From Gemmatimonadota bacterium (GTDB taxonomy: Bacteria > Gemmatimonadota > Gemmatimonadetes > Gemmatimonadales > GWC2-71-9): a DNA stretch of 51,257 nt. The stretch is taken from assembly GCA_039591655.1 (NCBI GenBank), contig JBDHDE010000023.1:1-51257 (forward strand), written 5' to 3'. Under the pieces are notes generated by a model. That model worked only from the letters and a program-made list of their open reading frames with translations. It had not been told where the DNA came from and did no database searches. The position numbers were made by a program, and so were the translations under genes. Positions 1-51,257 of this stretch are shown one piece after another; the stretch's first letter is position 1; each line of letters begins with the position of its first letter.

Positions 1-999
1 CGGCTGCCGGAGGCGCGCGTTCCCGAGAGTCCGTGGGAGCCCGACGTAGCCCCGCGTGAGTCCTCGGATGCCGGATATGTAGAGCGGGTGCCGATGCAGT
101 TGGACGACGGCTGGCCGACGGCGACCCCCTCGTCCGAGGGACTGGAGGTTGACCTCATTCGGGACCTGGTCGAGGCGATCACCGACCAGGAGCTGACGCT
201 CACCCACAGCGTCGTGGTGGCCCGCCGCGGCAAGTTGGTGGTCGAGCAGTACTTCTACGGTTTCGACTGGACCACGTGGCACGATATGCGGTCCGCCTCG
301 AAGACGGTCACCTCGGCACTGGTCGGGTTGGCCATCGACCGGGGGGAGATCCCGAGCGTCCACGCGACCGTCCTCTCGTTCTTCCCGACGTACCGGCAGT
401 ACGCGAACTGGGACGACCGCAAGGCGCAGATCACCGTGCACGATCTGTTGACCATGAGTTCGGGATTGGATGCGAACGACTCGGATCCCGGGTCGGTCGC
501 TGCCGAGGGCAACTACCAGTCCGAGACCGCGCAGCCGGATTGGACGAGGTTCGCCCTGGATGCGCCGATGATAGCCGATCCCGGCTCACGGCTGCTCTAC
601 GGGAGTGCGAACCCGCTCATCCTCGGCGGCATCCTGCGGGAGGTTCTGGAGGAACCGGTGGAATGGTTCGCCCATCGCACCCTGTTCGGACCCCTGGGGG
701 TCGAGGAGTACAGGTTCTTCCACGATCCTGCCGGGGTCGTCTACATGGGTGGCGGGATGTACATGCGTGCCAACCGATGGGACAACGAGTACGGCTACCT
801 GTGGTGGCACAGCACTTTCCGGATCGGTGACCGGGTGGTCGCGTCGGTCGAGGCTCGGGGCGCCGGCGGCCAGTACATCTTCGTGGTGCCCTCACTCGAG
901 CTCGTGGCGGTCATCACCTCCGGCAACTACAGGAACGGCCGGTATCGCCAGCCCGAGGAGATCATGGAGCGGTTCATCCTGCCGGCGGCGCTGCCGTAG
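1..999 (+). CDS. Serine hydrolase (beta-lactamase/AmpC-like family), 5'-partial, with apparent internal in-frame deletion
   Basis: Frame is open from base 1. SxxK (SASK), LLTMSSG, YGSAN, YGYLWW and ARGAGGQ motifs are present. The helix normally following GGMYMR is missing. Confidence 0.85.
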   Translation, partial: RLPEARVPESPWEPDVAPRESSDAGYVERVPMQLDDGWPTATPSSEGLEVDLIRDLVEAITDQELTLTHSVVVARRGKLVVEQYFYGFDWTTWHDMRSASKTVTSALVGLAIDRGEIPSVHATVLSFFPTYRQYANWDDRKAQITVHDLLTMSSGLDANDSDPGSVAAEGNYQSETAQPDWTRFALDAPMIADPGSRLLYGSANPLILGGILREVLEEPVEWFAHRTLFGPLGVEEYRFFHDPAGVVYMGGGMYMRANRWDNEYGYLWWHSTFRIGDRVVASVEARGAGGQYIFVVPSLELVAVITSGNYRNGRYRQPEEIMERFILPAALP

Positions 1000-1234
1000 C
1001 TCGCGGTGAGGCTCCCGGGAAGGAGCCTCTGGCAGAGATCTCCCACAAGTCCTATCGTAATACCTGCCTTTCCCGGGCGAGGTTCGCGTCCTGTCCCAAG
1101 CCTCTGACCGTCTCAAGCCCGTGCCGGAGATCGAGCATTGCTGGCTTTTGACTCCCGAAGGCATCGAGATCGTGTACGCAACAGATCGTGGAGGTTGATT
1201 GCCAGTGTCACATGCTGATGGATCGGCGATCGTG

Positions 1235-2785
1235 ATGGCGACAGGCCACCGTGGTAACGCCGTCGACCGCTTCGTGCGGTTCACAGTAGGCCTGTTGGCT
1301 ACCTCGGTCCTCGGTGCGGTCGGTTGCACCCCTTCCGCGGAGGTACCATCGGTCGCAAGCCGTGAGATCGCGGAATACGCCGACTCGGCCTATTTCGAGG
1401 CGACGCTGGCCGCGCTCGCCGACCTGATTGCGTTCCGGACGGTGCACCTGGATGGCGTCGAGAACGCGAGCAACCCGGAGTTCCGCGCCCAGACTGCCTA
1501 TCTGGAGGGAAAGGCAGCGGAGCTCGGTCTCGATCTAGCGGACTATGGCGAGGTAGTGGTCATCGGGTTGGGCCAATCAGGGAGGCGGTTGGGTCTCGTG
1601 ACGCATGGTGACGTACAGCCGGCCGACCCCACGAAGTGGGTCCAGGACCCCTTCACGCTGGACACCTCGAGTGAGCCTGGCAGGCTCGTGGGGCGGGGAA
1701 GCGAAGACGACAAAGGACCGATCGCCACGGCCCTCTATGCCATGGCGGCGGTGCAGGACCGCGGCATCCCACTGCGCCGGCGTATCGAGCTCATAATCTC
1801 GTACACCGAAGAGTCGAACTGGCAGCCCTTCTTCGCCTTCCTGCAGCAAAACCCGCCGCCCGACCTCAACGTGGCGCTGGATTCAGAGTACCCGGTGGTA
1901 GTGGCAGAGAAGGGGTGGAACTCGATTCATCTCTCCATCCCGCCGGTTCCCGGCGAACCGGCCGGAACGAACCGCCTGGTCGCCTTCGGCGGTGGGGCGT
2001 TCCTGTCCCAGATCCCCGAGGACGCCGAGGCGGTGATCGCCGATCCCACGGCGGAGGTGGAGGCACTGCTTCGCGAGGCAGGAGCCCGCGACTCCGCCGT
2101 CAGCCACAGTTTCACGTCTGAAGGCGGCACGCTCACGATCCGGTCCCGGGGTCTCGCAGCTCACTCGTCCAAACCCGAGGATGGGCGCAACGCCATCACG
2201 CACCTCGCGGCACTGCTGGGTGCTCACACCTGGCCCGACGGTCAGGCCGCCCGCATGGTGCGTTTGACCAACGATCTCGTGGGGACCGGCGACTACGCCG
2301 AGCGGTTCGGGGTCGTGGCCTTCAGCGATCCGTTCATGGGGCCGCTCACGCTGTCGCTCACCACGCTCGGAGTGGTCGATGGTGGCTTGGTGGCTGGGAT
2401 CAACATCCGCAGCCCGGTGGGCCGGAGCCAAGAGGAGCTCGAGCAATCCATGCGAGATGCCGTGGCGCAGTGGCAGGCACGCTCGGGGGTCGCCGACGTG
2501 GAGATCCGCGTCTTCACCTCCCAACCCTACCATCTCCGGCGGGCTCCGCACATTCCTGTACTGCTCGACATCTTCGAGCACTTCACCGGCCAGCCTGATC
2601 CCCAGCCGATCTCGATCGGCGGTGGCACCCACGCGCGGGTTATGCCGAACGGTCTCAACTTCGGGCCGACCATGCCGGGCGACGAGTACACTGGGCACAC
2701 GGAGCACGAGTTCATCAGCCGTGAGCAGATGCGGTTGAATCTCAAGATGTACACAGCGATGCTGGTGGAGCTCGCAGGGGAATAG
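1235..2785 (+). CDS. M20 family metallo-dipeptidase (PepV/Sapep-like), probable lipoprotein
   Basis: HGDVQP, GRGSEDDKGP, TEES, AHSS, GGGTHAR and GHTEHE motifs; hydrophobic leader ending LGAVGC. Start uncertain. Confidence 0.85.
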   Translation: MATGHRGNAVDRFVRFTVGLLATSVLGAVGCTPSAEVPSVASREIAEYADSAYFEATLAALADLIAFRTVHLDGVENASNPEFRAQTAYLEGKAAELGLDLADYGEVVVIGLGQSGRRLGLVTHGDVQPADPTKWVQDPFTLDTSSEPGRLVGRGSEDDKGPIATALYAMAAVQDRGIPLRRRIELIISYTEESNWQPFFAFLQQNPPPDLNVALDSEYPVVVAEKGWNSIHLSIPPVPGEPAGTNRLVAFGGGAFLSQIPEDAEAVIADPTAEVEALLREAGARDSAVSHSFTSEGGTLTIRSRGLAAHSSKPEDGRNAITHLAALLGAHTWPDGQAARMVRLTNDLVGTGDYAERFGVVAFSDPFMGPLTLSLTTLGVVDGGLVAGINIRSPVGRSQEELEQSMRDAVAQWQARSGVADVEIRVFTSQPYHLRRAPHIPVLLDIFEHFTGQPDPQPISIGGGTHARVMPNGLNFGPTMPGDEYTGHTEHEFISREQMRLNLKMYTAMLVELAGE

Positions 2786-2827
2786 GGCGGGCTGGAACGC
2801 ACATGTCTGTCGCAAGGTCAACGGTGA

Positions 2828-4465
2828 ATGGCCGCACCTTCTACAAGTGACGACGCCAACGTCCAGGACATGTCGGCAACCCGGTTCGAGCGCCCTTCGG
2901 CACCGGAGCGACGTGGCGCCGGGGCGCCGGAACTGCCCGAGGACTTGTTGCGAGCTGCAGCCAAGCGGCTGCGCTTGGTCGCGCTCATATACGCCGGCGG
3001 CTTCCTGCTGGTGGAGTCGTCGGTGGCTCTACTCGATCCGGTTCAGCGGCAGGACTACACGCACTTCTATGGCTGGGCCCCCGGCGCGGTCTCGATAGTC
3101 CTTGCGCTGGTCGTGGCCGCCCTCGCTGGCGGTTCGCGGCTCTCTCTCCAGTCGATCATGAATGTGGGTGTGGCGTTCGAGGTCGTTGCTGCCTACGCCA
3201 TCGCCGCGGCCACGTACTGGGGCGTGTATCGCGGACTCGAGTACGAGCCACGACATCTGGCGATCTTTGGGCTGTCGTTCGTCGCTCCGTGGATCATGTT
3301 CTACACGATCGTCATACCCAACCCGCCACGGAAGGCGCTGTGGGCTGCGACGCTCGCCGCGACCGCGGTGCCGGTGGCCCTGTTGCTCACCATGCGATAT
3401 GGGGGGACCTCGATCACCCTGACGGTAGGGACCTTCGTCAGCACGGTGATAGTCCCGTATGGGATCATCGTCGTGACCGCGTATATCGGTGCTCAGGTGG
3501 TCTACAGGCTCGGAAGAGCGGTGCAGCAAGCTCGTGAGATGGGTAGCTACCGGCTCATCGAGCGGCTGAGCTCGGGTGGCATGGGCGAAGTGTGGCGCGC
3601 GGATCATCGAATGCTAGCGCGGCCGGCGGCGGTCAAGTTCGTGAGGCAGGACGTGCTCGGCGGCATCGGTGCCGAGAAGCGGCAGCGGACCCTGGGACGC
3701 TTCAAGCGCGAGGCGCGGGCCACCGCGCTCATGCGATCCCCGCACACCATCGAGTTGTACGATTTCGGTGTCACGGATGACGGGACCTTCTACTACGTGA
3801 TGGAGCTGTTGGACGGGTTCGACCTCGAGACGCTGGTGCAGCGTTTCGGGCCCCTGCCGGCGGAGCGAGCGATCCACCTGCTCCGGCAGGCGTGTGATTC
3901 GCTGGCGGAAGCACATGCGAGCGCCCTGATTCACCGTGACATCAAGCCCGCTAACATCTACGTGTGCCGCTTCGGTGGAACAGTGGATTTCGTCAAGGTC
4001 CTCGACTTCGGCCTCGTCAAGGGGCGGCAGGCCGACGCGCTGTTTGATGCGGACGTCACTGGGGAGCACATGGCCGGGGGCACGCCGCCGTACATGGCGC
4101 CGGAGCAGGCCGGCGGCGCCGAGGACATTGACGCGCGGGCCGATATCTACGCCGTTGGCTGTGTGGCTTACTGGCTCCTGACGGGCAAGCTGGTGTTCGA
4201 GGGCCGGACGGCGGTGGAGCTCATGGCGCACCACATCCAGACGGCACCGGTGGCTCCCTCCGAGCGCACAGAGAGTGAGATTCCCACGGCCCTCGATGAG
4301 GTGATCCTGGCGTGTCTCGAGAAGGACCCTGACCGCCGCCCGCAGAGCGCACGCGACCTCTCCCAACTGCTGGCCGCATGCGACACGGCGGCGCCATGGA
4401 CGGAGCAGCGGGCCCAGGAATGGTGGCAGCAGCACCGGCCGTTCGTTCCAGCATCGATGACATAG
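2828..4465 (+). CDS. Hanks-type Ser/Thr protein kinase with N-terminal multi-pass membrane domain (paralog 1)
   Basis: GGMGEV, AAVK, HRDIKPANI, DFG, YMAPE and DIYAVG motifs; about 6 hydrophobic segments in the first ~230 aa. Confidence 0.95.
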   Translation: MAAPSTSDDANVQDMSATRFERPSAPERRGAGAPELPEDLLRAAAKRLRLVALIYAGGFLLVESSVALLDPVQRQDYTHFYGWAPGAVSIVLALVVAALAGGSRLSLQSIMNVGVAFEVVAAYAIAAATYWGVYRGLEYEPRHLAIFGLSFVAPWIMFYTIVIPNPPRKALWAATLAATAVPVALLLTMRYGGTSITLTVGTFVSTVIVPYGIIVVTAYIGAQVVYRLGRAVQQAREMGSYRLIERLSSGGMGEVWRADHRMLARPAAVKFVRQDVLGGIGAEKRQRTLGRFKREARATALMRSPHTIELYDFGVTDDGTFYYVMELLDGFDLETLVQRFGPLPAERAIHLLRQACDSLAEAHASALIHRDIKPANIYVCRFGGTVDFVKVLDFGLVKGRQADALFDADVTGEHMAGGTPPYMAPEQAGGAEDIDARADIYAVGCVAYWLLTGKLVFEGRTAVELMAHHIQTAPVAPSERTESEIPTALDEVILACLEKDPDRRPQSARDLSQLLAACDTAAPWTEQRAQEWWQQHRPFVPASMT

Positions 4466-4500
4466 AAGGGGTCGCAAGAGATCCCGTCGGCACCCCCGCA

Positions 4501-5511
4501 TCAGGCTAGGCTCTTGAGCGCGCTCCAGATCGCCTCGACCCGACCGTCCCACATGTGAGACAGCTCGACGACCGCAACGTCACGGCAGCGGTTGCAGCCC
4601 TCCGCGCGCCCCAGAAACTCGCCGAACTCCGGACTCCGCAGCAGCGTCTTCAGTGAGGTCTGCCGCACATTGGCGAGCGGAACCGCCTGCTGCGTGCAGT
4701 CGAGGACGTCCCCGTTCGGCTCGACCCGTAGGCAGACCTTCTTGAAATGGCAGCGATACCGCCCTGCGTCAGGACCGAGTCGTGCCAGGTACGAGTTCGA
4801 GTCGCTCACGGGGAATCCGCGTTGCCGAAGTGCCGCGATCCTGACGGCGATGCTCGCCTCTTCCTCGGCCTCCAACTGGACGCGCTCCAAGTCGATCGTG
4901 CGCTCGGCGTGGCCGTAGTCGGTGACGTCCATGGCCTGGAATGACACCTGATCGCCGAGGCGCTTGCCATATGCCGCGATCGCCTCCAGTTGATCAGAGT
5001 TCAAGCGAGACAACACCACGTTGATGATCACCGCGATGTGCGGATAGGCTCGCCGCACGTGCACCAGACCTTGGTCCAGACGCTCGAACAAACCCGGCAG
5101 CCTCCGGACCTCGTCGTGCCTGGCGCCGATGCCGTCCACCGACACCATGAGGCGGTCCACCCAGGGAAGCACCTCATCGGCTCGTTCCTCGAGCCACCAT
5201 CCGTTCGTTATGAGGGTGGTCATGAGCCCCGCTTCGCGCGCGGCGCGGAGTGCCGCATCGGCGTCCTGCCGAAGGAGAGGCTCGCCACCCCACAGGACGA
5301 GTGCACGAAACCCCGCCGCCGCTGCATCGCGGTACAGTTCGGTGACTTCCTCGATGGAGAGTTCATCGACCTTCGCATTCGCCGGCATCTTCCACAGGCA
5401 GGTCACGCAGTCGGCGTTGCACCTGCCGGTGAAGAGATGTGAGAGTATGAACGGCCGGTGATCCACGAACCGGGTGCGCAGCGCTCTCAGGGCTAGTCGG
5501 GCGGGCAGCAT
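4501..5511 (-). CDS. Radical SAM enzyme with C-terminal SPASM/Twitch domain
   Basis: CNADCVTC (CxxxCxxC), GGEPLL, ITNG, VSVDG; C-terminal YRC...PNGDVLDC...CNRC. Confidence 0.93.
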   Translation of the reverse strand: MLPARLALRALRTRFVDHRPFILSHLFTGRCNADCVTCLWKMPANAKVDELSIEEVTELYRDAAAAGFRALVLWGGEPLLRQDADAALRAAREAGLMTTLITNGWWLEERADEVLPWVDRLMVSVDGIGARHDEVRRLPGLFERLDQGLVHVRRAYPHIAVIINVVLSRLNSDQLEAIAAYGKRLGDQVSFQAMDVTDYGHAERTIDLERVQLEAEEEASIAVRIAALRQRGFPVSDSNSYLARLGPDAGRYRCHFKKVCLRVEPNGDVLDCTQQAVPLANVRQTSLKTLLRSPEFGEFLGRAEGCNRCRDVAVVELSHMWDGRVEAIWSALKSLA

Positions 5512-5543
5512 CGTCGGATCCTCGACAGCCAGTGTGTGGCGCC

Positions 5544-5576
5544 AGTGTAACGCTGCCGAGTCAAGGGAACGTCAAG
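5544..5576 (-). promoter_or_regulatory. Tandem CTTGAC-N5-CTTGAC box with -10-like TACACT upstream of the radical SAM gene
   Basis: GTCAAG at 5560-5565 and 5571-5576 (11-bp period). TACACT on the minus strand at 5549-5544 lies 10 nt after the proximal box. Confidence 0.6.
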
Positions 5577-5591
5577 CGACGGACGACCGGG

Positions 5592-6623
5592 CTATCCCGC
5601 AGGCGTGAGCTGCACGACGGCGCGCCGCCGATCCCTGAACCGTACCTCGGTGTGGCGCCAGCTCGCTCGCCCCGTTGACCATCGTCCGTCCGCCCCAGGC
5701 CCGATCTCGATCTTGAGGACCACCCCGCGCAGGTGGTGCCGCAGCCGGTAGCCGAACGTGCAGTTCCCCAGCGAGTACGCCACGAGCTGGCTGCCCCGGT
5801 CGTTCGCGTATGACGTGACGGGCTGGGGGCAGTGGGAGTGGTGTCCCGCGATCATGTCCCACCGTTGGAGCAGGCGCCGCGCGTTGGCGATCTGGGCGGG
5901 ATGCGGGTAGGCCTGGAGCTCGTAGCCCCAGTGGGGACAGAGAATCCGGTAGGGGACCTCAACGCGAAGCCGGTCGATCTCGTTCTCGGCCACGACATAC
6001 CCACACGGCTGGTTGGACCAGGCGGTGCAGCAGGCAATCAGCACCTCGTCGTTCACCACGACAGCTGGCTGGTCCGTGCGGCCGATGGGCAGGAAGCCCC
6101 GCGACCGCAGCAGCTCGTAGGATTGGCGAAACTGCTCCCACCCGTAGTCTCCTGCGTGGTTGTTGGCGCAGGTGAGTACCGTGCGCTCCGGGGGGAAGAG
6201 GTCCGCGAGAAGGTCGAGCACGGCTGAGGTCTGCCGCTGTCCCATGAAGACGGGCTTGACCGCGCCGCGGGTGACCGTTCCCTCAAAGTTAGCCACCAGC
6301 ACGTCGGCGTCCTGGAGGAACCGCCTCAGGCTCGCTCCGAACTCGAGCCGCGTGCCGTGCAGGGGGAGCACATCCCCCACGAAGGCGATCGTGAGACGGG
6401 GTTCGATCGGATTGAGCATCGCGTCAGGTGGCAACGATGCAGTGAGCTCGCGATGCCTCTGCGACGGTCCCAGGAGGTTGTGCTTCACCCACGCCAGCGC
6501 CTCGGGCAACGAGTACGGCTGCGCGAAGTAGCGCCGCGGCCGCTCCTCGTCCCAGCCCTGCCGTGCGGAGGCCGCCTGCACGGCCCGCAGCGTCACGGAT
6601 AGTCTCGTATCACGATGCGGCAT
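5592..6623 (-). CDS. CapA/PgsA-family calcineurin-like metallophosphatase
   Basis: AFVGD, VANFEG, CANNHAGDYG, PHWGYE, GHHSH and YSLGN motifs. ATG at 6623 overlaps the end of the MMPL gene. Confidence 0.88.
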   Translation of the reverse strand: MPHRDTRLSVTLRAVQAASARQGWDEERPRRYFAQPYSLPEALAWVKHNLLGPSQRHRELTASLPPDAMLNPIEPRLTIAFVGDVLPLHGTRLEFGASLRRFLQDADVLVANFEGTVTRGAVKPVFMGQRQTSAVLDLLADLFPPERTVLTCANNHAGDYGWEQFRQSYELLRSRGFLPIGRTDQPAVVVNDEVLIACCTAWSNQPCGYVVAENEIDRLRVEVPYRILCPHWGYELQAYPHPAQIANARRLLQRWDMIAGHHSHCPQPVTSYANDRGSQLVAYSLGNCTFGYRLRHHLRGVVLKIEIGPGADGRWSTGRASWRHTEVRFRDRRRAVVQLTPAG

Positions 6624-8874
6624 CCGGGATGGTCTCCGTAGGGGGGCGGGGCAGGGGTGCCGGGGTGCGAACGAGCTCACCGGGCCACCAGTTCCACTTG
6701 CCCGCGATCGCGAGCAGCGCAGGGCCCAGGGCGATGCGCACCACGGTGGCGTCGAGCAGGACGGCTACCGCCAGCGCAAACCCGAGCATCTTCATCACGA
6801 GGAAATCACCGAGCGTGAACGCGCCGAACACCACCACCATGATGGCGGCGGCGCTGGTGATGACAGGGGCGGTGCAGGCCAGACCCTCGGTGAGCGCTTC
6901 GGTCTCGCCACGTCCTTGACGCCGCGCCTCTGCGACGCGGGCGACGAGGAACACCTCGTAATCCATGGAGAGCCCGAACACGGTGCAGAAGACGAGCGTG
7001 GGAACGACGGCGAACACGACCTGGGTAGGGCCGCCGAGTCCGAGCAGCGTGGCGCCATGGCCGTCCTGGAACACCAGCACCACGGCGCCGAACGAAGCGG
7101 CGACCGAGAGGAGATTGAGGGCCAGGGCCTTGAGCGGCACCAGTATGGAGCGAAAGCCCACCAGCAGGGCGAGGAATGTGCCCGTCACGACCATGGCTAC
7201 CACCGTCCAGAACCGTCCCCCCACCGCGTCCTGGAAGTCGGCGCGCAGGGCGGGAAGCCCGCCGAAGCGCACGCGAACCCCCTCGAGTCCCGTGATCGAG
7301 GGGTAGTCGAGAGCACGCCATTGGTACACAAGCTCTATGACGGTGACGGGATCGAGTCCTTCCCGGGGGATCGCCTCGAGTAGCAGCGTGCCGCGGTCGT
7401 CGGCGAGGTAAGCCTCGCGCAGCTCGCGCGCCGTTGCCAGAAGAGTGAGACGCGATGGTGGACGAGCCCGCTCGAAGTTCGTGAACGAGTTGACCGTAGC
7501 GGTATGTTCGCTGGCAAAGAGGTGTTGCCGCAGCCGCCGAGCCGCTGTCCAGCCGATCCGATCGAGGACCGTAGTCCCCTCCGGCAACTCCACCAGGATT
7601 CGGACAGTCTGCAGTACGCCGGTGCGCCCCATCGCCTCGAGCTCGTGGAGTGCCTGGATGGATTCCTCCTCCTTCGGCAGCCAGTCCGCGTCGGGCTGAC
7701 CGGTGGTCATACGGGGTGCTTGCGATGCGAGGGCTAGCAGTGGGAGTCCGGCGACGGCCAGCACGGCCAGGGGATGGCGGGCCACGAGCCGCCCCCAGCG
7801 GTGCCAGCGCGCGGAGGATCTCGGTGCTCGAGGCGCTGGGCGGAGCCGGCCCCAGTCGATGGCGCCCCTTAGAATTGCGAGCAGCGCGGGTAGGAGCGTA
7901 GATGATGCCAGCACCGCGAATCCTGCGGCGAGGATCCCACCCACGGCCACCGAGCGCAGTTCGTTCAGCGGAATGGTGAGCAGGGCCACGAATCCGATGG
8001 CGACCGCAGCGCCTGAGAGTGCAACGGTCCGGCCAGCGTACCGTCCGGCGTCGCGCGCCGCTTCATGTGGCGCTCGCCCTGCCGCGCGGGACTCGCGGAA
8101 GCGGCTCACCGTGAGGAGCGCGTAGTCGATCCCCAGGCCGAGGCCGATCATCGACACGAAGCTCTGGAGCATGATTGACAGTGGCCACGCGGCGCTGATT
8201 GCGGCGGCCGTGCCCAGGGCGAAGGCGATGACCAGGATTCCTGAGATCACCGGGATGGCAGCGGCGACGAGCGTCCCGAAGGCCGCGAGCAGCAGGAGTA
8301 GGGTCAGCGGGAGAGCGCGCTGCTCGGCGTCCCGTGCGTCGGCGGCGCTGGCGCGTCGGAGGTCGGCGTTGAGGGCCGCCTGCCCGGTCCAGCGGAGCCC
8401 GACCGCCGGGTAGCGCCCTGAGAGGCCCTCCGCGAGCCCCCTGGTCGCAGCGCGGAGGCGCTCGACGACGACGTCGGGCGCGCTTCCATTGGCGTCGATC
8501 CCCGCCAGCACGAACGTCGCCGCGTGACCCGCAGCGACGAACAGGGTATCGCGCGCGTCCTCGTACGACCGCACCCGGGTCAGGCCGGGCACGCGGCGAA
8601 CCGCCGCCGCCACCGAGTCCAGCACCATGCGCCCTGCGACCTCCGTCGGTGATGGCGTGCCGGAGACCACGAGCACGGCATAGTGAGCGTACGGCTGCAC
8701 GAAGCGCAGCGCAACGAGCGAGTCCACGGCGGCCGACTCGCTGCCTCGCACTCGGGCGGCCACATCGAGCGAGCGTTCCACGCCGCGCGCCGCCGGCAGC
8801 ATCAGGACTGCGGTGGCAGCCCAGCAGGCGAGGACCCACCAGCGCCGGCGCACGATGAGGTCGGAGAGTCTCAT
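6610..8874 (-). CDS. MMPL family (RND superfamily) transporter
   Basis: Two repeats with GLGIDYALL and FGLSMDYEVFL; ITSAAAIM; multi-TM architecture with two large loops. Confidence 0.95.
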   Translation of the reverse strand: MRLSDLIVRRRWWVLACWAATAVLMLPAARGVERSLDVAARVRGSESAAVDSLVALRFVQPYAHYAVLVVSGTPSPTEVAGRMVLDSVAAAVRRVPGLTRVRSYEDARDTLFVAAGHAATFVLAGIDANGSAPDVVVERLRAATRGLAEGLSGRYPAVGLRWTGQAALNADLRRASAADARDAEQRALPLTLLLLLAAFGTLVAAAIPVISGILVIAFALGTAAAISAAWPLSIMLQSFVSMIGLGLGIDYALLTVSRFRESRAAGRAPHEAARDAGRYAGRTVALSGAAVAIGFVALLTIPLNELRSVAVGGILAAGFAVLASSTLLPALLAILRGAIDWGRLRPAPRAPRSSARWHRWGRLVARHPLAVLAVAGLPLLALASQAPRMTTGQPDADWLPKEEESIQALHELEAMGRTGVLQTVRILVELPEGTTVLDRIGWTAARRLRQHLFASEHTATVNSFTNFERARPPSRLTLLATARELREAYLADDRGTLLLEAIPREGLDPVTVIELVYQWRALDYPSITGLEGVRVRFGGLPALRADFQDAVGGRFWTVVAMVVTGTFLALLVGFRSILVPLKALALNLLSVAASFGAVVLVFQDGHGATLLGLGGPTQVVFAVVPTLVFCTVFGLSMDYEVFLVARVAEARRQGRGETEALTEGLACTAPVITSAAAIMVVVFGAFTLGDFLVMKMLGFALAVAVLLDATVVRIALGPALLAIAGKWNWWPGELVRTPAPLPRPPTETIPDAAS

Positions 8875-8896
8875 GGCGCTCAAGTACCACCCCGAC

Positions 8897-8940
8897 CGTC
8901 AAGCGAGGGTCAAGTCGCCGTGCTTGACGAGCGCTTGACG
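8897..8940. promoter_or_regulatory. Divergent promoter region with 44-bp dyad of four GTCAAG/CTTGAC boxes
   Basis: GTCAAG at 8898 and 8909; CTTGAC at 8923 and 8934. Outer arms CGTCAAGCG/CGCTTGACG are a perfect inverted repeat, and both pairs share centre 8918.5. Confidence 0.7.
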
Positions 8941-8981
8941 CTACTGCGGGCAAGTTGTGAGCGACACGAGGGGAGACACCC

Positions 8982-10133
8982 ATGTCCGCAGTGACCGTTC
9001 AGACGCCCGAGCACATGGCCCGATCGCCCGCGGGGATTAGCATCCGGGCCGGCAGGCCCGAAGACAACGACGGCCTCCTGGAGCTGGCAGCGGCGTGCCC
9101 GATGCAGGCCGAGATGACGGTCCGTGTGCGGCGGGAGCCGGACTTCTTCGCGCTGTCCCGGCTCCAGGGCGAGCGCTGGGAAGTCGGCGTGGCCGAGACA
9201 CCAGACGGCACGATCGCTGGCTGCATCGGGGTTGCCGGGCGCCGGGTGCACCTCTGGGGCACACCTACGCAGACGATGTACGTGAGCGACCTGAAGGTGC
9301 GGCCGGAGTTCCGGGGGATCGGTGTGGCGGACGCGCTGTCGGGTTACGCCCGGTCGGTGTGTCGGGAGGTGGCGCCGGACGTCCTGACGCTGACCACGGC
9401 GCTTGCCGGCAACCGGGCCATCGAGCGACGCGCCCGCGGACCGCGCGGGATGCCCGTGCTCGGTCGGTTTGCCACCGTTCGGCTCCACTCCATGGTTCTG
9501 CTGCGGGCGCGACAGGTACCTCTCGCAAGTCTCCGGCTCATGCAGGCCGAGGAAAGAGACCTCGAGGAGATGATGGCACTGTGGCGCCACGTGGCGCCCG
9601 GCCGGCAGTTCGCACCGGTGCTCGATGCGAGCGCGCTGGCCCGCTGGATCGCTGCGGCTCCGGGCATGGACGTGTCGTCATTCTGGCTGGCGCGGCGTCC
9701 GGACGGTGCGCTCGGCGGATTCATGGCCGTCTGGGATCAGCACCCGCTCAAGGAGACGCAGGTCCTGCGCTACTCGTGGCGAGCGGCGGCGTTTCGTGGG
9801 GCGTACAATGCAGCCGCCTCGCTGCTCGGTGCGTCGCCGCTGCCGCGCGCGGGCGGGCCACTGCGCTTCGTGTCGGCGTTTCACACCTGCGTCTCGCCGA
9901 GCGCGCCCGAAGTGCTACGCGCATTGCTCATATCGGCGGGCAACGAGGCTCGCCGCAGAGGCTACGCGTTCTTGAACCTGGGACTCGACGTCCGTGACCC
10001 GCTTCAGGTGGCGGTTCGCGGACTGTGGAGCCTCTCCACCGACATCCGGGCATATGCAACGACGCCGCAGGGGCGCTACGTGGGTCCCCCGCTCGGCGAT
10101 CGCCCGCTGCACTTCGAGACGGCGCTGGTGTGA
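8982..10133 (+). CDS. GNAT-family acyltransferase, probably tandem GNAT fold
   Basis: YVSDLKVRPEFRGIGVA acyl-CoA-binding motif A; a second GNAT-like start (AEERDLEEMMAL); RBS GAGGGGAG upstream. Confidence 0.85.
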   Translation: MSAVTVQTPEHMARSPAGISIRAGRPEDNDGLLELAAACPMQAEMTVRVRREPDFFALSRLQGERWEVGVAETPDGTIAGCIGVAGRRVHLWGTPTQTMYVSDLKVRPEFRGIGVADALSGYARSVCREVAPDVLTLTTALAGNRAIERRARGPRGMPVLGRFATVRLHSMVLLRARQVPLASLRLMQAEERDLEEMMALWRHVAPGRQFAPVLDASALARWIAAAPGMDVSSFWLARRPDGALGGFMAVWDQHPLKETQVLRYSWRAAAFRGAYNAAASLLGASPLPRAGGPLRFVSAFHTCVSPSAPEVLRALLISAGNEARRRGYAFLNLGLDVRDPLQVAVRGLWSLSTDIRAYATTPQGRYVGPPLGDRPLHFETALV

Positions 10134-10158
10134 CTGCGCCCAGCCGAGGAGGTATGTG

Positions 10159-10224
10159 ATGAGCCGGGCCCTCGAGACCAAAGCGGACGGCCCCCGCTCG
10201 CGTGAGGTCGTATACAAGCTCTGA
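10159..10224 (+). CDS. Small 21-aa peptide MSRALETKADGPRSREVVYKL (candidate precursor or leader peptide)
   Basis: GAGGAGG at 10146-10152, 6 nt before ATG 10159. The ORF fills the gap between two operon genes and uses mostly G/C-ending codons. Confidence 0.6.
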   Translation: MSRALETKADGPRSREVVYKL

Positions 10225-10237
10225 TGAGGAGGCAACG

Positions 10238-11026
10238 ATGACGCCATCACCCAAGCTTCGCGTGCGGCCGGTCCGCGTAGGCCGGCTCACATCCGACCAG
10301 ATCGATCGGATGTGGAAACTCTATGCCGACCACTACGACCACGTGACGCGGGACGCCTTCGATCGCGATTTGGGCGAGAAGACTCTCGTGTTCTTGGGAA
10401 TCGATGCGGCGAGCAAGGAGATCGTAGGGTTCTCCACGGCCCGCATCTATCGGCATCACTATGGTGGGCGCTGGGTGGGTGTCTACTTTTCGGGCGACAC
10501 CGTCGTCCTGCCGCAGTACTGGGGCCAGCGGGCGCTGCACAACTGTGTGTTCGCGACCCTAGTACGGTGGAAGCTGCGCCACCCGTTCACGCCACTCTAC
10601 TGGCACCTCATCTGCTCCGGCTACCGCACCTACCTCACGCTGGTGCGCAACTTCCCTGAGCACTGGCCGCACCACGCGCGCGCCACGCCTCGGTGGGAGC
10701 GTGGGCTGATCGATTCGATCTGCCGCGAGCGCTACGGCGGAGCCTGGCGGGCGGAGCGAGGAGTGATCTCCTTCGGCGAGGTGCAGCCGGTGCTGAAGCA
10801 GGCCGTGGCGCCATTCACCAGCCGCGTGCTGTCCCTGCCCGAGGTGCGTTTCTTCGTGGAGGCCAACCCTGGACATGCCAAGGGGGATGAACTGGCGATG
10901 ATCGCCCGGGTGAACCTCCAGGCCGGGATCCAGGTGTTGGGTAAGTGGCTTCGCAGGCTGCTCCGGCGCGCGGCGCCGGCGCGCTTGCAGCGGCGCGGAG
11001 CCGACCTGCCGGAGCCGGCACGATAG
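10238..11026 (+). CDS. Conserved hypothetical protein, probable GNAT-like fold (GH3-associated)
   Basis: RBS GAGGAGG at 10226-10232; IVGFST, FSGDTVVLPQYWGQ (degenerate motif A) and YWHLICSGYRTY segments. Confidence 0.7.
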   Translation: MTPSPKLRVRPVRVGRLTSDQIDRMWKLYADHYDHVTRDAFDRDLGEKTLVFLGIDAASKEIVGFSTARIYRHHYGGRWVGVYFSGDTVVLPQYWGQRALHNCVFATLVRWKLRHPFTPLYWHLICSGYRTYLTLVRNFPEHWPHHARATPRWERGLIDSICRERYGGAWRAERGVISFGEVQPVLKQAVAPFTSRVLSLPEVRFFVEANPGHAKGDELAMIARVNLQAGIQVLGKWLRRLLRRAAPARLQRRGADLPEPAR

Positions 11027-11034
11027 GGGGCAGT

Positions 11035-12645
11035 GTGCGGGAGAGGCTCTTCAAGGCAGCCTTCCGGCTGGGGACCGGCAGACGCGCCCGGCGCTTCGAG
11101 GTCGCGCTGCGCCATCCCCAGCGGGTGCAGGAAGGGGTGCGGCGTCGCATGGTGTGTCTCGCCGCGCAGACCGAGTACGGTCGGCACCACGGCCTGACGG
11201 GTGGCGAGTCGTACGCGGAGTTCGCGGCGAAGCTGCCGATCGTGGAGTACGAGGACCTCCGGCCGTGGATCGAGCGGCAGGCGACCACGGGCGGCTCGGT
11301 GGTCGCGGCCGAGCAGGTGGTCGTGTTCGAGAAGACCTCCGGGAGCTCCGGGCGCTCCAAGCTCATCCCCTACACGCAGGCGCTGCTCGACTCCTTCAAC
11401 GGGTGCTTCCTGCTGTGGGCCCACGACCTCATCCGGCACGGGCCGCCATTTCGCACTGGAAGGATGTTCTGCAGCATGTCGCCCGCGTTTCGCGACGAGC
11501 GTGAGACGGCAAATGGGGTACCCATCGGCTTGGAGGACGACGCGGCGTACCTCTCCCCCGCCATGCGCCGGCTCTTCGGGCCCCTCTTCGTGGTCCCGCC
11601 CGGGATCAAACGGCTGCGCGACCCGCACACGTATCGGCTGGCGCTCGCGTGCTTCCTGATCGCCGAGCATCGGCTGGAAGTGCTCTCGGTGTGGAGCCCC
11701 ACGTACTTGCTCAGCCTGCTGCAGTTCGTGGCCGAGAACCGGACGGCAGTGGTCCGGCAGCTTGGGCTGGGCGCGGTCGGCCCCGGGGAGCCTCCTCTGA
11801 GCTTCGCCCCGCCGGCGCCGCAGCGTCTTGCGCTACTCGAGGGAGATCCGATTCCCTGGGAGCGGGTCTGGCCCGACCTCAAGCTCCTCTCCTGCTGGAC
11901 CGATGCCGGATCGACGCGGTTCGTGGGCGCGCTCCGCCGGGCCTTCCCAACGGTGACGATCCAGGGAAAGGGGCTGCTCGCCACCGAGGCGCCGGTCACG
12001 ATTCCCCTCGTTGGCGCACCGGCTGCTGTTCCCCTGGTAGAGGACGTCTTCTTGGAGTTCGAGAGTGGTGGGGGCGTCCGCCGGCTGCACGAGCTCCAGG
12101 AGGGCGAGCAGTACGGCGTGATCGTCACCCAGGCCGGGGGCCTCATGCGCTACCGCATGCACGATCTGGTGCGCGTTGAAGGACGAGTCGGCCGGACCCC
12201 GTGCCTCCGGTTCATGGGGCGCGACAACCTCGTGGCCGACCTGGTGGGAGAGAAGCTCAACGAGACGTTTGCACGCAATGCGCTGACCAGGGCATTGGGG
12301 AGTGGGGACGGGATGTCGTTCCTGGTGCCGGTCCCGCGCGCCGAGGCAGCGTCGTTCTACCTGTGCGTCACCGACTCCCCCGACGCCGGCCGCGAAGGAG
12401 CAATGTGCGCCGCGCGGCTCGATGCGGAGCTGCAGCAGGCGTTCCACTACCGCCAGGCGCGACTCCTCGGGCAGCTGGCCCCCGTGCAAGTGCACTTCGC
12501 CCCCGATGCTGGCGAGCGCTACGAGTGCCTGTTCTTGAGCCGAGGGGTGAAGTGGGGCGACATCAAGTACGCTTCGGTGGTCACGACCGGCACGGCGCGG
12601 GAGCTGGAGGTCCTTCTGGCGGAGTGGGACACGCCGGCCGCATGA
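11035..12645 (+). CDS. GH3 family acyl-adenylate/amido ligase
   Basis: KTSGSSGRSKLIPYT (motif I), GLLATE (II), GLMRYRMHDLV (III), GEKL. GTG start chosen just after the upstream stop. Confidence 0.9.
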   Translation: MRERLFKAAFRLGTGRRARRFEVALRHPQRVQEGVRRRMVCLAAQTEYGRHHGLTGGESYAEFAAKLPIVEYEDLRPWIERQATTGGSVVAAEQVVVFEKTSGSSGRSKLIPYTQALLDSFNGCFLLWAHDLIRHGPPFRTGRMFCSMSPAFRDERETANGVPIGLEDDAAYLSPAMRRLFGPLFVVPPGIKRLRDPHTYRLALACFLIAEHRLEVLSVWSPTYLLSLLQFVAENRTAVVRQLGLGAVGPGEPPLSFAPPAPQRLALLEGDPIPWERVWPDLKLLSCWTDAGSTRFVGALRRAFPTVTIQGKGLLATEAPVTIPLVGAPAAVPLVEDVFLEFESGGGVRRLHELQEGEQYGVIVTQAGGLMRYRMHDLVRVEGRVGRTPCLRFMGRDNLVADLVGEKLNETFARNALTRALGSGDGMSFLVPVPRAEAASFYLCVTDSPDAGREGAMCAARLDAELQQAFHYRQARLLGQLAPVQVHFAPDAGERYECLFLSRGVKWGDIKYASVVTTGTARELEVLLAEWDTPAA

Positions 12646-12934
12646 TCCCGCCCGACCTGCCACCTCCCCAGCGGCGATTCCCGGTTCACAACGGTAACCT
12701 CTTGTAGGGCAGCGAGTTACACCGTTCTGTCGCGCTCCGTGTGAGTCCCCCGCGACGCGACCTCTCGCGGGCCTCCGTCGAGTTGCGACGCGCATCACAG
12801 CAGCGCACCCAGCACTCCCATAGCCTGGGAACAACCGGCGAATCGCCCTGCCTGCGGGCTATCCTCGGGCCCGGGTGGGGCACTTGCCAACGTCATGAAC
12901 TGGGGGATCGACCTCCTCAGACTGGGTGCGAACG

Positions 12935-13552
12935 ATGAGCAATCCGCAGAACTGGGGCACGCTGCAGTTCAAGGGCGTGATTGGTGACACGGAGGAGCGC
13001 TGGCGCCGCCAGGTGTTCCCCGAAATGCAGAGCTCCGCGAGCTTCCAGGCACGCGTCCACCAGGATCCATTCCTGCGGGACGCGTACGCCGTGCTCACGG
13101 CCGAGTCCGACGGGGAGGCCGTCGAGGCGGCCAAGCAGCTGCGCGGCCGCTGGTTCCCGTTTCACGCGCTCAATGACGACAATAGCAAGCGCACGGCCTG
13201 GCTCGATGAGCTGCAGCAGGTGACGAGGGCCGAGGCGCAGGAGCGGGGGAGCTCGGAGCAGGAGATCGAGGACTTCCTTGCCGCGCAGTCGCTGTGGCTC
13301 GCCGTGCTGCGCTCGCCCCTGAAGCTCACGGGTGTCGAGACCTGGCAGCAGGGACAGAGACGATGGATCCAGGAATCTCGGGCAAGCGCCGTCCGCACGA
13401 CCGCAGACGGAGATGAGCCGCGCGGCAATCAGCCGGTCGCGTACACGCCCCCCTCACCCGAGCGGTTCATTACGGAGACGCGCCTAGCGACTCCCCGAGG
13501 ACCAACAGACGGCGATGCGACTCTCCTACGTGACTGGTCTCATGGAGGATGA
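12935..13552 (+). CDS. Hypothetical helical protein
   Basis: About 205-aa ORF with GC-typical codon usage in the first two thirds; no motif recognised. Confidence 0.6.
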   Translation: MSNPQNWGTLQFKGVIGDTEERWRRQVFPEMQSSASFQARVHQDPFLRDAYAVLTAESDGEAVEAAKQLRGRWFPFHALNDDNSKRTAWLDELQQVTRAEAQERGSSEQEIEDFLAAQSLWLAVLRSPLKLTGVETWQQGQRRWIQESRASAVRTTADGDEPRGNQPVAYTPPSPERFITETRLATPRGPTDGDATLLRDWSHGG

Positions 13553-13696
13553 GATCGCCAGCCAGATGGGGGTAGACCAAGACTTCGTGAGCCAGCTCAA
13601 GCGCCACGCGCTGGGGGCTCTGCGGGCTGGGTTGGTGAAGTAGTCGCGCTCCAGCGCCGAGGCTTGGTCCGCTCGGCAGTCTATCGCACATCCGAC

Positions 13697-13727
13697 GCCC
13701 CACAGCCACTTGGAGTGGCTGTGGGGC
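13697..13727. repeat. Perfect palindrome, REP-like copy 1
   Basis: GCCCCACAGCCACT-TGG-AGTGGCTGTGGGGC; related copy at 16297. Confidence 0.75.
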
Positions 13728-13876
13728 TGTGGTTTGCCGGGGGACGAGTCGAGCAAGCGACTACCAGCGGTTTGACCGCGCTGCGGCGCGGGATTATGTA
13801 GAAGCAAGGCAGTAATCTGCGGGAATCGTCCTTCGCTGGTAGTGACCCTTCAGCAGACGGGCGCGGGAGGCCGACA

Positions 13877-15544
13877 GTGGCGGCACCTTCTCCAAGCGAC
13901 GAGACCGACCGCGTCCCATTGGTCACCCGAGTCGAGCGGCCCTCGATGCCGAGCCGGCGAGCCTCGCGGCCGCCCTCCCTGAGCCTTCCTGAAGACCTGC
14001 TGCGTGATGCCGCGAAGCGGCTTCGCGTGATCGCGCTTATCTTCGCCGCCGGCTTCCTCGTGGGGGAGCTCGCCGTCGTGGTCTTCGCTGCCGATCTCCG
14101 CGAGGAATACAGGCATTTCTACGGCTGGGGCCCGGGCGTGATCTCAGTAGTCATTGCCCTGGCGGTCGCCGTGTTGGCCGGCAGTAAGCGGCTCTCTCTC
14201 AAGACGATCATGAATACCGGGGTGGCGTTCGAGGTCTTGGCCGCCTATGGCATTGCATTCTCCGCGTACTGGGGCATCTACCGCGGGCTCGAGTACCGGC
14301 CGGAGCACCTGACGATCTTCGGGCTGTCGTTCGTCGCGCCCTGGATCATGTTCTACACGATCGTGATACCGAACCCGCCCCGGAAGGCCCTGTGGGCGGC
14401 CGTCCTAGCTGCCACCTCGGTGCCGGTGACCCTGCTGCTCACCATGCGCTACGGTGGATCATCTATTGAGCTGGAGCCGGGAGGGTGGATCAACGTCGTG
14501 ATCGTGCCGTACGGCATGATCGTCATCACGGCGTACATCGGTGCGCGCGTCGTCTACAAGTTGGGCACGGCGGTGCGGCAGGCCCGCGAGATGGGGAGCT
14601 ATCGGCTCGTCGAGCGACTGGGTCGGGGCGGCATGGGAGAAGTGTGGCGTGCGCAGCATCGCATGCTCGCGCGGCCAGCGGCGATCAAGCTGGTGCGGCC
14701 GGACGTGCTCGGGGATATCGAGAGCGACCACCGGGAGCGGACGTTGGGGCGATTCGAGCGTGAGGCCCAAACGACGGCGCTCATGCGTTCCCCCCACACA
14801 ATCGAGCTGTACGACTTCGGCGTCACGGATGACGGAACGTTCTACTACGTGATGGAGCTGCTGAACGGCTTCGACCTGGAGACGCTGGTGCAGCGGTTCG
14901 GACCGGTGCCGGCTGAGCGTGCGATCCACCTGCTCTGCCAGGCCTGTGACTCGCTGGCGGAGGCGCATGAGAATGCCCTGATTCACCGCGACATCAAACC
15001 TGCCAACATCTACGTGTGCCGGTACGGCCGTCGTGTGGACTTCGTGAAGGTGCTGGACTTCGGGCTCGTCAAGCTGCGACAAGAAAGCGCTCAGGCTGAC
15101 ATGAAGGTCACCATGGATCACGCTGTTGGCGGCACACCGGCGTATATGGCGCCAGAGCAGGTGGCCGGCGATGAACAGGTCGACGGGCGTGCCGACATCT
15201 ATGCCTTGGGATGTGTGGCCTACTGGCTCTTGACTGGTCAGTTGGTGTTCAAGGGCAGAACGGCAGTGGAGATGATGGCCCGTCACCTCCAGACGCCGCC
15301 GGTTGCTCCGTCGGAGCGGACCGAGCTGCAAATCCCCAAGGAGCTCGACGAGGTGATCCTGGCCTGTCTGGAGAAGGACCGCGACCGCCGCCCGCAGTCT
15401 GCAGAGGAGCTCTCGCGAATGTTTGCTGCGTGCGGCGCGGCGTCACCCTGGACGGATCAGCGGGCCCGGGAATGGTGGACGTTGCACCAGCCGCGGATCT
15501 CTACGGCGGGCGACGCGGAGGGCCGGTTCATCGCGGCTTCATAA
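13877..15544 (+). CDS. Hanks-type Ser/Thr protein kinase with N-terminal multi-pass membrane domain (paralog 2)
   Basis: GRGGMGEV, AAIK, HRDIKPANI, DFG and YMAPE; collinear and highly similar to 2828-4465. Confidence 0.95.
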   Translation: MAAPSPSDETDRVPLVTRVERPSMPSRRASRPPSLSLPEDLLRDAAKRLRVIALIFAAGFLVGELAVVVFAADLREEYRHFYGWGPGVISVVIALAVAVLAGSKRLSLKTIMNTGVAFEVLAAYGIAFSAYWGIYRGLEYRPEHLTIFGLSFVAPWIMFYTIVIPNPPRKALWAAVLAATSVPVTLLLTMRYGGSSIELEPGGWINVVIVPYGMIVITAYIGARVVYKLGTAVRQAREMGSYRLVERLGRGGMGEVWRAQHRMLARPAAIKLVRPDVLGDIESDHRERTLGRFEREAQTTALMRSPHTIELYDFGVTDDGTFYYVMELLNGFDLETLVQRFGPVPAERAIHLLCQACDSLAEAHENALIHRDIKPANIYVCRYGRRVDFVKVLDFGLVKLRQESAQADMKVTMDHAVGGTPAYMAPEQVAGDEQVDGRADIYALGCVAYWLLTGQLVFKGRTAVEMMARHLQTPPVAPSERTELQIPKELDEVILACLEKDRDRRPQSAEELSRMFAACGAASPWTDQRAREWWTLHQPRISTAGDAEGRFIAAS

Positions 15545-16210
15545 AGGGCCGGGGGGGTCCAGGGGACGGCGCGCGACGAGCAGCCACTGCTGCCGCCTGG
15601 AGGAGCGGTTACGCTGCGCGTCGGCGAAGGACTCGTCGCGCTGGACGATCTCGAATCCGGCCTGAAGCAGCTCGCGCTCTACCACATCGGCGGCGATCGT
15701 GTGTCGCGCCGTCTGCCCGCTGCGTGATGCGGATGGGTCGGCCGGCTGGTAGTCCAGCATCACCAGGCGTCCTCCCGGCTTCAGCGCAGCGTACATGCCG
15801 GCCAGCATCGCGCCGTACTCCGTCATCTCGTGGTAGGCGTCTACGACCAGCACCGCGTCGACGACGCCGGACGGCAGCCGCGGATCGTCGGCCACCCCTC
15901 GGATCACCTCCACGTTCAAGAGGCCGTCGGTCTCCACCCGACCTCGCAGCCGGTTCAGGGAGGTCTCGTCGATGTCCACCGCGTAGACCAGGCCGGCGCT
16001 CCCGACGTGTTCGGCGAGCCGAACGGTGAAGAACCCCCGGCCGGCGCCGACGTCCGCTACCCGGCTGCCCTCGCCGATGGCCATGGCAGCCAGGACGTCC
16101 GGGACGCGCTGCCAGGCGTCGCGTTCCGCGTCGCGTTGCGCCTGGAGAGCGGTGGGAAGCGTGAGCGCGGCGACACACGCGGTCAATACTGCGGCTCGGA
16201 GGATCGGCAT
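15539..16210 (-). CDS. Class I SAM-dependent methyltransferase with predicted signal peptide
   Basis: VADVGAGRG, YAVDID, DAYHE, LKPGGRL; leader ending ALQA. Confidence 0.9.
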   Translation of the reverse strand: MPILRAAVLTACVAALTLPTALQAQRDAERDAWQRVPDVLAAMAIGEGSRVADVGAGRGFFTVRLAEHVGSAGLVYAVDIDETSLNRLRGRVETDGLLNVEVIRGVADDPRLPSGVVDAVLVVDAYHEMTEYGAMLAGMYAALKPGGRLVMLDYQPADPSASRSGQTARHTIAADVVERELLQAGFEIVQRDESFADAQRNRSSRRQQWLLVARRPLDPPGPL

Positions 16211-16296
16211 TGTCTCTGGTAGAACGGCTCGAGGGATGCTACGGTTTCGTGGCGGTTGTAGGCTGGGCTTCATAGGTCCTGGCCCATAAGAGCCGA

Positions 16297-16326
16297 GCCC
16301 CACAGCCACCGAAGTGCCTGTGGGGT
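16297..16326. repeat. Palindrome, REP-like copy 2 (possible terminator)
   Basis: GCCCCACAGCCAC-CGAA-GTGCCTGTGGGGT; the minus strand has a cUUCGg loop. Confidence 0.7.
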
Positions 16327-16361
16327 GGGGCACCGTCTACGCCCGATTCAGAGACCCAGGG

Positions 16362-16709
16362 CTATTTCCGGAACAGCGACACGAGTATAGCGACGCCGGC
16401 TACGACGAGCAGGATGGGTAGCAGGGGCAGATCCGTGCCGAGCAACCCCCACACCCCGCCCGCCAGGAACAGGAGTCCCACGACGATCCAGAAGCCCTCT
16501 AACAATAGGCCGAGTGACTTCCTGGCCGCCTGCACGCCCAGCGTGATGGCCCCGATGACCAGCAGCGACACCGTGGCGCTTATGCTCGCGAGAAACGCGA
16601 TGCCGATCCAGATGAATACCAGTGCCCATCCGACCGATCCGAGCTTGCGGGCCATCTCACTCTGATCAGCCGTCACCCCCTGCCAGGCACCTCCCCCCGG
16701 CTCTGTCAT
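16362..16709 (-). CDS. Small 4-TM membrane protein
   Basis: Four hydrophobic segments; purine-rich RBS before ATG 16709. Confidence 0.8.
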   Translation of the reverse strand: MTEPGGGAWQGVTADQSEMARKLGSVGWALVFIWIGIAFLASISATVSLLVIGAITLGVQAARKSLGLLLEGFWIVVGLLFLAGGVWGLLGTDLPLLPILLVVAGVAILVSLFRK

Positions 16710-16837
16710 GATCTCCCCCCTTGCCACGCTGTGAGTAGTCTTCCGAATCCGGTTCATGCCACGTTGCTGCTCACCGGTAAGGATGCCACGGGGGCGTCGG
16801 CGCGCAACCGGATTGTTGAGAGGAGGTGTCGGCTATC

Positions 16838-17878
16838 TCACAGCTTGTTCAGTAGCGCGCTCAAGCTGTCGGCCTGCAGTACGTCACGTGGCTCGGGACG
16901 TGCATCGCGGTGCCACTTCACCAGCCGGATCTCGTCGTTCGCGATCTCGATGGCGGTGATGCCACCGGTGAAGAGCCCGCACCCGGTGTTGAAGTAGCAG
17001 GGCACAGGATCGTCATCCGGCGCCCCGATGTTCCGGCGTCTCTTGCGCTCCTCCCGCAACTGGACGTCGATCTGCCCCAGTTCCCGGCGCCATTCGTCTG
17101 CCTTGGGATCATCGGGCTTCGCGCGGAGCCGGGCCCGGAGCTTGTCCGCTCGCCGCTTGAGTCGCTCCCAATACGGGATCGAGGCAAAGACCGCCCGATG
17201 TGAATGGCCGCAGATCAACATTACGTGGTGCGTCTTGGCCCAAGCGTAACGGATGCGCTCGAAGTCCTTGGTGACCGGAGTTTTCGGGATTGACGGGTTG
17301 CGCCACAGGCCGAGCTTGCGCAGCAGGGGCTCGACCTTCCGCCCCAGCCGCACCAAGAAGCGACTCGACCAGCTCTTATAATCGGATAGGTATGTGCCCT
17401 GATGCCCGTGCGCCAGGAGGATTCTGGGTCTGCCTCGGTCATCAGTGAGCTTGATGCCCTCCGGCGCCCCGAGGGTACGGGAGGGAGGTGGCAGGACAGG
17501 ATCGATTGGAGAGCCCCAATCGATGTCGTGGTTGCCAAACACCCGGTACAGGCGATCTGGGGCGAAACCCTGGATGCGCGCGTAGATGGAGGCATCATAC
17601 TTGGCGCGGATTTCGTGGATGTCGAACTGCCACAGTTCCTCCGTATCACCCAGCAGGATCAGTCGGTAGCCACCCGCGTGATAGTGATCCAGGGCGGCAG
17701 CGAGCGTGCTCTCGTTGCGACGGAAATCATCGGCGCCGCCGCCATTCCCGAGGTGCAGGTCGCTGATGAGCACGTAACTGGCGTGACGTAGCGGCAGCTC
17801 CGGAAGCTCGCGCCCCCCTAGCTCCGTCAGTCGCTTCGAGGCGTACTCCTGTGCCGATTCCCGCTGCTTCTTGCCCAT
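16838..17878 (-). CDS. Calcineurin-like metallophosphoesterase
   Basis: SDLHLG, LGD, GNHD, HGH, GHSH and YFNTG motifs. Confidence 0.9.
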   Translation of the reverse strand: MGKKQRESAQEYASKRLTELGGRELPELPLRHASYVLISDLHLGNGGGADDFRRNESTLAAALDHYHAGGYRLILLGDTEELWQFDIHEIRAKYDASIYARIQGFAPDRLYRVFGNHDIDWGSPIDPVLPPPSRTLGAPEGIKLTDDRGRPRILLAHGHQGTYLSDYKSWSSRFLVRLGRKVEPLLRKLGLWRNPSIPKTPVTKDFERIRYAWAKTHHVMLICGHSHRAVFASIPYWERLKRRADKLRARLRAKPDDPKADEWRRELGQIDVQLREERKRRRNIGAPDDDPVPCYFNTGCGLFTGGITAIEIANDEIRLVKWHRDARPEPRDVLQADSLSALLNKL

Positions 17879-17898
17879 GGGTCCTCACTCCGCTCACG

Positions 17899-18528
17899 CT
17901 ATGCCCGATGCCATTCCTCGCGAACGTCGAAGGCGGCGCTGCGATACAGCGCTTCCGGATTGGTGTGTGTCAGGTCCACCGCATCATTGAGCGGGTCACG
18001 CCCGATATGCCGATAGCACATGCGGACGAACGTGGAGCATTGAACAGCGTGCTTGTCGTCGAAGATGTTGCGCTTGCTCAGGCGACGAGTGAGAACCGCC
18101 CAGAGCGTACCGAAGAGCTCGCCCACCGGGTATCTTAGATGCTGCTCGTCGTAGGCGTATTGGAGCGCTTGGCGTATTAGGCGATCGCGTTCGGACGCGG
18201 CCAGCTCCATGCCGAGTACGCAGGCGTGCTCGATGTCGTCGCGACACCACTTGGTCAGCCGGCTCTCCATGGCGCCGTTCTTCACCTGCCAGTCGGTGAC
18301 GCTCACCTTCAGGTCGCTCTCGTAGATGTAAGTGCTGCCGTCACTCCGCCCGTCGTCGCGCCGCTCCCCGAGGAGGAACGCGTGGCTCCACCGAGACGGC
18401 TTGCCGTGGGGAGTGAGTCCTGCCTGGCCCTTGCGAATCAAGCTGCCGATCAGATCGGTGGCGCCCACGAGTCCGACTCGACCGGGGGCGTAGTGCCGAG
18501 CGAAGAAGTCCGTCAGGGCTTGGTTCAT
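17899..18528 (-). CDS. Permuted papain-like NlpC/P60 amidase (YiiX/YebB-like)
   Basis: His motif WSHAFL precedes Cys motif QCSTFV; C-terminal NPEAL. Confidence 0.7.
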   Translation of the reverse strand: MNQALTDFFARHYAPGRVGLVGATDLIGSLIRKGQAGLTPHGKPSRWSHAFLLGERRDDGRSDGSTYIYESDLKVSVTDWQVKNGAMESRLTKWCRDDIEHACVLGMELAASERDRLIRQALQYAYDEQHLRYPVGELFGTLWAVLTRRLSKRNIFDDKHAVQCSTFVRMCYRHIGRDPLNDAVDLTHTNPEALYRSAAFDVREEWHRA

Positions 18529-18649
18529 GCGCTGGCTCCGTGAGGTGCGTCGAGGAGCTGGCCCACGGGGCAGACGGGTGGCGCCGGCGCGTCAGCGTCC
18601 TCTTGGGGGTGTTGTGTGGGCCTACGTTGCGGGGAGGGTAGGGATGGTG

Positions 18650-20308
18650 CTAGGCCCTTTCTGGGGCAAGAGGTGCCCGATTTGAGACATCTGGTTCGAG
18701 GATCGTGTCGCTGGCCTCTGCCTGGGTCTCCGGGTAGTCGAGGCTGTGGTGCAGGCCGCGGCTCTCGTGGCGCCGGGCGGCGGACCGAATGATCAAGCTT
18801 GCCACCAGGGCGAGATTCCGCAGCTCGATGAGGTCGTTGGTAAGACGGAAGTGGGCGTAGTAGTCCTGGATCTCGCCCAGCAGCAGCTCGATGCGGCGCT
18901 GGGCCCGCTGCAGGCGCTTGTCGGTGCGCACGATACCCACGTAGTCCCACATCGTACGTCGCACCTCGTCCCAGTTGTGTGAGACTACCACCTCCTCATC
19001 GGAGTCGGTTACCCAGCTCTCGTCCCACGCCGGAAGGTCCGGTGGAGGCGGAGCCTCGCCGCGGTGCTCTGCTATGTCCTCGCTCGCTGCCGCGGCGAAC
19101 ACTAGGCATTCGAGTATCGAGTTGCTGGCGAGCCGGTTGGCGCCGTGGAGTCCCGTGTGGGCGGTCTCCCCGACGGCATAGAGACCGTCGACGTCGGTCC
19201 GTCCCCGGCGGTCGGTGACGATCCCACCGCACATGTAATGGGCCGCGGGAACCACAGGCAACGGCTCTTTGGTCATGTCGAAGCCGTATTCGAGGCAGCG
19301 CGAGTGAATGGTGGGGAAGCGTTCCTTGATGAACTCCGCCGGCCGCTGACTGATGTCGAGGTATACGCAGTCCAGGCCTAGCCGCTTGATCTCGTAGTCG
19401 ATGGCGCGGGCAACGATGTCGCGAGGCGCCAGTTCAGCGTGCTCATCGAAACGTTCCATGAACCGGGCGCCGTCCGGCAGGAGGAGCCGGCCGCCCTCCC
19501 CACGGACGGTCTCACTGATGAGGAACGACTTCGCGTCGGGGTGATACAGGCAGGTGGGGTGAAACTGCACGAACTCCATGTTGCCGACCCGGCAGCCGGC
19601 GCGCCACGCCATGGCGATGCCGTCACCGGTGGAAACGTCCGGGTTGCTGGTGTAGAGGTAGACCTTGCACGCCCCACCCGTGGCCAGGACAACGGTCCGG
19701 GCGCGAAAGACTATCACCTTTCCTTGGCGACGGTCGAGCACGTACGCGCCGAGGCAGCGATGTCCGGGTAGGCCCAGCTTGCGGGTCGTGATCAGGTCCA
19801 CCGCAATGTGGTGCTCGAAGAGATCGATCTGTCTTCCGTGCCGGACGTGCGTCATCAGGGTGGTGGCGGTCGCGACGCCGGTCGCGTCATCGGCGTGGAT
19901 GATGCGGCGATGGCTGTGCCCACCCTCCTGTGTGAGGTGGTATTCCGTGCCCGAACCGGGGTCCCGCTCCTTGGTGAACGGGACGCCCAGCTGTATCAGC
20001 CAGTCGATGCACTGGGGTCCTTGCTCCACGGTGAAGTGGACGGTCTCCTCGTCGCACAGACCGGCGCCGGCGGCGATCGTGTCGCGCGCGTGGGCCTCCA
20101 GCGAGTCACGTGCGTTCATCACGGCGGCGATGCCGCCCTGGGCGTAGCGGCTCGATCCTTCGGTGAGGGATCCCTTTGCCAGCACCGCGACCCGCGCTGT
20201 GTCGGCCAGCCGGAGCGCCAGGGTCAGCCCAGCAATACCGGCCCCGACGACCAGAACGTCGTACTCGACCTGGTCATTCCCGTGGCGTTTCGTTCGGTTC
20301 GTGCTCAC
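18650..20308 (-). CDS. nadB: L-aspartate oxidase
   Basis: VVGAGIAGL, YAQGGIA, EGGHSHRRIIH, QFHPT, SETVRGEG, HYMCGG, GLHGANRLASNS and ESRGLH motifs. The ORF-track extension to 20521 overlaps the desaturase. Confidence 0.96.
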   Translation of the reverse strand: MSTNRTKRHGNDQVEYDVLVVGAGIAGLTLALRLADTARVAVLAKGSLTEGSSRYAQGGIAAVMNARDSLEAHARDTIAAGAGLCDEETVHFTVEQGPQCIDWLIQLGVPFTKERDPGSGTEYHLTQEGGHSHRRIIHADDATGVATATTLMTHVRHGRQIDLFEHHIAVDLITTRKLGLPGHRCLGAYVLDRRQGKVIVFRARTVVLATGGACKVYLYTSNPDVSTGDGIAMAWRAGCRVGNMEFVQFHPTCLYHPDAKSFLISETVRGEGGRLLLPDGARFMERFDEHAELAPRDIVARAIDYEIKRLGLDCVYLDISQRPAEFIKERFPTIHSRCLEYGFDMTKEPLPVVPAAHYMCGGIVTDRRGRTDVDGLYAVGETAHTGLHGANRLASNSILECLVFAAAASEDIAEHRGEAPPPPDLPAWDESWVTDSDEEVVVSHNWDEVRRTMWDYVGIVRTDKRLQRAQRRIELLLGEIQDYYAHFRLTNDLIELRNLALVASLIIRSAARRHESRGLHHSLDYPETQAEASDTILEPDVSNRAPLAPERA

Positions 20309-20354
20309 GGTGTCTCGAGGGCTGCTACCGTGTTTGGAGAGCTTGGTAAGCGGC

Positions 20355-21446
20355 CTAGCTCCACCCGCTGGGAACCGCCTCGGGCTTTGTCGGCTCGATG
20401 GCGCTCCCTTCCGCCGCTTCCTGCTCGAGGCGGGCCCGGATGGCCCGGAGGTCACGGAACCCCACCAGGCGGCGGTCCCCCTCGTCCCACAGCGTGAGCC
20501 GCAGCGTCTTGAGGCTCTCACCCAGGGTCAGCTTGGTGACCTCGTGTAGCTCCGGGTTCTCTTCGTAGCACCGCTGCAAGTGGTAGTTGGGGATGCGGCT
20601 ACTGACGTGGTGGATGTGGTGAAAGCCGATGTTCGCCGTGAACCACTGCAGCACCTTGGGCAGGACGAAGAGCGACGCGCCCTCCAAACCTGCGGCGTAG
20701 TAGTTCCACGCTTCCCGGTACCGCCAGTAGGTATCCTCGTACTGGTGCTGCACGTAGAACAGGAACACACCGAGGGACCCCGCAATGAGTGTGATCGGGA
20801 TCTGCACGGCGAGGAACCGCCCCAATCCTATGGTCAGTCCCGCCAGGACGAGCACCAGCGCGATCGCGACGTTCGTCCAGTGCACGCTCGCCCACTCGCG
20901 CTTCCAGGTACGCGGGGTGTCCGACGGGTATCGATGCTTGATTATGAACTGGTACGCCGGTCCGATCAGCAGCATCACGAGGGGGTTGCGGTAGAAACGG
21001 TACAGCACCCGCTTGACGCGGGGGCGGCTCAGGTACTCGCGGACCGTGAGGGTGTCGATGTCCCCAAAGCCCCGTGTGTCGAGGTTGCCGGAGGTCGCGT
21101 GATGGATGGCGTGCGTCTTGCGCCAATAGGCGTAGGGCACCAGGGTGAGGACCCCGATGACGCTTCCCACCAGATTGGCGGCCCGTTGCGATCGGAAGAA
21201 TGCCCCGTGTCCGCAGTCGTGCTGGAACATGAACATCCGTACGACCAGCAGGGCTGTAGGGACCGAGAGAAGCAGCGTCAGCCAGTAGCCCACACCGAGG
21301 CTCCAGAGCATCAGGAGCCATAGACCGGCGAACGGCAGTGCCGTGTTCACGAGCTGGAATACGCTGCGCCAGCGCACGGGCTTGCGGTATTGCGCCAGTA
21401 GCGCGTTCCAATCGATGTCCGAGTGTGTCGCCGGTGTCGCGGTCAA
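20355..21446 (-). CDS. Membrane fatty acid desaturase
   Basis: His boxes HDCGH, HAIHH and HHIHH; FYVQH. Start uncertain. Confidence 0.93.
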   Translation of the reverse strand: MTATPATHSDIDWNALLAQYRKPVRWRSVFQLVNTALPFAGLWLLMLWSLGVGYWLTLLLSVPTALLVVRMFMFQHDCGHGAFFRSQRAANLVGSVIGVLTLVPYAYWRKTHAIHHATSGNLDTRGFGDIDTLTVREYLSRPRVKRVLYRFYRNPLVMLLIGPAYQFIIKHRYPSDTPRTWKREWASVHWTNVAIALVLVLAGLTIGLGRFLAVQIPITLIAGSLGVFLFYVQHQYEDTYWRYREAWNYYAAGLEGASLFVLPKVLQWFTANIGFHHIHHVSSRIPNYHLQRCYEENPELHEVTKLTLGESLKTLRLTLWDEGDRRLVGFRDLRAIRARLEQEAAEGSAIEPTKPEAVPSGWS

Positions 21447-21619
21447 TGGCCCATCCTGTGGATTCGCTGTGCCACAACCTACCTGCAATCCGCCTCAGCG
21501 CCAAGGTCCGGCTTGCGCACCGGCGGGATTCGACTAGACTTCTCGCCCCTTGGCGCGCTAGATTCGCGTCGTTCCAGCGAGACCGTTTCCGGAAAGACTC
21601 CAACCGCAGAGGAATACGA

Positions 21620-22438
21620 ATGCTTCGAGCAGTACGACGGATCGTTGCCCTGGGCCTGCTAGTGGCGGGCGGGCTGTTCGCTGCCGCGCCCGCGGCCGCC
21701 CAGGACTCTCCCGTCCTGGACAGGGTCGTCGAGAGCGGGGAGCTCCGCGTCGGCATGTCCGGCAACCAGCCCCCCTACAACGTTCGCAGCCGCACCGGCT
21801 CGGTGATCGGCATCGAGGTGGACGTGGCCACCCTGTTGGCCGCAGCCATGCAGGTCGAGCTCAACATCGTCACCATGCCCTTCGGCGAGCTGATGGCTGC
21901 GCTCGAGGCCGGTGAGGTGGACATGGTGATGTCCGGGATGGCGATCACGGCGGAGCGCTCCCAGAAGGCATCGTTCGTGGGACCGCACCTGCTCTCCGGG
22001 AAGTCGATCCTGACCAACTCCCGGGCCATGGCGGCCGCCCAGGAGGCTGATGACTTCGATCAGTCGAATCTCAAGCTGGCCGCGCTGCAGAACTCCACGA
22101 GCCAGCGCTTCATCGAGCGCTACCTGCCCAACGCCCAGTTCATGCCCGTGGCCGACTATGATGAGGCTGTGCAGATGGTGATCAGCGATGAGGTGGACGC
22201 GCTGGTGGCCGACATGCCGATCTGTCTCCTGTCGCTGCTCCGTTATCCGGATGCCGGGCTGCTCACGCTTACCGAGCCGTTGACCATCGAGCCCCTGGGG
22301 ATTGCCGTGCCGGCGAGCGACCCGCAGTTCCGCAACCTCGTTGACAACTACGTGGACGCTCTCGAGGGCACCGGCATCCTCATGCAGCTGCGCAAGAAGT
22401 GGTTGGAGGACGGGTCCTGGATCGCAGCCCTGCCCTAA
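21620..22438 (+). CDS. Amino acid ABC transporter substrate-binding protein (family 3)
   Basis: Signal peptide (AAA-QD); GELRVG, PPYN, GEVDMVMSGMAITAER; RBS AGAGGA. Confidence 0.92.
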   Translation: MLRAVRRIVALGLLVAGGLFAAAPAAAQDSPVLDRVVESGELRVGMSGNQPPYNVRSRTGSVIGIEVDVATLLAAAMQVELNIVTMPFGELMAALEAGEVDMVMSGMAITAERSQKASFVGPHLLSGKSILTNSRAMAAAQEADDFDQSNLKLAALQNSTSQRFIERYLPNAQFMPVADYDEAVQMVISDEVDALVADMPICLLSLLRYPDAGLLTLTEPLTIEPLGIAVPASDPQFRNLVDNYVDALEGTGILMQLRKKWLEDGSWIAALP

Positions 22439-22496
22439 GGGCTTTCTTCATCGCGTGACCGGCGCCGGGCGAGTCGCCTGGTGCCGCGGACCATAG

Positions 22497-22522
22497 GAAG
22501 CCCCGGCGGATGCCGGGGCTTC
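22497..22522. terminator. Intrinsic terminator-like hairpin between convergent genes
   Basis: GAAGCCCCGGC-GGAT-GCCGGGGCTTC (11-bp stem) followed by TTC; a second imperfect hairpin lies at about 22460-22486. Confidence 0.75.
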
Positions 22523-22553
22523 TTCGCTCATCAAAGGGGTGCGGCCCGCCGCC

Positions 22554-23798
22554 CTAGTGCGTCTCGAGGTAGTCCAGCAGCACCGCCGCCATGGTCTTCG
22601 CACCAACGAAGATCGCTTCCTCGTCGGCTACAAAGCCGGGGCTGTGGGGCATGCCGTTGTAGCCCAGCTCGCTGTTCGCAACACCGAGCCAGTACATGGC
22701 GCCGGGGACGTGCTGCTGGTAGCGGGCGAAATCCTCGCTGAACTGGGGTGTGACCTGATTGATCTCGAGCAGACCGTCGGGTCCCACTACGGCTCGGATC
22801 GTCTCCAGTGTGCTGCGGACCAGCTCGGGGTCGTTCACCATGTCCGGGACGACGTCGAATTCACGGTAGTCGAGCTCGGCCTGGATCCCGGTCGGGCGGA
22901 GACCGGCAACCGCCTCTTCCATGGCGAGCCGCGTCCGAGTGCGGGCCGCTCGGCTGCCGGCACGAACCGCGCCGGTCACCACCCAAGCGCTGTCGGCGTT
23001 GGGCTGTGGGTTGGCCGTCATGACGAGTACGAAATCCTCCGGCGGCGCGTCCGGGTCGCTGGACGTACTGAGCTTCCCGACCGTTCGCAGGAATCCCCGT
23101 GCGGCCCCCTCGAAGTCGCCTTCGCCTTGGAAGGTCGCGGTGAACCGGTCGAGGCCGGGAAGCGCCAACCCCTCGACACTGCCGATCTGTCCCACCTGCA
23201 GCGGCGCAGAATGGTACGCGAATATCGCCTCGGGCGCGGGGTCCTCGAGTACGCCGTCCGCGATCATTGCGCCGGCGCCTCGCACGTTCTCTTCGGCCGG
23301 CTGGAAGATGAACTTGACCGCGCCCGGTAGCTCGTCTCGGATGGCCGTCATGGCCTCGGCGATCCCAAGGGCCACGGTGGTGTGGATGTCATGGCCGCAG
23401 ATGTGGCGGACGCCTGGCGTCTCGGAGGCGAAAGGAACGGGATCCGGAGCGCCGGAGTACACCGCGTCCATGTCCGCCCGGAAGGCGACGACGGGGCCCG
23501 GCCTGCCACCGCGGAGGATGCCTACGACGCCGTGCCCGCCGACTCCCGTCTGGATCTCGAGACCGAGAGACTGCAGCCGTGCGGCGACGACGCTGGCCGT
23601 TCGCTCTTCCTGACCCGAGACCTCCGGATGCCGGTGGAGGTCCCGGCGGACGGCGATGAGTTCCTCCCGCGCCCCCTCTATGCGGCGGTCCATCCGGTCG
23701 AGCAGCTCCTGTTGCTGCGCGTGCGCCGGAGCAGAGCTGACGCCCAGGAGAGGAAAGGTGAACAGTGTGGCCCACATCGCGCTCGAGATCATTCTCAT
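22554..23798 (-). CDS. M20D family amidohydrolase with signal peptide
   Basis: RRDLHRHPE, RADMDA, HICGHD, FQPAEE, SEDF and HSP motifs; leader ending AHA. Confidence 0.9.
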   Translation of the reverse strand: MRMISSAMWATLFTFPLLGVSSAPAHAQQQELLDRMDRRIEGAREELIAVRRDLHRHPEVSGQEERTASVVAARLQSLGLEIQTGVGGHGVVGILRGGRPGPVVAFRADMDAVYSGAPDPVPFASETPGVRHICGHDIHTTVALGIAEAMTAIRDELPGAVKFIFQPAEENVRGAGAMIADGVLEDPAPEAIFAYHSAPLQVGQIGSVEGLALPGLDRFTATFQGEGDFEGAARGFLRTVGKLSTSSDPDAPPEDFVLVMTANPQPNADSAWVVTGAVRAGSRAARTRTRLAMEEAVAGLRPTGIQAELDYREFDVVPDMVNDPELVRSTLETIRAVVGPDGLLEINQVTPQFSEDFARYQQHVPGAMYWLGVANSELGYNGMPHSPGFVADEEAIFVGAKTMAAVLLDYLETH

Positions 23799-23826
23799 CG
23801 CTGCCTCCAGTGGACCCGCCGTGGGC

Positions 23827-24066
23827 TCATGGCCGTGGCTCCCCACCGCCCGGCTCACGCCCCTCAGTCCCGTCTGCGCTGCTCCGTCGCTTCCGGAAGG
23901 TGGCCAGGAGCACCGTGCATAGCCCCAGCAGGATCTCGTCCACGAACGGGATCACGTCAGGGAAAACGAGGTCCGCGCCGAACAGCGCCGCGGTCAGCAG
24001 CAGCAGCCGCGGGTAGCGGAGGCGACCCGCGTAACGCTGCACCACCGAGGTGACAGGTCCTCGCAT
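23827..24066 (-). CDS. Small membrane protein (DUF6116-like)
   Basis: LRYPRL...DLVFPDVIPFVDEILL pattern; sits within the operon. Confidence 0.7.
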   Translation of the reverse strand: MRGPVTSVVQRYAGRLRYPRLLLLTAALFGADLVFPDVIPFVDEILLGLCTVLLATFRKRRSSADGTEGREPGGGEPRP

Positions 24067-24072
24067 GCCGCC

Positions 24073-25791
24073 TCAGTGGTCCCGCTCGTGGCGTTCGGTG
24101 CGCCCTTCGAGGTAGATACCCTCGATCGCCAGAACGCTGCCGCTCTCGTCCGAGACGAAGCGGAACCTGACGTTGTCGACTTCGTCCAGCATGAAGACGT
24201 CGCGGGTGAGGGGGCGTAGCTCCAGCTCGGGTCGCCCAGAGCCCTCCCGCGCGTAGTACAGGTGCCCATCGCGGAACGTGACAATCCGCGGGCCGTAGGT
24301 ACCCGCACAGCGCTCGAGCTCGGCCGCCGAGAGCGTCACCGGATTCTCACGTGCCTCGATTTCGAACCGCATCCACTCGATGCGCCGCCGAGCATTGTCG
24401 TTGGAAGAGTCGAGTTCCAGAGACCTAGTGTAGTTCTCGATCGCCTCGTCGTATTCGCCGGTGGTCATGTACCCCTCGCCGAGTGAATCCCACACGTTGG
24501 ACGACTCGGGATACGTACGTGTGTTGTCCCGGAACACCCAGATCGCCTCCTCGACGTGGTCGCGACGCAGCAAGAAGTAACCGAGGGAGTTGACGTCGCG
24601 CTCGCCGAGGTGTTCGGGGGACACCTGCTTCAGCTCCTGGAAGGCCTCTTGCCCCGCCGCGAACCCGTCCTCCAAGAAAGCCCGCCGGATGCTGATGCGG
24701 GCCAAGCGGCGGAGTTGATCGTACCGGGGGTAGTCCAGCCAGCGGAGCGCCCAGTGGTCGTCATCGGCGACGAGGCCGACCAGGTCTTCGGCGATGGCCA
24801 GCCCGTTCTCGCTGTTCGTGAAGTAGACCACGCCTCGGCCGTCGTCCGGATAGACTACGACGTAGCACCGCTGTGTGAGGTTGTCGCCCCAGTGCCAGAA
24901 GGCGGTGCCGCGGCCTCCCTGTTGGATGCCGAAGCCCAGCCCCCAGAAGAGGTGGGCCTTCGGCTCATCGTCGTCTCCCCAATCGGTACCAGCCAGGTCC
25001 ACCTGCGGCGTGAGCGTCGCTGCATGCATCTCGGGGGAGAGGCCCTCGCCGGACAGGATCGCCGCGACGAATCGGGCGTAGTCGCGCGCTGTTGTGTGCA
25101 GGGATGCCGCGGCATTCCCGTCGTCCGGCCGGCGCTTTTCAGTCTCGTATCCCAGCTCGTCGTGGGGTTGTGCCGCGATCGTATCGTAGGCCGGCACCCA
25201 CACGTAGTGACTCTGGGTCATGCCGAGGGGCGCGAAGACCTCGCGGCCCGCGATCTCTTCGATGCTGATCCCCGTGTGCGCTTCCACTGCGCGCTGCAGG
25301 AAGACGAAGCCCTCTCCCGAGTAGCCCCACCCTGAGCCGGGGTCGAAGTTGAACTCCAGGGGCGTGCCGCCCCAGTTGGGCAGGCCGCTGCTGTGGGTGA
25401 TGACCATGCGGGCGGTGATGCGGCGGGCCCGCTCGTCGTGCGTCAGGCGCTCGTGCTCCCACAGGTCCCACAGGGGCGCGTCCAGGTCGAACTCGCCCCG
25501 GTCGGCCAGGCGCAGCACGGCGTAGGCGAACACCGGCTTGGAGAGGGAGGCTGCCTCGAAGACCGTCGTCTCGTGTACCGGCGCTCCGGATTCCGTGCCC
25601 GCCACCCCGAAGGCCCCGCTCCACACGACCTCACCGCCTTCCAGCAGCGCAACGGAGAGCCCGGGGATCTCCGCTGCCTCCATGAGCTGTGGGATCCGCG
25701 CCTCGAGGGCCTGAACAGTCTCCGCGGTGGGTGTCTGGGCCGCGGCCGGTGAGGCGGCGGCCAGTGCGGCGAGTAGGGCGGCGCCTCTCAT
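24073..25791 (-). CDS. Exported serine hydrolase with TPR repeats and C-terminal beta domain
   Basis: SLSK, YSG and HWG motifs; TPR NVWDSLGEGY...AIENYTRSLELD. Confidence 0.92.
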   Translation of the reverse strand: MRGAALLAALAAASPAAAQTPTAETVQALEARIPQLMEAAEIPGLSVALLEGGEVVWSGAFGVAGTESGAPVHETTVFEAASLSKPVFAYAVLRLADRGEFDLDAPLWDLWEHERLTHDERARRITARMVITHSSGLPNWGGTPLEFNFDPGSGWGYSGEGFVFLQRAVEAHTGISIEEIAGREVFAPLGMTQSHYVWVPAYDTIAAQPHDELGYETEKRRPDDGNAAASLHTTARDYARFVAAILSGEGLSPEMHAATLTPQVDLAGTDWGDDDEPKAHLFWGLGFGIQQGGRGTAFWHWGDNLTQRCYVVVYPDDGRGVVYFTNSENGLAIAEDLVGLVADDDHWALRWLDYPRYDQLRRLARISIRRAFLEDGFAAGQEAFQELKQVSPEHLGERDVNSLGYFLLRRDHVEEAIWVFRDNTRTYPESSNVWDSLGEGYMTTGEYDEAIENYTRSLELDSSNDNARRRIEWMRFEIEARENPVTLSAAELERCAGTYGPRIVTFRDGHLYYAREGSGRPELELRPLTRDVFMLDEVDNVRFRFVSDESGSVLAIEGIYLEGRTERHERDH

Positions 25792-26687
25792 GGTGCCCCC
25801 ACCGCGACCTCTTGAGCAGCGATCTCATAGAGGTCCGCCGGACCGTTGGCATGGCTCGTGAAGTACAACCGGCTGCCGTCCCATGATACCAGCGGGCCGT
25901 ACTCGTACTCCGGCGTGTTCACCGCATCCCCCAGATTGCGTGGGGCCGACCACCCGTCCTCCGACCGCTCGGAGTAGTACAGGTCGTCACCGCCGAAGCC
26001 CGAGGGATCATTCGTCCGAACGAACACCAGGAAACGCTGCTGTGGGTCGACGTAGACGTCCGTCTCCGGCAGCGGTGTGTTGATATCGGGTCCCAGCGAC
26101 TCGACCGCGTAGCCGTCACTGGTAGGTCGCGCCAAGTAGAGATCCCACTCCCCAGCGCCGCCGGCTCGGCCCGAGGCAAAGTAGACCGTGCCGTCGGCAG
26201 CGATCGAGGGATGAGCATCGGCGGCGGGGGAGGCGACCGGGGCCGGAAGGAGCTGCGGCGCTCCCCATCCCTCTGCGGTGCGCTCGACGACCCATAAGTT
26301 GTAGTCGGCCGGCTCCGGGTCTCCTCCTGGTCGGGGGCGATTCGAACTGAAGAAGAGCAGCCGGCCGTCAGGGGAGAACCGGGCGCCGCGATCGCCGTAG
26401 GTCCCGGAGAACGGGGCCACCACCGGATCGCTCCATCCTCCCTCGCGGCGGGTGACGTACAGAGTGTGCTCGCCCCAGTTGGCGTTGTGGCGGCCGAAGA
26501 CCGCGAGGTCGCCCGAGGGGTCGAACGAGATCCAGGACTCGCCCTGGTCCGAGGACACGATCCCGGCGGCGAACACCTCGGCGGAGAATGCCTCGGGATC
26601 CGCGGTCTGTAGACTCCGTGCCGGACGCTCGCTCGTGCATCCGAGCACCACCATGACAGCCGCACACAGCAGATGCCGCATCTTCAT
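25788..26687 (-). CDS. PD40/TolB-like beta-propeller lipoprotein
   Basis: Lipobox VLGC; repeats FSPDGRLLFFSSNRP, DGTVYFASGR and DGSRLYFTS. Confidence 0.88.
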   Translation of the reverse strand: MKMRHLLCAAVMVVLGCTSERPARSLQTADPEAFSAEVFAAGIVSSDQGESWISFDPSGDLAVFGRHNANWGEHTLYVTRREGGWSDPVVAPFSGTYGDRGARFSPDGRLLFFSSNRPRPGGDPEPADYNLWVVERTAEGWGAPQLLPAPVASPAADAHPSIAADGTVYFASGRAGGAGEWDLYLARPTSDGYAVESLGPDINTPLPETDVYVDPQQRFLVFVRTNDPSGFGGDDLYYSERSEDGWSAPRNLGDAVNTPEYEYGPLVSWDGSRLYFTSHANGPADLYEIAAQEVAVGAP

Positions 26688-26829
26688 ATTGTCGCCCTCC
26701 CTCCCGGACTCGGGTCGAGACTCATGCCCTTCCGATTCCTCTACGCTGAAGGCCGCCCGCGGGTTGCGCGCGGCACGGATGTCGAGCACGTGCGGCTGTT
26801 CCAGCTGGTCGAGGAGTGAGTGGTGGGCC

Positions 26830-27426
26830 CTACGATCGCCCTCGGAGTCGTGGTATGAGCCTGCCCGTGCCCTCGGCGTATGCCCGGTGCGCGTCACCGA
26901 AGTGTGAAAGCAACATCCGCTCCTCTCGGGGCACCCGGTACGCCACCACCGGCAGCACGACGGCGAGCATGGCGAACCCGGCGATCCAGTTCGCAATCAG
27001 CAAGGGCTGCGCCAGGCCCCAGAGGACGTGCGCCGCGTACATGGGATGCCGGATGTGCCCGTACACGCCGCGGGTGACGAGTCCCTGGCTCTCGCGGATC
27101 TCCACCCACGGCGACCAATTGGCACCCAGCTCGACATGTGAGCGCCAGAGGAGCCAGAGGCCCGCAGCGTAGATCGCGACCCCGATCCAGGCGGCCCACA
27201 CGGGGATCTGGTAATCGGCGAATACCAGCCACGGCGAGAAGATGTGCACCAGTGGGAGCAGGAACCCGAAGCTCCCCGACACCGTGAGGATCCGATCGAG
27301 CGGGGTCTCCTTGCTCTGCAGAGCGGCTCTTGGTTCGCGCCGGTAGCGACGCCCGTGCCGGGAACGTACGGCGAACCCGACGACGAGCCCGCCCAACCAG
27401 AGCACTTCGAAGAGGTTGTCGAACAT
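26830..27426 (-). CDS. Isoprenylcysteine carboxyl methyltransferase (ICMT/PEMT) family membrane protein
   Basis: LGANWS, LVTRGVYGHIRHPMY and REERML..FG motifs. Confidence 0.92.
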   Translation of the reverse strand: MFDNLFEVLWLGGLVVGFAVRSRHGRRYRREPRAALQSKETPLDRILTVSGSFGFLLPLVHIFSPWLVFADYQIPVWAAWIGVAIYAAGLWLLWRSHVELGANWSPWVEIRESQGLVTRGVYGHIRHPMYAAHVLWGLAQPLLIANWIAGFAMLAVVLPVVAYRVPREERMLLSHFGDAHRAYAEGTGRLIPRLRGRS

Positions 27427-27436
27427 GGGGAGGGAG

Positions 27437-27832
27437 TTAGGTGCGATGAGGCGGTCGGTCGGTTTCTCGTTGCTCCACTCCAGGCTGCCTTAGCTGATCC
27501 GCTCGCAGCTGCCTCACCGCCTGATCCAGGGCGCTCCGAACTTCAGCGACGGTGTCCCGCATGGTGCGGATCTTCATCTGTGTGAGATTGGTTCGCCGCA
27601 TCTGCATCTTGAGTCCCGCGGCCGAGTCGGCCAGCGCGCCGTAGCCGCAGTCGTCGAGCACCCGGCCGACATCCGTCGCTGCACGCCCGATCTGCTGCAT
27701 GAGGACCATCTCAGACCCTGCCGCCGCGAAGGTCGATACCTGTTCTACCAGGGCGTGCACATGGTCCCACTTCCTTCTCGCTTCCTCGAGACCGCTGAGC
27801 CTGCGGAACGCCGTCGCGCTGAGTCTGGGCAT
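27437..27832 (-). CDS. Hypothetical all-alpha protein
   Basis: About 131 aa, amphipathic helices, GGGGAG RBS; no family recognised. Confidence 0.7.
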   Translation of the reverse strand: MPRLSATAFRRLSGLEEARRKWDHVHALVEQVSTFAAAGSEMVLMQQIGRAATDVGRVLDDCGYGALADSAAGLKMQMRRTNLTQMKIRTMRDTVAEVRSALDQAVRQLRADQLRQPGVEQRETDRPPHRT

Positions 27833-27954
27833 CAGGTACTCCCCCGGCGGCCTCCTCCGCGACACCGCCCCACTCCAGCCGCCTGATTGGAACGCCGGAC
27901 CTCGCAAGACCAATGTAGTGAAAACCGGAGCGGACGAACAGCGCAGCGGGGCCT

Positions 27955-28809
27955 TCAAGGCGAGCCCGATGCCGCCTCCAGGATCGCGGCAGCCAACCGG
28001 AACGCCGCGCGACTGACCCTGCCGTCCTCGTCGAACGACGGATCGTAAGCCGTGAGCGCGGCTCCGCCGATAGGGAACCGGCGGCCGATGGCGCTCACGG
28101 CGTCCAGGGTGTCCGGCAGCGTGAGACCGCCGGGCGCCGCCAGGATGTTGGCGCGGCCCTCGGACGGGTCTAGCACGTCGAGGTCGATGTGGACGTAGGC
28201 CAGATCGACGGCGCCCTCCAGGAGTGCGAGCGACCCATCCAGTTCCGCCCGGAGCTCCTCCGGCGGGAGACTCCGCACATCGGAGCTCTCGAGCAGCTCC
28301 GCCTCGAGGGGATCCAGATCCCGTACGCCCAGCAAACGCATATGACGCTCCGGTACCGGCTCTAATCCGGGAACGCTGGCGGCGAGGTGTGTCCAGCAGC
28401 GGCCGGCCAAGGCCGCGAGCCCCATCCCGTCCAGGAAACCGGTGACGGTTGTATCCGGCGTGTTGAAGTCGGCGTGGCTGTCGAACCAGAGTACTGCAGT
28501 ACGCCGTGACCCCAGCGCGGCAACGGTGCCGATGGCCGTGTAACAGTTCCCGGCCAGCACGAGAGGGAACAAGCCGTCCTCCCGCGCCGCCCCGACGCGT
28601 CGCGCGAGGTTGCTGTTGAGAGCGAAGGCGGTCTTGGGCTCAGGCGTGAGGCGATCGACCGGCTCATCCACGATCTGTATCTCGACGCGGTGCCCCGCCT
28701 CGATGAGATGGTCGGCGAGGCCGCTCTCGAGCAGGTGGCCCGGCCCGACACCCATCCGGACGTCGCGCACCCCGGAATCGTAGGGCACGACGAGCAGCAG
28801 TACGTCCAT
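27955..28809 (-). CDS. Arginase/ureohydrolase family protein
   Basis: WFDSHADFNTP, GMGL, GVRDLD and HIDLDVLD motifs; GNC replaces GGDH. Alternative start at 28830. Confidence 0.9.
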   Translation of the reverse strand: MDVLLLVVPYDSGVRDVRMGVGPGHLLESGLADHLIEAGHRVEIQIVDEPVDRLTPEPKTAFALNSNLARRVGAAREDGLFPLVLAGNCYTAIGTVAALGSRRTAVLWFDSHADFNTPDTTVTGFLDGMGLAALAGRCWTHLAASVPGLEPVPERHMRLLGVRDLDPLEAELLESSDVRSLPPEELRAELDGSLALLEGAVDLAYVHIDLDVLDPSEGRANILAAPGGLTLPDTLDAVSAIGRRFPIGGAALTAYDPSFDEDGRVSRAAFRLAAAILEAASGSP

Positions 28810-28958
28810 GATCAGTAAGGCTGGCTCCATCTCCCACTACACACAAGCGGCGGCGGCTCCACCACCGGGACCGTTACGACCGGCGCGTGTGGAACCGTGG
28901 GCGTCTCGAGACGTTTCCTGCTGTGCTGGATAACGACATTGGAAAGGGAGCCCTGAGA

Positions 28959-29561
28959 ATGACCGATACCCCCACACCGCACCGGATCCGCATCGTCGCC
29001 CTACAGGGCAGCGTCCGCGCCGGCAACAACACGGCCAAGGCCCTCGCGTTGGTCGTAGACGAGTTGACGAGGCGCTCGGATGTACAGTGCGAGGTGATCG
29101 ACCCGACCGACCTCCCGCTGGCGTTCCCGGGCAAGGGAGAGGCGCACGCCGAGGTACGCGCCATGGCCGCTAGGGTGCGGGATGCCACCGCCGTCGTCCT
29201 CGCGACACCGGAGTATCACGGCTCGTTCTCCAGCGTTCTGAAGCTCATGATCGAGAACCTGGGGTTCCCCTCGGCGCTGGCCGGCAAGCCGGTGGCGCTG
29301 CTGGGCGTGGCCGCGGGGCAAATCGGCGCCATCAAGTCGTTGGAACAACTGCGTAGCGTCTGCTCGCACGTGGGTGCCATCGTGCTGCCGGGGCCGGTAT
29401 CGGTGGCGCGGGTGCGGGAGGTGTTCGACGATGTTGGTCGCTGCACCGATGAGCGGGTGGAGCAACGGATCCGCGGGCTGGCCACGGATCTCGTGGGCTA
29501 CATCAAGAGATCTGTTTGTCCCGCGCACGCACTGGAGGCGATGGTGCGTGAGGCCTCATAG
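28959..29561 (+). CDS. NADPH-dependent FMN reductase family
   Basis: GSVR, TPEYHGSFSSVLKLMIE and GKPVAL motifs. Confidence 0.93.
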   Translation: MTDTPTPHRIRIVALQGSVRAGNNTAKALALVVDELTRRSDVQCEVIDPTDLPLAFPGKGEAHAEVRAMAARVRDATAVVLATPEYHGSFSSVLKLMIENLGFPSALAGKPVALLGVAAGQIGAIKSLEQLRSVCSHVGAIVLPGPVSVARVREVFDDVGRCTDERVEQRIRGLATDLVGYIKRSVCPAHALEAMVREAS

Positions 29562-29580
29562 AGCCCGGCCGCGCGCCGCC

Positions 29581-31032
29581 TCAGCGCACCCGGGGGCTGT
29601 AGTTGCTGTGGCGCCACAGGCGCGTCACCTGTCCACTCCCGTCCACTTGGAACACGATCTCTTCGCCGAGGGAGCCGTCGTCGCGCACGCGCCGGAATGT
29701 GTGCCCGTCCACGTGCCTGAGCTTCATCAGGTCGTCCAGGGGAGTCGTTGTCGGAAGGTAGAGCATGGCGAGGCTCCCCTTCCACGGAAACACCGCAACT
29801 TCGCCGATCCACGGCAGGTCGCTGTAGGTCCCCGCGTACTTCGCTAATGCGGGATCGATCGGCTCGGCCCGGCTGCTCGTGTCACGTGCGGCCCGGATCG
29901 CCGGTGCCACGATCGCCTGGGCTCGGTCGGTGAAGCGCCAGGTGTTCACCCCGTTCGCGTTGGCCATGAAGACCACCGCCACCTTGTCGTCCGGCTGGAG
30001 GTTGAAGTGGGACCGGTATCCCGGGCAGCTCCCTCCGTGGCCCACGTATGTCTTGTCGTTGCTGCGCCAAGTGCCGAAGCCGAGGGCGCGTCTGGCGTCC
30101 CAGTCGGGATCCAGCCAGTGCACCCGATACATCTCTCGTAGCGTGTTGCGCGCGAGGATCTCGTTCGCGCCGTGGTGCAGCACGCGGAACTGCCAGGAGG
30201 CGAACTTGGCGAGATCCTCCACCGTGGAGGCGAATCCCGCGGCCGGCGCGATGCCACGGGGCTCGAATACTGGCAACCGCTCCCGGGTCCCTGCTCGGGT
30301 CATGGCAGTGTATCCGACGGCCATGCGGCGGCCATGCTGCTCCACCGGGATCTCCGGGTAGGTGCTCTCCAAGGAGAGAGGGTCCAGGATGTTGTGGCGG
30401 ATGTACTCGCCGTAGGGCTGGCCCGAGAGCTCGGCCACGACCTCACCGGCCAGCGTGAGTCCCAGGTTCGAGTACTGGTAATAGGTGTAGGCCGGGTACA
30501 GCTCCGCCTGCTCGCCCAACCGCTGCACGATCTGCTCGTGTGTGGGGAACGGGAACTCGGGCGGCGTCCAATAGGGGTAATCCGACTCCCGCGGCAACCC
30601 GGCAGAGTGTGTGAGGATGCCCTGGATAGTCACTGGCGGTGCTTGGGGGTACTTGTCCTGGAGGTCGAACCAGTCGAGGTGTGTCCCCACCGGATCGTCG
30701 AGCCGGAGCCTGCCCTCGTCCCGCAGTCGCATGACCGCCACCGCGGTGAACAGCTTAGAGATGGAGCATATGGAGTGGATGGTCTGCGGCGTGGTGGGCT
30801 GCTGCCGCTCGGGGTCGGCGTACCCGAAGCCCTTGCTCCACAGCAGCTCCTGATCGTGGATCACGCCCATCGCGATGCCGGGAATCTCCTCGTAGGCGCG
30901 CTGGGCGTCGACCCAGATCTCGAGGAGGTTGAGGGCTTGCTGGACGCGGGGGTGGGTGGTGAGGCCCACCTCCTGAGCCATACACGGAGCGGCCAGCGCC
31001 ACTGCCGCCAGCAGGGTGCCCAAGCGCTTCAT
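29581..31032 (-). CDS. Exported serine hydrolase (beta-lactamase family)
   Basis: Signal peptide; SISK, LTHSAG, YSN and HGG motifs. Confidence 0.93.
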   Translation of the reverse strand: MKRLGTLLAAVALAAPCMAQEVGLTTHPRVQQALNLLEIWVDAQRAYEEIPGIAMGVIHDQELLWSKGFGYADPERQQPTTPQTIHSICSISKLFTAVAVMRLRDEGRLRLDDPVGTHLDWFDLQDKYPQAPPVTIQGILTHSAGLPRESDYPYWTPPEFPFPTHEQIVQRLGEQAELYPAYTYYQYSNLGLTLAGEVVAELSGQPYGEYIRHNILDPLSLESTYPEIPVEQHGRRMAVGYTAMTRAGTRERLPVFEPRGIAPAAGFASTVEDLAKFASWQFRVLHHGANEILARNTLREMYRVHWLDPDWDARRALGFGTWRSNDKTYVGHGGSCPGYRSHFNLQPDDKVAVVFMANANGVNTWRFTDRAQAIVAPAIRAARDTSSRAEPIDPALAKYAGTYSDLPWIGEVAVFPWKGSLAMLYLPTTTPLDDLMKLRHVDGHTFRRVRDDGSLGEEIVFQVDGSGQVTRLWRHSNYSPRVR

Positions 31033-31166
31033 CGTCTGCCTCCGGGGTTCTCCGGTTCATATCAACGGTGCAGCCGCATCGCGACCGCCAATTGTCGGAC
31101 GCGAGCGGGCCGGCCGCTAGGGTTCTCTCCGTAAGTCATTGTCGCTGACCATGTTAGCATACGGTG

Positions 31167-31213
31167 TTGTGCGCCGACGCCGCCGGGTGTATAATACGTA
31201 ACCAAATGGTTAC
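31167..31213 (+). promoter_or_regulatory. Sigma70-type promoter and palindromic ArsR operator
   Basis: TTGTGC(31167)-N17-TATAAT(31190); GTAACCA-AA-TGGTTAC at 31198-31213 overlaps the ATG. Confidence 0.8.
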
Positions 31214-31544
31214 CTTTTCTGAGCGTCAGTTGGACCTCACGTTTGCCGCCCTGGCGGATCCCACGCGGCGGGCCATCCTGGCCCGGCTCAGCGAGGGAGA
31301 TGTGTCGGTGGGGGAGCTCGCCCAACCGTTCGACGTGTCGCGGCCGGCCATCTCGAAGCACCTGCGGGTGCTGGAGCGCGCCGGTCTGGTACAGCGCGCC
31401 AAGGACGGACGGGTGAGCCGCTGCGGGCTCGACGCACGGCCGATGAAACACGCGGCTGACTGGGTGGAGCGGTACCGGCGGTTCTGGGAGGAGCGGCTCG
31501 ACGCACTGGCCACGTACCTCGAAGCGAAGGAGACGGACCGATGA
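31206..31544 (+). CDS. ArsR/SmtB family transcriptional regulator
   Basis: FAALADPTRRAIL and SRPAISKHLRVLERAGLV. Confidence 0.95.
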   Translation: MVTFSERQLDLTFAALADPTRRAILARLSEGDVSVGELAQPFDVSRPAISKHLRVLERAGLVQRAKDGRVSRCGLDARPMKHAADWVERYRRFWEERLDALATYLEAKETDR

Positions 31545-31984
31545 CCACACCCACCACGAGCCGCGTCGTGCACCTCACCCGCACCATCAAAGCCTCACGG
31601 GAGGAGGTCTTCCGGGCATGGACGGAGCCGGAGCAGATGAAACACTGGGTCGCGCCCGAGGGGATGGAGATCCCAGTGGTGGAGGCCGACGTGCGTGTCG
31701 GCGGAGCGTACCGCATTCAGATGCGCTCGCCGGAAGGCGAGGTGTACACGGCGTTCGGCAAGTACCGGGAGATCACGCCACCCGAACGGCTGGTGTACAC
31801 GTGGTCGTGGAAGGAAGAGCCGCACAGCGACATCGGTGAGACAGTTGTCACCGTCACCCTCGAGGACGCAGATGGAGCGACGGCAGTGACGCTGCACCAC
31901 GAGGGCTTCCCCACGGAAGAGCGGCGCGAGGGCCACGAGCAGGGCTGGACCAGTTGCCTCACTCGGCTGGAGCAGCGGTTCTAG
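31541..31984 (+). CDS. SRPBCC/AHSA1-like domain protein
   Basis: EVFRAWTEPE, DVRVGG, PPERLVYTW and GW motifs; ATGA overlap with the ArsR gene. Confidence 0.93.
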   Translation: MTTPTTSRVVHLTRTIKASREEVFRAWTEPEQMKHWVAPEGMEIPVVEADVRVGGAYRIQMRSPEGEVYTAFGKYREITPPERLVYTWSWKEEPHSDIGETVVTVTLEDADGATAVTLHHEGFPTEERREGHEQGWTSCLTRLEQRF

Positions 31985-31997
31985 CAGCGTGAAGGGA

Positions 31998-32027
31998 GAG
32001 CCGGCGGCGGGCATCCGCCGCCGGCTC
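31998..32027. terminator. Hairpin between convergent genes
   Basis: GAGCCGGCGGCGG-GCAT-CCGCCGCCGGCTC (13-bp stem); weak U tract. Confidence 0.7.
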
Positions 32028-32032
32028 CTCAT

Positions 32033-33280
32033 TCAAGGCAGCTCCTGCCGCTCGACCACCCACCACATCGCGAGCGTCGGCGGGAGCGCCAGTGCGATGA
32101 CCTCTCCGTTCACCTGATCGAACCACGGCAGCACCTGGATTGCGAGCCCGAGCAGGGACAGTCCCGCTACGGCAAATGCTACCCAGCATGCCCAGCGTGC
32201 GGCCCACGTCTTCCCTCGTGCGGCGAGCGGGACGAGCACCACAAGCGGCAAGGCAATGGGGTTGGTGAAGAACAGGTTCTCGTTCAGGTATGCCGCCCAG
32301 TGTGCGGTGAAGATCCACACTGCCACGATGAACACCCCGCCCAGTCCCAGCAGCAGTCCCCAGAGCGACACGGCAACGGTGGAGAGCACCTGTGCCCAGC
32401 GGAAGACACGTGCATTCGCTCCCAGGAAGTAGATCACGGCGGCCAGCAGCATGCCGGCGAGGAGGAACTGCACGAGCCAGTTCGGCGCCGTCTCCGCCTC
32501 GGGTGGCTGCGTGCTCTCGTACAGCGTCGCCTCCGAGAGCACCAGCGGGGCCGCGTTGCCTGCACCATCCAGCACTGTGACGTCGCGCAGGCGGATCATC
32601 AGGGGCACCGGAAGGAACGTTTCCTCCCACACCGAGATGGGCCGGTCTACGGGGTGGCCCAGGGACCACAGCGTGCCGAAGTAGGCACCGAGGTCGGGCG
32701 CCAGCAGGCGGCGGGTGTGGAAGCGGAAGGTCGAGCCGGTCGCGGCGTCTACCCACAGGTCGCGCAAACGGCCGTCTAATACCCGGTCCAGCGCGTCACG
32801 CACGCGGCTGGAGCAGTTGTCGAGATAGTAGTCGTAGCGGTAGAACCGGTTCTGCGGCTGGTCGTTCCACTGCAGGAAGGCGTACAGCTCGGCGCGCTGC
32901 GCCGGGGTGAGGTTGAGCTCCTGGATCCACACCGAGCGATCGGCCGCGGCGTACGCCTGGTTATGGCGCCTGCCGTCGAACCCCTCCATCCAGTAGAGCA
33001 TCTCGCCCCTCACGAATCGGATCAGGAAGTTCTCCTGCTCGAACGAGAACATTCCGTAGTTGTAGACCCGGTCGATGCCGCCCGTGGTGTCCCGCACCCA
33101 CAGCGCGTTGTGCGCGAAGCGCTCCCACACCCGTGTTCCGGGACCCATGGTGACGAGGTAGACGGAAAGGGAGGCGCCATCCTCCCCGGTGCCGGCTCGC
33201 TGGGCGAAGCCCTGTGGGCTGAGGCCGACGAGGAACAGGAACGCCAAGAGGGCCGGTCGACAGACGGGACGTGGCTTCAC
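32033..33280 (-). CDS. DUF4105/Lnb-like papain-fold membrane protein
   Basis: FAHNAL, YNYGMF and YRYDYYLDNCSSR motifs; C-terminal TM bundle. Start uncertain. Confidence 0.82.
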   Translation of the reverse strand: MKPRPVCRPALLAFLFLVGLSPQGFAQRAGTGEDGASLSVYLVTMGPGTRVWERFAHNALWVRDTTGGIDRVYNYGMFSFEQENFLIRFVRGEMLYWMEGFDGRRHNQAYAAADRSVWIQELNLTPAQRAELYAFLQWNDQPQNRFYRYDYYLDNCSSRVRDALDRVLDGRLRDLWVDAATGSTFRFHTRRLLAPDLGAYFGTLWSLGHPVDRPISVWEETFLPVPLMIRLRDVTVLDGAGNAAPLVLSEATLYESTQPPEAETAPNWLVQFLLAGMLLAAVIYFLGANARVFRWAQVLSTVAVSLWGLLLGLGGVFIVAVWIFTAHWAAYLNENLFFTNPIALPLVVLVPLAARGKTWAARWACWVAFAVAGLSLLGLAIQVLPWFDQVNGEVIALALPPTLAMWWVVERQELP

Positions 33281-33387
33281 GGTGCTCAGGGTAGCCGGTG
33301 GGGTAGCGATTGGGAAGATAGCGATCGTGTGCAATGTGACGCGGGCTGCGGGTCAATCCGCGCCCGGTCGATGCGGGCCCCTCCGCA

Positions 33388-35766
33388 TCAGTTCCGGTCG
33401 CGATCCAGCCGCCGCCTGAGCTCCCGCAACAGCGGTGTGACCCGCGAATCCCAGGTCGAGCGAGCCCGGTCGCGCCACCGGTCCCACGCCCAGTGCCGGG
33501 AGCAGCTGCGCTCGGGCGCCGTGCCCCTGAGGAACACTTCGGGCTCGCCCCAACAGCCGGGGCCGCCACGGAGGCCGGTCTCCTGATCGATCTCAACGAC
33601 CTCGATGCCCCACGGCACGTCGAAATCGTTCTCCGCATAGCTGCCGAGGGCCCGTGACAGGAACTGCGCGAATATCGGCAGCGCCGCGCGGGATCCCGGA
33701 AGCTCGATGCTGCGCCCGTCGTCGAACCCGACCCATACGCCGACGGCTATCGTGGGCGTGTAACCGACGAACCAGCCGTCGCGGAAGCCACTGGTCGTGC
33801 CGGACTTCGCCGCTACGGCCCCGCGGTAGCCCCGAGCCCGCAGGCCCCGGCCAGTGCCGCGCTCCACGGCTCCGCTCAGGGCCGAGGTGATCAGATAGGC
33901 CTCTCCGGGATCGAATACCTGCCGCCCGCCGGACTCGAAACGTTCCAGGATCTCTCCCCGCGGGTTCACCACGCCGATGGTGGCGTGCAGTTCGGCGCGG
34001 AGGCCGTACGCCGCGATGGTGGCGAAGGCCCGGGTCAGCTCCAGGGGCGTGACCTCCGAGGCACCCAGCGCGATGCTGGGGTAGGGGTTCAGCCGGCTTT
34101 CGATACCCAGCTTCTCGGCCGTTTCCACGATGCGCTCGGGTCCCACGGCCAACCCCACCCGCGCGAATGGCACGTTGAGAGAGCGCTCGAGGGCCTCCCG
34201 CAGGGTGAGGGGGCCACGGAAGCGCCCGTCGTAGTTGGCCGGCTGCCAGAGTCCCGCCGGCGTCTCGACCGACAGTGGCTCGTCCTCGACGATGGAAGCC
34301 AACGTGAACTGGGGATGCTCGTCGTCGGGATCGTCCAGGCGCCACGAGAGTGCGGCCAGTGCGACGACGGGCTTGAAGGCGCTGCCCGGCTGCCGTCTGG
34401 CATGGGCGGCGCGATTGAACTGCGACTGCCCGTAGTCCCGCCCCCCCACCATCGCGAGGATGTCTCCGGTGCGAGGGTCCAGTGCCACCAGGGCCGCCTG
34501 CAGTGGGGAGTCCTCACGCAGCAGCAGAGGGTACTCGGTCTCGAGCCGCTGGAGACCATCCCGCACGGCCTCCTCGGCGATACGCTGCAGTTCCATGTCC
34601 ATCGTGGTGAAGACGGCGTGACCGCTGCGCAGCACGTCCTGGCCGAGGCGCTCCCGAAGTTGCTCGGCGACGAAGTCGGTGAAGTACCGGCCGCCGCGCG
34701 TTCGCTGGGGCCGGTCCCGGAGCCCCAGTGGAGCTCGCTGCGCCTGGTGATGCGCGCTCTCGCTGATGACACCACGCTCGTGCATCACGCGGAGCACTAG
34801 GTTGCGGCGCTCCTTCGCGGCGTCAGGATGCCTGAACGGCGAGTACAGGCTGGGCCCGCGGATGATGCCCGCCAGGAGCGCGGCCTCGGTGAGGCTCAAC
34901 CGGCTGACGTCCTTCCCGAAGTAGAATTGCGCCGCCCGCCCGACGCCGTGGATCGCGAGGGCGCCGTCCTGTCCCAGGTACACCTCGTTCAGATAGGCCT
35001 CGAGGATCTCTTCCTTGGAGTGACGGCGCTCGAGGACGAGGGCTATGGTTACTTCCCGCAGCTTGCGGACCGGCGAGCGCCGCGCCGAGAGGTACAGGTT
35101 CTTGGCCAGCTGCTGGGTGAGCGTGCTGGCGCCCTGCACGACGCGCCGTGCCTTGAGGTTCGCCAGCGTGGCGCCGGCGATTCGCTTTAGGTCGAGGCCG
35201 TGGTGCTCGAAGAAGTGCTGGTCCTCTATGGCGAGGACCGCGTCCACGAGATGCGGAGGAATGTCGCCCAGCGGGACCGGTACCCGATCCTGGTGCGACG
35301 GGCCGTAGGTGGTTCTGAGGAGCTCGGGCTCGAGAGGCAGGTAGGCAAGCTGACGTCCATTCGCATCGCTGATATCACTCACTCGTCCCCTCCAACTCAC
35401 CTCCACAGTCGCCACGCCGCCGGGATCGAGCCGGTCGTGGTGCCGGAATGCCCTCCGGCCGATGGTCCACTCCCAGGATCCGAGACGGTACTCCCCGATC
35501 TCTGCCAGTCGGCCCTGCGCCTGCCGATAGCCGAGTCGCTCGAGGTGGCTCTCGACGCGCTCCCGGCTAATGGACATTCCCGGGTACAGCACCAGGGGAC
35601 GCGCGTATATCCGTGTCGGAGCACGGAAATCGCCGCTGTCCAGGCGAGCCCGGAGAAGGGCGTCGAGGGTGAAGGCCGTCGGTCCGGCGAGGAGCACGAC
35701 GAAGATGAGCCCCAGGACGAGGCTCGCCCTGGGCTGACGCCTCGTCCACGTTACCAGCCGCTGCAC
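33388..35766 (-). CDS. mrcB: Class A penicillin-binding protein, PBP1b-like
   Basis: N-terminal TM and UB2H-like segment; EDQHF, GASTLTQQL and RKLRE (transglycosylase); SAFK, SLN and KSG (transpeptidase). Confidence 0.9.
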   Translation of the reverse strand: MQRLVTWTRRQPRASLVLGLIFVVLLAGPTAFTLDALLRARLDSGDFRAPTRIYARPLVLYPGMSISRERVESHLERLGYRQAQGRLAEIGEYRLGSWEWTIGRRAFRHHDRLDPGGVATVEVSWRGRVSDISDANGRQLAYLPLEPELLRTTYGPSHQDRVPVPLGDIPPHLVDAVLAIEDQHFFEHHGLDLKRIAGATLANLKARRVVQGASTLTQQLAKNLYLSARRSPVRKLREVTIALVLERRHSKEEILEAYLNEVYLGQDGALAIHGVGRAAQFYFGKDVSRLSLTEAALLAGIIRGPSLYSPFRHPDAAKERRNLVLRVMHERGVISESAHHQAQRAPLGLRDRPQRTRGGRYFTDFVAEQLRERLGQDVLRSGHAVFTTMDMELQRIAEEAVRDGLQRLETEYPLLLREDSPLQAALVALDPRTGDILAMVGGRDYGQSQFNRAAHARRQPGSAFKPVVALAALSWRLDDPDDEHPQFTLASIVEDEPLSVETPAGLWQPANYDGRFRGPLTLREALERSLNVPFARVGLAVGPERIVETAEKLGIESRLNPYPSIALGASEVTPLELTRAFATIAAYGLRAELHATIGVVNPRGEILERFESGGRQVFDPGEAYLITSALSGAVERGTGRGLRARGYRGAVAAKSGTTSGFRDGWFVGYTPTIAVGVWVGFDDGRSIELPGSRAALPIFAQFLSRALGSYAENDFDVPWGIEVVEIDQETGLRGGPGCWGEPEVFLRGTAPERSCSRHWAWDRWRDRARSTWDSRVTPLLRELRRRLDRDRN

Positions 35767-35939
35767 GAAGACGGGGAGTGGTGGCCTGGGATAGAGAATG
35801 GCTGCCAGCCTCCTCTCTTTTCGTTACCTGATGCCCGAGACCGCCGCAGCGTTGCGGGCGGACCCTCCCACGGAGATACCCCGAAGACCCTACGATGAGC
35901 GGTGGGTGATGGTGTCAGGCTCTGGTGTCGCCGGCGTGG

Positions 35940-36590
35940 CTACATGAGGGGGAAGCCGACCCGCATTATGAGCTCCCAAACGCGGCTCTTGACGCTCGTC
36001 GCGCTCCCCTTGGACACGTTGGAGATGCTGATGGAGTAACGGCCGTCCAGGTAGAGCACTGGTCCTCCGACATCGAGCCCGAGGGTAGCTCCGAGGGGCA
36101 CGCTCCACTCGGTGCTTCGGAGGTCCAGTGGCATGGGCGCGTCGTGGCAGGAAACGCCCGTTGTGCCGTTCACGCCCAGGTCGCAGCTGAGCCGGAAGCC
36201 CAGCGCGATGCCGCCGTACAGGCCGCCATGGACTCGCCGGCCGAATGATGTGCCCAGCTCGAGGACCACGGGGATCTCGAGGTAGCTGAGCCGCAGATCG
36301 ATCGAGTCGGCGGCGGTTGCCGTGACGCCGGTGCCGCCCTTTTGGACCCAGTTGACCTCCATGCGGGCCGACACGATAGGATGAGTCGTATAGCCGACGA
36401 AGCCGCCGAACAGCAAGCCCCATTTCCCTTCGGAGGCATCGGGCTCGAGGAGGTCGCCGCTCAGCGTAGCGTAGGTAGCTCCCCCGCTGAGGCCGAGCTG
36501 GTACTCCTGGGCCGAAGCCACCGGGGCTGCCAGGATACACGATACGACGGCGCTGCCTGCTACGATCCCGCTCAGTGCGTTGCGCATCAT
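35940..36590 (-). CDS. Outer membrane beta-barrel protein (PorT/OMP-like)
   Basis: Signal peptide; QKG and LSYLEIP motifs; alternating beta strands. Confidence 0.85.
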   Translation of the reverse strand: MMRNALSGIVAGSAVVSCILAAPVASAQEYQLGLSGGATYATLSGDLLEPDASEGKWGLLFGGFVGYTTHPIVSARMEVNWVQKGGTGVTATAADSIDLRLSYLEIPVVLELGTSFGRRVHGGLYGGIALGFRLSCDLGVNGTTGVSCHDAPMPLDLRSTEWSVPLGATLGLDVGGPVLYLDGRYSISISNVSKGSATSVKSRVWELIMRVGFPLM

Positions 36591-36754
36591 GCGTGGGTCC
36601 GTTCGAGGACGAGAGATCGGGTTCGATTGTAGCTCGCCGCATGCCGCGCGGGCAAGCGGGCACCGGACTTCATGGCGCTCACCCCGGAGCAGAGAGGGTA
36701 CCGGTGGGGCAGCCGCATGCGTACAATCCGGCCCCCCCCTGAGGAGTCACGGAG

Positions 36755-37135
36755 ATGAGCCACGGCGACATCGGACGGATCGGGTGGATCGACCTCACCG
36801 TCGAGGACGCGGAGGGTGCGCGGGACTTCTACGCGACGGTAGCGGGCTGGTCCCCGTCGCCGGTGGACATGGGAGGGTACAGCGACTTCAATATGACACC
36901 GACGCACCGGGATGAGCCCGTTGCCGGGGTGTGTCATGCCCGCGGTGCCAACGCGGATCTGCCGGCCCAGTGGCTCATCTACATCACCGTTGCGGACCTG
37001 GATGCTAGCCTGGCACGGTGCGCTGAGCTGGGAGGCACGGTCGTCGCCGGACCCAAACAGATGGTAGGAATGGGGCGCTATGCGGTGATCAGGGACCCGG
37101 CCGGTGCGGTGGCTGGGCTGTTCGAAGCGGCGTGA
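36755..37135 (+). CDS. VOC/glyoxalase family protein
   Basis: WIDL, ARDFY, WLIYITVADLD and RDPAGA motifs. Confidence 0.93.
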   Translation: MSHGDIGRIGWIDLTVEDAEGARDFYATVAGWSPSPVDMGGYSDFNMTPTHRDEPVAGVCHARGANADLPAQWLIYITVADLDASLARCAELGGTVVAGPKQMVGMGRYAVIRDPAGAVAGLFEAA

Positions 37136-37247
37136 GGCCGGCCTTTCGTTCGCCGGGCGTCGGTAGTATTGTGACGGCACCAGAAGCGGCGGGGTGAGCC
37201 CGTCGTAACGACAGAGACCGATCGCGTGACGTAGTGAGGGGTGTACG

Positions 37248-37964
37248 ATGGCCAAGAAGTACGTGTCCAACAAGGATGAGACGGCCCGGATGTTCAAGAG
37301 CGACTTCATGGAGAAGCTCTCGCACGTGCATCCGGCGGTGCCGCACCTGATCTTCATCCCCGTCATCCTCGGCATGCTGTACTGGAGCTACCAGTTGGAT
37401 GTACCGGCCGGTCGCGCCGCGCTGTTGTTTCTGGCGGGAGTCCTGATCTGGACCCTCACCGAGTACGTGATGCACCGTTTCATCTTCCACGTTGACGCGG
37501 CGACGATGGAGGAAGTCACGCGGATCGTAGGTGGGTTGGCCCCCGGGGAGCCGGCCCTGCCGGCCCTCGAGACGCTGAAGCAGAAGCACTACTTCATCGC
37601 CCACGGTGTCCATCACGACTATCCCAACGATTCCAGGCGGCTCGTTATGCCCCCGTCCGTTAGCGTGCCCCTGGGGATCGTATTCTACGTTCTATTCCGC
37701 TTGGCGTTCGGTGTGGCTGCGGCGCCGGCGCTGTTCGCTGGGATGGTGTTCGGCTACCTGATCTACGACACCACCCATTTTGCGGTGCATCACTGGCGCT
37801 TACACGGCCGGATCACCCTGTACCTCAAGAAGCACCACTTCCGGCACCATTACCAGAATCCGAAGAAGGACTACGGCGTGAGCTCGCCGCTGTGGGATCT
37901 TGTGTTCGGAACCTGGGGCCGCGCTGAGGGCGCCGAGGAGGCGGGAGGAGCCGCGAGCAGCTGA
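37248..37964 (+). CDS. Fatty acid hydroxylase / sterol desaturase family (FA2H-like)
   Basis: EYVMHRFIFH, HGVHHDYP, RLVMPP, YDTTHFAVHH, HHFRHH and YGVSSPLWD motifs. Confidence 0.92.
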   Translation: MAKKYVSNKDETARMFKSDFMEKLSHVHPAVPHLIFIPVILGMLYWSYQLDVPAGRAALLFLAGVLIWTLTEYVMHRFIFHVDAATMEEVTRIVGGLAPGEPALPALETLKQKHYFIAHGVHHDYPNDSRRLVMPPSVSVPLGIVFYVLFRLAFGVAAAPALFAGMVFGYLIYDTTHFAVHHWRLHGRITLYLKKHHFRHHYQNPKKDYGVSSPLWDLVFGTWGRAEGAEEAGGAASS

Positions 37965-37974
37965 GCGGCGGGAG

Positions 37975-38355
37975 CTAGCGCTGCAGCACGATGTAGGTTT
38001 GGTCCTCGCCGTTCTCGTAGCGGCTCGCGAAATCCGCCATCAGCATCACCCGCTGCCCGCCGAAACCGCTGGTGACCCGGGCCGGCTCGCAGGGCAACTC
38101 CGGATGCCGCACGCACACCACGTGATCTCCGTCGGATACCTTGAAGCCTGTCTGGGTCCGCGCGCCCAGCTTCTTGAGCGTGCCGACGACCTCGTCGTCG
38201 ATCACCACCTCGAGACCCTCGAACTCGGTCGGTGCGACGCCGAACTCGATGATGATGACCGAGGTGTCCTGTGTGCCCAACCCGCCCCACAGCCAGAGAG
38301 CGGCCACGGCGACCACGATGGGTAGGATCTTCCAAATGTTGAGGCGAAGGGCCAT
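37975..38355 (-). CDS. Membrane-anchored PEGA-like hypothetical protein
   Basis: N-terminal TM; GLEVVIDDEVVG...GDHVV beta pattern. Confidence 0.65.
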   Translation of the reverse strand: MALRLNIWKILPIVVAVAALWLWGGLGTQDTSVIIIEFGVAPTEFEGLEVVIDDEVVGTLKKLGARTQTGFKVSDGDHVVCVRHPELPCEPARVTSGFGGQRVMLMADFASRYENGEDQTYIVLQR

Positions 38356-38480
38356 GCTTGGCTCCCCGGACGTGTCGAGGGTGATCGAAGAAGCTGTACA
38401 CCAAACACCCGGGCCCTAAGATAGGCCTACCCCGCCGACCGGCCAAACAGAGCCAATCACCATGGAGGGGAGGTGCCGAC

Positions 38481-39113
38481 ATGGTTCCGCGGAAAGGGAT
38501 GCCCCGGAGGCTGGTGCTATTCTCACTGATGCCTGCGCTGGTCGTGGGATGCTCGCGCCCGCGCTTCGAGGGCCCGCAGATCCAGGACCCGCCCCCCAAC
38601 TTCCTGTACGACGCCAATGCCTATCAGGGCCGGAACGTCTTCCCCGAGCGAGAACAGCTACGGCAGAGCGCCTGGGCCAGGGGCTTCGGCGACGACACGC
38701 CCCACAGCTCGATCTACATGACCGCCTACTCGGGTTCCAGCTCCAGGGCCGAGGTGCAGGCGGCCCGGGATGCCCAGGAAGCCCGCTACGGCCGCTCCAT
38801 CCGGTATGGCGCGCTGGAAGACATCGTCATCGACGACCGGCCGGCCTGGGGCTGGCTCGAGACGCAGATCTACCAGGAGCGTGTGGCCAGTCTCGAGTAC
38901 AAGGCGGTGGTCTCCTACGACACCGTGAGCTACGCCGTCGAGTTCTGGTCCAACGATCCCGAGTTGATGGACCCCGCTACGCTGCGGGAGACTGTACAGA
39001 CCTTCGCGATTGGCAAGACCCGGGTGAGCGTTCCCGGGGTGCTCGTCGCGGTACTCCTGCTGGTGGCGGGAATACTTCTATGGCGCTGGCAGCGGCGCCT
39101 GGCGGCGGAGTAG
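38481..39113 (+). CDS. Hypothetical lipoprotein with C-terminal TM helix
   Basis: GGAGGT RBS; lipobox VVGC; hydrophobic tail followed by RWQRR. Confidence 0.75.
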   Translation: MVPRKGMPRRLVLFSLMPALVVGCSRPRFEGPQIQDPPPNFLYDANAYQGRNVFPEREQLRQSAWARGFGDDTPHSSIYMTAYSGSSSRAEVQAARDAQEARYGRSIRYGALEDIVIDDRPAWGWLETQIYQERVASLEYKAVVSYDTVSYAVEFWSNDPELMDPATLRETVQTFAIGKTRVSVPGVLVAVLLLVAGILLWRWQRRLAAE

Positions 39114-39189
39114 CGCCGGCTTCAGAGCGCTTCGTGGGCTCCCGGCAGGTCTGAACTGTCAGCGGGCGGGTGACGCCCACCGGCAACCG

Positions 39190-40086
39190 TCACCGATGTT
39201 GCCGCAACAGGAACGCGGCGATGGAGTCGTTGGCGGCGGGGAAGAAGGCCGTCGGCCAGATATGCCCGCCGCTCTCCATGGCGTACATCGCGACCTCGAA
39301 GCCCGTGTCACAGTTGCCGTACGTCTCCAGCCGCGTCCTGACTCCCCACACGTCGTCCACAGCGACCGTAGTGACGTCTGGTGCGAGATCACACCGGTTC
39401 TGGGTGGCCCAGTGGTCCATGGATTCGTTGACCGACAGCAACGCTAGGTCTCCTCCGGTCGTGTCTCCCTCGAAGGGCACGAGAGGGTCCACGGTGCCGT
39501 TGATCATCATGACCCCTATGCGTCTGCGGAGGAGCAGAGAGGAACAGTGCTCCGCCTGCCCGACCGGCAGGGTGGCCGCGACAACTGCGACGCCCGCCAA
39601 CCGATTCGTCAGTTCGCATGCGAGGGTCTGGCTCATGAACCCGCCGGCTGAAAAGCCCGTCGCGTACACTCGCTCCCGATCGATGGACAGGTAATCGTCC
39701 AGCCGCTCGATCAACTCTTCGATGAAGGCAAGGTCACTAACGCTGTCGGAGAAGCTCGCGTCCCACACCCAGCCTTCCAGCGCCTCGGGATACGCTGTGA
39801 TGAACCCGTGTTCGTCGGCGGTGGCATCCAACTGCGTGCTGGCGCGAATCGTGCCGGCTCTTCCGCCGCCGCCGTGCAACACGAGCAGCACCGGCCACTC
39901 TACACTGGGGGAGTAGCTGGTAGGTAGGTGCACCTCGTAGGTGCGGTCCATCCCGTCGACCTCGAGGATGGCCTCGAAGTCTTCCGTCCGCTCGAGGACC
40001 GGAGCGGAGGTCGAGCATGCCGCGCCTAGCAGAACGGCCAAGAGCGGCGTCCCGAGACGGGTCGCTCGACCACGCGCCCGGCTCAC
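39190..40086 (-). CDS. Alpha/beta hydrolase, LpqC/PHB-depolymerase-like esterase lipoprotein
   Basis: LHGGGG, YATGFSAG, GTVD and GGHIWP motifs; lipobox GAAC. Start uncertain. Confidence 0.88.
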   Translation of the reverse strand: MSRARGRATRLGTPLLAVLLGAACSTSAPVLERTEDFEAILEVDGMDRTYEVHLPTSYSPSVEWPVLLVLHGGGGRAGTIRASTQLDATADEHGFITAYPEALEGWVWDASFSDSVSDLAFIEELIERLDDYLSIDRERVYATGFSAGGFMSQTLACELTNRLAGVAVVAATLPVGQAEHCSSLLLRRRIGVMMINGTVDPLVPFEGDTTGGDLALLSVNESMDHWATQNRCDLAPDVTTVAVDDVWGVRTRLETYGNCDTGFEVAMYAMESGGHIWPTAFFPAANDSIAAFLLRQHR

Positions 40087-40213
40087 TCTTGCGCTGCGCT
40101 CAACCCGCGCGTCTCTTGTGACTGCAACTGGTGGGCGAGAGTCCGTGCCGCGGCGCGCCGGGCGGCGTGGCATGCTCATGTCGATCTGCAAAGCCCTCCC
40201 CGGGGAGCGAGAC

Positions 40214-41566
40214 ATGTCAGCAGGTAGGTCACCCGACAGCCGCAAAGGCCTGGGTCTCTGGATGGCGACGGCTCTGGTTGTTGGGAACATGATCGGTTCC
40301 GGAGTCTTCCTCCTCCCGGCCTCCCTCGCTCCTTACGGCGGCATCAGCATCGTGGGATGGCTCCTCACGACGGTGGGCGCGCTCCTTCTCGCGCTGACCT
40401 TCGCCCGGCTCAGCCGATTGATTCCAAAGTCGGGCGGGCCCTACGCTTATACGCGTTGGGGCTTCGGGGAGTTCCCCGGTTTCCTCGTTGCCTGGGGGTA
40501 CTGGATCTCCATCTGGGTCGCCAATGCAGCCATTGCGGTGGCCTTCGTGGGGTATCTGTCCGTGTTCTTCCCGACACTCAGAGGGAGTCCTGCCCTCGCC
40601 GCCCTCACGGCGCTGGCCGCGGTATGGCTGCTCACCGGCGTGAACGTACTCGGCGTGCGGCGAGCCGGCTCGGTCCAGGTGGCGACTACGGTGCTCAAGC
40701 TCCTCCCTCTGCTGGCCGTCGGCACGCTGGGACTCTTGTTCTTCGAGCCGGCGCACTTCGAGCCCTTCAACCTGAGCGGCGAGCCTGCGATGAAGGCCGT
40801 CACCGCCACGGTGGCGCTCACCCTGTGGTCGTTCCTGGGATTGGAGTCGGCTACGGTGCCCGCGGGGGACGTGGACCGCCCCGAGCGTACCATCCCCCGC
40901 GCGACGATGCTCGGCACGATCATCGCAGCAGTGGTCTACATTCTCGGGACCACGGCAGTCATGGGGATCGTGGCCCCCGCTGAACTGGCCACGTCCACTG
41001 CGCCGTTTGCCGACGCGGCGCTCCGCGTGTGGGGCTCCTGGGCGGCGTATGCCGTTGGTGCGGGGGCAGCCATCTCCTGCTTCGGAGCCCTGAATGGATG
41101 GATCCTGTTGCAGGGGCAGATCCCCATGGCGGCGGCCGACGATGGGCTCTTTCCCGGGAGCTTCGCCCGCCGCTCCCGGTTCGGCACGCCGGTCTTTGGG
41201 CTCGTGGTCTCGAGCGTGCTCATCACTGCACTCATGTTCATGAACTACACCCGGGGCCTGGTGGAGCAGTTCACGTTCATCATCCTGCTGGCCACGCTGG
41301 CCACTCTGGTGCCGTATGTGTTCTGCTCCATGGCCTACCTGCTGATGGTGCTGAGGGATCCCACCAAGGCCAGTGGCGGCGCCGTGGGGGCGTCCATTGC
41401 CGTGGCGGTGCTGGCGTTCCTGTTCTCGTTGTGGGCCATCGGCGGCTCAGGGCGGGAGACGGTCTACTGGGGCTTCTTGCTCCTCATGGCGGGCGTGCCG
41501 GTGTACGTGTGGCTCACGTGGCGGCGTGAGCGGCGGCCGGAAACCGCAGTCGGCCGAAAACCATGA
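40214..41566 (+). CDS. APC family amino acid permease (AdiC/PotE/CadB-like antiporter)
   Basis: GNMIGSGVFLLP, GGPYAY, WSFLGLES and PERTIPRAT motifs; about 12 TMs. Confidence 0.95.
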   Translation: MSAGRSPDSRKGLGLWMATALVVGNMIGSGVFLLPASLAPYGGISIVGWLLTTVGALLLALTFARLSRLIPKSGGPYAYTRWGFGEFPGFLVAWGYWISIWVANAAIAVAFVGYLSVFFPTLRGSPALAALTALAAVWLLTGVNVLGVRRAGSVQVATTVLKLLPLLAVGTLGLLFFEPAHFEPFNLSGEPAMKAVTATVALTLWSFLGLESATVPAGDVDRPERTIPRATMLGTIIAAVVYILGTTAVMGIVAPAELATSTAPFADAALRVWGSWAAYAVGAGAAISCFGALNGWILLQGQIPMAAADDGLFPGSFARRSRFGTPVFGLVVSSVLITALMFMNYTRGLVEQFTFIILLATLATLVPYVFCSMAYLLMVLRDPTKASGGAVGASIAVAVLAFLFSLWAIGGSGRETVYWGFLLLMAGVPVYVWLTWRRERRPETAVGRKP

Positions 41567-42441
41567 CGGTCAGCGCCCAATCCGAGGTCGGTGCGATCCG
41601 GCGGCTGGTGCTCAAGCACGCCCGGGACGCCTTCGTGAGCGACGAACTGATCGCGCAGCAATGGGAAGGTCTCGGGTACCGAGGACCTCCCGATGTGGCA
41701 CGGGCCGTCGAGGAGTACGATCGGCTCGTCGAGACCCTGAGCGAGCTCGGTGTCGAGCCGGAATTCCTGCCGCGGGACGACGCCGTGGGCCTCGACTCGA
41801 TCTACGTGCGCGACGCCTCGGTGGTGAGCGACAGAGGCGCCGTGCTCTGCAACATGGGAAAGGAGGCCCGCCGAGCCGAACCGGCGGCTCAGGGAGCAGC
41901 CTTCGAGGCGCTGGGTATCCCGGTGCTGGGCGCGATATCCGGTGACGGGACGCTGGAGGGCGGGGATGCGATCTGGCTCGATGAGCGCACCCTCGTGGTC
42001 GGTCGGGGCTACCGCACCAACGACGAGGGTATCGACCAGCTGGGGGCGCTGCTGGACGACGCGATCGACGAGCTCATCGTGGTGCCGCTGCCTCATTGGC
42101 ATGGGCCCGGGGACGTGTTTCATCTCATGTCCATCCTGAGCCCCATCGACCGGGATCTCCTCCTGGTGTACGCGCCGCTGCTGCCGGTACCGTTTCGCGA
42201 GGAGCTGGTGGCGCGTGGATTCGACCTCGTCGAGGTGCCGGACGATGAGTTCGCGAACATGGCGTGCAACGTCTTGGCCGTGGCGCCCCGGCGGTGCGTC
42301 ATGCTTCGGGGGAACCCCCGCACCCGCGCTCTGTTGGAGCGGGCCGGCGCGGAGGTGCGCGAGGTCGAGGGACGTGAGATCAGCTGGAAGGGCTCCGGCG
42401 GGCCCACCTGCCTCACCCGGCCCATAGAGCGGGAAGGTTAG
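41563..42441 (+). CDS. Amidinotransferase-fold enzyme (DDAH/arginine deiminase-like)
   Basis: SEVGAIR, DSIYVRD, LEGGD, RTN, FHL and GGPTCLT motifs; ATGA overlap with the permease. Confidence 0.9.
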   Translation: MTVSAQSEVGAIRRLVLKHARDAFVSDELIAQQWEGLGYRGPPDVARAVEEYDRLVETLSELGVEPEFLPRDDAVGLDSIYVRDASVVSDRGAVLCNMGKEARRAEPAAQGAAFEALGIPVLGAISGDGTLEGGDAIWLDERTLVVGRGYRTNDEGIDQLGALLDDAIDELIVVPLPHWHGPGDVFHLMSILSPIDRDLLLVYAPLLPVPFREELVARGFDLVEVPDDEFANMACNVLAVAPRRCVMLRGNPRTRALLERAGAEVREVEGREISWKGSGGPTCLTRPIEREG

Positions 42442-43391
42442 GGAGGGGGAGCGTAGCCGCTGCGCTCCAGGAATGCCGGATAGTCGATGACCGACATGAT
42501 CTCGCGGGTCGCCTCGTCTTTGTCAGCCGCGTTCTCGTAATACGCCTCGGTGATTCTCGCGCCCATGACATAGGCGATGTGGGGAGGCTGTGCCGGGTTG
42601 TTGGGCGTGGCCCACATCCAATCGCCCGTTTCGGACCCCAGCATCTCCTGCTGGAACTCCTCCCACAGCTCCCGCTCGTGTTCCCGGACGAACGCCTGGG
42701 CCTCGTCCTGCGTCATGTGGCCGGTGACGCGGTACGCGTAGTACTCGGCGATACCCTCACGGACAGTGAGGGCGAGCAGGCTCTTCTCGGGGCCGAAGAT
42801 GGCGCGGTACTTCTCGAGCCCGATCGCCTGTACCTGTTGCATGTGCACCATCTCGTGTATCAGCATGGTGACGAGACCGCCCCGTAGCGACTCCATGCTC
42901 TCCTTCTCGACGGTGATGAGCGGCCCCTCCTCGGATCCCGAGCCGATGCCGCGGTATGCGCCGACCAGAAAGTACGTTGGGGTGAACGCGGCATCCGGGA
43001 CCAGGCGCTTGAGTCCCGCATAGGCATCGCGGAACACATGCTCGTGGGCAGCCAGCACGGCGGCCTTCTCGCTGATTCCGGCGTACTCCGCGGGGTGCTG
43101 CCGGATTGCTGCGAGCAGCCGCTCGGGCGTGAGGTCGTAACGCCAGATGAAGGCCCCGAGCCCCGGGCTTCCCTTGTCGAAGTACTCCACCTGCAGGATC
43201 CCAACGGAATCACCCCCCGCGGCCAGCAGCTCGAACGCCCGCGCGAAGTTGTGGAGATCTTCGTAGACGAAGGGCGCGCGCTCGGCATCCGGGGTCAGGT
43301 TGTCGGTTAACGTCAGCTGCGCGGTGGCGCGGCTCGAGGGGAGCAGGGCAAGTAACCCTGCGGCGACCGAGCATACGGTGGCACGTATCAT
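42438..43391 (-). CDS. Exported Zn-dependent metallopeptidase (DUF2268-like)
   Basis: Signal peptide; HEMVH plus downstream EGIAEY; AYVMG. Confidence 0.8.
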   Translation of the reverse strand: MIRATVCSVAAGLLALLPSSRATAQLTLTDNLTPDAERAPFVYEDLHNFARAFELLAAGGDSVGILQVEYFDKGSPGLGAFIWRYDLTPERLLAAIRQHPAEYAGISEKAAVLAAHEHVFRDAYAGLKRLVPDAAFTPTYFLVGAYRGIGSGSEEGPLITVEKESMESLRGGLVTMLIHEMVHMQQVQAIGLEKYRAIFGPEKSLLALTVREGIAEYYAYRVTGHMTQDEAQAFVREHERELWEEFQQEMLGSETGDWMWATPNNPAQPPHIAYVMGARITEAYYENAADKDEATREIMSVIDYPAFLERSGYAPPP

Positions 43392-43490
43392 CCTTCCTCC
43401 TGAGCCTGGCAAGTGAAGAGCACTCGATACGGGGTTCGATACGTCCCGGCCGGCGAACGCTGCATGTGTCGAGGATGGAGTACGGGGAAG

Positions 43491-44390
43491 CTAGAGGCCC
43501 TCAGCCGCGCGCTTGTGCTCGCTATTGTGAGCCGCCGGCTGACCGTACTTGGGGAAATGCTTTGCCATGAGCCAGTCGCGCAACCTGACCGGCATCCTCT
43601 TGAAGACGTGAATGCTCTTCGCTTCCGCTCCCACCAGGTAGCGGAGTCTGGGCCTGCGGCTGAGCAGGGCATGCTCGACCGCCTTGGCAACGCGCTCCGC
43701 GGGAACACCGCGCCGTTCATGCCGCTCCGACAGGCCGAAGACCGGTCCATAGAGCTCGTACGCCTCGGGCGGATACGCCTCGCGGGTCTTCTTCATCGTC
43801 GCGATGACCTTCCCCCGGAGGGGAGTATCTACAATACCGGGCTCCACGAGCGAGACAGTGATTCCCCACGGCCTCAGCTCGACGCGCCACGAATCCGATA
43901 TGGCCTCCAGGGCGAACTTGCTTGCCGCATACGGTCCCAGGAACGGGATCGCGATCAGACCGCTGATCGAACTCATGTTGACTATCCGGCCTCTAGCGGT
44001 GCGGAGCAGCGGCAGGAAGGCCTGTGTCACGGCGATGGTGCCGAAGACGTTGATGTCGAACTCCTTGCGAATGTCCTCGATGGGCGAGAACTCGAGTGCA
44101 CCGCCAAAGAAGATGCCCGCGTTGTTCACTAACCCGGCCAGGCCCGCTCCGCCGACGGCGTCCGTAATGATCCGGCGTGCCGCTGCGATCGTGTCGGGGA
44201 TTGTGACGTCGAGCAGTACCGGTGTGAGACCGTCGGAGGCCTTCTGCCTCAACGACGCGCCGTCGGCCTCGTTCCGGACGCCGGCGAATACGCGGATGCC
44301 TTTCTGATCCAGGCGCAGCGCGCACGCCTCGCCGATGCCGGTCGAGGCGCCAGTGATCACCACGGCTTTCGCGGGATGGTTGTCGCTCAT
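43491..44390 (-). CDS. Short-chain dehydrogenase/reductase
   Basis: TGASTGIG, NNAG, YAASK and EPG motifs. Confidence 0.95.
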   Translation of the reverse strand: MSDNHPAKAVVITGASTGIGEACALRLDQKGIRVFAGVRNEADGASLRQKASDGLTPVLLDVTIPDTIAAARRIITDAVGGAGLAGLVNNAGIFFGGALEFSPIEDIRKEFDINVFGTIAVTQAFLPLLRTARGRIVNMSSISGLIAIPFLGPYAASKFALEAISDSWRVELRPWGITVSLVEPGIVDTPLRGKVIATMKKTREAYPPEAYELYGPVFGLSERHERRGVPAERVAKAVEHALLSRRPRLRYLVGAEAKSIHVFKRMPVRLRDWLMAKHFPKYGQPAAHNSEHKRAAEGL

Positions 44391-44689
44391 TTCAGGTCCC
44401 CAGTTGGGCAGGTCTAACGAGCTGACTCGGTTCAACACTGCCGGGTTGCACGCCTAAGGTCCGACGACGGATGCGAGAATCAAGTCAAGGCTCGTTCGGG
44501 ATTCACCGACTTCGAATATCCGCCGATCCGCTGTGGCATCAAAGCACGACTATTGCTCTCCCGTTCCTCAGGAACCGCAACTCTGGTGGGAATGTCGTGT
44601 GGGTGTAGGGTAGGAGAGGCAGAGTGGCGAAGCCACCTGAAGGGCCGGCGTCGTCCCGTGAGCGCAAGATCTTCTCGATGGAGAGCGGA

Positions 44690-45700
44690 ATGAACCACTC
44701 GACTGGTAACGGTCGTAGAGCACTGCTGCTCACACTCGCCGTGGCAATTACGGCCTGGGGAGTGCTTGGCTTCTTCGATCGGCAACAGCGCGGTCGGGCT
44801 GAATTCGTCTACGATACCGAGTACATCGTGATGGTCATGCCCGATGGGCCGGCGGCTGCGGCCGGGATGCAGGACGGGGATCGGTTGGTCAGCGTGGAGG
44901 GGATCCCCGTCGAGGATCTTCCCCTCTACTCCCGCTGGCCCCGCTCGTTGAGTGCGCGGGTCGGGGAGTCACGCCGGTTCGTCGTGGAGCGGGACGGCGA
45001 GCAGCTGACCATCGACGTTGCGTACAGTGCCACGCCCCGCGGCGTGCGGCATCTGCAGCTCGGAGGGGCGCTGATCGGACTGTCGTTTCTGTGGTTGGGG
45101 ATCTGGGCGCTGCTCGCTGTCGGTACGCGTCCCGCCGTGACCCTGGCGTACATCGGTGTGGCTGCAGGCGTGGCGGCGTTCGGCCATGGGCCGTACCTCG
45201 GCACCTGGGATGGGGTGGCGACTCACATCACCACTGCGGCCCTGGTCCTCTGGATCGTCCTGCTGCTACGCTTCTTTCTCACCTTCCCGCGACGCACCCG
45301 CGCGGGCGAGAGCCGGCTTGCCACTCGGATCATCTATGGAGCGTGGGTGCTGGTGCTGCCCCTGTTTGTCCTGGAACTGATCTTCCATCCCGTCCTGTAT
45401 CACACGTTTGGACCGTTAATAGGCCTCCTGACGCTGGTCTACTGCATCCTAACGTTGGCGGCGGTAACGTCAGCCCTTGCGAAGACGCCGCGGCGCGAGC
45501 TGTGGGAATCCGGGATGGGGTGGATCCTCGCCGGGCTCGTGTTGGCCGTAGTGCCGACGCTGGTGGGGCTCGTCGACTGGGCGCTCCTCTTGGAGTTCCA
45601 CATTCCGGGTTCGAGCTACTACCCACTGCTACTTGCAGTCGTCCCGCTCACGATGGCGCTGGCGGTGAGGCAACAGGCGCAGGCCGGCGCAGATTCGTGA
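44690..45700 (+). CDS. Membrane protein with extracytoplasmic PDZ domain and ~7 TM helices
   Basis: GPAAAAGMQDGDRLVSVEG...VVERDGE PDZ signature; TM bundle; no cytoplasmic output domain. Confidence 0.85.
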   Translation: MNHSTGNGRRALLLTLAVAITAWGVLGFFDRQQRGRAEFVYDTEYIVMVMPDGPAAAAGMQDGDRLVSVEGIPVEDLPLYSRWPRSLSARVGESRRFVVERDGEQLTIDVAYSATPRGVRHLQLGGALIGLSFLWLGIWALLAVGTRPAVTLAYIGVAAGVAAFGHGPYLGTWDGVATHITTAALVLWIVLLLRFFLTFPRRTRAGESRLATRIIYGAWVLVLPLFVLELIFHPVLYHTFGPLIGLLTLVYCILTLAAVTSALAKTPRRELWESGMGWILAGLVLAVVPTLVGLVDWALLLEFHIPGSSYYPLLLAVVPLTMALAVRQQAQAGADS

Positions 45701-45740
45701 AATGAAGGACGAGCAGAACCCGAGGCTTAGGCCCGCGTGC

Positions 45741-46253
45741 TCACTGCGAAGGCCCCGTGGTCCGTTCGAGCGTCACCTGGAAGTCGTCGAATGTGACCTC
45801 GGCCGACAAGGTGTCCCAGACATTGCGGCGAACCGACCCGTTGAGGAGGGCCAACAGCCGGTCGTTCTCCCAGATCCCGCTGAACGCGAGCGTGGCCAGC
45901 GTGTCGAAGGCGAGAGTAAGCGCGAAGCCACTGGCGGTACGACTCCCGCTCAACGCGATGGACGTGCCGACATTCGAGAAGTCGATGCTGAGATCCCCGC
46001 CGCCTGAGAGGGCCCCCGTGTAGAGCGGGGACTTCTCGTCCACGATGCTCATGTGGAGCGACATGGTATCCCTCCCCCCAGGGGTATTCTTCCCAAAGAC
46101 CGCCTCCCACTGTCCGTCCAACGTTCCACACGTGTCGTGCGCCGAGCAGATGGCCGACGGCGTCGGCCCGTCGAACGCGAGACCCGTTGGCCCGTCTCCC
46201 CCGTCGGAGCACGCGAATGCGCAGAGTACGAGAAGAACCAGTTTGCGGGGCAT
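45741..46253 (-). CDS. Hypothetical lipoprotein
   Basis: Lipobox AFAC followed by SDGGDGPTG linker; GGAGG RBS. Confidence 0.75.
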   Translation of the reverse strand: MPRKLVLLVLCAFACSDGGDGPTGLAFDGPTPSAICSAHDTCGTLDGQWEAVFGKNTPGGRDTMSLHMSIVDEKSPLYTGALSGGGDLSIDFSNVGTSIALSGSRTASGFALTLAFDTLATLAFSGIWENDRLLALLNGSVRRNVWDTLSAEVTFDDFQVTLERTTGPSQ

Positions 46254-46507
46254 GATGAGACCTCCCTTCGCTGGCGGAGCACGTACAAGGCCCGGACCGG
46301 TAAGACGCCGGTCCCAGATTCCACCCCGCATCCCGTGTATCGACTCGAATCGGCTGCGCCGAAAGCCGGCAGGAGAGCTCGACCCAGAAGGGGTCGGGTC
46401 TCACATAAAGGGAATCCCGCACGGTTCTGTCAACCATGAAACGGGATCGTACGTATCGGGTTTGAAGCTCGTACAGACTGTCTCGGGGCTCTTGCCTCTG
46501 TGGCCGC

Positions 46508-47470
46508 TCAGTTCTCCCGCGCCGAGTCCCTGAGGTCCAGCAACTCGCTGGGGTAGGGCTCGAAGTAGGCCTGCTCGGCCAGGTAGGGCTGCTCGAACCG
46601 CGCGATCCACGACTGCAACACGGTGAGCGGCGCGCTCAAGCTCATCCGCCTCGCCCGATACTCCTCCAGCAAAGTGAGAAAATGCCGCTTCTCCCGCGCC
46701 GTGAGGCCTTTGGAGAAGTACCCCAAGGCGTGCTGCAGCACGTTGATGTTGGAGGTGCTGCGGGGTGGGCGCTCGAGGGCGTTCGAGAGGTGCTCCTCGT
46801 AATCGGCGATGACGCTCTCGGGGCGCCGGCGCTCGGGATTGGCAACGATCCTGCCCAGCACGCGGAGCTCGCTCTGATGATAGGCCATCAAGAGGAGCTT
46901 GCGCTCAGTGTGAAATCGAACGAGATCCGCCATTGTGCCGGACGCCTTCACGGATCGGAACTCGGCACGGGTGAAGAGCTTGGTCAGGAAGTGGTGACGC
47001 AGCCGGAAGTTCGTGAGCCGTCCCTCGTCCTCCACCGCCGCATGGGGAAAACGCTCCAGCACGGCGCCTCCGAACATCCCCGGCCCCTTGTCCGACGGTT
47101 GCTTGCCCTCCTCGCCTGCGTAGATCTTCGTGTCCTTGATGCCGCAGGAAGGCGACCGGCTCTTGAGGATGAAGCCGTCCACCTCGCGCAAGCCGGACAG
47201 ATAGCTCTCGGTGAACGATTGCATCGCATCGGTGACGCCCCGGCCGGTGGTGGGCTGGACGAGGTGCAACCTTCGGTCGATCTGAACCAGGCGGATCGGG
47301 TCCCGGGGAACTCCCAGGCCGATCTCCACCTCCGGACAGATGGGATCGAGGTCCACATGTGGCAGGAGCATGTTCACGAACGGCGCGCGGATAATCTGGC
47401 CGTTGTAGCGGCAGGCCTCGAGCTCGAGGCACTTGCTCATTACGATCGTGGGGCGGGGATGTAGCCGCAT
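46508..47470 (-). CDS. DUF523 + DUF1722 protein (YbgA-like; TudS-related Fe-S domain)
   Basis: SKCL, RYNG, CPEV, LGVPR, KSRSPSCG, EDEGRL and NVLQHALGY motifs. Confidence 0.92.
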   Translation of the reverse strand: MRLHPRPTIVMSKCLELEACRYNGQIIRAPFVNMLLPHVDLDPICPEVEIGLGVPRDPIRLVQIDRRLHLVQPTTGRGVTDAMQSFTESYLSGLREVDGFILKSRSPSCGIKDTKIYAGEEGKQPSDKGPGMFGGAVLERFPHAAVEDEGRLTNFRLRHHFLTKLFTRAEFRSVKASGTMADLVRFHTERKLLLMAYHQSELRVLGRIVANPERRRPESVIADYEEHLSNALERPPRSTSNINVLQHALGYFSKGLTAREKRHFLTLLEEYRARRMSLSAPLTVLQSWIARFEQPYLAEQAYFEPYPSELLDLRDSAREN

Positions 47471-47486
47471 CGTCGGGATCGCTCGC

Positions 47487-48224
47487 TCAGAACCGAAGGG
47501 TCACACCCAAGGTCGCGTAGTGCACGAGAGCGAAGTTGTACACCTGGTCCACGTCGGCGCCACCCTCCAGCAGCCGGTAACCCACGCGCAAAGCCACGGC
47601 GTCGGATGGGGCGTGCTCAACTGCCAGGAGCACGTCCTCCGCGCGACCCTGCGGTGCCCAGGCCCCGTCGACATTGAGCAGCAGCGACGTGCACCCCGCA
47701 AACCGCCATGCGAACTCCAGGTTGAGGAGAGGCACTACCCCGAGATCCGTGCTATCGGCCGAATCGGCCTCGCTCGCCAGCGCTACTCTGGCGTCCCTGA
47801 TCTTCACGGTGCCACCGAAGCCGAACCTGATGCGGGATGAGCGTATAGGAGTGAAGCGGTAGGTGATCCGGTAGGAGTTGAACTTGTAGGTGCCCTCGAC
47901 CGGAGCATCGGCCGGAAACGTCACGTCCTCGAAGGTGACGGGACGGTCGAAGGTCCCGGCGGCGCTGAAGCTCAGGGGAGCGATGAGGGCCGAGAGGTGG
48001 TGCCGCGGAGTGATGTCCCAGCCGAAGCGGAGACGCAACGATGGGGCCGGATCGGCGTCCAGATCGTCCACGAAGGAGAAGTCGGTTCCACCGTCGTTGG
48101 GGATGCGTACGTCGTTGCGTCCCAGCAGCGCCACGCCCCCCTCCACGTCTACGAAGAGCTGGGCGGTGGCAGCAGCGGGCGTAGCCGCGGCGCACACCCC
48201 GAGGAGTGCGAGGAGCCTCCGCAT
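47487..48224 (-). CDS. Outer membrane beta-barrel protein
   Basis: Signal peptide from ATG 48224 (TGATG overlap with the upstream gene); C-terminal TLGVTLRF. Confidence 0.8.
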   Translation of the reverse strand: MRRLLALLGVCAAATPAAATAQLFVDVEGGVALLGRNDVRIPNDGGTDFSFVDDLDADPAPSLRLRFGWDITPRHHLSALIAPLSFSAAGTFDRPVTFEDVTFPADAPVEGTYKFNSYRITYRFTPIRSSRIRFGFGGTVKIRDARVALASEADSADSTDLGVVPLLNLEFAWRFAGCTSLLLNVDGAWAPQGRAEDVLLAVEHAPSDAVALRVGYRLLEGGADVDQVYNFALVHYATLGVTLRF

Positions 48225-49738
48225 CACTTGGCCCCAGCCGTTGGGTGCGCATTTGGTGCCACGGCGGATGTCGGCGCAACAGCGAGCGCCGCCCGCGCGA
48301 TCCCGCGCAGCATCCCGTCGAAGACCAGGGCGTGCAGCGGGTAGAGCGCGTGCCAGTAGAGGAGTCCCAGCAGCCCGATGGGATCGAAGATGGCCGTCTG
48401 GTGGATGCGGGAACCGCTGCCATCGCCCACGACCTCGAACTGCAACCAGGCGCGGCCCGGGAGCTTCATCTCCGCGGAGAGCCTCAGGAGCCGGTCGGGC
48501 TCCACAGCCTCGACCCGCCAGAAGTCGACGGTGTCCCCTGGTTCCAGGGCATCCGGATCGCGCCGACCCCGGCGCGTTCCCACCCCGCCGACAAGCAGGT
48601 CGAGAAATCCCCGCAGGCGCCACAGCCAATCCCCGTAGTACCAGCCGACCTGGCCTCCGATGCTGCGGATGGGGGCGAAGGCCTGTCCCGGCGGGACCGC
48701 GACTCGGGCCGAGCGGGAGTCCACGATGCGGGAGCCGAACCGAGTACCGCCCCACTGGCGCTGTGGGCCGCCGGACGACAGCGCATCGGACCAGCGCGTT
48801 TGGGCGACGGCCCGGTCCTCGTTGCGCAGTGCTCGGGCCACGGCCTCCCGCACACCGCGGGGCCGAACCGGGAGCTCGCGCAGGGCGCGGCTGTCTGAGA
48901 CCACGGTGGGATTGCGCAGGCTGTCGACGAGCTTGCGGCCGATGCGCGCGAAGATCGGGGTCACAAGGCCGAGCCACAGACCGGAGAGCCACGGCGTGAG
49001 CAACGGCACCGGGATCATGAGGCGTCGCAGCCTGCGTTGGCGGGCGTACTCCCGCATCAGGCCCTCGTAGCTCACCTGATCGGTACCCCCGATCTCGTAG
49101 ATAGCGCTGTCCGCGCCCTCGAGGTCGAGGGCGGCGACTAGGTAGTCGATGACGTCCTCGACGGCGATGGGTTGGGCCGGGACGCGCACCCACCGCGGGG
49201 TGATCATTACGGGGAGCTTCTCCACGAGGGCGCGGATCATCTCGAAGGAGAGGCTGCCCGAGCCGACGATGATGGAGGCGCGAAACTCGATGAGCGGCAC
49301 GCCCGTGGAGCAGAGAATCCGTCCCACCTCCTGGCGGCTCGCCAAGTGGGGGGAGAGGTCGGAGCCTTCTCCCAGCCCCCCTAAGTAGACGATCCGTCGC
49401 ACGCCGGCCTCCCCAGCGGCTTGGGCGAAGTTCCCAGCCGCCCGCCGGTCTTCGACTTCGAAATCCCCCCTCGAGCCCATGGAGTGCACCAGGTAGTACG
49501 CCGTGCCGACGCCGTGCATGGCCTGTCGGAGGGTGGCGGTGTCGAGCACGTCGCCGCCCACCACTTCGGTGGTCGGAGCGGTCCTCGCCCGCAGGCTCTC
49601 CGGCCGCCGGGCCAGGCACCGTACCGTGACGCCGCGCTCCTCGAGGACCTTGAGCAGGCGGCCGCCGACGTACCCGGTAGCGCCAGTGAGGAGCACTGGT
49701 GCGGATCGCGAGCTCGCACGGTCGCCAAGTTGCGGCAT
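48224..49738 (-). CDS. Atypical SDR (NAD-binding) fused to DUF2867, YbjT-like
   Basis: TGATGYVG, YYLVHSM, HLASR, GSGSLSFEM, WLWRLRGFLD and EMKLPGRAWL motifs. Confidence 0.92.
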   Translation of the reverse strand: MPQLGDRASSRSAPVLLTGATGYVGGRLLKVLEERGVTVRCLARRPESLRARTAPTTEVVGGDVLDTATLRQAMHGVGTAYYLVHSMGSRGDFEVEDRRAAGNFAQAAGEAGVRRIVYLGGLGEGSDLSPHLASRQEVGRILCSTGVPLIEFRASIIVGSGSLSFEMIRALVEKLPVMITPRWVRVPAQPIAVEDVIDYLVAALDLEGADSAIYEIGGTDQVSYEGLMREYARQRRLRRLMIPVPLLTPWLSGLWLGLVTPIFARIGRKLVDSLRNPTVVSDSRALRELPVRPRGVREAVARALRNEDRAVAQTRWSDALSSGGPQRQWGGTRFGSRIVDSRSARVAVPPGQAFAPIRSIGGQVGWYYGDWLWRLRGFLDLLVGGVGTRRGRRDPDALEPGDTVDFWRVEAVEPDRLLRLSAEMKLPGRAWLQFEVVGDGSGSRIHQTAIFDPIGLLGLLYWHALYPLHALVFDGMLRGIARAALAVAPTSAVAPNAHPTAGAK

Positions 49739-49791
49739 CCTGCCTCCGGGGGCCAAAGCGGCCTAACATAATCTGCTACAAGGGCTTAACC

Positions 49792-49820
49792 TAATGTGGC
49801 CCCGAACGCCGGCCACATTA
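49792..49820. repeat. 10-bp perfect inverted repeat in the 5' leader
   Basis: TAATGTGGCC-N9-GGCCACATTA. Confidence 0.7.
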
Positions 49821-49824
49821 TGTC

Positions 49825-49854
49825 AATATAACGTCCTGGACAGAAAATGGACAA
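49825..49854 (-). promoter_or_regulatory. Sigma70-type promoter overlapped by CarH/LitR-like direct repeats
   Basis: Minus strand TTGTCC-N18-TATATT; TGGACA at 49837 and 49848 (11-bp period). Confidence 0.6.
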
Positions 49855-49922
49855 GAGGTGAGGCCATCGGTGGGTGAGCAGGGCTGGGGACATCAGGGAG
49901 AGACAGAGGCGGCGGGCAGAGC

Positions 49923-51206
49923 ATGGGTGCCTGCCCGCCGCCCTTGGGTGCCGGATCGCCAGAGTCCCGGCCGCCGATCCCCGTGGCGATCAAGGAGCAG
50001 ATGGTCGCGTATAGCAACCAGCTCGGGGGCGCCGAGGTGCGGGTGTACGGCTACGGTCCATCGTTCTACGGTGGGGGGGCGGGACCCCCCAACTACGCTA
50101 TCAAGGTGCTGGGCTTCAACTACGAGACGGTTCGTACCATCGCGGAGGAGCTCGGGCGCCGGCTGCAGCGCTTCTCCCGGATTCGCGACGTGGACGTGAA
50201 CTCCGCAGGCGGCTGGTACACACGGGACAAAGCCAGCGAGTTCGTGCTGGATCTCAACAGGGCACAGCTGGGCCTGTACGGCCTCAGCGCCCGGGACGTG
50301 GTGTACCAGGTAGCCGCCGGGGTCGCCGGCCAGGTGCGGCCTGGCAACATCCGGATCGGTGGGGAGGAGGTGCGGTTCGACGTCAAGCTGGAGGGGAACG
50401 AGGAGACGGACGTGCTCGCGCTCAATGAGCTCCTCATCCAGACATCCTCCGGGCAGGCGGTGCGGCTCGCCGACATCGCTACGGTGCGGGAGCGGGATGT
50501 GCTCACCCGGATCGTGCGGGAGGACCAACAGTACCAGCGCTTCGTGAGCTACGAGTTCCGGGGTCCCACCAAGCTCGGCGACAGGGTGCGTGACGCCGTG
50601 ATCGCGAACACCGACCTTCCCGAGGGCTACGAGATCGAGGGTGAGCAGGACTGGAGCTGGTCCTCGGAAGAGGAGCAGCAGATCTACACGGTGCTCGCCA
50701 TCGCGTTGGTCCTGATCTTCATGGTGACGGCGGCGCTGTTCGAGTCGCTGCGCCAGCCGTTCACTGTGCTGCTCGCCGTTCCCATGGCGCTGGTGGGTGT
50801 GTTCCTGATGTTCTTCTACACCAAGGCGAGCTTCACCCGCGAAGCCTACATCGGCGTCATCATGATGGGCGGCATCGTGGTGAACAACGCCATCCTGCTC
50901 GTGGATCACATCAACTACGTGCGACGCGTGGAGGGTGTGCCCTTCAAGGACGCCATTGTGAAAGGGACGGTGGAGCGGGTGCGGCCCATCCTCATGACCA
51001 GCACCACCACGATTTTCGGGCTCCTGCCCCTAGTCCTGTTCTCCGAGTACGCCGACGAGAACATCTGGAACGCCTTGGGCTACGCGCTGATCGGCGGGCT
51101 TGCTTCCTCGACGATCTTCGTGCTGACGGTGACGCCGGCGCTGTATCTCCTGTTCGAGCGCCGCGCCGAGAAGCGGCGGCTGGTGCTGGCTGTCGCGACG
51201 GGGTGA
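49923..51206 (+). pseudogene. 5'-truncated RND efflux permease (AcrB/CusA family C-terminal part)
   Basis: ALFESLRQP, GIVVNNAILLVD, RVRPILMTS and IGGL motifs; only ~427 aa and no upstream half in the window. Confidence 0.8.
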
Positions 51207-51257
51207 GCCGGCGGATCGCCTACGAGTAGCTCGAGGTCCCCTACGTCATCCGGGCGC

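Follow-up and report, generated by a model that had tools for sequence, protein, structure and literature searches.

A conserved, uncharacterised bacterial cluster of GH3 ligase, GNAT-fold and radical SAM genes with a Rieske oxygenase deletion scar: a likely route to an exported N-acyl amide lipid

The window analysed here comprises 51,257 nucleotides of contig JBDHDE010000023.1 from the Gemmatimonadota assembly GCA_039591655.1. It carries a cluster of six intact open reading frames (ORFs) arranged as two divergent arms, with the genes for a radical SAM enzyme, a CapA-like (PGA_cap) protein and an MMPL transporter on the reverse strand and those for two GNAT-fold proteins (GNAT1 and GNAT2) and a GH3 ligase on the forward strand (Table 1). 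The two tightly packed divergent arms described in a first-pass annotation of this DNA were borne out and their coordinates confirmed, and the absence of PKS, NRPS and ACP genes also held for the six cluster genes with Pfam and NCBIfam models. An Rfam scan of positions 4000 to 13500 returned no matches, and scans for sigma-70 promoters and terminators gave signals no better than chance.

Table 1. Cluster genes and associated features, in order along the window
Feature	Position	Strand	Basis
Radical SAM enzyme, 336 aa	4501..5511	-	Pfam Radical_SAM and SPASM; cluster-linked family
TTGAC-N6-TTGAC direct repeat, promoter-like, upstream of the radical SAM gene	5560..5575	-	Motif scan
CapA/PGA_cap metallophosphoesterase-fold protein, 343 aa	5592..6623	-	PF09587, 95 bits
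Predicted exporter of the MMPL family (RND type), 754 aa	6610..8874	-	PF03176, 211 bits
TTGAC-N6-TTGAC repeat, facing the MMPL arm	8898..8913	-	Motif scan
TTGAC-N6-TTGAC repeat, facing the GNAT-GH3 arm	8924..8939	+	Motif scan
GNAT1, tandem-GNAT acyltransferase, NMT-like fold, 383 aa	8982..10133	+	Profile, model and fold searches
21-codon mini-ORF	10159..10224	+	RBS and start codon plus the final codons of a Rieske oxygenase gene lost by deletion
GNAT2, orphan protein with one GNAT-fold domain, 262 aa, GH3 partner	10238..11026	+	Model and fold searches
GH3-family acyl-adenylate/amide ligase, 536 aa	11035..12645	+	GH3, GH3_M and GH3_C domains

The assignment of the ligase was upheld at family level, as its N-terminal, middle and C-terminal GH3 domains (PF03321, PF23571 and PF23572) all scored above cut-off; its PDB matches were plant GH3s only. 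Of its nucleotide-binding motifs (TSGSSGRSK, GLLATE and GLMRYRMHD), the first and third are close to those published for OlsH and plant GH3s, whereas the second is divergent (GLLATE in 99/121). The OlsH equivalog model reached 40.1 bits against a cut-off of 620. According to the accessible part of the report on OlsH/OlsI of Singulisphaera acidiphila (PMC12493201), this bacterial GH3 with its three nucleotide motifs uses free fatty acid and ATP to form N-acyl ornithine, and the same chemistry, an amide from free acid, ATP and amine without an ACP, is proposed for the ligase in the window. However, OlsH is partnered by the alpha/beta-hydrolase OlsI and the methyltransferase OlsG, while the neighbours of the ligase studied here are a pair of GNAT-fold proteins together with one redox enzyme and one exporter. 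An alpha/beta-hydrolase was found near a few myxobacterial loci only, and none is among the six genes.

Its neighbour GNAT2 has no Pfam or NCBIfam match, and its model shows a single GNAT fold (pLDDT 92; best Z 12.0), with drug and amine acetyltransferases among its closest structural matches. There are 162 GNAT2 homologues, and GH3 lies directly downstream of GNAT2 in 109 of 132 loci. The Fee N-acyl-tyrosine cluster likewise combines a GNAT-fold N-acyl synthase, FeeM, with oxidative tailoring, but it uses an ACP and contains no GH3, and FeeM did not stand out from generic GNATs in the GNAT2 fold list (Z 9.2, rank 50).

For GNAT1, human N-myristoyltransferase NMT1 was the best PDB match of the profile (E 3e-5) and the top Foldseek match of the model (pLDDT 93.6; E 7e-15); the models of the two proteins show one tandem and one single GNAT fold. 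In the VIA fold search, yeast NMT aligned through the last residue of the model with a Z of 24.1, tied with the mycobacterial tandem GNAT MAB_4324 (Z 25.1). In NMT, the C-terminal carboxylate acts as the base, as described in the accessible part of PMC7048800; GNAT1 shares the tandem GNAT fold over its whole chain (TM ~0.6) and a fixed C-terminal end (Glu-x4-stop in 93/100 homologues), and a threonine (T138, in 41/70) lies near the position of NMT Thr282. On the other hand, identity is 10-15%, the position of NMT Asn246 is Gly, Ser or Cys in the GNAT1 family, generic GNAT models alone match and no Pfam NMT domain does, and the gene sits in a small-molecule cluster.

In the reverse arm, the radical SAM enzyme has a CxxxCxxC motif (C31/35/38) and four auxiliary cysteines (C254, C272, C306 and C309), all invariant in an alignment of 25 sequences. 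The SPASM Pfam model scored above cut-off, in line with the original radical SAM/SPASM label; however, we take the four C-terminal cysteines to hold one Twitch-type auxiliary cluster, not the two clusters of a SPASM domain. No NCBIfam model reached its cut-off, the peptide-maturase models among the 25 listed all falling far below, and the best PDB match was BlsE (E 5e-14). Orthologues adjoin the core genes in six other loci (L217, L037, L151, L218, L219 and L043). The enzyme is simply more conserved than the core genes; its horizontal acquisition was unsupported, the radical SAM tree being open at that node. The protein first labelled a CapA-like phosphatase does have the PGA_cap metallophosphoesterase fold with intact metal motifs (GD, N-x-E, NNH, H-W-x-x-E and GHH-x-H, invariant in 10 sequences), but its sole NCBIfam match was the epimerase MslH (30.4 bits against a cut-off of 700), and it could act as an epimerase instead, leaving it a candidate epimerase or hydrolase. 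It resembles MslH (PMC8179263) in fold, motifs and a position beside amide-forming enzymes, and differs in length (343 aa against a 439-position model) and in a cluster without lasso machinery or precursor. A second CapA clade (~30% identical) adjoins the core in L151, L218 and L219. The MMPL call stood, with PF03176 matched in two stretches corresponding to two MMPL repeats, and orthologues in related clusters are 56-86% identical.

The TTGAC-N6-TTGAC repeat occurs three times in the window, always in upstream gaps of the cluster, where 0.02 were expected; at least three were seen in 0 of 100 shuffles. In L001 and L151 it also precedes the radical SAM gene and in L039 a remnant of that gene, and it lies upstream of GNAT1 in L001, L003, L032, L034, L040, L041, L137, L143, L147 and L149. 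The claim that it ties the two arms together holds insofar as both arms carry it, but it is not specific to the cluster: the form CTTGAC-N5-CTTGAC has 19 sites in the genome, many of them, judged by eye, preceding short ORFs that resemble secreted proteins. On sequence grounds, the repeat probably marks a genome-wide regulon of 19 sites. It was also considered as a Pho box, but no phosphate-uptake gene was recognised by eye among the 19 downstream ORFs.

Between GNAT1 and GNAT2 lies the mini-ORF, which had been read as a small peptide gene. The ORF exists, with a good ribosome-binding site; however, it ends in REVVYKL-stop, a Y[KR]L ending is found in 25 of 26 Rieske oxygenase ORFs of the clade, and relatives carry an intact Rieske gene at this very position. 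In the two closest relatives (L001 and L002) the mini-ORF is absent, and the same ribosome-binding site and ATG run into GNAT2 with an 82-nt gap; proteins in L217 are 79-86% identical to those of the window. A mirror image is present in L039, where the Rieske gene is intact and the radical SAM gene is cut to about 52 codons. An HMM of 17 clade Rieskes gave no more than 5 bits with so short an ORF, and the evidence for the scar is therefore its position, the terminal motif and a DNA alignment. L218, L219 and L043 showed no such Rieske scar. An assembly artefact was rejected, as contigs from runs X1 and X2, both of one study that may include the source DNA, bridge the mini-ORF with one differing letter each. 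Taken together, the mini-ORF is what is left of a Rieske oxygenase gene after its deletion and not a RiPP precursor.

The cluster is real, conserved in bacteria and uncharacterised. Its conserved unit is a three-gene core (GNAT2, GH3 and GNAT1) with exchangeable redox and export partners, and it recurs across many phyla, including cultured carriers such as Pleionea sediminis (L132). Both arms occur together in other Gemmatimonadota, although the exact six-gene set was found in the genus of the window only and the core in 10 of 401 genomes of the phylum. Among the 76 loci with at least 5 kb of flanks (genome matches being 80 listed of 553), GH3 was linked in 69 and GNAT1 in 61. No credible fusion between core genes was seen; one L058 ORF spans parts of GH3 and Rieske, and there was one weak long match. 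Partners of lipid-related type recur near the core, with desaturases in 19 of the 76 loci, fatty-acid hydroxylases, a P450 and a second MMPL family; B12-radical SAM enzymes and UnbV/RnfD-like proteins are further recurring neighbours, and an Acinetobacter copy adjoins HlyD/MFS/TolC-type exporters. No characterised pathway matched the cluster in the literature searched, mostly journals open without subscription, and the cassette is not described in the accessible parts of reports on Acinetobacter clusters (PMC9162365) and on PA1895-1897 (PMC11445212).

The Rieske partner is a VanA-type oxygenase with its nearest structures in the SxtT/GxtA family. Of the 76 loci, 46 had Rieske only, 15 radical SAM only, 2 both and 13 neither, with most radical SAM loci carrying B12-binding enzymes, often methylases (14/76, against 4/76 for the Twitch family). 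Both enzymes thus co-occurred in 2 of the 63 loci having either; the Fisher p of 1e-6 for this exclusion overstates it because the loci are related, and many metagenomic contigs with the window-type radical SAM gene were unreadable for Rieske. Genome-wide searches found a radical SAM enzyme and no Rieske orthologue in G000, G232 and G280, Rieske with a radical SAM stub in G190, and both in G406; both genes are also kept on contig L151 and in L037. Precedent for such pairs comes from the oxygen-dependent HemF and the radical SAM enzymes HemN and AhbD, which are alternatives in one pathway according to the accessible part of PMC10548856. Here, however, the oxygen-dependent partner is a Rieske oxygenase, and equivalence is suggested by distribution and gene scars only.

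Given gene content, folds, intact motifs, the shared upstream motif and conserved linkage, the product is likely an exported N-acyl amide lipid (a fatty-acid amide); the N-acyl amide or amino lipid of the first-pass annotation fits all evidence, and neither outcome named there as refuting was seen, the arms occurring together in other genomes and no characterised pathway matching in the literature searched. We propose, with a probability of roughly 55%, that this co-regulated, ACP-free cluster builds and exports such a lipid and that the retained radical SAM enzyme covers, without oxygen, the oxidative step of the deleted Rieske enzyme. By analogy with OlsH and plant GH3s, the ligase would adenylate a free carboxylic acid and join it to an amine. 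GNAT1 would transfer a long-chain acyl group from acyl-CoA to a primary amine with its C-terminal carboxylate as base, as in NMT, and GNAT2 might add a further acyl group or work with GH3. The radical SAM enzyme would oxidise the product by a reaction of the dehydrogenation or oxidative decarboxylation type, the CapA-like protein may epimerise or trim the amino-acid end, and the MMPL protein would export the product. The sequence does not fix the order of steps or the substrates, and the oxidative step would be optional, since 13 of the 76 loci have neither enzyme.

The replacement itself is suggested by the two mirror-image scars and the near-exclusive distribution. The same acyl-amide pathway could also carry Rieske and radical SAM enzymes as independent, optional tailoring steps towards different congeners, with either lost from an ancestor that had both. 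This possible but somewhat doubtful reading is consistent with the loci keeping both genes or neither, with the unreadable metagenomic contigs, and with oxygen markers in 21 genomes: a COX1-family heme-copper oxidase was present in 21/21 and the anaerobic ribonucleotide reductase NrdD in 0/21, so that radical SAM and Rieske hosts cannot be separated by oxygen lifestyle. However, the rarity of both enzymes together, the opposite losses in the window and L039, and the repeated interleaving of the two states on the core tree argue against it.

Conjugation and efflux, in which acids or amines that come in are capped by GH3 and the two GNATs for detoxification or signal quenching and the MMPL protein pumps the conjugates out, would by analogy suit the plant GH3s, which conjugate existing acids such as hormones (accessible part of PMC12493201), as well as the folds nearest to GNAT2 and the patchy presence in the phylum. 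It is improbable, however, in view of the repeated recruitment of desaturases, P450, B12-radical SAM enzymes and UnbV/RnfD-like proteins, typical of biosynthesis, and a co-regulation with exported proteins and not with a local sensor. Still more doubtful is protein lipidation, in which the NMT-like enzyme would acylate protein N-termini, perhaps those of the regulon's short exported proteins: the whole-chain NMT fold of GNAT1, C-terminal end included, would agree, but no conserved small target gene lies beside the cluster, GH3, the redox enzymes and MMPL have small-molecule substrates, and the short ORFs of the regulon begin with signal-peptide-like stretches and not with Met-Gly. Finally, the lipidated ribosomal peptide also put forward earlier is highly improbable even though radical SAM, GNAT and MslH-like proteins are all known from RiPP clusters, because its candidate precursor is the Rieske scar, which is missing from the two nearest relatives although the flanking genes are retained there.

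Returning to the acyl-amide pathway with enzyme replacement, a wider reading can be offered tentatively: the core may define a widespread new class of natural product or signalling lipid, an acyl amide made without a carrier by GH3 and a bacterial NMT-like enzyme, with Rieske, Twitch and B12-radical SAM enzymes interchangeable for one oxidative step, the scars in the window and L039 recording exchange in both directions, and an undescribed CTTGAC-repeat regulon. If true, this would give bacterial GH3 enzymes a second function after OlsH and provide a bacterial enzyme with NMT-like chemistry. Should the Rieske and the small Twitch enzyme complement each other, each would assign the reaction of the other and form a new aerobic/anaerobic enzyme pair. 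For annotation, a tiny ORF in a radical SAM cluster can mark a deletion and need not encode a RiPP precursor. The core, spread over many phyla without a PKS, NRPS or ACP signature and with no product in the literature searched, has cultured carriers, and its product can therefore be sought now.

The six long ORFs of the window form two divergent arms, and the coordinates are collected in the table below. The radical SAM/SPASM, MMPL, GNAT and GH3 assignments of the first-pass annotation were borne out by Pfam domains, and none of the six ORFs reached an NCBIfam equivalog cut-off. The MMPL and CapA-like ORFs overlap by 14 nt. The cluster is bracketed by two kinase genes that are 73% identical and share the same orientation; the flanks differ in relatives, and the cluster sits between these tandem paralogues as if it had been inserted. 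A 208-aa ORF 3' of GH3 was not found in the first 11 related loci examined. The window's relatives are Gemmatimonadota, and marine sediment metagenomes contain DNA near-identical to the window.

Features of the window (rSAM, radical SAM enzyme)
Feature	Position	Strand, arm	Remark
Membrane Ser/Thr kinase	2828-4465	plus	
Radical SAM	4501-5511	minus, left	Pfam radical SAM + SPASM
TTGAC-N6-TTGAC	5560-5575		ahead of rSAM gene
CapA-like	5592-6623	minus, left	Pfam PGA_cap
MMPL	6610-8874	minus, left	Pfam MMPL
TTGAC-N6-TTGAC (two copies)	8898-8913 and 8924-8939		107-nt gap, one facing each arm
GNAT1	8982-10133	plus, right	Pfam GNAT
Mini-ORF, 21 codons	10159-10224	plus, right	between GNAT1 and GNAT2
GNAT2	10238-11026	plus, right	no Pfam match
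GH3	11035-12645	plus, right	three Pfam GH3 domains
208-aa ORF	12926-13552	plus	no Pfam or NCBIfam match
Membrane Ser/Thr kinase	13877-15544	plus	

GNAT2 served as the marker for locus searches in genome and metagenome scans, with the best 80 of 553 hits taken from one scan and the best 80 of 534 from another; after removal of 23 duplicates, 190 loci were kept, window counted. GNAT2 homologues numbered 162; within the phylum, 10 of 401 genomes carry the gene. Among the loci listed, GH3 lies immediately downstream of GNAT2 in 109 of the 132 with room. Neighbours were counted in the 76 loci with at least 5 kb on each side, where the core partners GH3 and GNAT1 were found in 69 and 61, respectively, followed by Rieske (48), desaturases (19), B12-binding radical SAM (14), CapA (11), window-type MMPL (10) and window-type rSAM (4) genes. 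Record titles place the core in, among others, Gemmatimonadota, Myxococcota, Planctomycetota, Bdellovibrionota and Pseudomonadota, and its carriers include cultured strains of Pleionea, Burkholderia and Acinetobacter. Among the loci listed, the MMPL-CapA arm is restricted to one Gemmatimonadales clade, and the exact six-gene set occurs only in the window and L217 of the same genus. Both arms co-occur in relatives, and the conserved unit is the three-gene core of GNAT1, GNAT2 and GH3, around which redox and export genes vary. The unpublished genomes G402 (L004, L033) and G407 (L038) entered the counts, some alignments and locus sets, and the core tree; the conclusions are independent of them, as L003/L035, L032, L040, L041 and L147 agree.

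Other hosts show further arrangements. In one Acinetobacter baumannii record (L221:5393-12850), genes for HlyD, MFS, GNAT2, GH3, TolC-type and GNAT1 proteins are consecutive, and in one of Burkholderia arboris (L222:6479-16658) the core is accompanied by Rieske and three desaturase genes. Behind the Rieske-type core of myxobacteria, planctomycetes and further Gemmatimonadota, large fusions of RnfD-like membrane, FG-GAP and ASPIC/UnbV parts take the place of MMPL (L071, L113, L052 and others; 21 of the 76 loci). At L027, L028, L048 and L170, the core adjoins tandem paralogues of a B12-binding radical SAM enzyme, with as many as four or more copies.

The mini-ORF had been proposed as a small peptide, a reading that did not survive comparison with relatives. 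The gap between GNAT1 and GNAT2 is occupied by a Rieske oxygenase gene (350 aa) in L003 and other loci. Of the 26 clade Rieske ORFs, 25 end in Y[KR]L-stop, the remaining one being half of a frameshifted gene, and four (one of them L038) carry REVVYKL-stop, the exact end of the mini-ORF. Among the 92,071 frames of the window's genome that close with a stop codon, the [VI][VI]YKL end occurs once, in the mini-ORF itself. In the two closest relatives, L001 and L002, 82 nt are absent and the same RBS and ATG lead directly into GNAT2; a co-occurring relative in metagenome run X1 is likewise joined, from 10161. No Rieske orthologue was found in the window's genome (95% complete), whose four Rieske-domain genes do not match the clade Rieske at E 1e-8. 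The shared terminal motif, the gap position and the shorter junction in the sisters thus indicate that the Rieske gene was deleted internally, and then entirely in sister lineages; judged by sequence, the mini-ORF is its scar. A frameshift-split Rieske gene on a metagenomic contig (L143:4101-5080) reflects sequencing error or early decay.

The mirror case was found in L039, where Rieske is retained and rSAM is reduced to its last ~52 codons directly behind the repeat motif (L039:4147-4414), 85% identical over 53 aa to the full-length P0145; no full rSAM copy was found in its genome, G190 (97% complete). Both genes are kept in L151 and L037, and rSAM without Rieske occurs at L217, L218, L219, L043 and the window. 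Since the core tree nests the window among Rieske-bearing loci and scatters the rSAM carriers, both genes were probably ancestral in the clade and lost in turn. Indirect support comes from seven further GNAT2 homologues whose longest contig equals in size that of an rSAM homologue. Over the 76 well-flanked loci, 46 have Rieske only, 15 rSAM of either type only, 2 both and 13 neither (Fisher p 1e-6, which overstates the separation since the loci share ancestry). An account of this split by oxygen lifestyle is spoken against by the oxygen markers, with a COX1-family gene in 21 of 21 genomes and NrdD in none of the 21.

TTGAC-N6-TTGAC occurs three times in the window against 0.02 expected, and relatives keep it ahead of the same genes. 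As first proposed, the repeat faces both arms; it also lies outside the cluster, with 19 sites in the genome compared to 0-3 for each other spacer tested (2-13 nt). About 10 nt downstream, −10-like positions show A in 15/19 and T in 18/19. Four of five other Gemmatimonadota genomes tested hold 4-18 copies, and the reversed control gave zero. The CTTGAC-N5-CTTGAC sites mostly precede short ORFs resembling secreted proteins or lipoproteins. This pattern marks a predicted regulon extending beyond the cluster. An 11-bp direct repeat at such a position resembles OmpR/PhoB/SARP activator sites; the genome holds five BTAD-domain genes.

The GNAT1 profile (70 sequences) matched human NMT1 first (E 3e-5), and its predicted model (pLDDT 93.6) matched NMT with E 7e-15. 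Against yeast NMT, the model aligned over 317 residues (Z 24.1, rmsd 3.6), up to the model's C-terminal residue; MAB_4324, whose alignment extends to residue 367, was on a par (Z 25.1). Thr282 provides a platform in NMT, and the C-terminal carboxylate of that enzyme acts as base (PMC7048800). Among GNAT1 homologues, the C-terminus is fixed, with Glu-x4-stop in 93/100 and Asp in place of the Glu in six more, and Thr138 is conserved in 41/70. GNAT2 is modelled as a single GNAT domain, for which NatD gave the best Z (12.0) in fold searches and no single family stood out; its residues G86-D87-T88 and N210/G216/E218 are invariant. The rSAM has three plus four invariant cysteines, a spacing we take to resemble small-molecule dehydrogenases such as BtrN, and BlsE as nearest structure. 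The relatives' Rieske proteins carry Rieske and VanA_C domains and are nearest to the SxtT group. The CapA-like protein has intact motifs and scored 30 bits against the MslH model (cut-off 700). As MslH is a CapA homologue that acts as a C-terminal epimerase (PMC8179263), the CapA-like part of the earlier "phosphatase" label stands, while an epimerase would be equally plausible. A second CapA clade, ~30% identical, adjoins the core in L151:13563-14579, L218:5886-6956, L219:14725-15804 and L062:3828-4820, so recruitment of CapA-like proteins took place more than once.

The GH3 motifs TSGSSGRSK, GLLATE and GLMRYRMHD correspond to three published ones (PMC12493201), the second being divergent. 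OlsH, described in that paper, uses fatty acid and ATP to make N-acyl ornithine; the GH3 of the window scored 40 bits against the OlsH model (cut-off 620). The excerpted text of a review names OlsH as the sole GH3 route (PMC12971839). In keeping with the first suggestion that the cluster is not a characterised pathway, the openly available literature searched showed no characterised pathway combining GH3, NMT-like and GNAT enzymes. Gene content, folds, linkage and scars were observed directly, and all reactions are inferred. GH3 would use a free acid to form one amide, the NMT-like GNAT1 would acylate an amine with a long chain taken from acyl-CoA, and GNAT2 would add or relay another acyl group. 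Either Rieske or radical SAM would carry out a single optional oxidative step, the CapA-like protein would edit the amino-acid end, and MMPL would export the product. O2-dependent and radical SAM alternatives for one step have precedent in HemF versus HemN and AhbD (PMC10548856). Taken as a whole, the cluster most likely makes and exports an N-acyl amide lipid without the use of an ACP.
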